From Macrostomum lignano (taxonomy: Eukaryota): a stretch of DNA of 64,000 nt. The notes beneath the pieces are model-generated. The model was given only the letters and a program-made list of their open reading frames with translations. It was not told where the DNA came from and did no database searches. Shown here one piece after another: positions 1-64,000 of the stretch. The DNA is taken from the NCBI GenBank assembly GCA_002269645.1, contig NIVC01002621.1:92318-156317 (forward strand). Reading direction: 5' to 3'. Position 1 is the stretch's first letter, and each line of letters opens with the position of its first letter. The translations under genes and the position numbers were made by a program.

Positions 1-297
1 CTGGCACCTGCAATACAGATACTACTGACACCTGGAGAACAGATACAACTGACATTTTCAGTACAGGTACTACTGACACCTGCAGTAGATACTACTCATA
101 TCTGCAGATCGGATACTACTGACACCTGCAGGACAGATACTGCTGACATCTGCAGTGCAGATACTACGGACACCTACAGGTCAGATACTACTGACACTTG
201 CAGTACAGATGCTACTGACACCTGCAGTAGATACTACTCATATCTGCAGATCGGATACTACTCACACCTGCAGGACAGATACTACTGACACTGACAT
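1..297. repeat. Degenerate ~25-bp minisatellite (core TACTACTGACACCTGCAG), runs off window start
   Basis: Repeated gatactactgacacctgcag units are visible directly; this explains ORF 155..358. Confidence 0.85.
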
Positions 298-949
298 TTC
301 GAAGTTCAGCTTCTGTGTCGAGTTTGAGGCTTTAAGCTGGTTGGGAAAGAGACCATAAATATGCTTTGGTTTTAGAAATAAAATTAAAATGCTTCAGTTT
401 AACTTAACTACTGAACTGAAAGTAGCTTGCACGCAAATGTGCTGAGTGGCCCATCTAGTTATTCTAGTATCTGTGCACCGTGTATATAGATCAGGAAACC
501 TTGTGTAAAAGCATTGAAAATAGAGTAATTTTAATACTATAAGTAATTATCCCTATTCATTGCTACTTATACTAGTAGCATTATAAATACGAGATTTTGA
601 CAGCGCGTGGCACTTACGAAATAATAATAAGACGAGCCTTTAATGTACATGTAATAAGATTTCAGTCGCGATCAGATCGCTGACCACGTGACCCTGCAGC
701 CCGAACCAGCCTTAGCAGCTGGTCTGTACGCAGACACGCACTTATACACACGCTAAAACAGGATGTACAGGGGCCTGAATTTCTCATCGTTGGGCATGTA
801 CACTCTCTGTGCCTTGAAATTAGTGTGAATCACCGTGTGACAGCGGAGAGTCAGACCCGTGTACCGCTGAGCTGCTCTGTCACTTGGTATTGATGCGTAG
901 AGAGGAATGGAAAATCTAAATTCAATGCTTAATTGCTGAATTAGTTCAT

Positions 950-1258
950 TGTATACTACTTAGTAAACTATGTATACTACTTAGTAACCTTTAAATACTA
1001 CTTAGTAACTTTATATACTACTTAGTCAACTATATACACTACTCAGTAAACTATATACACTACTTAGTAAACTATATATACTACTTAGTAAACTATGTAT
1101 ACTACTTAGTAAACTATAGATACTACTTAGTCAACTATATATACTACTTAGTAAACTATGTATACTACTTAGTAACCTATAAATTCTACTTAGTAAACTT
1201 TATATACTACTTAGTAAACTATAGATACTACTTAGTCAACTATATATACTACTTAGTA
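950..1258. repeat. ~21-bp AT-rich minisatellite (TATATACTACTTAGTAAAC)
   Basis: About 14 tandem imperfect copies are visible. Confidence 0.9.
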
Positions 1259-1591
1259 TAATTCGCTGCAAGATTCTCACGAACAAAAGAAGGACACGAA
1301 ACACGAAAGAGAAGCCAACCCAATTAGCCTGTTGAAGGAATTATCCTAATAAAAAACGAACAGACAAACGAACAAACATGTTTTATATAATAGCTGGAGT
1401 AGATGTATTACACAGAAGTATAGTTAACAGTAACAGTAGCAGCCTACGAAAAATGCCGTTCTGTGGTGCTTGAGCACTGCTCATAAATGCCACACGATCT
1501 CTTCTACCATTTTGCCAAGCTTTCACCCCCGCTGAGATCATGATTGATTGGGTAAGCTGCAGAAGACCGAAAGATCGCTAAAAAGAAAATA

Positions 1592-1597
1592 TTTATT
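1592..1597 (-). terminator. Probable polyadenylation signal (AATAAA) of ERCC6L
   Basis: AATAAA lies ~160 nt after the stop at 1755 and is followed by a U-rich tract. Confidence 0.55.
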
Positions 1598-1754
1598 GGT
1601 GGAAGATAAGCGTGCGCATATAGAAAACTAAAAGTAAACGAAAGTGTGTGACGAATTCATGTGAAACAAATGTCAAGAGAATGTCATTGCAATCGGGACG
1701 CTCTAGTAAAGTCAATTGTTCCCCAGAGCACTGATCCATTGCCGCGCCAGATTC

Positions 1755-4700
1755 TCAGTCGTCCCCGTCAATGGACATGCAATTACCGGCCTGGGTGCTG
1801 GCAGCGGCGGCGGCAGCGGTGGCGGGAGTGGCAGCGGGAGCTCCAGAGGCCATCGGAGTCGAGAACCACCGCTGCATCGCTGAGTGCGGAAGAGGCGCCG
1901 GCGGCGGTGTCTCGACGGCAGTGAGACCTGCGGCTGCAGCGGCCAAGGGGGTGGACAAGCGCGACTGGACTGGCGAGTCGGACACCAGGACCACCTTGCC
2001 GCGGCTCTTGTTGCCGATGATCGAGCTGGCGCCCGAGACCGCCGACGTGTCCCCAGCCGCCGCGGCCGAAGCATCAGCGCCCAGTGACCGCGACAGCAGG
2101 CTGTGCACCGGCCGACTCTGCAGCGCCTCCTGAAGGCTCTCGTCAGACGAGGACAGCTCAACAACTTCGATCGGTTCGTTGTTCTCTCCAGCATCTGACT
2201 CAGCATCTGACTCAGCATCTGACCCAGCATCTGACCCGGCATCTGAGCCGGACTCTTCCACTAATTCGCCTTCTCCGTCAGCTTCCGAGAAGCTCATGGC
2301 GTGAGCACTGTCTGAGAGGCGCTCCGGCGTGGCAGGCACAATCAGCTTCTGAGGAGCCGGCGGGGCTGGCGAAGCCGCGCATGAGGCCTCCATAGCCGCG
2401 GCGCCCGCCTGCTGCTCATCATCGGCGGCCTCATCGGAGTCGGAGTCGATGGCCAGCCGGCGGACATTGCGGCGGCCAGCTGACGGCAGGCGCACGGCCA
2501 GCGGCGAGTCCTCGAAGCTGACGTCGGCTGCTGCGGGAGCAGCCTGCTGGACAGCCATCGAAGTGTCGCCTCGATTCGACTTGTCGAACGTCGGGTCATC
2601 GCTAACCACGCTGTCCTCGGAGACGCTCATTGCGTGGATGCTCTCAGACAGCTGGGCCACCGAGGGCGGCGGCGTCGGCGGCTGTTGCGGCACTGGCTGT
2701 TGCGGCACTGGCTGTTGCGGCACTGGCTGTTGCGGCACTGGCTGCGGCGGCACTGGCTGCGGCGGCACTGGCTGTTGCGGCACTGGCTGTTGCGGCACTG
2801 GCTGTTGCGGCACTACTGGCTGTTGCGGCACTGGCTGTTGCGGCACTGGCTGTTGCGGCACTGGCTGCGGCGGCACTGGCTGCGGCGGCACTGGCTGTTG
2901 CGGCACTGGCTGTTGCGGCACTGGCTGTTGCGGCACTGGCTGTTGCGGCACTGGCTGTTGCGGCACTGGCTGCGGCGGCACTGACTGTTGCGGCATAGGC
3001 TGCCGCGGTGGCGGAGGCGGCGGCATCGGCTGCTGCGGTGGCGGACTAGGAGGCGGGCTTGGAACGCCAGCCGCTTCACCCCCGGCGGATGATGAGGCGG
3101 AAGCTGAAACCGAGGCGGCCGAGGCCGAGTCGGAGGCGTACACAGGCCGAGGCCGCGGCGGCTGCAAGTTTCAGATTTGTAGAAAGTGAATAATCAGTGC
3201 TCAGAAAGACAGTTAAAAAACTTTAGCAAACTTCATACCGGAGGAATTTTGGGCCGGGAGAGCGGCACAAACTGGTGCATGGTGGCCTCAATCCGGTCGC
3301 GCACATTGGCCGGCCGAGCGGAGCCCGGCTGCAGCACTGACAGCTCCATGCGGCTCATATCGATGCGGTCCAGCCTGCGGCCTGCCATCTCCTCGTTCTC
3401 CCTAGCCAGTGTCTCCTCCACCTGACGCCGGCGCTGCTCGGCAAATTTAGCCGAATTAGCGGCTCCGATCGTGGTGGATTCGAGCCCGGGACCGCCGAAC
3501 ATACTGGCGGCAGCGGCGGCTGAGGCCTCGCTGTTGTCGTCCACGTCGGGCTCCGTGGCGTCGGCCTGCGTGAACATCAGGTCGTGATCGGAGATGCCGA
3601 ACACATTCAGGCTGTGAAGGTAGGCCAGGTGCTCGTCAAGCTCCGGATCGGTGCGACGCTGGCCGCTGTGCAGCTCGGCCAGCTGCTGCTGCGTCTGCGA
3701 CTTCAGGTGATCGTCCAGCTTGAAAAGCTCCCTCAGCTCTTGCTTTGTGAAGTAGCTGGCGGATTGAGCATAGGGGGGAGTGGGCGAATTTTGGGGTTAG
3801 AGACTCCAGCAATAGTGCTCATGAATTGCTCAAATATTTGTGCTCAGAAACTCGATCGACAGTGCCGAGAATATCGATTGATAATGCTGGGAATGTCGAT
3901 TGATAATGCTGAGAATATCGATTGATAATGCTGGGAATGTCGATTGATAATGCTAAGAAACTCGATCGATAATGCTGAGAATATTGATCGATAATGCTAA
4001 GAATATTGATCGATAATGCTAAGAATATTGATCGATAATGCTGGGAAACTCGATCGATAGAGCTAAGAATATTGATTGATAATGCTGGGAAACTTGATCG
4101 ATATTGCTGGAAAACTCGATCGATAGAGCTAAGAATATTGATCGATAATGCTGGGAAACTTGATCGATATTGCTGAGAAACTCGATCAAAAGCACTACAT
4201 AAGCTCAGACTCGAACACAGACCCAAGCTCACCGATAAGGATCCTTGTCAGCCTCGCCGATGCCAGTTGTCTGCCTGGTGATACCATCTTTGAACACCTG
4301 TCGGCGGTAGATCTTCTCTTCCACAGTGCCGCACGTGATGAGCCGGTAGATCAGTACATTGCGACTCTGCCCAATGCGGAAGGCCCTGTCAACCGCCTGA
4401 GCGTCCACCGCCGGGTTCCACGATGGGTCCAGAATGACTACGCGGTCTGCCGCAGTCAGAGTGAGGCCGACTCCGCCCACCTGCGGAAGAGTGGCAGCAG
4501 ACAGGTAAATGGACGACATAAATGTGTGAGGTTTAAATAGGCCCCTTATTGATGTTTAGATAAGCCAGCAATTGATGATTAGATATGCCACCAATGAGTG
4601 ATTAGATACGAAACCTCTAGATGATTAGACACTGTTGGACTCTGACTGACTCTGATCTTTTATGGACTGTGGGCTCTGGGGTCAGTGTTTGGGGTGGGTT

Positions 4701-7700
4701 ATTTGTCTGGTGAGGGTTTGCGTACTCTGTGTACATTGTTGCTCATTCTCTATTCCATCGTGCATGCCTTATCTCTGTCACCCACCCCAATGCTATGCTG
4801 CGATGCTTATTAAATGTGTTTCTGATCTGAGGTTGACTTCAATAAACTTCTGTCACAACTTGAGTGCTAAAGCTATTGACTTTCACTTGGCGTCGCAAGC
4901 AGGATTGCGCATGCCTGCATACGGCCATAATGTCTATTAAGATACGAGATCAACTGCCTCTGGAAAATGTGGACGAACTGCAAGCCTGGGTAGAAGTGTT
5001 CGACGCTCAGGCGAGGTCCAAAGGAGTCAGAGACGAGGAGAACAACCTCGGCTTGACAGACGCATTTCTAGGATCGCTGGGCGTAAGTCAACTTATGAAG
5101 GTCAAACAGCTGGTGGCTCCAAAGAAGATCGCAGGAATGCGGTGGGAGAACATCAAGAAAAGTCTTTTCAAGTATCTGGAGCCCAAGAAGAGACTTCTGA
5201 TAGCCGAGAGGACAGCATTCATGGCCATGAGACAAGTCGTAACTGTGGCCGGCTTCACTGCTAGATTGCGAGAACAGGCCATGGTTTGCGAGTTCGAGAA
5301 GTTCAAGGAAGAGCGGGCAGACCCGGCTGAGCAGCTCATTAAGATGCGCCTCATCGCTGGCCTAGTCAGCCAGGACACGAGAAACAAGGTTCTGGAGCGT
5401 GAGATGACGCAAGAGCTGACTGTAGATCAGATCACTGAGTTTGTTCAGCAGCTGCAACTAGTCAACGACTTCACGACACCAACCTCGGCAGCTCAGAACA
5501 TCGGAGCATCAACTGAGCCAGCTGTGCATCAGGCAGTGTCACAAGAGCTGGAGCAGCAATCGGCTCACACTGTTCACCAGTTCAAGGGCAAGTGTGGAAG
5601 ATGCGGCTTGGCTCAGCATCGTAACGTGTCTGAATGTCGGGCCTTGAAAGCGGTTTGCCACAAGTGCGAAAAGCAGGGGCAGGGCATGCCGCGGCATGCC
5701 GCTTTGCCAGGGCATGCCGCGGCACCGCCAAGGCGCACTTCACGGAGCCCAAAGCCAACTCAGATGAAGCTGTGTTTTTCTGCACTGAAGACAAGCCAGC
5801 TGACTTCTGCTTTGTGAAGATCAACGGTAAGCAGGTGAAAATGGAGAGGAACAGCGGCACCTCCTGCTCATTGATCTCCAAGAAAATCTGGATCGACCTT
5901 GGACGTCCAGCACTCAAGAAGCCGAAGTCACGCATGCTGTCATATGATGGTCACGTGATGAGACAGCTTGGCCTCCTACAGTGCCTGGTGGAGACTGAAG
6001 GCGACAACGGGAGATTTGCGACAATGGAACTCCCGGTGATAGACTGTCACCAGCACTTCGGTCTCCTGGGCCGGAATCTGCTAAGCAGCCGGCAGATGCA
6101 CCATTCGGAGGAGGTGAGCAACAAATATCTGAAGTTGGCTGGAATCAAGGGCGCGGTTGCAGAGATCCGACTCAAGTCCAGCGCCGAGCCAGTGTTCCAA
6201 CCGGCCCGTAAGCTTCCAATGGCATTAAAACCGCTGGTGAAGAAGGAACTCGACCTGATGGAGGCGGCTGGAATTGTTGAGAAAGTGAGCTCATCGGAGT
6301 GGGGCAGCCCGATCGTAGTCACCGCCAAGCCTGGCCGGGAGACCGTGAGGATCTGCGGCGACTACACCGCCGTCAATCAGCTGATTCAAGGCCAGACGTA
6401 TCTCACAACCTCCATAGAGACGGCCTTTTCGAAGGTTGCCAACAAAAAGTTCTTCTGTCACCTGGATCTGTCAGACGCCTACTACCAGATTCTCCTGGAT
6501 GAGCAGTCCAAGGCGGTCACCACCATCAACACCCCATTCGGCTGCTACCGCTTCAACAGCCTGCCCTACGGTATCAAGGTGTCACCATCAGTCTTTCAGC
6601 GTGAGATCAGTGAGCATCCGAGTGTTATTACTTATCAAGATGATGTGCTGATTGGTGGGAGTTCTACGCTAGAGCTACAGCAGATCAGGGAAGGTGTCTT
6701 GAAAAGACTGCGAGAGGCCATTGTCAAAATTAACGAGTCAAAGTGCGTTATGGAGGCTAGCAGCCTGAAGTTTCTTGGGCATGTTATCGATGCAGAAGGC
6801 ATCAAACCAGACCCAGGGATGGTTGAGAGAGTGCTACAGGTAGCCAGCCCCAAGAGTAAAAAGGACCTAGGGAAGTTTCTAGGACCCGCTCAGTTCTACG
6901 GCAGACTGATTCCCAACTTCTCCGAGCGCTGCCGAGTATTGCATGAGCTGAGGAGGAGCGATTCGATTGGAGTCCGGCAGCCGAGGCTGCCTCGGCCGAA
7001 GTAAAAGCATGTCTCGCCTCCAGGCCGTGTGTCAAGCCATATGACATCAATGCGCCAGTCTGCCTTCGAGTTGATGCTAGTGAAAAATCTGTAGGCGCTG
7101 TTCTGACTCAAGCAGGTCACCCGGTGATGTACCTATCGAGGATGCTCACCTCCGCGGAGTCCAACTACTCTAACATTGAAAGGGAAGCGCTAGTCATAGT
7201 CTGGGCAGTTGAGCGAGCGAAAATGTTGATCGGGAAAAAATCCATCCTGCAAACGGACCATGAACCTTTGAGATTTATTTTCATCCCGAGCAAAAGCCTG
7301 TCAAAAACAGCTTCAGCTAGGCTGACTAGATGGGCCTTGAGACTGTCTGCATTCGACTACTCTGTGGAATACATTCCAGGAAAGCAGCTACTGGACGCTG
7401 ATGCTTTGTCAAGGCTCAACTACACTGCAGAAGTTGATGAGGACACGGTGCATCAAGCGGATTCAGTGCTGAGCGCAGATGACTCGGCAGGAGCTCCGGG
7501 AAGCCACCCTGAACTGCTTGCTCGGTGCTGAAGAGACTGCAACAGAGAATCCGAACCGGGCGTTGGGGTCAGGTTTCCCAGGTTGAGCGACCCTTTAAAG
7601 CCTGTAGAACTTCCCTGTCGACTGATAACGGCTTGGTGATCCATGGAACTCGAGTGGTACCTCCAGCAGTGCTTCGTCGGAGGATTCTGGAAGCGGCTCA

Positions 7701-10309
7701 TGATGAAGTGCATCCTAGCTTTGAGAGCACTAAGGCTCACATCTGCAAGGAATTCTGGTGGCCTGGATTGGATCGAGATGTGCGACAGTATGTGGAGAGA
7801 TGCCGGACATGCGCTGAGTCTCGCCCGCTGTCTAATCGCAAAATCGACATATGGCCACCGGAGACAACTCCATGGAGTCGCGTCCACATGGACCACTGCG
7901 AAGTCTCGGCGTCGGCCTGCTGCTGCTACTGTCGGACACTTACTCAGGTTACTCATGATTAGATATGAAACCTCTAGATGACTTAAATACGCCACCTCTG
8001 GATGATTAGATATGAAAACTCTAGATGATTTAGATACGCCACCTCTGGATGATTAGATATGAAACCTCTAGATGATTTAGATACGCCACCTCTAATAATT
8101 AGATAAGAAACTTCTAGATGATTTAGATACGCCACCTCTAGATGATTAGATATGAAAACTCTAGATGATTTAGATATGCCACCTCTGGATGATTAGATAT
8201 GAAACCTCTAGATGATTTAGATACGCCACCTCTAATAATTAGATAAGAAACTTCTAGATGATTTAGATACGCCACCTCTGGATGATTAGATATGAAAACT
8301 CTAGATGATTTAGATACGCCACCTCTGGATGATTAGATATGAAAACTCTAGATGATTTAGATACGCCACCTCTGGATGATTAGATATGAAAACTCTAGAT
8401 GATTTAGATACGCCACATCTAATGATTAGATAAGAAACTTCTAGATGATTTAGATACGCCACATCTAATGATTAGATAAGAAACTTCTAGATGATTTAGA
8501 TACGCCACCTCTGGATGATTAGATATGAAAACTCTAGATGATTTAGATACGCCACCTCTAATAATTATATAAGAAACTTCTAGATGATTTAGATACGCCA
8601 CCTCTGGATGATTAGATATGAAAACTCTAGATGATTTAGATACGCCACATCTAATGATTAGATATGAAAACTCTAGATGATTTAGATACGCCACCTCTGG
8701 ATGATTAGATATGAAAACTCTAGATTATTTAGATACGCCACCTCTGGATGATTAGATATGAAACCTCTAGATGATTTAGATACGCCACCTCTAATAATTA
8801 GATAAGAAACTTCTAGATGATTTAGATACGCCACCTCTGGATGATTAGATATGAAAACTCTAGATGATTTAGATACGCCACCTCTGGATGATTAGATATG
8901 AAACCTCTAGATGATTTAGATACGCCACCTCTAATAATTAGATAAGAAACTTCTAGATGATTTAGATACGCCACCTCTGGATGATTAGATATGAAAACTC
9001 TAGATGATTTAGATACGCCACCTCTGGATGATTAGATATGAAAACTCTAGATGATTTAGATACGCTACATCTAATGATTAGATATGAAACCTCTAGATGA
9101 TTTAGATACGCCACCTCTGGATGATTAGATATGAAAACTCTAGATGATTTAGATACGCCACATCTAATGATTAGATATGAAACCTCTAGATGATTTGCAG
9201 ATTTAGATACGACACTAATGGATGAAAACTCACCTGAGTGATGAGCAGAAAAGCGTCAATGCTCTTGTCACGAGCGAATGTGCTGACAATGTGCTGCCGG
9301 TCAGCCACCTGTGTTACCCGGCCGTCCAGTCTAGACAGCCGATGGCCGCGCTCCTCCAGAATTCGCTCGGCAATGTCCAGCATCTTGCGCGACTGCGAGA
9401 ACACCAGAGTCCGATGTCCCTCGGCCTTCAGCCGGGCCATTAGTTTGGCCAAGAAAGCCATCTTGCCGCTCTCTTCCGTCAGCATGGACACTGGCAGATG
9501 GATAGCGGCCCGGCTATTATCCAGCATGTTCTCGGCGCGGCTCAGGCCCAGATCCTGGCACTGGTTGGCCGACAGCAGGCGAGGATGATCGCAAATCTTC
9601 TTCAGCACAGTCAGCTCCACTAAAGGCGACCGGCGATTGCTATTCACTAGCAGGGCCTTGACCTGGTCCAGCTGGAGAAAGTCGCGGTAGATATTGAGCT
9701 GAGTCTGAGACATGAACAGCCAGACAACTACGTCGTTCTTTCTAGTCAGGGAGGGCATTGCCGGCCCGGCCGAGGGCTTCTGGCCCTGCTGCTTGGTGCT
9801 GGCCTGGATCTGGTGCTTGGTACGGCGTAGGAAGTACGGCTCGATGCGGGCCTTCAGGCTCTGCGCCATCTGGTCTCCGTAGCGACGCTCGGACGCTGTG
9901 GCGTCCTTCTCCCTGGACCGAATGATTGGCCGCTCGTACTCGGTTTTGAAGGTCTTCTGCGTGCCCAGCAGGGTGCCGTGGTGGGCGAAGTCGAATAGAG
10001 CCCACATCTCCATGAGGTTGTTTTGCACTGCTGTGCCAGTGAGGAGCAGTCTGTGCTTGGCGTCGATGGCAAAAACACCCTGTGGAAGGCAAATCAGGGA
10101 GCTTGTTGTTCTTTTTTAAGCAGTGGTATATAGGCAGTAGTCAGTGTGGGAAATGAAGACGCGAAAAAGGAAATAAAAAATGTGACCTTGAAAGACAAAA
10201 TAAAATAAATTGTTTTAAACAAATCAATTCACATATTCAAGATATACACTTAGGTGCAAGAAAACTTATTTAAAATTATCCACAACGACAGACAGACAGA
10301 CACTAAGAA

Positions 10310-10342
<33 letters not shown>

Positions 10343-10353
10343 CTAAGACACTT

Positions 10354-10386
<33 letters not shown>

Positions 10387-10396
10387 CTAAGACACT

Positions 10397-10450
<54 letters not shown>

Positions 10451-11883
10451 CTAAAACAGACAGACAGACCTTGGATGTCTTTCGGCTAGAATTCTTGATC
10501 TTGTGGCCCTCGTCCAGAATAACATAGTCCCAAACGAAGGTGCGGTTATTCTGGTCGCAGGCCAGACTCTGCCAGGAGGACACCACCATGCCGTAGGTGG
10601 TGATGAGCACGCCGGAGCGCCGCTGCACCCTGGACAGATCGTACTCCATCTGGCGCTTAGTCTGGCCGTGGTACAAGTACACAGGCAAGTTGCGGGCCCA
10701 TTTGTCGAACTCCTGGCGCCAGGTCATGATGACCGACACGGGCATGATTAGCAGAACGGAGCGAATCTCGTTTTGATCGAAAAGGCCGCGCAGGAATGCG
10801 ATGGTCTGGATGGTCTTGCCTGCGGGTGGCGCGGGCCGATATTTATGGCAAGTGTAAGGGTGACAGTGGGTGCGGTGTCAGGGCGATTCTAGGCGATGTA
10901 TTTAGTGGCGTTTTGAGGTTGACGTTTAGGGATATTAAAGGGTGATGTTGGGAATATTAAAGGGTGATGTTGGGGACATTAAAGGGTGATGTTGGGGATA
11001 TTAAAGGGTGATGGTGGCGGACATTAAAGGGTGATGTTGGGGACATTAAAGGGTGATGGTGGCGGACATTAAAGGGTGATGCTGGGGATATTGAAGGGTG
11101 ATTTTAAAGGGGGCTACATGCTTATCGTGAAACAAAATAGTGATAGAGTTCACACGCAATCAGTAAGAGAGGGGCGATTATTGCAGAGCACTCACCCAGT
11201 CCCATATCGTCGGCCAGGATGCCGCCCTTGCCGGCTTTGTGCAGGCCGTACAGCCAGGAGATGCCGGCTCGCTGGTGATCGTACAGCTTATCAAAGAGCG
11301 GCCGGCACAGCGAGAATCCCGGGCACACCTCGGCCAACTTGCTGCTGCCGCCGCCGACATCGCGGTGTCCGGCTTCGCTGTTGTTGGACAGAGCCAGCGG
11401 CGACTTAGAGATGTGCGACCGCGGCGGCGACCTCCTTCGCGGCGGCAGCTGATGCTTGGACCGGCGCCAGTTGTCGCGATCGTCCTGTTCGTCATCGTCG
11501 TCCTCGTCGACAATTCGCGGCCGCGGCTTCGGCTTAGCGAATGTCGGCTTCAGGCGAGGCGGCTCTACAAAGTCAACGTCGTCGGCGTCGACTTCGCTGC
11601 AATTCTCGTCGGCGCCGCCGGCTTCTTCGTCGCTGCCGGCATTGCCTTCTTCAGCATCGCTGCCGTCCTTGGCATCTTCGAGGAATTCCTTCAGGCGCGA
11701 GATTCTGTTGAGCAGCGACTCGCTGGGATTGATGGCGTAGGCAGCCTGGAGGCTGGTCAGAGACGCTAAGAAGTCGTTGGCATTAAACTGCTGCCTTGCC
11801 TGCTTCACTAGCAGACGGGCGGCGCTCTGCGGCGATGCGGAGCCGGCGCCTGCTGAGTCAAAGTCCTTTTGGCTGGCGGACAT
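1755..11883 (-). CDS. ERCC6L: DNA excision repair protein ERCC-6-like / PICH, SNF2-family DNA translocase (~1351 aa)
   Basis: Exons 11883-11196, 10819-10470, 10079-9234, 4480-4233, 3755-3239, 3161-1755. All introns are GT-AG and all phases join in frame. Motifs: N-terminal TPR-like helix pair ([10 protein letters not shown]...[16 protein letters not shown]), Walker [57 protein letters not shown], and the PICH-specific [11 protein letters not shown]...GISDHDLMF. The C-terminus is low-complexity. Confidence 0.93.
2684..2990 (-). repeat. Coding 15-bp minisatellite encoding (PVPQQ)~20 in the last ERCC6L exon
   Basis: Tandem gttgcggcactggct units on +, in frame within ORF 1755..3167. Confidence 0.9.
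3850..4190. repeat. 22-bp minisatellite (GATCGATAATGCTAAGAATATT) in ERCC6L intron 4
   Basis: About 15 tandem copies; explains spurious ORF 3819..4232. Confidence 0.9.
4633..7954 (+). mobile_element. Ty3/Gypsy LTR retrotransposon (Mag-like), degenerate and 3'-truncated, antisense in ERCC6L intron 3
   Basis: 5' LTR TG..CA 4633-4885 with AATAAA at 4841; PBS TGGCGTCGCAAGCAGGATT at 4888-4906. gag ATG at 4930 with zinc knuckles ([10 protein letters not shown]). Protease site decayed (MERNSGTS). RT motifs [28 protein letters not shown]. RNaseH motifs [20 protein letters not shown]. Integrase zinc finger (AHDEVH..CRTC) and first core Asp (RVHMDH). Multiple frameshifts; no 3' LTR. Confidence 0.92.
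7955..9200. repeat. 46/47-bp satellite (GATTAGATATGAAAACTCTAGATGATTTAGATACGCCACCTCTGGAT), a dimer of ~23-bp subunits
   Basis: About 26 tandem units; degenerate units of the same repeat also lie at ~4575-4630 on the other side of the Gypsy element. Confidence 0.92.
10288..10468. repeat. (CAGA)n/(TCTG)n microsatellite in ERCC6L intron 2
   Basis: Direct. Confidence 0.9.
10925..11110. repeat. 22/23-bp minisatellite (ATTAAAGGGTGATGTTGGGGAC) in ERCC6L intron 1
   Basis: About 8 tandem copies. Confidence 0.85.
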
Positions 11884-11978
11884 TGCGCTGTGCTGACTGA
11901 CCGATTTAACTAAGCTGCAAGATGCAAATAATGCTGGTGTGAGCCCGGTTCGGGGCTTGATACTGGAAATCACATGCG

Positions 11979-13025
11979 GAGTTGCCAGCCTCAGGGGAGT
12001 CAGGGTGTTCTGTTGCCAGTCTCAGAGGGAGTCAGGGTGTTCTGTTGCCAGTCTCAGAGGAGTCAGGTGTGCTGTTGCCAGTGTCAGAGGGAGTCAGGGT
12101 GTTCTGTTGCCAGTCTCAGAGGAGTCAGGGTGTGCTGTTGCCAGTCTCAGAGGGAGTCAGGGTGTGCTGTTGCCAGTCTCAGAGGGAGTCAGGGTGTGCT
12201 GTTGCCAGTGTCAGAGGGAGTCAGGGTGTTCTGTTGCCAGTCTCAGAGGGAGTCAGGGTGTGCTGTTGCCAGTCTCAGAGGAGTCAGGGTGTGCTGTTGC
12301 CAGTCTCAGAGGGAGTCAGGGTGTGCTGTTGCCAGTGTCAGAGGGAGTCAGGGTGTTCTGTTGCCAGTCTCAGAGGGAGTCAGGGTGTGCTGTTGCCAGT
12401 CTCAGGGGAGTCAGGTGTGCTGTTGCCAGTCTTAGGGGAGTCAGGTGTGCTGTTGCCAGTATCAGAGGGAGTCAGGGTGTTCTGTTGCCAGTCTCAGAGG
12501 AGTCAGGGTGTGCTGTTGCCAGTCTCAGAGTGAGTCAGGGTGTGCTGTTGCCAGTGTCAGAGGGAGTCAGGGTGTTCTGTTGCCAGTCTCAGAGGGAGTC
12601 AGGGTGTGCTGTTGCCAGTCTCAGAGTGAGTCAGGGTGTGCTGTTGCCAGTGTCAGAGGGAGTCAGGGTGTTCTGTTGCCAGTCTCAGAGGGAGTCAGGG
12701 TGTGCTGTTGCCAGTCTCAGAGGGAGTCAGGGTGTGCTGTTGCCAGTCTCAGAGGGAGTCAGGGTGTGGTGTTGCCAGTCTCAGAGGAAGTCAGGGTGTG
12801 CTGTTGCCAGTCTCAGAGGGAGTCAGGGTGTGCTGTTGCCAGTCTCAGAGTGAGTCAGAGTATGCTGTTGCCAGTCTCAGAGGGAGTCAGGGTGTGCTGT
12901 TGTCAGTCTCAGAAGGAGTCAGGGTGTGCTGTTGCCAGTCTCAGAGAGAGTCAGGGTGTGCTGTTGTCAGTCTCAGAGGGAGTCAGGGTGTGCTGTTGCG
13001 AGTCTCAGAGGAGTCAGGGTGTGGT
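11979..13025. repeat. 31-bp minisatellite (CAGGGTGTGCTGTTGCCAGTCTCAGAGGGAGT-like) filling the NTPCR-ERCC6L spacer
   Basis: About 34 copies; source of the spurious ORFs 11939..13091. Confidence 0.92.
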
Positions 13026-13114
13026 CTGAGAACCGTAGAGATAACAGTTAAACACAAAAAGGCTAAGCTAAAAAAAGAAAAAAGAAACTAAAAAATCCAA
13101 GCGTTCAGTGTGAA

Positions 13115-13120
13115 TTTATT
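13115..13120 (-). terminator. Probable polyadenylation signal (AATAAA) of NTPCR
   Basis: Lies ~75 nt after the stop at 13196 and is followed by a long U-rich tract (~13095-13055 on minus). Confidence 0.6.
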
Positions 13121-13195
13121 GTTGCCTCATAAGTTTATCTAATATTAATCATAGCTAGGGTTTCTATTGGACACAAGTTTACGCATGACAACATT

Positions 13196-14372
13196 CTAAG
13201 AAACAGCAGATTCCAATGCTTTCAACGCAGAATCTGGCGCTTCATCGCGCGACTCGCGACTCAACGAGTACGTGAAAAATTTATTGTCTGCCCGTAGCCG
13301 ACTAATTAACGGGTCCTCCCGCGACCCCTTAGCAACTGGCAGGCTCACTAGCAACCGATAGGGTGGTGTCAGAGCCGGATTAACCAGGTGTTCGACAAGC
13401 CGCTTAAACTGACTGCCGAATAACTCCATCTTGCCAACTTCGTCAATGACAACTAGCAGCGGTGGCCCGGTATCGGCCCGATCCGGCTGCTGCAGTCTGG
13501 CCAGGGCTGGCGACAGAGCGGCCTCGGCGGCGGCTTCAAAGGCGGCAGTGTTGACTAGATAGGCAGAGACGCGAGGCGGCGGCGGCTGTCCGAACCGGAT
13601 AAAGTCAGCGAACGGTCTGCAGTGTGGATGAAGGGAGACTGGGAGTGCAGTTACTAGATGCATTAGTAACTACTTTTTAAGTACCACTGCTTTGTATTCC
13701 ATTTTACTAGGGATTTTTTCTATTAACAGACTTTATAGCCAAACACCGAGAGCCCTCAGAAGGACTGGGGAAAGGGGTTGCCGCCTACTGAAGGACTGGG
13801 GAAAGGGTTGCCGCCTACTGAAGGACTGGGGAATGGGTTGCCGCCTATTGAAGGACTGGGGATGGGGTTGCCGCCTATGTAAGGACTGGGGAAAGGGTTG
13901 CCGCCTACTGAGGGACTTGGTAAGGGGTTGCCACTTCGTGAAAGAGTAGCGGATAATGGAATATCAGCAGTTCAACTCTAGCCTGGAAGCCTTAAAGTCT
14001 TAAACAGATAAATTTTAAAAAAATCATTCTGAAGCCACTCACTCGGTCCTTGCTAGCGTGGCGCGGCGGCCATCGACAATGGACACCACATCGAAACCGA
14101 TCCGTCTGCCGCTGGACCGGACCTCCTCTGTGTAGAAGCCAGCAGCTGGGCGACCGCGACTGCGCCAGAGCTCAGCCAATCGACGAGTGGCCGTTGTCTT
14201 GCCTACACCTGCATTGGTGATTAGATAACAGGCCCAGGTTGTGGGCGGATGCTGAGAGCATGATCAAGTCAGTTAGTAATGAGCCAATTAAGCAGTAAAA
14301 CTTTTACCTACCAGGTGGCCCAGTGAAGATGATGTGCTTTGCACTTGCACTAGGTTTAGAGGCAGCAGCCAT
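13196..14372 (-). CDS. NTPCR: Cancer-related nucleoside-triphosphatase homolog (NTPase_1 family), ~215 aa
   Basis: Exons 14372-14312, 14208-14043, 13616-13196 with GT-AG introns and matching phases. Motifs KHIIFTGPPG|VGKTT (Walker A), GFYTEEVRSSGRRIGFDVV and VVIDEVGKMELF (Walker B). Confidence 0.92.
13760..13935. repeat. 30-bp minisatellite (AAGGACTGGGGAAAGGGTTGCCGCCTACTG) in NTPCR intron 2
   Basis: About 5.5 copies. Confidence 0.85.
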
Positions 14373-15234
14373 ACCACAAGTCATATGCTAGATATTTAGC
14401 CTGGAAATTCAAGTTAGGTACAGGTACTCAGGTAATTTCAGTCAATTTAACCAAATCGAGTTATTAAGTTAGGATTTGATGTTCTAATGCTAACGTTTTT
14501 GCCATGGTGTAAGACCAAGGTGAGCGGCCAAGATGGCCACAGGAAAATGACAGCTAGTTTACTTTTTGGATAGCTTGGGTGGGTAGATTTGGAGTTCCAA
14601 GACAGGGGTTTTTAGGCAGGCAGTGAGTGCTGAAAATGGTTACGGGCCCTCATTTCCTACTTATAGTATTATTTTATTAAATAAATGTCTTCATCATATA
14701 AAACCAACTATGTCCGGTAATGCTGAAGATGATTAAATAAAGTCTGCGCAATAGCTCCGGCTCAGCTGTCGGTTGCACATCTGCTCATTAAGGCAGGCGT
14801 AAATTACAAGTATTACTGTTATCCCTATTATGCTATCAGATGTGATTTATGAGCTATATACATAGCCCGTGTATTAAGATGCAGAAATACAAGACCACCT
14901 GTGCGTATGCGCTTGCAAAACAGGCCTCCTAATAAACAATTTCAGAGCAGGGCAATCTATTCATTGTTACATTTAAGTGTTGTCAAGCCGTTGGTATCTA
15001 GAAATAAAAAGGAATGTGGAGAATGGGTAGCAACTGATACAATTGATAAGTTTTTCATAACTGATTTCCATTGCAATTGAGATCACATATTCAGTTGTTA
15101 GAGTTGAATAGTTAAACACAAAAGGTTGGTGGGGTTTGCCTTGACATCTTAGAAATCCCCCCTTAATCCTTTACATCTCAGTTATTTTCATGAGCCTTGA
15201 TAACATAGTAATTCTCCTCAAAAGTCACGGCACA

Positions 15235-15390
15235 GTTTTACATGATGCTTCTTTTATTTTTGACATGATGCTTCTCTTGATTTTTACATGACACTTCTTC
15301 TATGTCTGACATGACGCTTCTTTTATTATTCCATGACACTTCTATGATTTTTACATGACACTTCCATGATTTTTACATGACACTTTTTTA
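15235..15390. repeat. Degenerate ~22-bp minisatellite (TTTTTACATGACACTTC core)
   Basis: About 7 imperfect copies. Confidence 0.7.
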
Positions 15391-16389
15391 AAAAGTATTT
15401 TTATTTTTTTGTTAAAAAGCTTTAATTAAAAAATTCTATTCTATGAATATTTGAACCATCGTTGCTGCATTTAGCAGTTCAGTCTGTTTACCTTTAGGTT
15501 GGCTCTTATTGTTTTGATAGCATGAAATTTAGCACCTATATAATTCAATACCTTAAACTCCAAGTATAGAGTAAATCACACAAAGCAGTTATGACAATCA
15601 ATTTCTCAGTCAGTCAGTATCAGTTAACAATATATGTTTACACAATCTACGAGTAAATCAAGTCTGGTGCTACACTTCCATATTGCATTTTCAATTTAAG
15701 TCGGAATTACAATTTAGTTATAATGCAATCTATTTCAGAATCAGAATTCAACCAGTCAGTTTTTTCTCTAGCATTCTTACAATGCATTTCAAGTTGAAAA
15801 GTTTGCTTGTCCTTTGCTAAAAAGCATGTTTTTTTATATTTAATCCTTTTAGCATTGTGCAATTTCTTAGCCAAGACACATGTACTGTGACAGGAAAATT
15901 TCTGATCAAACAGTACAAGTCTCATGAAAATCGGTTAAGCTGTTTTTCTCTAATCTATCACATATATATTTATATATATATATATAGACATTACATTTTT
16001 AGTATATAGGAGAATTATAAAAATATCTAGGAGAAGATATGTATTAAACCTAGCTAGTCAACTGGTTGATCAGTCTATTCAGCTTTAGATATAAGATAAA
16101 TACAAATTGAATTTATAAACTATTACTATAATAATCAATATACTTGAAATAACATTAATAAAAGAGTATAATTATTTTACCATTTAACAAAATAGAACCT
16201 TATAGGTTTATTAAATAGCTTTAGACCTATTATTCTTAATTTTAATACTATCAAAAATATTAACTTAGGCCCAATAATACTTATTACTTACCATGTCTAA
16301 AGTTAAGAATATATACATGCTAGAAATTTCTAAGATATAAATTTGGCATATATGTTAGTATTCTTAATTCTTAGTAGTCTTAATTTATT

Positions 16390-18632
16390 TGCACCACGGT
16401 GCAGATAAATGCCGCTACCTCCTCGTGGTGAGAGCGGAGAGCCGCGCTTAACTGCTGCGGCGGCCAAATGCGGCAGGACCAAGCGAGGGCAGCGGAGTGC
16501 GCGTCGGCGAGTCGAACGCCGTCGCGAGCGAAACTGGCGAGGTCGACAACGTGGCGCCGCCCGCCGAGCTGCTGCTGCGCTGGCCCAATTGGATCTTCCG
16601 GGTGGCGCCGGGGACCATGAGGCTCACCAGCACCGAGCCCCAGCCGTACCAGAGGGCACGCTTCGGGTCGGGACGCTGAACTGCCGCACTCTCAAGGCCA
16701 CATGGCGGAGAGGGCTGCTGGCGAGGCTAGCGCTCGACCTCAGCTGTGATGTCATCGCACTACAGGAGGTGTCTATCAGAGCCGACCCCGGACTTCACTG
16801 TGAGGACCTGGGCGCCGGTTGGACACTCTGGTACACCTCAGCGGATGAGCGAGGCCGTGGAGGAGTTGGAGCGCTGATCGGACAGAGGCTGCAGCAGAGC
16901 TGTCGCTGCGTCTCCCTGTCTTCTCGGCTGCTTCGGGTCGACGTCCGGCTTCGCGGCCGGAACGCCCGCCTGTTCTGCGCGTACGCGCCGCCTGCTACCC
17001 GCTCCGATGAGGCTCAGGCCTTCTTCGAGCAACTCTCGGTGCGGGTGGAGGAGATGGCGCAACGTGACACAGTGGTCATTCTCGGAGACCTGAACGCAGT
17101 TCTGCGTAGGTCCGAGCGATCGCTGTTCGTGACAGCGCGCGAGAACGGCAACACCGGAGCGCTAGAGGACTTCCTGGAGAGACAGGACATGGTGTCGGCC
17201 AACACCAGATTCCGCAAGTCACCGGGCAGGCTCGCGACCTTCGTGGGCTGCAAGCGGAGGCGGCGGAACGCGCGCGGCCGGAACGCTACGCGGAGGCTGG
17301 CACAGCTCGATCACGTGCTTGTGCGCTTTCGTGAGCGCCGCCGCGTCACCAACTGCCGCACCATACATGCGCAACAGTCGGCCGAGTCGGCCGATCCGGC
17401 CGACCGATTTGGCGGCCAACCAAGGAAGTCGCAAAAATGCCAACCCGAAAAAACACCAAGTAGTAGTACTAAGTAGCTGACGAGGCATTTTGGCTTTATA
17501 AGACAGTCATAGTTACTCCTGCCGTTTACCCAAAGTTGCGTTTATTTTGCTTTCGGGTTTTTTTACATGTAAGTCGCATTTTTGGCCAAAAACTACGTCG
17601 CATTTTTGTTAAAACTAAGTCGCATGGCCGACCGAAATTTGGAGGTTGCGCATGTATGTGCCGCACCATTACGCCGCTGGCTCTGCGGTCCGACCATCGG
17701 CTGCTCATCTGCGACCTTCGGCTTCGGGACCCGCTCTATCGTCCGCCAAAGCGGCCACCGCGGCGCTACTACCGCGCGCTCAGGGACGCCGAGACGCGAC
17801 GTCGCTTTGCCGGTGCCTTTGTCACTGCGCTGGGCGACAAGCGTGGAGGAGCTGAGTACGCGGAGGTGAGCGCTGCAGTTCGAGCCGCTGCGGAGCAAGC
17901 AGTCCCGCTGATGCGACCGGCCCAGCGCGGGCAGCCGGTCTGGCAGGACGACCCCGCGATCGACGAAGCGAGGGAACATCTGGAGAGGCTCCGTCTGAGT
18001 GGGCGGCAAACTCGCGAGGCGGAGGAGGCTCTGGCTCCCGAAGGGTCTGGTTCCCGACGTCCGCGAGGATCTGCGGCGTCGCCGAGGACTTGCCTGGGCT
18101 GCTTTTCGTTCTATAAGGTCAGTCCTGCAGTCCGAGGCCCTACCGGACCGCCAGAGGGCGGCGCTGTTCCAGGCGGTGATCGAGACCGTCCTGTTATACA
18201 ACGCCGAGACCTGGACGCTGACAGACTCGCTCGAGGCTCAAGTCGACGCGGCGCACGCTGGCCTGCTGCGCGCCGCCTTCAAGATCGGCAACGAGCGAGT
18301 CACCAACACGGCGCTCTATCATCGCGCCGGCCTGGCCCGTCCTAGCGATCTGCTGCGCCGTCGGCGACTCCAGCTGGCAGGCCACGTCATCCGCGCCGAG
18401 GCCTACTGTCCAGAGCCGGTGCAGGAGGTGCTGCTACTTACGTTGCAGGCACCCTACCGGCGGGGACAGGCGAGGACACGGCGCTACGTCGACTGTCTGC
18501 TGGCTGACGCCGGCGCCCCAGACTCTGCCGGCGGTGCGGCCTTTGTTCGCGCCCAAGCCTTGAAGCGTGCCATCTGATGCTGCTTTTCCGATCCGGCAGC
18601 GTACTCTGTTGTTTTCTGTTGTTGTTGTTGTT
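16390..18632 (+). mobile_element. Non-LTR retrotransposon (APE endonuclease, RTE-like), internally deleted for the RT core
   Basis: APE motifs GTLNCRTL, DVIALQEV, GGVGALI, VILGDLNA, QLDHVLV, SDHRLL. Post-RT C-terminal region (LRRRRGLAWAAF..ETVLLYNAETWTLT..LRRRRLQLAGHVIR), stop at 18577, then a (GTT)n tail at ~18618-18632. No YADD region is present; the junction is near 18035-18047. Confidence 0.88.
17362..17658. mobile_element. 297-bp MITE (hAT-like) nested in the LINE endonuclease domain
   Basis: 14-bp perfect TIR CATACATGCGCAAC (17362-17375 / 17645-17658) and perfect 8-bp TSD TGCCGCAC (17354-17361 / 17659-17666). Removing it restores ...NCRTITPLALRSDHR. Confidence 0.9.
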
Positions 18633-21547
18633 AGTATGAAAAAAGTGATTTTAGGCTTTTGGTATATATGTTTAGGCCCTTATATTTTGGTATGTGATAT
18701 GTACCATAAATTTAAAAAGAAACATTATCAATAATAGCTATAATAGTTGTTAATGCATATATATATTTTATGTAATCATAAAATGTAAAACTATTTAATG
18801 TAAAACTAACATCCATGTTTTTACAAGGAAAATGTTTGAAGTTTTAAAAAAAATGCACAAAGTTTACTTTTGTTTCTTACAATATGGAATGTTATACAAA
18901 TATACCACACTCAGGATAATGTCCTTTTGCCTAGAAAACTCCAGCAAATAGAAGCTTTTTCAATTCAATATATTGATATATATGCAATATGATACAGTTG
19001 CGACGCAGTAGCGCAACATAAAGCAGCCTATATAATGGTTAAAATTCAGTTTCCATGCATTTTGGTACTTGTGCTTTTCAGTGCCTGGCATTTAGGTGCC
19101 CCAAATTGCTTTTAGTGCCCCAGTTTATTATGCCAAAATGATGATAATAAAAAAGAAATCATACAAATATAATAAATACTTTACAAAATGTTTGATATTC
19201 CTAATAAAAATAGTATTCATTTTGTTAAACTGGCCCATTTCTTAAATTTGGAAAAATCTGGTCAATTTAATTGCATGCATTTGTTATATCTTATATATAC
19301 AATACAAGCTAGTTGCACTCAGCAAATGTGCTAATGCTATAAAGACTTAGTTAGATAAAGTTGAAATACATCAATAGTGCTACATGTAGTTTTGATCAAA
19401 ATTATGAAATATGACAAGTCTACATGTATTTTGATTAGTAGGGCCTATTGATTTTTTGAATCACACAATCATGTTTTATTTCATAAAACTGCCTCGGAAA
19501 TGAAGCAAATATTATTTAATGAGCTGAAATCTTTTGGGATATAACTATTGGACTATAATCTAAAAGATTTTATTACAAGCATATTTGGGGCATTAGTTAA
19601 AAATTTTGCTGCAGCTGAGACATAGCTAGCAACATAGAAGTAAATCAAATTGAGTAATCAAAAACCATTTTTTGAATTAAAACACTAGGTCAGCTTAACA
19701 AAATGAATAATACCTTAGTTTTTTAAAGTAAAAAAGTACTACAAAGACAAAGCACTTAACTGCTAAATTAGGGCTCAATTTCTGTATAATTTGGGTATCA
19801 AAAAACAAGCTAGGATACCGAAATACCGGGCACCAAAAAGCACAGACCCTAAAAAGTGTGGATACGTAAAATTTTGTATGTGTATTAAATATAAAAAGAT
19901 AATAAATGTATATTTCAATTAAAATCTATTGGACTAAATTTTAAGGACAAAATTTAAATATTTTTAAACTTTCTTACTACATGAATGCAACATTTTAAAA
20001 AATTGTTTTACTGTCTACATTATTTTAATTTTTTTATACTTTAGTAATGTCATAAAAAATTTAGTGATATATAAAAAGTACATTCAATGCTTATAAGAAT
20101 TGACTACATTTTGACACAAGATAAATCTTTATTGCCTAGTGCATGGTGCATGTATTTTTTTGTCAAAAAATTCTTAGTGCATACACAGTTTACATGACCC
20201 TGGCTATGGCAAATATAACTATTATTCACAGTTTTTAAATCTAATTGAAATTAAATATTAGAAATCATCTATCTAATGGTAACATTTCAAAATTGATGAT
20301 TTAGAGCTTTGTATAAGCTTTGTAACTGTAAGGTAATGTAGGCCTATCTTTAATATGAGTCATGACTACATTGGTATACACAAAAATGTAGGTAGTTTTT
20401 TCTTGAGTACATACAATGATACAAAGTGTTCTTAATTATAGATTATTTACTATATTATATTACTTAGCATACTTACTATTATGCTAATAATCAAGTATGA
20501 ACAATTTGTATAAGCCTATTATCAACTTATACTTTCTACTAGATTATGAGAATGCTATTATAGAGGTTAAGATTATGAATCATTATTACTACATTCTACA
20601 TAGGTAGGCATAGGCAAACTAGGTCTGCCTATGCCAAACCAAAACAAATGTGAAGGCAACGCCAGAATGGTGGTCCTGATTCTATACAACCTAAATTTTG
20701 AATTCAATAACGGTAGCGGTACGCTACGTGGTCAAAACAGAGACGGCATTTCACAACACGCGAAGAAAACTAAGAGGCCTAATCGAAGCACAGGCTAGGC
20801 CCCCGCGGGCCGCGCGCGGCGGCGCTGCGCAAGCCAAAAATTTTTAATTTGGTCCGAAATGCTACAGTACAATAAAAAAACGTTTAGATTTTAAATAAAT
20901 ACAGTGCTCCGAAATTATTTAAAACTTTTTTTTCTAGTGACTCACACAAATTTTATTCCTAAGAAGAGGGCTGTCTACTATATCTTGAACAACAGATGTG
21001 TTATACTCTTCAAAAATGCCGTAACTCATATCTATAGCTGCATCAAGTTGAAAAGCAGTAAAAAGCAGAAACAGACCTTTCGACCTTACTTTACTTTACT
21101 TGTTGGTTGACTTCCTTTCTATTTTGCTCGCCGTTGGTCTTTTGATTAGACCCATACTTTTATTTGGCTCTAACCATTAAATTTTATTTTACAACTCGAA
21201 ACACTTAGTAGACTATTATTGTCTTGCGATCTCCGTCTCTCTTCACTCTTCTCTAACGTTCTAAAATTGACGTGTTTGTCTGTTGGAAATCGATCTCCTC
21301 CCAAAATACTGGCAAATCAGCGTTGAAACTTATATGGAAAAACCGAATATAGCCTATTTAATTTTTTCTCACCTTTTTAAGATCCTCATTTTTAGATCCT
21401 CAAGATCCTCAGTATTTTAAGATCCTTAAAAGGCAGAAAAGTAGGATTTTCGGCCTACCGCTGCACGTACTGTTTCTCTTTCCAGCGGAGGGAATGTGAG
21501 TGTAAGGGCAAGGCCGACGAGATTTCAGTCAACTCGGGTAGTCGGCC

Positions 21548-23265
21548 ATGCATAGACTTAAATTACACCGAGTGCCGCATACACTGAGTGAACAAACTAC
21601 GAGCGCTAAAATAAGCATTGGTGAGTTTTAAGAATAAGGTGGGGAGATTGAGCTGAGATATCAGACAGCTGAGCGAGAGAAAACGGAATTTTCTATTGTA
21701 GACTAGCTGTGCCTGTTCTTACAGGGATTGATGTTTGAAAATTATCGCCTGAAAGGTCTTATATAAAGTCTCTTTGCTGGATCTACAAAATTGGAGACAC
21801 TGCTCCAATTAAAGTTTTGGCCCTGTTACGCTCGTACACTTTTTTATCAGATGTACATTTTGATAGAGTCATCATCGTAGCGGTTAGGGTTGACGATGAG
21901 TTTTCGCACACAGCTGTAACTGCCTTATTTGTATTGGAAAAAGAGGGTAAAATCAATCAGCTGCTAAGGAGGGATTTGAACTTACGCTCGTATTTAATGA
22001 CAAAATAGCATATTTTCATACTTGGTACGCTTGTAATGATTCGAATAAAGATTACGATTGTACGCCATACAATACGCCGTTACAGGGGTGTCGCCATTAA
22101 TTTTATGGTGGGGGGACACAGCCAAGAATTCTACATGTACATGTACCGTACATGACTAAATTCCTACATGTACATTGTTTTCAGAAATCGGTGTTGTCAG
22201 CACTCATTTTAGCGCCACAGGCACTCACTTTAGCGCCACAGGCACTCATTTTGGCGCCGCAGGCACTATGTTTTGTCGCCCTTCAGAAAAATTATTGATT
22301 TCCATAACGGCCGTCACAAGGTGGGGTGGGGAGACAAAGCATTGGCATGCCCCCATATATTTTACTCGGGGGGACATGTCCCCCTGTCCCCCTCGGTGGC
22401 GACGCCCCTGCCGCCATTGTTTGGGTTTCACGGATGGGATTTAATTGATATGGAGTTCTAACTTCTAAAACTTCTAACTAACCCGTTCTCCTCTAACGAA
22501 GGAGTTGGCCTGACCCTAAGATATATGGAGAGCCAGCTCTTTCAACCACTAAACAGCTTGAGTGCTGTGTTTTCTCAACAAGGAAAATGCATGGATTTTT
22601 CGCATTTTAGCACTGATCGTGTCTCCCCATTTAAAAGTCAAGACTTATGGACCCATCATTACGACATAATGTGTCCTTGACAGACGTACGTAAGGACACA
22701 TTAATCCATTGTAATTGAGCATATCAAGTAGCGAGTAATAAATCCCGAGTTTTGCCAATAGTGGGTTTGAAAAGCTTCTAATCTTTGTTGGTGCAATTTT
22801 TGCTTACAAAGTTACAATTTGTATCTAATCTGATTTTAAAAGGCTTACAATAATAAAAGTAGAACAGAGTAAAATATTTTGCAAACAAGAAGCTGACAGT
22901 GAGCTCTGAATTGGAGTGTGATGTACGGGCTGGCGTAATATAAATGTGCTTTTTTACATGCTCAGGAACATCACACTTGAATGTGCGATGTCACCTGGGG
23001 AATGATAGCTTACAGAGCTACTGGCCCGAGGTACTGATACCAGTGGTAGGGGATCAGAGACCTCATCTTCACATGGGCACCCGCCCTACAGATGGAGAAT
23101 AGGATAGCTTGGGTTGTGATCTGATAGCGAGGTCCCACTGTTCTAATCCCAACTATGACCAAGGAGTTTTGAAGGTAAGAACTGCTTAAAGTAGTTCTAT
23201 ACATTATTACACCTTGAATCTCGTTACGATCTGCTAACACCCGTTTTGCATCCCTGCAGGCCTAG
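21548..23265 (+). pseudogene. Candidate 4-exon spliced gene with two in-frame stops (unknown product, ~170 codons)
   Basis: ATG at 21548 (gccATG). Exons 21548-21620, 21725-21946, 22966-23174, 23260-23265. Pyrimidine-rich CAG acceptors, GTGAGT/GTAAAA/GTAAGA donors, CTAAC branch point at 23234, and all phases match. In-frame TGA at 21736 and TAG at 23100. No family recognised. Confidence 0.45.
22083..22410. mobile_element. 328-bp hAT-like MITE with internal 21-bp subrepeats
   Basis: TIR CAGGGGTGTCGCCA / TGGCGACGCCCCTG (one mismatch) and three CACTCATTTTAGCGCCACAGG units; the TSD is only imperfect (cgccgtt vs cgccatt). Confidence 0.75.
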
Positions 23266-25857
23266 CCTTCTACTCACAAGCCTGCATGTTTAAAAGATCA
23301 ATAAATCAAAGCAGGACAACTGGATTATGATTTTCAATTGTGATCCTGGGATTTAGGCCTAATTGAAATCCTGGTATTATAATTCCCTAATATCAAGGTA
23401 TACACAAAGTCTACCTTGGATACACAAAGATAAACGATCAATCCTCCAATGAAAAAACGAAGGACATATGTAATTTAGCTAAAAGGCAATGAAAAGTTAA
23501 AGTCTGGATTATTTTCAAGCATTCAACTGCAAGTATCCTGCATCCTGCAATACGAGCGTATTTATTGTGTATGACTCAGAAACACTTAAAGATCACATCA
23601 TCTGAATGTGTGACTTTCGCGAGTGAAGTACGAGCGTATTTGAAATGTAGGTCCGTTTTGTGCAACTGTGACGCGGGCTCAAAAAACGCCTGAGGTGGTT
23701 CATTCTGAAGACAACGAGGAACAACATGCGTTAATAAAAACTGCAGGTATACCTTTCCAGTTAAACAAAGTTGAGATGCAAATTAAAACATCACATGCAC
23801 AAAGCAATCAAAGAAGCTACAAATGCAGTGGCACAACAACAACAACAGCAACAGCAACAACATGAAGAGACTCTCCAAGGCTGTGCGCTTGTACTCCGTT
23901 CTATGATAAATTTAATCCCATTTACCAGGCGAAACAAAAAACTCTTTTGGCTAACAGGCTGTTTGCCGGACAAAAATTCTCAAACGAAAATTATTAATAA
24001 GAAGAAAAAACTGAAAAAGCAGAAAACCGTGCCTAAATGAATGCTATATTGGCTGGCCTCGTACTTTCGTCAAATTAGTGGAAATACATGACCATCATGA
24101 CATATCATGACCATCCAAGAGATCTGTTTGAGCAGAGCGATGGAAAGTTTGAAAACTACAATAAATTAATTGTTTAGCAAATCGAAACTGGTTTCAGCTG
24201 GTAACGAACACGAAATTCACATTTTTATAGAACTGACAGGCGAAACAAACTGTTAAAAGCACTACAATTATTCGATAATGGCTATTCATCAAAGGGATTG
24301 GATGATTTTAATTCGATGTTGCTTTTGCCTCGCCTACAGTCAGAAGCCGGTCCGGTTATTCACGCTTCCACACTTCCATAGAAATGCTCAGACGGCGCTC
24401 GCGAGTTGCCCAGCTGCCTGCCAGCTTCATCGCTGAGAGCGCGGCAGTTCAGCGCACGCTGGGATAGCTCAACACGAGCCGAACCCTTCGATTAAATCGT
24501 CGGGAGCTCCGATCTGAGATTTCTCCCAATGGAAGTTTTTCATCCCTTTATGCGAGACTGATATTCTAGACAACTGGAGGGAGATAGTGAGCACTAATAT
24601 AAAATAAATTCGATTTTGACACAATAATAATGACAAGCGCAATTCGAGCCAAGCTATTTAACTTCTTGCGCGTGTCTGTTATCTATCTAGAATACTGGAC
24701 TTCTAAGCAAAATACGCTGTGATATGCTTAATATTGGTTGCACAACCTACGGGCCAAACAAAAGTACATCACTGCTTTCTTGACTGGAAATTTGTACGAA
24801 TATAACAAATTATATACACTTCCGAAATTATGAATATATATCGATCGAAAGAAGGAATAGTTTTGTTCAAAATCAGGAGAATCTCTGCGCAATATACACT
24901 AATTATGAGCAAATAGTTTAAGACTGCCCTTTCGATGAGATCGAGGTTAAAAATTCGATCAAAAGATGTACATTGATCAATGTACAATCTCTTTCTATGC
25001 TGGGTATAAGGGACAGACTTGGCTGGCTGTGGGGCGTTCACGGGGGGATAGAAAACGAATAATGTACATACACGCTCTAGTCTAAACCGATCGATAAATA
25101 ATGTACATTGAGGAGGACGCTTCCAACCCGCTCAGGAGCTAAGCATGTGCACATGGGAATGCAGATAAAGATAGGGAACGGGTAAATATGGCCTATCTAA
25201 ATCCTTTGCAATTATAAAAACAAGCACAGTAGCTAGCGCCTATCTGTCAATAGAAGAGATTCTAACAGTGAGAATTATTATTTCTAAAGCAGATATTTTC
25301 ATGCAAAAACATTATCGTGCAAAGCTGAGTGAGCCAACTGCGCCGCGCATTGGAAAGCGCGAGTTAAATGCGCTTGTTACAGTACCAATAGGGCATTTTA
25401 TACACTCACAGCGTACCTATAAATTGCTGCTTGCTTAATTCTTACAGATTCAAAATCATAACTACACAATATTTAACATTTACGGGACAGATCGGATAGA
25501 TATGACGGCGGAATTTAAGGATTCGATAACCGCAGGTAATAAGATTTGAACTACGGTAAGTTTGGCAGTTTAAAGCGCAGTTTAAAGCCCGTCACTTATC
25601 CTGTCTAGCTGTTGTCAAGCGAGCCGGGGATCGGGGCGGTTAGCGGCCGGGTTGTTAGGACCGTCTCCGCCGGCCGCAGCATAGCTGGAAGAGTCGCACG
25701 GAGCGGCCGAAGGCTCTGGAGCCGGAAGTCGCCTGCTTGTGCTGCGGTGTGGCGTTGACGCTGGTTACGGCTGTGGGAGGGGGCGATTGACAAGCATAAT
25801 TATAGATTGCTTGCTGAGTTTTTCCAAGAATGAAATTTTATTTGGTCAAGAAGCATA

Positions 25858-26010
25858 GGGCAGAGCAGCTGAGCGGTAAACGTGTCTGAATCTCGCGCTA
25901 AACGACCCCTGGTTCCAAATTTATTTAGGGCTTGTGTGCACGACAAATTTCCCGGGTGTTGTGCGGAACGGGTGTAGAGTATTTAGTTAGAAGGCCTAAG
26001 TAAATTGTTC
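25858..26010 (+). mobile_element. Possible degenerate tRNA-derived SINE head
   Basis: A-box-like AGCTGAGCGGTAA and B-box-like GGTTCCAAAT at tRNA-like spacing; the segment cannot be folded into an intact cloverleaf. Confidence 0.35.
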
Positions 26011-26109
26011 TTTTCACATGCGAAAACATTTCTATAAGTAGCCTCATACAAACATCAATTGTTAATTCTATGAATCAGCCGATCAGAAAGTACTTCATAG
26101 GTTACCAAA

Positions 26110-27000
26110 CCATAGACTACCACACCATATATTACTGCAACATAGACTACCACAGCATAAACTACCACACCATAGACTACACACCATTTACAACCACACT
26201 ATGGATTACCACAAAATACACTGCCACACCATAAACTACCTACCACACCACAGACTACCGCACCATAGACTACTACACCATAGACTTACTACACCATAGA
26301 TTACTGCACCATAGACTACCACACCACAGACTACCACACCACAGACTACCACACCATAGACTACCACACCACAGACTACCACACCACAGACTACCACACC
26401 AGAGACTACCACACCACAGACTACTACACCATAGACTACCACACCATAGGCTACCACACCATAGACTACCACACCATCGGCTACCACACTACCACACCAT
26501 AGACTATCATACCATCGGCTACCACACCATCGGCTACCACACCATAGACTACCACACCATCGGCTACCATACCATATACTACCACACCATAGACTACCAC
26601 ACCATCGGCTACCACACTACCACACCATAGACTATCATACCATCGGCTACCACACCATCGGCTACCACACCATAGACTACCACACCATCGGCTACCATAC
26701 CATATACTACCACACCATAGACTACCACACCATCGGCTACCACACTACCACACCATAGACTATCATACCATCGGCTACCACACCATCGGCTACCACACCA
26801 TAGACTACCACACCATCGGCTACCATACCATATACTACCACACCATAGACTACCATACCATATACTACCACACCATAGACTACCACACCATCGGCAACCA
26901 TACCATAGACTACCACACCATAGACTGCTACACCATCGGCTACCATACCATAGACTACCACATCATAGACTACTACACCACAGACTACCGCACCATAGAG
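26110..27000. repeat. 15-bp minisatellite (CCACACCATAGACTA) with higher-order variant blocks
   Basis: About 58 units; same core as the arrays at 29470 and 31190. Confidence 0.92.
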
Positions 27001-27463
27001 TAGCTTTAGGATGTGGTGCGCAATAGCAGGGAGGCTGGCTGTAATAAATTTTAGTTATTTACCAACCCGAACAGAAGACAGACATCACTCAAAGATCCTG
27101 CTTAAAACACTGTCCCCTGCACTGGACAATCTTTTAGAGAATGTAGGGCAGCTAAATCATCATCAGCTAAAAGACATAAAGGTTTCTTCTGCTTTATAAA
27201 AATAGAATTCAATTGTGCGCAGTTTGGCCTAGAACTGCTTCAGGCCTAACGAGCAGAAGAGAAGAACAGTTAGATCAATAATGCTAAATTGAAACAGGTA
27301 ATGCAAGAATAGCAGGCAAATGCAGCCGTTTTTCTTGGGATTCCAACCATGTAGCGACACCGCAAGCATCGGTCCTTAAAAGCAGCATCTTTTCTGCGTC
27401 ACCTATTAGTGCGCCGAGGCACACTGGGATTCTTCCGCGTTCGCAGGAGAAACTTCTTGAAGG

Positions 27464-30400
27464 TTAGAAGCATTTTGCGTGGAATTGGCAGCAGCAACTG
27501 GGCTGTGGGGGGGGAGGCATGCGAGCGACTCTCGGTGGGAAATAACAGTCTGCGCACTTAACAGATTCGGCAGAGATTGGTAGTCCATGAACTGGAGATC
27601 CCAGGCTAAGATAGCCAAAGTCTTGAAAAAGTAAATAGAAAAACAGATTGACCAGGAATGCACGGCTCATCTCTTGTGTCCGTGAATGAATGATTCTTTT
27701 CTAAATGTGTGACAGCTTCCTTTCGTGTACGCTCTGGACAGTGCAATATTCTTGTACATTCTAGACAGTGCCATATTCTTGTACATTCTGGACAGTGCCA
27801 TATTCTTGTACATTCTAGACAGTGCCATATTCTTGTACATTCTAGACAGTGCCATATTCTTGTACATTCTAGACAGTGCCATATTCTTGTACATTCTAGA
27901 CAGTGCCATATTCTTGTACATTCTAGACAGTGCCATATTCTTGTACATTCTAGACAGTGCCATATTCTTGTACATTCTAGACAGTGCCATATTCTTGTAC
28001 ATTCTAGACAGTGCCATATTCTTGTACATTCTAGACAGTGCCATATTCTTGTACATTCTAGACAGTGCCATATTCTTGTACATTCTAGACAGTGCCATAT
28101 TCTTGTACATTCTAGACAGTGCCATATTCTTGTACATTCTAGACAGTGCCATATTCTTGTACATTCTGACAGTGCCATATTCTGTACACTCTAGACAGTG
28201 CCATATTCTTGTACATTCTAGACAGTGCCATATTCTTGTACATTCTGACAGTGCCATATTCTTGTACATTCTAGACAGTGCCATATTCTTGTACATTCTA
28301 GACAGTGCCATATTCTTGTACATTCTAGACAGTGCCATATTCTTGTACATTCTGGACAGTGCCATATTCCTGTACATTCTAGACAGTGCCATATTCTTGT
28401 ACATTCTAGACAGTGCCATATTCTTGTACATTCTAGACAGTGCCATATTCTTGTACATTCTAGACAGTGCCATATTCTTGTACATTCTAGACAGTGCCAT
28501 ATTCTTGTACATTCTAGACAGTGCCATATTCTTGTACATTCTAGACAGTGCCATATTCTTGTACATTCTAGACAGTGCCATATTCTTGTACATTCTAGAC
28601 AGTGCCATATTCTTGTACATTCTAGACAGTGCCATATTCTTGTACATTCTAGACAGTGCCATATTCTTGTACATTCTAGACAGTGCCATATTCTTGTACA
28701 TTCTAGACAGTGCCATATTCTTGTACATTCTAGACAGTGCCATATTCTTGTACATTCTAGACAGTGCCATATTCTTGTACACTCTAGACAGTGCCATATT
28801 CTTGTACACTCTAGACAGTGCCATATTCTTGTACACTCTAGACAGTGCCATATTCTTGTACACTCTAGACAGTGCCATATTCTTGTACATTCTAGACAGT
28901 GCCATATTCTTGTACATTCTAGACAGTGCCATATTCTGTACATTCTAGACAGTGCCATATTCTTGTACATTCTAGACAGTGCCATATTCTTGTACATTCT
29001 AGACAGTGCCATATTCTTGTACATTCTAGACAGTGCCATATTCTTGTACATTCTAGACAGTGCCATATTCTTGTACATTCTAGACAGTGCCATATTCTTG
29101 TACATTCTAGACAGTGCCATTTTGGGCAGGCACTACCTAAGCAGAAACTGAGCTCATGCTCAACAAGAGCAGAGTTACACACTCGAGTGCCAACCAGAAT
29201 TCAACAACCCGATTTTCGTTGGAAATCTGAGTCGAAGCTTTCAGTGCGTGAGACTTCGAGTCTAAAATCGAAGCCGCTCCGACGCTTTGTGTCCAAAATC
29301 CAGGTGGCTGGGGTTCTTTTTGAAAAGCAAACTGCATCCGAAATAAATGAGTGCAGGCAGCGTTTGGCAGTAGAAATTGGAACCGCGACCGAATAAGTTA
29401 CACTATAGCCGTACCACTCATACACTACCTCAATAGAATGACATGTCAACCCCATAGACACCCTACCCCACACTACCACACCATCGACTACCACATCATA
29501 AGCTAAGCTACCACACCATAGACTACCGCATCATAAGCTGAGCTACCACACCATAGACTACCACATCATAAGCTAAGCTACCACACCATAGACTACCGCA
29601 TCATAAGCTGAGCTACCACACCATAGACTACCACATCATAAGCTGAGCTACCACACCATAGACTACCACATCATAAGCTAAGCTACCACACCATAGACTA
29701 GCGGCGCATCATAAGCTGAAGCTACCTCACCATAGACTACCGCATAATGAACTGAAGCTACCTCACCATAGACTACCGCATAATGAACTGAAGCTACCAC
29801 ACCATAGACTACCGCATAATGGACTGAAGCTACCACACCATAGACTACCGCATAATGGACTGAAGCTACCACACCATAGACTACCGCATAATGAACTGAA
29901 GCTACCACACCATAGACTACCGCATAATGGACTGAAGCTACCACACCATAGACTACCGCATAATGGACTGAAGCTACCACACCATAGACTACCGCATAAT
30001 GGACTGAAGCTACCACACCATAGACTACCGCATAATGGACTGAAGCTACCACACCATAGACTACCGCATAATGGACTGAAGCTACCACACCATAGACTAC
30101 CGCATAATGAACTGAAGCTACCTCACCATAGACTACCGCATAATGAACTGAAGCTACCACACCATAGACTACCGCATAATGGACTGAAGCTACCACACCA
30201 TAGACTACCGCATAATGGACTGAAGCTACCACACCATAGACTACCGCATAATGAACTGAAGCTACCACACCATAGACTACCGCATAATGGACTGAAGCTA
30301 CCACACCATAGACTACCGCATAATGGACTGAAGCTACCACACCATAGACTACCGCATAATGGACTGAAGCTACCACACCATAGACTACCGCATAATGGAC

Positions 30401-33110
30401 TGAAGCTACCACACCATAGACTACTGCATCATAATCTGAGCTATAACTCTCATATACTAAATAGACTACTAATCTGTACACTACATCAGACTACCACACT
30501 GCAGACAGCCAACGGCGAGTTCAATTCTTAACACGCCGACTCTCAGCAACTAATCTACAGGGAAAAAGGATAACAGACTCTGATACAGAAAAAGCCATCA
30601 ACAAAATCAGCCTGATCGATAATCAGATCACGAATCGGGCCAGTACCCCCCCCCCTAGCAACGGAGGATCGGGAAGCCACAGCCAGCCGCATCAGATTCT
30701 CTCCCGGTCTCCCACCCCCGCACCCAAAGCGTGGGAGAAATCTCCCATCAGTAGGTACCGGGAAGAAACTGTGGGCCCAGCTACAGCTAGAGGCGGAGGG
30801 ATTAAGCCTTGGCGGCCTGGTCAGTGTTTATCCGGGGCGTCGGCCCTGCCCAGCGCCATCGCAGCGCATCGCAAATCCGCATTTTTAGGAACGATGGGAA
30901 AACCCTGTTTGAGGTGTGATTAATTTTGACAAGCCAGTTGCTAAGCGAGGGTGCCAGCATAAGGTTGAGAGGAAAAGTTTCAGTCTAGACTTGAGACTTG
31001 GTTTATTGCTTACGATTGCTTGGTTTATGCAGAAGTCCTTTTGAAGAGAAATCTGCTTAAAGTGTTGGCAGTAGGCATTGGCAGTAGGAAGTAGGAATTG
31101 GAACCGCGACCGAATAAGTTACACTATAGCCGTACCACTCATACACTACCTCAATAGAATGACGCGTCTTAACCCCATAGACACCCCACCCCACACTACC
31201 ACACCATAGACTACCGCATCATAAGCTGAGCTACCACACCATAGACTACCACATCATAAGCTAAGCTACCACACCATACACTACCACATCATAAGCTAAG
31301 CTACCACACCATAGACTACCACATCATAAGTTGTTTAGAAGTTGTTTAGAAGTTGTTTAGATTCTAGTGTTTAGAAGTTATTATAATTATAAAATTGGGA
31401 TTTGGTATTCGAAATTCGGGTTTTGGGGAAGGTCTTGCCAAGGGGTCGCCATCATAAGCTCGAAAAATCACATCGTCGAAAACAAGGCTCCATCACAAGC
31501 TGGAAAAGTCACAAGCTCGAAAAATCACATCGTCGAAAACTGATTTAGCAGCCACCATCACAAGCTCGAAAAGTCATAAGCTCGAAAAATCATAACGTCG
31601 AAAAGTTTAGCAACCACCATCACAAGCTCGAAAAGTCATAAGCTCGAAAAATCACATCGTCGAAAACTGATTTAGCAACCACCATCACAAGCTCGAAAAG
31701 TCATAAGCTCGAAAAATCACATCGTCGAAAACTGATTTAGCAGCCACCATCACAAGCTCGAAAAGTCATAAGCTCGAAAAATCACATCGTCGAAAAGTTT
31801 AGCAACCATCATCACAAGCTCGAAAAGGCACAAGCTCTAACCCTAACCCCAAGGCACTAACCCTAAGGCACCAGTACCCTAGCCTAACCCTGAACCATAA
31901 CCCTAACCCCAACCCTAACCTAACCCTAACCTTAAGGCACAAGTTCTAACCCCAACCCTATTCAAGCTTGTGATGGTGGTTGCTAACCTTTTCGACAACG
32001 TGACTTTTCGAGCTTGTGAATTTTTGAGCTTTTGATGGTGGTTGCTAAACTTTTCGACGATATGATTTTTCGAGCTTATGACTTTTCGAGCTTATGACTT
32101 TTCAAGCTTGTGATGGTGGTTGCTAAATCAGTTTTCGACGATGTGATTTTTCGAGCTTATGACTTTTCGAGCTTGTGATGGTGGTTGCTAAATTTTTAGA
32201 CGATGTGATTTTTCGAGCTTGTGATGGTGGATGCTTTTCGACGATGTGATTTTTCGAGCTTGTGATGGGCCCCCTTGCCAAGGACTACCAGAAGTACGGG
32301 ACACTCTGTTTCTTGAAATTGGTCGAAGTATAAAAGCTCCAAAATGACACCCCTTGGTATTTTATTCCTTGAAAATTTCGAATAAAAACGCAACAATGAT
32401 CCCCAAGAAGACTTCTGCAGAGATCCGGGCCCCAGCTCACCGGACTCGGTGACCCGGCTGTCCTCGCACTCGGCCAGGCGGGGAAGTTCCTCCCGCCGCA
32501 GGCAGGACCAGCGCTTGTCATCGGTGATGTACCATTCGTCGAAGATGAAAAAGTCATCGTCAATGTAGGGCACGTCGTAATCGACCGACAGTCGGCCGTC
32601 GACTTTGCACGGGGTGACGGAGTCGGGGAACATGTGGTCGTCATTGACAACGCAGCAGGCGGCTGTCCGGGCCACCAGGCAGCGGATCTGCTCGTCCGTC
32701 TTGCTGGGCAGCTCGCTGACGTCGGCGTCAAAGGCTGGGGAGCGCTTCATCCCGCCGAGGCCGCCGCCCCCTCCTCCACCGAAAGTGGCCGATTCTTCGT
32801 CCGGCGGAGGCAGCAGCTTGTACATGTAGGCCGCCGAGGTGGAGCCTTCATCTCTCCTGGACAGGCCCGGCTCGGCCACCTCGGCAGCGTCCGCATCCGC
32901 CTCGGCGTCCGGCTCCACCACAGCTGGCGGTGCAGGCGTTGAACCCGAGGGCTCAGCCGCGCCAGTCGCCGATATCGACGTCAAATGATTCGCCGAGTCG
33001 TCCGATTTTGCTTTGAATCGACGCTTCCGACGATGCTGCTGCTGCTGCTGCGATGGCGCTGGCAGCGGCTGCTGGCCCTGACGGTCGCTGTTCGCCTGCT
33101 GGTTGCCCAT
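27464..33110 (-). CDS. Hypothetical protein (~275 aa), N-terminal MGNQQ (possible N-myristoylation), Cys-rich C-terminus
   Basis: GC-rich exon 33110-32441 ends at the donor G|GTGAGC (phase 1). The best downstream phase-compatible acceptor is TTTTCTATTTACTTTTTCAAG| giving exon 27621-27464 (..ES-DFGYLSLGSP..SCCCQFHAKCF*). An upstream acceptor lies at 33146. The first exon is well supported; the exon join is inferred. Confidence 0.55.
27735..29119. repeat. Highly homogeneous 27-bp minisatellite (TCTAGACAGTGCCATATTCTTGTACAT)
   Basis: About 51 near-identical units; source of the MALSRMYKN-type spurious ORFs. Confidence 0.95.
29470..30440. repeat. 35/36-bp minisatellite derived from the 15-bp CCACACCATAGACTA core
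   Basis: 35-bp units (..TCATAAGCTAAGCTA) grade into ~20 36-bp units (..TAATGGACTGAAGCTA). Confidence 0.92.
31443..32273. mobile_element. ~830-bp foldback (Mutator/FB-like) element with modular inverted arms and a telomere-like core
   Basis: Left arm 31443-31835 and right arm ~31962-32273 are inverted arrays of ~62-65-bp modules (CCACCATCACAAGCTCGAAAA..). The central 31836-31960 is degenerate (CCCTAA)n. The flanking direct repeat CTTGCCAAG(G) lies at 31434 and 32274. Confidence 0.8.
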
Positions 33111-34149
33111 GCCGAACTGCGGCCGACGCCTTCGCCTCCAGGAAGCTGGCGATGTCGGGAGAAGGAGAGACAGCAAAGCTCAAGACGGCTCACTCAGAAC
33201 TTTATAAAACTGCTTCCCCTGTGTTTCAATTGCAGAAGCAGCCCTTGCTTGGCCAGCTATGAGAATTCTGATCTTCACGGAATGCAGACTTCAGCGCTGT
33301 GACATGCCTGAACAACTGCGGTTTTTTATGTCCACCGGCTGAGCCTCTCTGGGCCTTGACTGTCGCCTTTACTTTTTCTTACTCTGCCTGGCTCTATTTC
33401 TGTCTCGCTGCAGGGTTCTGGCAGCTTGTCCCGCAGCGACAGCCCCACGCCGAGGCCCCCCTTAAGCTTGCACCGCTCCCTGCAGTGCGCGCACCCACGC
33501 CGCCCCTCCCCCTCCTCTCCGCATTTCCTCCCTCTGCTCAGCTCCAACGTTCGGGGATTAGGCCGTTCGCGATCCCCAGGGCTGGTCAGAGCGCCGCGTT
33601 CTGCCGCGCGCGGTCCGACTCCCCCTCCGCTGGGAAGCCTCGCCCACTAATTCCCCTCTGATCGATGGGGAAGCCAGAGAAGAAGAGGGAGAGAGGAAGA
33701 GGAGGAGGGTGAGCCCCTATAATCCCATCTGCCTCTTCTCTCTTCCCCTTCCATTTCATCCCCTATTGCAGCGTTCGCGCCTGCCCCCCCTCACGGCTTC
33801 CTCCCGCAGCGGACCCGGGATTGCCGGAGCGTGAATTCCCCTGCCTTCGTAGATTCCCTGCTCTCTCCCGTGCCCCTCTCTCCGCTGCACAGTGCGCTGG
33901 GCTGGGGGGGTCTGGGTGAAGGTGAACACAGAGAGGACTGGAGGGAGAGGGGAACAGCGGAACAAGCCGCACCTGTGTCAGAATCCTAGTTGACATATTT
34001 AAAGAGTTTTTACAGACTACTGGGTAAGCAACCCATTGTGCGATTTAGAAAAAGCTCGTCTGTTTCTGGCTGAATGTACGAAGTTGTACACAGAGGCTCA
34101 ACAAGTTTATACAGACAGTACACGTATGTGCTAGGAGTGGGATTTTGGA

Positions 34150-34320
34150 ATTGAACTTCTCTGTACCCCAAAATTAGGTGTGGGATTTTGGATTGACCTT
34201 CCCTGTTCCCCAAAATTAGGTGTGGGAATTATTTGATTGACCTTCACTGTTTCCAAAATTAGGTATGGGATTTTGGGATTGACCTTCTCTGCTCCCCAAA
34301 GTTAGGGGTTGGATTTTGGA
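34150..34320. repeat. ~44-bp tandem repeat (CCCCAAAATTAGGTGTGGGATTTTGGATTGACC..)
   Basis: About 4 imperfect copies. Confidence 0.75.
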
Positions 34321-35036
34321 ATCGACCTGAATTTCATTTTTTATAATCGCTTTGATTTTTTTATTAATACCCAAGCAGCGAATACCAATGAGATGATGGG
34401 CTTAAATAAACTGGGAGGCTGGATGGATGAGCTTCATCCCCAAAATCGAGCCAGAGAACCTACCCTACCCTCCTCCCTGCCCCACGCACAAGCCTCCCCA
34501 GTGCAGGGGGGCGATCTGAGATTACGTCATCGCAGCAGAGAAAGTCTCCCACACAGTGCACACTGGGCAGGGACATTCGACCACGTCAGAGTCTGAGGCG
34601 GCTACTCCAGATGGCGCTCGCCAAGAAGTCGTGTGAAAAGGTGAGACGCCTCGCCCTGCCCGGATGAAGAGTCTGCGGCAGCTGGACCGCAGTTGATGAG
34701 GAGCCGCAGCCGCCCCCCCCCATTCCCAGATCTGGGATCCTGCGGAGCGAAGGAGGCGGTGACTAAGAACGCTGCTGTAGTGAGACAGCAAAGGGGCAGG
34801 CAGGCAAAGTGATGGAGGAAGCGGAAAACTCAATTACTCCCCTCTCTCCTCTTTGCCTCTACTCTGCTTTGGGATTTCCCTTCGGGCAAGGGGAAGAAGC
34901 AGGCCGACATTCCGAGACGGCTGGGTCCCAATCCCGATCTAATGCCGCTGGATAAGATGGATAAAAATATAAAATATATGGAATTAAAATCTTAAAAGCC
35001 AGTCTTTGAAAGATAATAACGCCAGTACCGAAATCT

Positions 35037-35220
35037 GGGGGCAGATGGGTGTTATGAGATGAGTGTCATATGGGGGCAGATGGGTGCTATGAGATGAGTG
35101 TCATATGGGGGCAGATGGGTGTTATGAGATGAGTGTCATATGGGGGCAGATGGGTGTTATGAGATGAGTGTCATATGGGGGCAGATGGGTGTTATGAGAT
35201 GAATGCCATATGGTGTCAGA
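35037..35220. repeat. 35-bp minisatellite (GGGGGCAGATGGGTGTTATGAGATGAGTGTCATAT), decaying 3'-ward
   Basis: About 5 copies. Confidence 0.85.
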
Positions 35221-36649
35221 TGAGTGTCATAAGGTGTCATAAAGTGTCCTACAGTGTCAAATGAGTGTCATACAGTGTCAGATGGTGTCAGATGGTGTCA
35301 TATGAGTGTCATGAGATGAGTTTCACATGCTATCAGATAAGTGTCAGACAGGGTCAGACTTCTGCCGTGTGCGGTGTCACTCACAGCAATTACTCACATG
35401 GCGCTACTTGCATCAGTTCGCGGCCTCCCTGCAGTCCCACCCAGATTAACTCCCGAAATTCTGAAGGCTCACCGCAGTCGGCAGCGCTCAGCATCAGCAC
35501 GCAGCACACGATGCCGCCGCCGCCGAAGGCCCCAGAGCTGCAGCGGCTCCAGCCAACGCGGCAAAGTCCGGCCTCACGGCGCCGGTGCCCAGCCCCCGGC
35601 AGCGCCAGCAGTCGGCGACGGCGCCACTTCGCCACCAGGCCGGTGCGGCGCGACTGGCGCGACTTCGCTAATGGGATTTCGGGGATTCAGAAATTATCCT
35701 GCGGAGCTTGGGATATTGCGATTATTAGAAAGTAGATGTCACGGAAGCTACTCAGCAGTAGCATACCAAGCAAATAATGCTCTAAACCTAAAGAAAATTA
35801 CTAAAGGGAATTAGAAATCCAGGACCCAAACGAATCTGAGATGGTCTTTGCAAAGCTGCTCAAAGAAATCTGAATTGAAGCTCAGGGATTTACAAGTGTC
35901 AGATGAGGATCTAAGCTTTCAGAACAGTATTAAGCAATATTAAAGCGCTCACCAAAGCCAGGCTTCATTCGCGGACTGAATCGGGGCGTCAAAAATATGG
36001 AGAAAGGAGAGACCGAAGAAATGAAGTAGCGACTTCCGGACGGCTCACTTGTGCCATATATATATCTTATATGCAGCAGCCAGAGGCGCTCTGACAGAAG
36101 CCCCCCCAAGTCCCAGGGGAGGAGTTCTTCCTGCATTATTCCATTCCCAGGCCACCAAGGCCGGCGGGCAATTAAAAATCTGAGGAGCGACATCGATCGG
36201 CCATCAGCTGGCTGGGGCCGCGTTAGCGACTCAAAGCATTGCAGAGGATCAGCAAAGTCGGCGAGGAGAAGGAAAAATGCAGAACACAATTGATAAGGCG
36301 AATGGAGCTGCGCTGACTTGGGGCTCGAATCCCGGTCGCGTTCCTCGCGGCGACACAAGGAAAATCGATTAGCGGACTCGAAGACTCCCCGTGCCTCGTC
36401 ATAGGGGTCTCAAATCCCGCAATCTGCATTTCCACACAGCCAGTCAGAGCGATTATTCGGGGAAAATAATTAAGGCGAATCAATAGGATCTTTTTATTTT
36501 CACCAGAGTTAATTGAAACTAATATTTATAATACACAGCTTGTATATATTTACACTGCAATATTAATAAGATTTGAGTCGATTACGAGTATTTAAGACAA
36601 ATGCTGGTGGGAATTCGCAATGATTACCAGTTGGAGAGCACAAGGAATT

Positions 36650-37282
36650 AGAGTGACAGGCACACAGGGGTAAGGAGTGACAGACACAGGGGTAAGGAGT
36701 GACAGGCACACAGGGGTAATAGTGACAGACACACAGGGGTAAGGAGTGACAGGCACACAGGGGTAAGGAGTGACAGGCACACAGGGGTAAGGAGTGACAG
36801 GCACACAGGGGTAAGGAGTGACAGGCACACAGGGGTAAGGAGTGACAGACACACAGGGGTAAGGAGTGACAGGCACACAGGGGTAAGGAGTGACAGGCAC
36901 ACAGGGGTAATAGTGACAGACACACAGGGGTAAGAAGTGACAGGCACACAGGGGTAAGGAGTGACAGACACACATGGGTAAGGAGTGACAGACACACAAG
37001 GGTAAGGAGTGACAGACACACAAGGGTAAGGAGTGACAGACACACAAGGGTAAGGAGTGACAGGCACACAGGGGTAATAGTGACAGACACACAGGGGTAA
37101 GGAGTGACAGGCACACAGGGGTAAGGAGTGACAGACACACATGGGTAAGGAGTGACAGACACACAAGGGTAAGGAGTGACAGACACACAAGGGTAAGGAG
37201 TGACAGACACACAAGGGTAAGGAGTGACAGACACACATGGGTAAGGAGTGACAGACACACAAGGGTAAGGAGTGACAGACAG
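36650..37282. repeat. 24-bp minisatellite (CACACAGGGGTAAGGAGTGACAGG), probably inside the YEATS4 3' UTR
   Basis: About 26 copies between the stop (37322) and the next minus-strand AATAAA (36493-36498). Confidence 0.9.
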
Positions 37283-37321
37283 AGGCAGGTTCAAGGCGAA
37301 TCCCAGGCTCAAAGTCGGCTG

Positions 37322-37874
37322 TCAGTCAGCGCCGGCAGCGGCGGAAGCGGCGCCCTCCAGCCGGGCCACCATGGCCTTGAGCCGGTCAGCCGCATCCCGC
37401 CGCTTCCGAATGACATCCTTGAGCAGGTCCAGCTCGGCCTTGAGCTCCCGCCGGCCGGAGCGGACCATTTCAAGGTCGCGCAGCTTTTTAGCCGCGTAGT
37501 CAACACCGACGGCGCTGCCCCAGTGTCGGTCGGAGCGGCAGAGGCGCGGCGCAGTCAGCAGGTCGTACGTGGCCTTGGTCGGCTCGTTGAACACCAGCTC
37601 ATCGTAGAGCTCCACCTGGCGTGCGGGCGGGAGGCTTTCTGTACCTGTCTGTCTGTTTGTCTCGTGTTTGTGAGTCTGTCTGTCTGTCTGTCTGTCTCAG
37701 TTTGTCTGTCTCTCTGTCTGTCTGTCTGTATTAGTGTCTGTCAGCCTGTCTGTCTGTCTGTCTGTCTTTCTTAGTATCTATCTGCCTGTCTGTCTGTCTG
37801 TCTGTATGTCTTTCTTAGTATCTATCTGCCTGTCTGTCTGTCTGTCTGTATGTCTTTCTTAGTATCTATCTGCC

Positions 37875-37947
<73 letters not shown>

Positions 37948-37973
37948 ATCTGTCTGTCTGTCTGTTTGTCAGC

Positions 37974-38007
<34 letters not shown>

Positions 38008-38409
38008 CTCTGCCTACCAACTCACTGTCAAGGCCGTCCTCCCAGTGGTGACATCCGGATTCCGTTGATCGAACAGTTTCAACAAGTGAAACAGGGTCAC
38101 CGGTTTCTCGGCTGGGTCATGCCAGACCAGCCTGATTGACAGTTCGAATTCGCCCCAGCCGGTCTCGGTGAGTTCGTAGGGCGGCTCCGTCACGGTGCGC
38201 ACGGGGTTGGCGTAGCTCTCGTGCAGCTTGAATTGTACGTGTCGCACGTAGGCGGACATGCAGTCGTTCACGGCTGGCCGGATGTACACCGTCCACTCGT
38301 GCGTGTGCCCGTCTTCGTCCCGTTTCCGGCCGAGAAAACGGGCGGAATTGCCATAGACTATGGGCTTCACCACGCTGGCGTTCTTGACGCGACCTGACAC
38401 GACCTCGGC
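37322..38409 (-). CDS. YEATS4: YEATS domain-containing protein 4 (GAS41/Yaf9), ~226 aa
   Basis: Exons 38409-38026 and 37615-37322 (GT-AG, phase 0; the intron is (TCTG)n-rich). Motifs [70 protein letters not shown], and a C-terminal coiled coil. No in-frame ATG upstream (in-frame TAA at 38472-38470). Confidence 0.92.
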
Positions 38410-38554
38410 CTGCACAGGGTGCGCGTTGGTTGCGGGGATAAGTTTGGGAACATTTGGCTGGCTTGCGACTTATTTACAGGTGACCAAGCACCTGATAATT
38501 GCTTCTGATTGAAAGGTATTGGGTAGCCTGCGATCCACTATATCAAAGATAAGT

Positions 38555-39048
38555 AGCTAATGACCAAATGTGACCAGTAGCTTATGACCAAATTTGATTA
38601 GTAGCTTATGACCAAATGTGACCAGTAGCTTATGACCAAATTTGATTAGTAGCTTATGACCAAATCTGACCAGTAGCTAATGACCGAATTCCACCAGTAG
38701 CTAATGACCGATTTCGACCAGCAGCTAATGACCGAATGCGACCAGTAGCTAATGACAAAATTTGACCAGTAGCTAATGACCAAATTCCACCAGCAGCTAA
38801 TGACCAAATTCGACCAGTAGCTAATGACCAAGTGTTACCGGTAGCTAATGACCGATTTTGATCAGTAGCTAATGACCAAGTGTTACCGGTAGCTAATGAC
38901 CGATTTTGATCAGTAGCTAATGACCAAATGTTACCAGTAGCTAATGACCAAGTGTTACCGGTAGCTAATGATCGATTTTGATCAGTAGCTAATGACCAAA
39001 TTCGACTAGTAGCTAATGACCAAATTCGACTAGTAGCTAATGACCAAC
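38555..39048. repeat. 24-bp minisatellite (GACCAGTAGCTAATGACCAAATTC) upstream of the YEATS4 acceptor
   Basis: About 20 copies. Confidence 0.9.
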
Positions 39049-39595
39049 TAAATGAGATGAGTAGCTTATAACTAAATGAGATGAAATCTATGACAGAGCT
39101 GTGTAACTAATGCTAATAGCTTCATACCGAAATCAAAGAGAAAGAACTCAAAGAGCACTTCAATCCAAAAATCAGTAAAAAGCAGGCAGTCAGCTGACTT
39201 GCTATTATATTAGCTAGGTGCAACACCAGACCTTGCAAATGCTCAAAATAGATTAACCAGCTTTAACACAGGAAGTTGAGCTTGCGGAAGCATCAGATTA
39301 AGAATTAATACGCGCCTAAAAATGCTATTGAACACAAAAAAAGTTTAAGAATTTCTTGTACTCGTATAAAAAGCAGATTTTGTGAGGAGTGCGTTAATAA
39401 TCGGAAAAAAATAGAAATCAGAGAAAATCGAGAGAAAAATGTTTATTATTCTACTGATAGTAACTGAAAGATTTATCATTACTTTTTGTAAAAAAAACAC
39501 TTAAAAAGCTATTATAAGGCCGTCTGACTGATATTAAAAATACTACTAGGGTTGAAGACATTGCGAGCGCTCATTTAGAATACAAGTGACTGATC

Positions 39596-40543
39596 TCAAA
39601 CGTCCGTGTAGTCGCGAACCCAGGCTCGCTGCCGACGGACGCTAGTCGAGGAACGCCGACAAGGACGCGGTGGCAGCGGCGGCGGCAGCTGAGCCGGCAG
39701 CGGCGGGGGCGGCGGAGGCAGCGGCATCGCCCGTCGACTGCCGACCAGGGAGGGAGTCGGGACGCCGACAAGACGCCGCAGGTCGTCCGTGAGCTGCCGA
39801 AGCTCGTCAGCCAGGACGGCCCGGCTCGGATCGGCGGCTGTCGTCGTCGACCGGCCCGGCCGGCCGGCCCGCAGCTGCGCCGCCTCCGCCTCCAAATCCG
39901 CCGCTCGCGCCGACCAGCGAAGGCAGCAGCCGCAAACGCCAGCGCCGCCGCAGGCGCTGCCGCCACAGTCGCCGCCGCCGCCTCTGCCGCAACTCGAGCC
40001 CCTCTCGGCCATCAGCGAGGTGACAACGAGGCAAGCGTCCAAGCCGATCCTCAGCTCGGCCAGCTGAGCAGCCAGGCTGTCACCGCCGTCGCCGCTAAGG
40101 CAGGAGGTGTCGCTGAATGCGCTCAGTTCGTCCTCCCCGAATTCGTCATTGAAATCGTCCGGCAGCAGGCGGTCCAGACTCTCGCCGAAGTCGCCAAGGA
40201 GGCGGTCGGAGCCGCCGCTGCCGCAGCGCAGCATGGAGCGACGCAGCAGGTGCAGCAGCTCCCGCTTCAGGCAGAGCGGCGGCACGAGTCCGGCGGCGGC
40301 TTTCTTGGCTGACGCGCCCGGCCCAAAGCCGCCGCGGCTGCGCAGCTGCTGGGAATTGTCGGCCAGCCGCTGCAGCCGGTCGGAGGCGGCAGAGAAAATC
40401 TCCTGAAGCCGGTCGAGCAACAGCTCGGCTGGACCGCCAACGCCGCTGCCGCCGCCGCAGGCGCAGAGGCACCTTCGGCAGGCGAAGAGAAGGCGAAGAG
40501 AGGTCAGAGTGGCGGCCACGGCGTCCGACTGAGACTGCTGCAT
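39596..40543 (-). CDS. Hypothetical single-exon protein (315 aa), helical/acidic with Pro-rich tail ending YTDV
   Basis: GC-rich 948-nt ORF with coding-like composition bounded by AT-rich/repeat DNA; AATAAA at 39442-39447 plus a U-rich tract downstream. No family recognised. Confidence 0.65.
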   Translation of the reverse strand: MQQSQSDAVAATLTSLRLLFACRRCLCACGGGSGVGGPAELLLDRLQEIFSAASDRLQRLADNSQQLRSRGGFGPGASAKKAAAGLVPPLCLKRELLHLLRRSMLRCGSGGSDRLLGDFGESLDRLLPDDFNDEFGEDELSAFSDTSCLSGDGGDSLAAQLAELRIGLDACLVVTSLMAERGSSCGRGGGGDCGGSACGGAGVCGCCLRWSARAADLEAEAAQLRAGRPGRSTTTAADPSRAVLADELRQLTDDLRRLVGVPTPSLVGSRRAMPLPPPPPPLPAQLPPPLPPRPCRRSSTSVRRQRAWVRDYTDV

Positions 40544-40589
40544 CTCCTGCCGCCGGGTCAGAGGAGGCTGGTCATTCTATCTTGGCAAT

Positions 40590-41310
40590 GAGTCTGATAA
40601 TCACTCACTATCAGGGATAGATAATCACTCACTATCAGGGATAGATAATCACTCACTATCAGGGATGGATAATCACTCACTATCAGTGATGGATAATCAC
40701 TCACTATCAGGGATGGATAATCATTCACTATCGGGGATGGATAATCACTCACTACGAGTATCAGTGATGGATAATCACTCACTACGAGTATCAGGGATGG
40801 AAAATCACTCTCTCAGTGATGGATAATCACTCTCTAAGTGATGGATAATCACTCACTATCAGGGATGCATAATCACTCACTATCAGTGATGGAGAATCAC
40901 TCTCAGTGATGGATAATCACTCACTATCAGGGATGGATAATCACTCACTATCAGGGATGGATAATCACTCACTATCAGTGATGGATAATCACTCACTATC
41001 AGTGATGGATAATCACTCACTATCAGGGATGGATAATCACTCACTATCAGGGATGGATAATCACTCACTATCAGTGATGGATAATCACTCACTATCAGGG
41101 ATGGATAATCACTCTCTAAGTGATGGATAATCACTCTCTAAGTGATGGATAATCACTCTCTAAGTGATGGATAATCACTCTCTAAGTGATGGATAATCAC
41201 TCTCTAAGTGATGGATAATCACTCTCTAAGTGATGGATAATCACTCTCAGGGATAAATAATCACTCCCTATCAGTGATGGATAATCACTCACTATCAGGG
41301 ATGGATAATC
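40590..41310. repeat. 24-bp minisatellite (ATGGATAATCACTCACTATCAGGG)
   Basis: About 30 copies, with a block of 22-bp variants near 41110-41250. Confidence 0.9.
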
Positions 41311-41849
41311 ACCAATCACTCACTATTGAAGATAATTGATTAACCTATTGGAGATGGATAATCAGTCTATTTGATGGTGTAATCACTATCGCAAGTGTAT
41401 AACTCCTCAATCAAGGAAAAACTAACAAGGGAGTAACCTATTATTCGATCTATATCCATGCAGGTACGCGTATGCATTAGTAAGTCAACGAAAGAAACGA
41501 ACTTTCTTAAAAAAATAGCTGGTTAACAAAATAGCTGGGAAAAATGAAAACAAAATTTAATGATTACATCAGATGTTGCGCAAAAACATGGCCAAAGAGG
41601 AGCAAAAACTGTATCAATGAGATGGCAACAGAGAATTAATAAATGCCGCTAAAATTAGATATACACAGTTACTAAGCTATCTGATATATATAATCAACTA
41701 TTTCTCAAATTCCTCACTGCTTCATCCTCATTCTATTATCAAAGATGCAATGGTTCGCCCATCAGTTATTATTGCTCTCCGTTACTGTTTAGTGTTGCCG
41801 CAAGCTAACCCAGCTTCACCACATAAATTCCCTAATCAAAACGGCCATT

Positions 41850-42510
41850 GCTGAGATGTCAAGGCTCACGGGGGGATTGCTGAGATGTCAAGGCTTACTG
41901 GGAATTCCTGAGATGTCAAGGCTTACTGGGAATTCCTGAGATGTCAAGGCTTATTGGGAATTGCTGAGATGTCAAGGCTTACTGAGAATTCCTGAGATAT
42001 CAAGGCTTATTGGGAATTCCTGAGATGTCAAGGCTTACTGGGAATTCCTGAGATGTCAAGGCTTACTGGGAATTGCTGAGATGTCAAGGCTTACTGGGAA
42101 TTGCTGAGATGTCAAGGCTTACTGGGAATTCCTGAGATGTCAAGGCTTACTGGGAATTCCTGAGATGTCAAGGCTTACTGGGAATTCCTGAGATGTCAAG
42201 GCTTATTGGGAATTCCTGAGATGTCAAGGCTTACTGGGAATTCCTGAGATGTCAAGGCTTACTGGGAATTCCTGAGATGTCAAGGCTTACTGGGAATTCC
42301 TGAGATATCAAGGCTTACTGGGAATTCCTGAGATGTCAAGGCTTACTGGGAATTCCTGAGATGTCAAGGCTTACTGGGAATTCCTGAGATGTCAAGGCTT
42401 ACTGGGAATTCCTGAGATGTCAAGGCTTACTGGGAATTGCTGAGATATCAAGACTCACGGGGATCGCTGAGATGTCAATGCTTACTGGGGGGCATTGCTG
42501 AGATGTCAAG
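41850..42510. repeat. 28-bp minisatellite (CCTGAGATGTCAAGGCTTACTGGGAATT)
   Basis: About 23 copies, starting right after the zinc-finger gene AATAAA (42550-42555, minus). Confidence 0.92.
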
Positions 42511-42782
42511 GCTGAGAGGTCAGAAGCTACATGCAGTTTATTCAAAATTTTTATTCCACTCTTTGTTGCCTCCTCAACAGGGGGAGGGGGCACTGATTGC
42601 TGGTACCTTCTAAAAGACAAAAATCCCCATTAGAGACATACAGATATGTACGAGTACAGCGGCCCTGACGTTCTGGTTCTGGCACGACAAGATCCAAGCC
42701 AATTTTTAGCCAAGCTTCAGAGCTCCTCTGCCCCTCCCCCCCCACACTGAATCCCCCACAGAATAATTGCATCGGTCTATTA

Positions 42783-44281
42783 TCACGATCGTTTCTTCCG
42801 CAGTGAGGCGGCTGCCTTGACCGCGGCGGCCGCATCGGCCAGCTGGTGCTCCCGGTCCATGTGCCGGCGCAGCAGGTAGCGCGACATGAAACGGGAGCCG
42901 CACAGGCGGCAGTCGTAGGTGAAGTCGGTGTGCTTGTCCCGTATGTGGCAGCGCAGCAGGTAGCGAGTATTGCAGGCGTACGGGCAGAGGCTGCACGCGA
43001 AGGGCTGCGGCAGAGGCCGGTGGCTGTCCTGGTGCTGGCGGAGGCTCCGCTCGTTCTTATAGTAGCGGCCGCAGACTCCGCAGCGCAGCCGGCCGGACAT
43101 CGGGTCGGAGTTGTGCGCCACGGTCAGGTGACGCCTGAGGGCCTCGGCGGTGTCCAGCACCTGCGGGCACTGGGGACAGCGCTTTGGCTGCCTGGCAAGC
43201 TGGCAGGGGTGCATGAGGCGCACGTGCCGGGTGAGGAAGCGCTCCTGCAGGAACAGCCGGCTGCAGAACGGGCACTTGAATGCGCTGCGACTGTCGGATG
43301 AGGATTTGAAATATTAGTGCGGAGATTATTTGCACAGAGAATGTACGTGTCTTAAAAAGTAGTGCAACTCAAAGCGCACCTGTGCTCATCATTCCAATGC
43401 TGACGAAGGCCTTCCAACATGCTGAATCGACGAACGCAACGGGGGCAGCGGTAGATTTCACAGCCGGGATGCTCCTCAGCCACGTGCTTCTCGGCGGCCT
43501 GGGTGTCGAAGAAGACGCACTCGCACACTGGACAGCGACAGGCGGAGTGGAAGTGGAGCTGGTGGTAGAACAGGCTGTGCAGTTTGGTGAACCGCCCAGG
43601 GCAGGTTCCGCACTGCAGCGTGGCCGGGCAGCGCCGGGTGGCGTTGCCAGCGGCGGCGTCCTCGCTAGACAGCGCTGCTGGCCCGGCTTCTCCAGCCTGA
43701 GCCTCCTCGGCTGGCTCAGGACCTGCCGCGGGGGTAGCTGTGAGGCGGGCTCCGGATGGCCCCTCCTGCTGCTCACAAGGCTGCTGATCAGCGCCAGTCG
43801 ATGCCCACAAGTTCAGCAAGCGCGACATCAGCGGGTCAGCGGCATCCTCAAACTCGGCGTGAGCTGCCTCATCTAACTGGTCCATTCTAACCTCCAAATC
43901 GACAATACAGTTCGGCGGCTGTTGTTGCAGATTTTGCTTCCGCGAACAGGCGTGACCCCTGAGAGCGGCCAAGGATTTGAATACGAGTCTGCAAGCGGAG
44001 CAGCTGTGAGCTTCCACTGTAGCGGCGGAGGTCGCAGTCGTGGCGCAGTCGCCGCTATGGTAGATGCTGAGGTGCTCGTCGATCAGGGCGCAGTCGGTGC
44101 TGCAAGCGTCGCACAGAGGGCACACAAACAGAGTGTAACTGAGCTGCTGGCCGCCGTGACAGCTGGAAATGTGCCGGTTGAGTTTGTCAACAACCAGGGT
44201 GGCGAAAGAGCAGGCTGGGCAGGAGAGCACGTGAACCCAGGGCGGGTGGCGGCCGCCCCCGCTGGGCTGGGTGGCACTCAT
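42783..44281 (-). CDS. C2H2 zinc-finger protein (~469 aa, ~11 fingers)
   Basis: Exons 44281-43380 and 43290-42783 (AG|gtgcgc ... gacag|T, phase 2). Six C2H2/C2HC units in exon 1 and five in exon 2 (e.g. CGVCGRYYKNERSLRQHQDSH). Confidence 0.88.
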
Positions 44282-45639
44282 TGCTTGCTCTCGAAATTGC
44301 TGCTTTTAATGCACTTGCGAGCTGCAATATTTTAACCAAATACTGAAATAGAGAAAAACAGGGAAATCTTTTTGCATTTCTGAGCACATTTTTAATAGCA
44401 TATTTTGTATAATTTGTAATTAATACTGTTTAATCACAAGCTGTATAAGAAAATAATAACCTAGTATATTTTGTTCAAAGTAAAATCTATATTATTGATT
44501 TTGGAGTCTCATCAAGCTATTAAAACAAAAAAGTTATATAATATTAGCTAGATAATTAATTGCTATGCTTAAGTTTTCTTTGCTTAAGTTCTCTTATGTT
44601 GTATAAACAGACTATATGTACCTTATTGGTTTTAATTTTACCCATTACTGGTGTTAGACACAAGTCCATTAATAAGCATTAATAAGTGTTCATTTAACAT
44701 TAATGGACTGCCATTAAGATTTTTTGCACTAATGGATTAATGAATTTGCACTAATAATTTTTTGACTTAATGAAAAATTCATTGTTAACATTAATGACAA
44801 TGCAAATGACACCATAGATGCAAAAAAGAACAAAAATATAAGTCCTACAAGAAGTTACAACATTACAAACAGTCTAATTTATCCAAGTGCCTAATTATTG
44901 ACTTTATTTATGATGATAAACATGTAAATTAAACAACTTTTTACTTACAAACTCTAGGAATAAATTAAAATTGTAAGCTTTTTGGTTGCATATGAGCATT
45001 TCCTTTATTCATTTCTTTCCCAAACTTTGTAAGTTTCTGCTATGCCTGTTAGTACTACTGAAACAACCTTGTTTATATTTTATTATTAACTAATTAGATT
45101 TCAAGTTCCAAATAAATAGGTTGGTGACCTCTATATGTTTGCTAAAAAGATAGAAGAATGCATTATAAAGTGAGTTTTGGAAAAAGTGCAAAATTCTTAT
45201 ATTTTCTAAGTTAATGTTAATGGATCAAGCTTATTAACAATTATCAGTTAACTTTCAATCAACTTGAGGAATTTAGGAGTTAATCAGTTTTTTTAAAAGC
45301 TAATACCAATGAATTTTTTAAAAACCTATATATTTTGGATGGAACAAAAGTCTTGTCATTTATAATATAACTCTGCTAAAATAGCTATTATTATATAATT
45401 TTTCACCTAAATCAAAAATTTCCATAGACAAACTGGCTACAAAAAAAACTGGCTTGCCACAAGAAAAACTCACTTAAAGCCAGGCTTAAAACCTTTGAGT
45501 GTCTTTAAGGCATTCAACGAGCCTAGGAAAATATAGTTGAAACATGGAGCCTGATGAGATGTATTTTTAGTTTTATATGGCTACCTGACTAAAGCTCAGT
45601 GATTGAGCTACCAAAGTCAACCAAGATCTAAAACCTGCT

Positions 45640-46640
45640 TGGGACAGTGCTGTTTCATCCCTAAGAACCATACAGCATTAGATGAAAGATGTCAATGATA
45701 GGACATATGAGTGTCATATTTTGTCCTTCCTTCAGGCACTCGTAGGAAGTGCTTAGCAATAGTGACAGACCTAGCTGGCCAAAGAGCTCAAAGACAAGTG
45801 AAATAGCAATGAAGGTAAAGGAAATGATCTGTAAGGATCCCCATATCTCATCTCGTGATCTAGCTGAGCATCTGACTAGTGACCATAGCACAATACTTTG
45901 CATCTTTGAGAAGACCTACAGCTAAGGTAGGTGTGGTCTGTGTAGGTACCTACAACTTCAGGAATGAGCAGAGACAGATGCAAGTCAATTCTGCCATACA
46001 ATTGTAATGGGTTATGCTAAGGATAGAGGAAAAGTATAATTGGTACACTGTTCAAGACAAGACATAGGGGCCTAGGTATCCTAGGATGCTTATAGAACCA
46101 AAACTGACAATAGACTTGGCTTGAGAGGAGAAAGCTCCAAAAGAAGGTTTGCAACCAAATATAATGACAAAGTGGAAGTCCCTACTGATAGTCATGTTCA
46201 TAGCCATAAAGCAATTCTTAGTCATTGTATTGCCTTAGAAAGAGACAATGGATACCAAGCAAATACTGAGCTACCTTAAGCAAACTAGAAACCTATAGCA
46301 TACTTTGCACTCAAAGTCCAACCCAGTTCAACTGAGGTCTGAGCAAGATCAGCTTGCAAATAGACAATGCTTGACTATATATTGCATGACTCTTGGGATT
46401 TCCTGCAATAACTCTATTACTATGATTTGGCAGAGCCCCTATAGTCCCAATCTAAACCTATGTGACCAATTTATGTTCTTTTGGCTAAAGAATGCCAATA
46501 GCTATCAAGAGGTTTGAAGATTACTTATTGCAAATGTTGCGGATCATCTCTAAAAGTGCCTTCTAAGACCAGACTAGGTAGATCTGCTCCTAGACCACTG
46601 TCCATTGCTAGCTTCATACTTTATATAATAGACCTTGACT
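45640..46640 (+). mobile_element. Decayed mariner (Tc1/mariner) transposase relic; boundaries approximate
   Basis: HTH-like DRPSWPKSSKTSEIAMKVKEMICKDPHISSRDLAEHL (from 45764), KSLLIVMF..LP*KETMD, the LQIDNA* motif, and WQSPYSPNLNLCDQFMFFWLK (46428-46490; cf. YSPDLxPxD). Many stops and frameshifts. Confidence 0.75.
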
Positions 46641-47208
46641 TAAATTAAAACTGTCTAAAACTAGGCCTAGGCTAGGCCTAAGCCTAAAGCCAAAGGCAAT
46701 GAAATTCTATCTTAAAATTAAAAATAATAATTCTATCTAAAATACAAATATTAGCCTAATAATTAGGCCTGAGATATTGAGATAAAAATAAAATTTTATT
46801 TTTTAGCCTAGCTATATATAGGGCATAGTTAAATTTGAAGCTATAAAGCTAGGCCTAATAACTAACCTTTTAGGAACTTAATAGGCCCTAAGTATAATTG
46901 TTGCACTTGCAAGTTATAAATAATAAATTATAATACATGTAATTATACATGCAGTGTAGGCTTCTATTAAAGTATTATAAGGCTTATTAAAGTTAGGGCC
47001 TAGGCCTATTTATATGAGTAAAAAACAGCAAACATAAATCATTATAGATTCTATAGCTATATATTCTTACAGTATTATTAGAAAGGCCAACTTTTCTTTC
47101 ACTTAGGCCCCTAATTTATTTAAAAGCTTTAGACTTTGAATTAGATTAAAGGTTAAAAATCACCTTCAAATAAAACAAAGAAAAACAATATAGGCCTACG
47201 TGTCTGAG

Positions 47209-47418
47209 CAGAAGTGTCGCCAAGGATTTTATGGTGGAGGGGCAAAGCCAAGAAACCAAAAGTCCTATAATATTTTGGGAATCAATGTTGTTTTGCCATT
47301 AACACTGATTTTTGCACTCAACTCAACCCTGAAATCTGAACTTCTGAACACTCCAGCGAAATTCTCGATTTCCATAACGGATCACAGCTACAGGGCATCA
47401 AGAGTAGCGACACCCTTG
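47209..47418. mobile_element. Degenerate MITE related to the 22083-22410 element
   Basis: Ends CAGAAGTGTCGCCA / TAGCGACACCCTTG; shares the internal TTTTATGGTGG and GATTTCCATAACGG motifs. Confidence 0.55.
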
Positions 47419-47814
47419 TGTTCTGTAACTGATTGTTTACACTAATTTGGGCCTGGTCGTGCTTAATAAAGCTGTATCGCACGTGCTATGAATAAAAAGC
47501 CAACAAACTCACGGTCTTATTTGCTAAGTCTTAACAAATTTAACTGTTTACTTATATTACTCCTTTTTAGAACAAAATTTTATCTCATTTATTAGTAGCT
47601 ATTAAGTACAAAAAATATATTTCTTTAAAATAGAATTCTGTTAACAACATTTTATAGACCGGTTTTATCGTTGGTTCCAATTTTTAAGCTACATTTTCAG
47701 AGAAATTTTTCGAGGCTTAGCCAGGAGATCATAATGGAGCACTAATAAAAGCATGAAAAATAGTCTACTGCATATCTTTCTCCACAATAAATACACCAAC
47801 GCCAACAGCTCAGA

Positions 47815-63023
<15,209 letters not shown>

Positions 63024-64000
63024 GTGAGTCACCTGAACCAACATGAGTCTCGATGCGAATGACGACCCACCCCAACCCTGTGTTTTCCTATCAGCTCCCT
63101 TTAGTTGCATTTCAGCCAGAGATTCAGGAAAGCTGAGATTTTGTGAATTCGAAATGAAATGTTAAGGCGGCAATCCTTCGAACTGACACACGGAGAAAGA
63201 CCAGGTGCTTTCTAGCATCAGGTGACATGCCAATCTCGCGCGCTCGCGCGCTGCGTCTGTATGCCAGCATCCGATGCTTCATCACACTCCCCCGTGTGAC
63301 TGCACGCGCCTCCCTCCTCAAACCCTCCCTGCTTTTACCCAGCCTGTCAGCCATGCAGCGTCATCAGTGACTCAGCGAGCCCCACGTGTCCATCAATTAA
63401 CTGGCGTGCTTTATTTGTCACTGGGTAGTTTCGGCAACTAAAATCGAGTTTAGAGGCTGGTGCAGAGTCGGGTGAGGCTTAATTACGAGGTAGCGGCCGA
63501 GTGTTCGTGTCAATTGTCGAACTGCTCAAGATTTTGTTTTGGCATATTCGTATCTAGCTCTGATTAGAAAAATAGACTTCCCTTTTAATCTGCCCTGTCC
63601 GCCAAATTCAGCAGCTTTTATACGGACTTTACTATCATTAGTAGGGTAGAACAAACTAATTCAGTCGTACTCTTTGGGAGAATTTAAACCCAGACCCTAA
63701 TCAAGCAGGCAATAATGCCAAATATTCTCCTTCGCTATTTATCCTCAATTTCACCTCGCATAACTATTTGGTTGCCATGAGCTGGATTTTTCAATGCACT
63801 TGGTAATGTACTACTCACCAACAGTATCGGACAGTAGCATGCTAAGCACAGGAATTTTGCCCTCAACCACAATTGTCAAACATGATTGCTTTGCGCTTGC
63901 ATTAAAGGCAAATATAGTGGGTGTGCGCACTTGAACAATGCATTTTAATAAATTTGCATTCGACTTTTCATTGTTTTCAGTTTGCATGCAAACTATAATT

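Follow-up and report, generated by a model that had tools for sequence, protein, structure and literature searches.

Spliced leaders (SLs) of flatworms can supply more than a 5′ end to the mRNAs that receive them. As summarised in later papers, Cheng et al. 2006 (J Biol Chem 281:733) showed, for Schistosoma, that flatworm SLs end in AUG and that this 3′-terminal AUG is used for the initiator methionine. For Echinococcus granulosus, 143 of the 187 SL-bearing clusters are full-length if the ATG of the SL is used, and this use is conserved among Neodermata (PMC3510090). A 3′ ATG is present on all reported SLs from parasitic flatworms (PMC12582326), and for Macrostomum SLs the terminal ATG has been named the 'translation start codon' (PMC10468722). 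Macrostomum lignano has a single SL sequence of 35 nt, CGGTCTCTTACTGCGAAGACTCAATTTATTGCATG, which ends in TTGCATG; its acceptor motif is [T/C]TNCAG, and a spacer of less than 1 kb was applied as the operon criterion in this species (Ustyantsev & Berezikov 2021, PMC8629364). The last three bases are the only ATG in the M. lignano SL.

Here we describe a M. lignano gene, YEATS4, which very probably obtains its AUG from the trans-spliced leader. It resembles the SL-AUG mRNAs of Schistosoma and Echinococcus in the AUG-ended SL, the in-phase acceptor and the lack of a suitable genomic AUG, and its alignment with orthologues likewise needs just one extra Met. It differs from those of the neodermatan parasites in that its host is a free-living macrostomorph and in that the case is known here from sequence and annotation. 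The gene structure, the absent genomic start, the phase-0 acceptor and the frame across the SL-exon junction were derived from the sequence, while the SL itself and the annotation boundaries, which are based on SL reads, were taken from the literature.

The YEATS4 locus and its transcriptional unit

The window, i.e. the whole stretch of 64 kb that was analysed, is the end of M. lignano contig NIVC01002621.1 (GCA_002269645.1, Mlig_3_7). The locus as fetched from this contig (L001) is base-for-base the reverse complement of the window. It was compared with two further genomic copies, L002 and L003 (NIVC01000146.1). The coordinates of all features are collected in Table 1.

The two exons of YEATS4 join to a product of 225 aa, which is 100% identical to GenBank entries PAA56436.1 and PAA89568.1, listed as hypothetical protein under the name 'BOX15_Mlig025434g3, partial [Macrostomum lignano]'. 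An earlier note on the same DNA had taken it to be from a flatworm, and this match bears it out. An N-terminal YEATS domain (Pfam PF03366, E=1.9e-29, 101.9 bits, residues 35-114) is followed by a C-terminal coiled coil. Sequence identity to animal YEATS4 is 42-48%, and human GAS41 in the PDB matches the product with E=5.6e-62, entry 8x15_W being aligned over residues 6-217. The acyl-lysine cage is kept completely, with all its invariant residues present (H36-T37-H38, S66-Y67 and G85-W86-G87-E88-F89). Judged by these comparisons, the gene is unambiguously the YEATS4/GAS41 orthologue. It shares its domain layout and the GHTH-W, HESY and GWGEF motifs with animal YEATS4/GAS41, a subunit of NuA4/TIP60 and of SRCAP. 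Compared with these proteins it is ordinary, and the difference is found only in the source of the start codon.

The microsatellite in the YEATS4 intron extends over 37645-38012 with a period of 4 and about 92 units of GACA, as annotated by TRF. A deletion of 44 nt is found in the microsatellite region of this intron in L002.

Table 1. Positions of the YEATS4 locus, its upstream cistrons and the associated signals in the 64-kb window. A slash marks a splice junction.
Feature	Position	Strand	Description
g1, first cistron, C2H2 zinc-finger protein	42783..44281	-	469 aa, own ATG, one 89-nt intron
g2, upstream cistron	39596..40546	-	316 aa, 'partial' CDS, starts after ggcggcag/GAG ATG
g2 poly(A) signal AATAAA	39442..39447	-	about 1.0 kb before the YEATS4 acceptor
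24-nt minisatellite	38552..39047	.	about 21 copies, 496 nt; fills half of the g2-YEATS4 spacer
In-frame TAA closing the YEATS4 frame upstream	38470..38472	-	
uORF with out-of-frame ATG	38367..38453	-	28 codons, overlaps the start of the YEATS4 frame
Proposed trans-splice acceptor	38410..38430	-	C-rich pyrimidine tract and ..ctgtgcag/, AG at 38411-38410
YEATS4 exon 1	38026..38409	-	128 codons, then GTGAGT donor at 38025
YEATS4 sole intron	37616..38025	-	410 nt, GTGAGT..CAG, almost entirely (GACA)n microsatellite
YEATS4 exon 2	37322..37615	-	coiled-coil tail, TGA stop
YEATS4 poly(A) signal AATAAA	36493..36498	-	

In L002, the gene names g1, g2 and g3 denote one transcriptional unit, with YEATS4 being g3. 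No Pfam match was obtained for g2, the sequence of which is rich in Gly, Ala and Pro. As the annotated CDSs of g2 and YEATS4 both begin right after acceptors, both downstream cistrons start at GCAG/G. The AUG of the SL is in frame at g2 too, where translation from it would yield MEMQQ.., beginning two residues before the native ATG. With both codons in frame, g2 could start at either of them.

The two downstream cistrons are on the same strand, and the spacer between them is about 1 kb in raw length and about 0.5 kb when the repeat is subtracted, while we infer the poly(A) site and the SL status. In M. lignano, the operons that have been resolved by means of the SL (Wudarski et al. 2017; Ustyantsev & Berezikov 2021) are similar in that they consist of same-strand genes with starts at AG acceptors and with repeat-filled spacers. 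Compared to these, the raw spacer between g2 and YEATS4 is at the long end, and it falls below 1 kb only after subtraction of the minisatellite. Since about 1 kb before repeat subtraction is long for an operon, YEATS4 may instead be transcribed from a promoter of its own, with a short outron. This would leave the conclusion on the start codon intact.

Minisatellites of 24-28 nt in 20-30 copies are found in every spacer of the unit (38552-39047, 40596-41312 and 41847-42513) and also in the YEATS4 3′ UTR, which is about 0.8 kb long (24-nt repeat at 36651-37281). Their copy number varies among the genomic copies, and arrays of this kind are abundant throughout the window. Spacers that are filled by minisatellites are in line with a published comment on the inflation of operon spacers by repeats in M. 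lignano.

The frame upstream of YEATS4

The earlier note on this DNA, made from the sequence alone, had claimed that YEATS4 lacks its own start codon, and this is what was found. The frame is shut by a TAA (38472-38470), and the 20 sense codons between this stop and 38409 do not include a single ATG. There is an ATG at 38453, which opens a uORF, but as it is located 44 nt upstream of 38409 it is out of the YEATS4 frame. The first Met in exon 1 is at codon 51 of the exon, with none earlier. This next in-frame Met, residue 52 of the protein, is inside the YEATS core as defined by Pfam. A start at this position would lead to the loss of 17 core residues, including the GHTHEW motif, the G, H, T, H and W of which do not vary in any of 22 sequences, and homology to human GAS41 extends from residue 6 onward. 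An independent model, UniProt A0A1I8GM24, has 226 aa and starts with QAEVV, and thus likewise is without a Met. There is no genomic AUG which is able to give the conserved N-terminus of YEATS4.

The public annotation provides indirect information on the 5′ end of the transcript. In the work of Wudarski et al. (2017), transcriptional units were first assembled and then divided into genes by TBONE, which placed the boundaries where trimmed SL-containing reads form peaks and at poly(A) sites; ORFs were called by TransDecoder (PMC5730564). The YEATS4 CDS in GenBank covers exactly 38409..37322 (gene range 1088 nt), codes for 225 aa and is flagged as partial. A 5′-partial ORF is called only if the frame is open to the first bases of the transcript. 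Since a longer transcript would extend the ORF towards the TAA, the annotated mRNA starts at 38409-38411, a boundary which was deduced from the CDS coordinates and the published pipeline and not from an mRNA feature.

It may be asked if a genomic start is hidden by an assembly indel between the ATG at 38453 and 38409, in which case the protein would begin with MFPN... The assembly does carry 1-nt indels between otherwise identical copies; over about 3.6 kb, L003 has four of them, and L001 and L002 differ by two. However, the 200 nt upstream of YEATS4 are identical between the copies except for a 3-nt deletion in the pyrimidine tract of L003. As L001 equals L002 in this region and the deletion changes the offset of 44 nt to 41 nt in L003, none of the three copies has the ATG in frame. 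The frame relation on which the earlier note had made its reading depend is thus the same throughout, and an indel finds no support. In addition, the 44-nt stretch contains no homopolymer longer than 4, the UniProt model agrees in having no Met, an extension of the MFPN type is unlike the N-terminus of any orthologue, and the acceptor, with which the annotated transcript begins, is downstream of 38453. An assembly error in this stretch that is common to all copies is very unlikely, and we attach a vanishingly small probability to a start codon that has been concealed in this way.

Two in-frame near-cognate codons, ATC at 38439 and GTG at 38415, are present between the TAA and 38409, and non-AUG initiation occurs in eukaryotes (PMC9851317). 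Translation might start at one of these codons, or at the internal Met52, with no trans-splicing being involved. We consider this very improbable. The out-of-frame AUG at 38453 precedes both near-cognate codons and opens a uORF that overlaps the YEATS4 frame, the annotation puts the end of the transcript at the acceptor, and a start at Met52 would strip the YEATS core as described above.

Polyploidy is recent in M. lignano, and duplicates are numerous (PMC10468722); L003 has a frameshift in YEATS4 exon 2. It is conceivable that the locus in the window is itself a non-functional duplicate which has lost its start, with the real YEATS4 being encoded elsewhere. Against this speaks that the start-less 5′ end is common to all three YEATS4 copies found, two of which are intact over all 225 codons and retain each of the invariant YEATS residues. 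Moreover, no other M. lignano YEATS4 protein was returned by either of the two protein searches. A collection of 5.8 billion proteins, queried both with the entire sequence and with its first 129 aa (Met included), yielded only genome-derived models from GenBank and UniProt and no protein derived from a transcript. A non-functional duplicate is therefore highly unlikely.

In L003, four 1-nt deletions (3869, 4151, 4406 and about 6877) were found when this copy was scored against window positions 37322-40546. All four affect coding sequence, three of them g2 and one YEATS4 exon 2, and the remaining coding sequence is identical. These deletions lead to the frameshifted GenBank protein PAA89581.1 (229 aa) and to a g2 fragment of 175 aa. 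Either L003 is a very young pseudogenised paralogue or there is a local assembly error.

The acceptor site and the predicted junction

At the 5′ end of the annotated CDS, ..caccctgtgcag ends at 38410 and GCC GAG GTC GTG TCA GGT CGC GTC AAG begins at 38409. The earlier note had proposed a phase-0 acceptor at this position, and the AG does end at 38410 while GCC opens at 38409 in the YEATS4 frame. The acceptor sequence TGCAG matches the TNCAG core of the M. lignano SL-acceptor motif. The base that precedes it is a G and not the preferred pyrimidine, which counts against a start at the AUG of the SL. A second AG is found 16 nt into exon 1 (gtgtcag/GT). This candidate was rejected as it would throw the SL AUG out of frame.

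An AG acceptor can be used in cis-splicing as well as in trans-splicing, and shared use has been reported in parasitic flatworms (PMC12582326). This raises the alternative that a cis-spliced upstream coding exon with its own ATG joins the acceptor at 38410 in phase 0, the SL being uninvolved. Nine phase-0 combinations of the type ATG../GT exist between 39596 and 38410. All nine have poor donors, however, and six of them are located upstream of the AATAAA of g2 and thus within the 3′ UTR of that gene. A systematic scan of 38410-39596 did not reveal any GT[AG]AG consensus donor, which agrees with the earlier observation that a usable donor is missing from the upstream 1.2 kb or so. The read-based annotation has no cis exon either; the partial CDS stops at the acceptor, and neither a gene nor an exon is annotated between g2 and YEATS4. 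As no credible ATG..GT exon was encountered upstream of 38409, we have little reason to believe in a cis-spliced start and rate it as very unlikely.

When the SL is joined in silico to exon 1 and exon 2, an ORF of 226 aa results, with the SL AUG at nt 33-35 and without an intervening stop. The context of this AUG is ugcAUGg, where the U at -3 is weak and speaks against its use while the G at +4 is favourable. Orthologues have their Met 3-10 or more residues ahead of GGRVKG, as exemplified by MDVGGRVKG from a crinoid, MADGGQRIKG from a snail and MSEFGPDSGGRVKG from a horseshoe crab. Accordingly, a start with the SL-derived MAEVV.. gives a normal N-terminus.

Within the 64-kb window no SL RNA gene was found, and Rfam gave zero matches at the gathering threshold. 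The SL-exon junction ATTTATTGCATGGCCGAGGTCGTG had no match in JGI metagenome contigs, as expected.

A probable start codon from the leader

In the mechanism that we propose, YEATS4 would be the third cistron of a same-strand unit, following the zinc-finger gene and the gene for the 316-aa protein. SL trans-splicing at ..ctgtgcag (AG at 38411-38410) would cut YEATS4 out of the precursor RNA, and the 35-nt SL would be joined to GCC at 38409, with the predicted junction consisting of ..TTGCATG followed directly by GCCGAGGTC. The final three bases of the SL (nt 33-35) would then be the first, and the sole upstream, AUG of the mature mRNA, and translation from this codon would result in a 226-aa protein starting with MAEVV. 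Both the in-frame TAA and the ATG of the uORF belong to the outron and would be discarded with it. The uORF ATG at 38453 and the next 41 nt are within this outron. We infer that the SL is attached to 38409 and that its AUG is where ribosomes begin on the YEATS4 mRNA.

This is the reading which had been put forward in the earlier note, and it is supported by the combination of an SL that ends in ATG, a phase-0 acceptor, the lack of an in-frame ATG and of a usable donor, and an orthologue-like N-terminus. The general statement that flatworm SLs end in AUG is true for the SL of M. lignano (PMC8629364). The predicted length of about 226 aa and the predicted N-terminal letters turned out to be exact in the in-silico join, and the alignment of the new N-terminus with animal YEATS4 is borne out by a length that is normal for an orthologue.

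A more far-reaching proposal is that translation of YEATS4 is strictly gated by trans-splicing, so that the precursor and any RNA that has not been trans-spliced would be unproductive. A reader involved in H2A.Z deposition and NuA4 would in this way be coupled to the activity of the SL-RNP. We are evenly balanced as to whether such strict gating applies. If it does, YEATS4 is possibly co-regulated with the zinc-finger gene and the 316-aa gene of its unit.

To our knowledge, YEATS4 does not occur in published lists of SL-AUG genes. It is absent from the supplementary tables of the M. lignano papers that were searched, and no paper which names YEATS4 or the Mlig025434 locus was found in a literature search. 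We thus regard YEATS4 as a new instance of a well-known mechanism, and since this mechanism is well documented in flatworms it is an ordinary example. It adds one more conserved housekeeping chromatin factor without its own start codon, in this case from a free-living basal flatworm. It fits the idea that the use of the SL AUG is ancestral in Platyhelminthes and does not raise a new question. Other species of Macrostomum, or other flatworms, might likewise have lost the genomic start codon of YEATS4.

There is also a practical consequence for the databases. The protein is represented by a 'partial' sequence of 225 aa in GenBank and by 226 aa starting from Q in UniProt, while the complete protein very probably has 226 aa and starts with MAEVV. 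The same correction likely extends to many 'partial' proteins of M. lignano for which the CDS begins at an SL acceptor, g2 being an example.

The neighbourhood of the unit was also inspected. The 10 kb that precede g1 (44282-54281) are free of annotated protein-coding genes. An acceptor-like site, TTGCAG, is found 40 nt before the ATG of g1, and an SL joined at this site would not have its AUG in frame. The next same-strand gene downstream of YEATS4 (33110, reverse strand) codes for 261 aa and has its own ATG in the context cggcATGGGC, with a TATA-like ttttataaag about 90 nt upstream (to about 33210). This is a conventional promoter-driven gene which adjoins the putatively SL-dependent ones.
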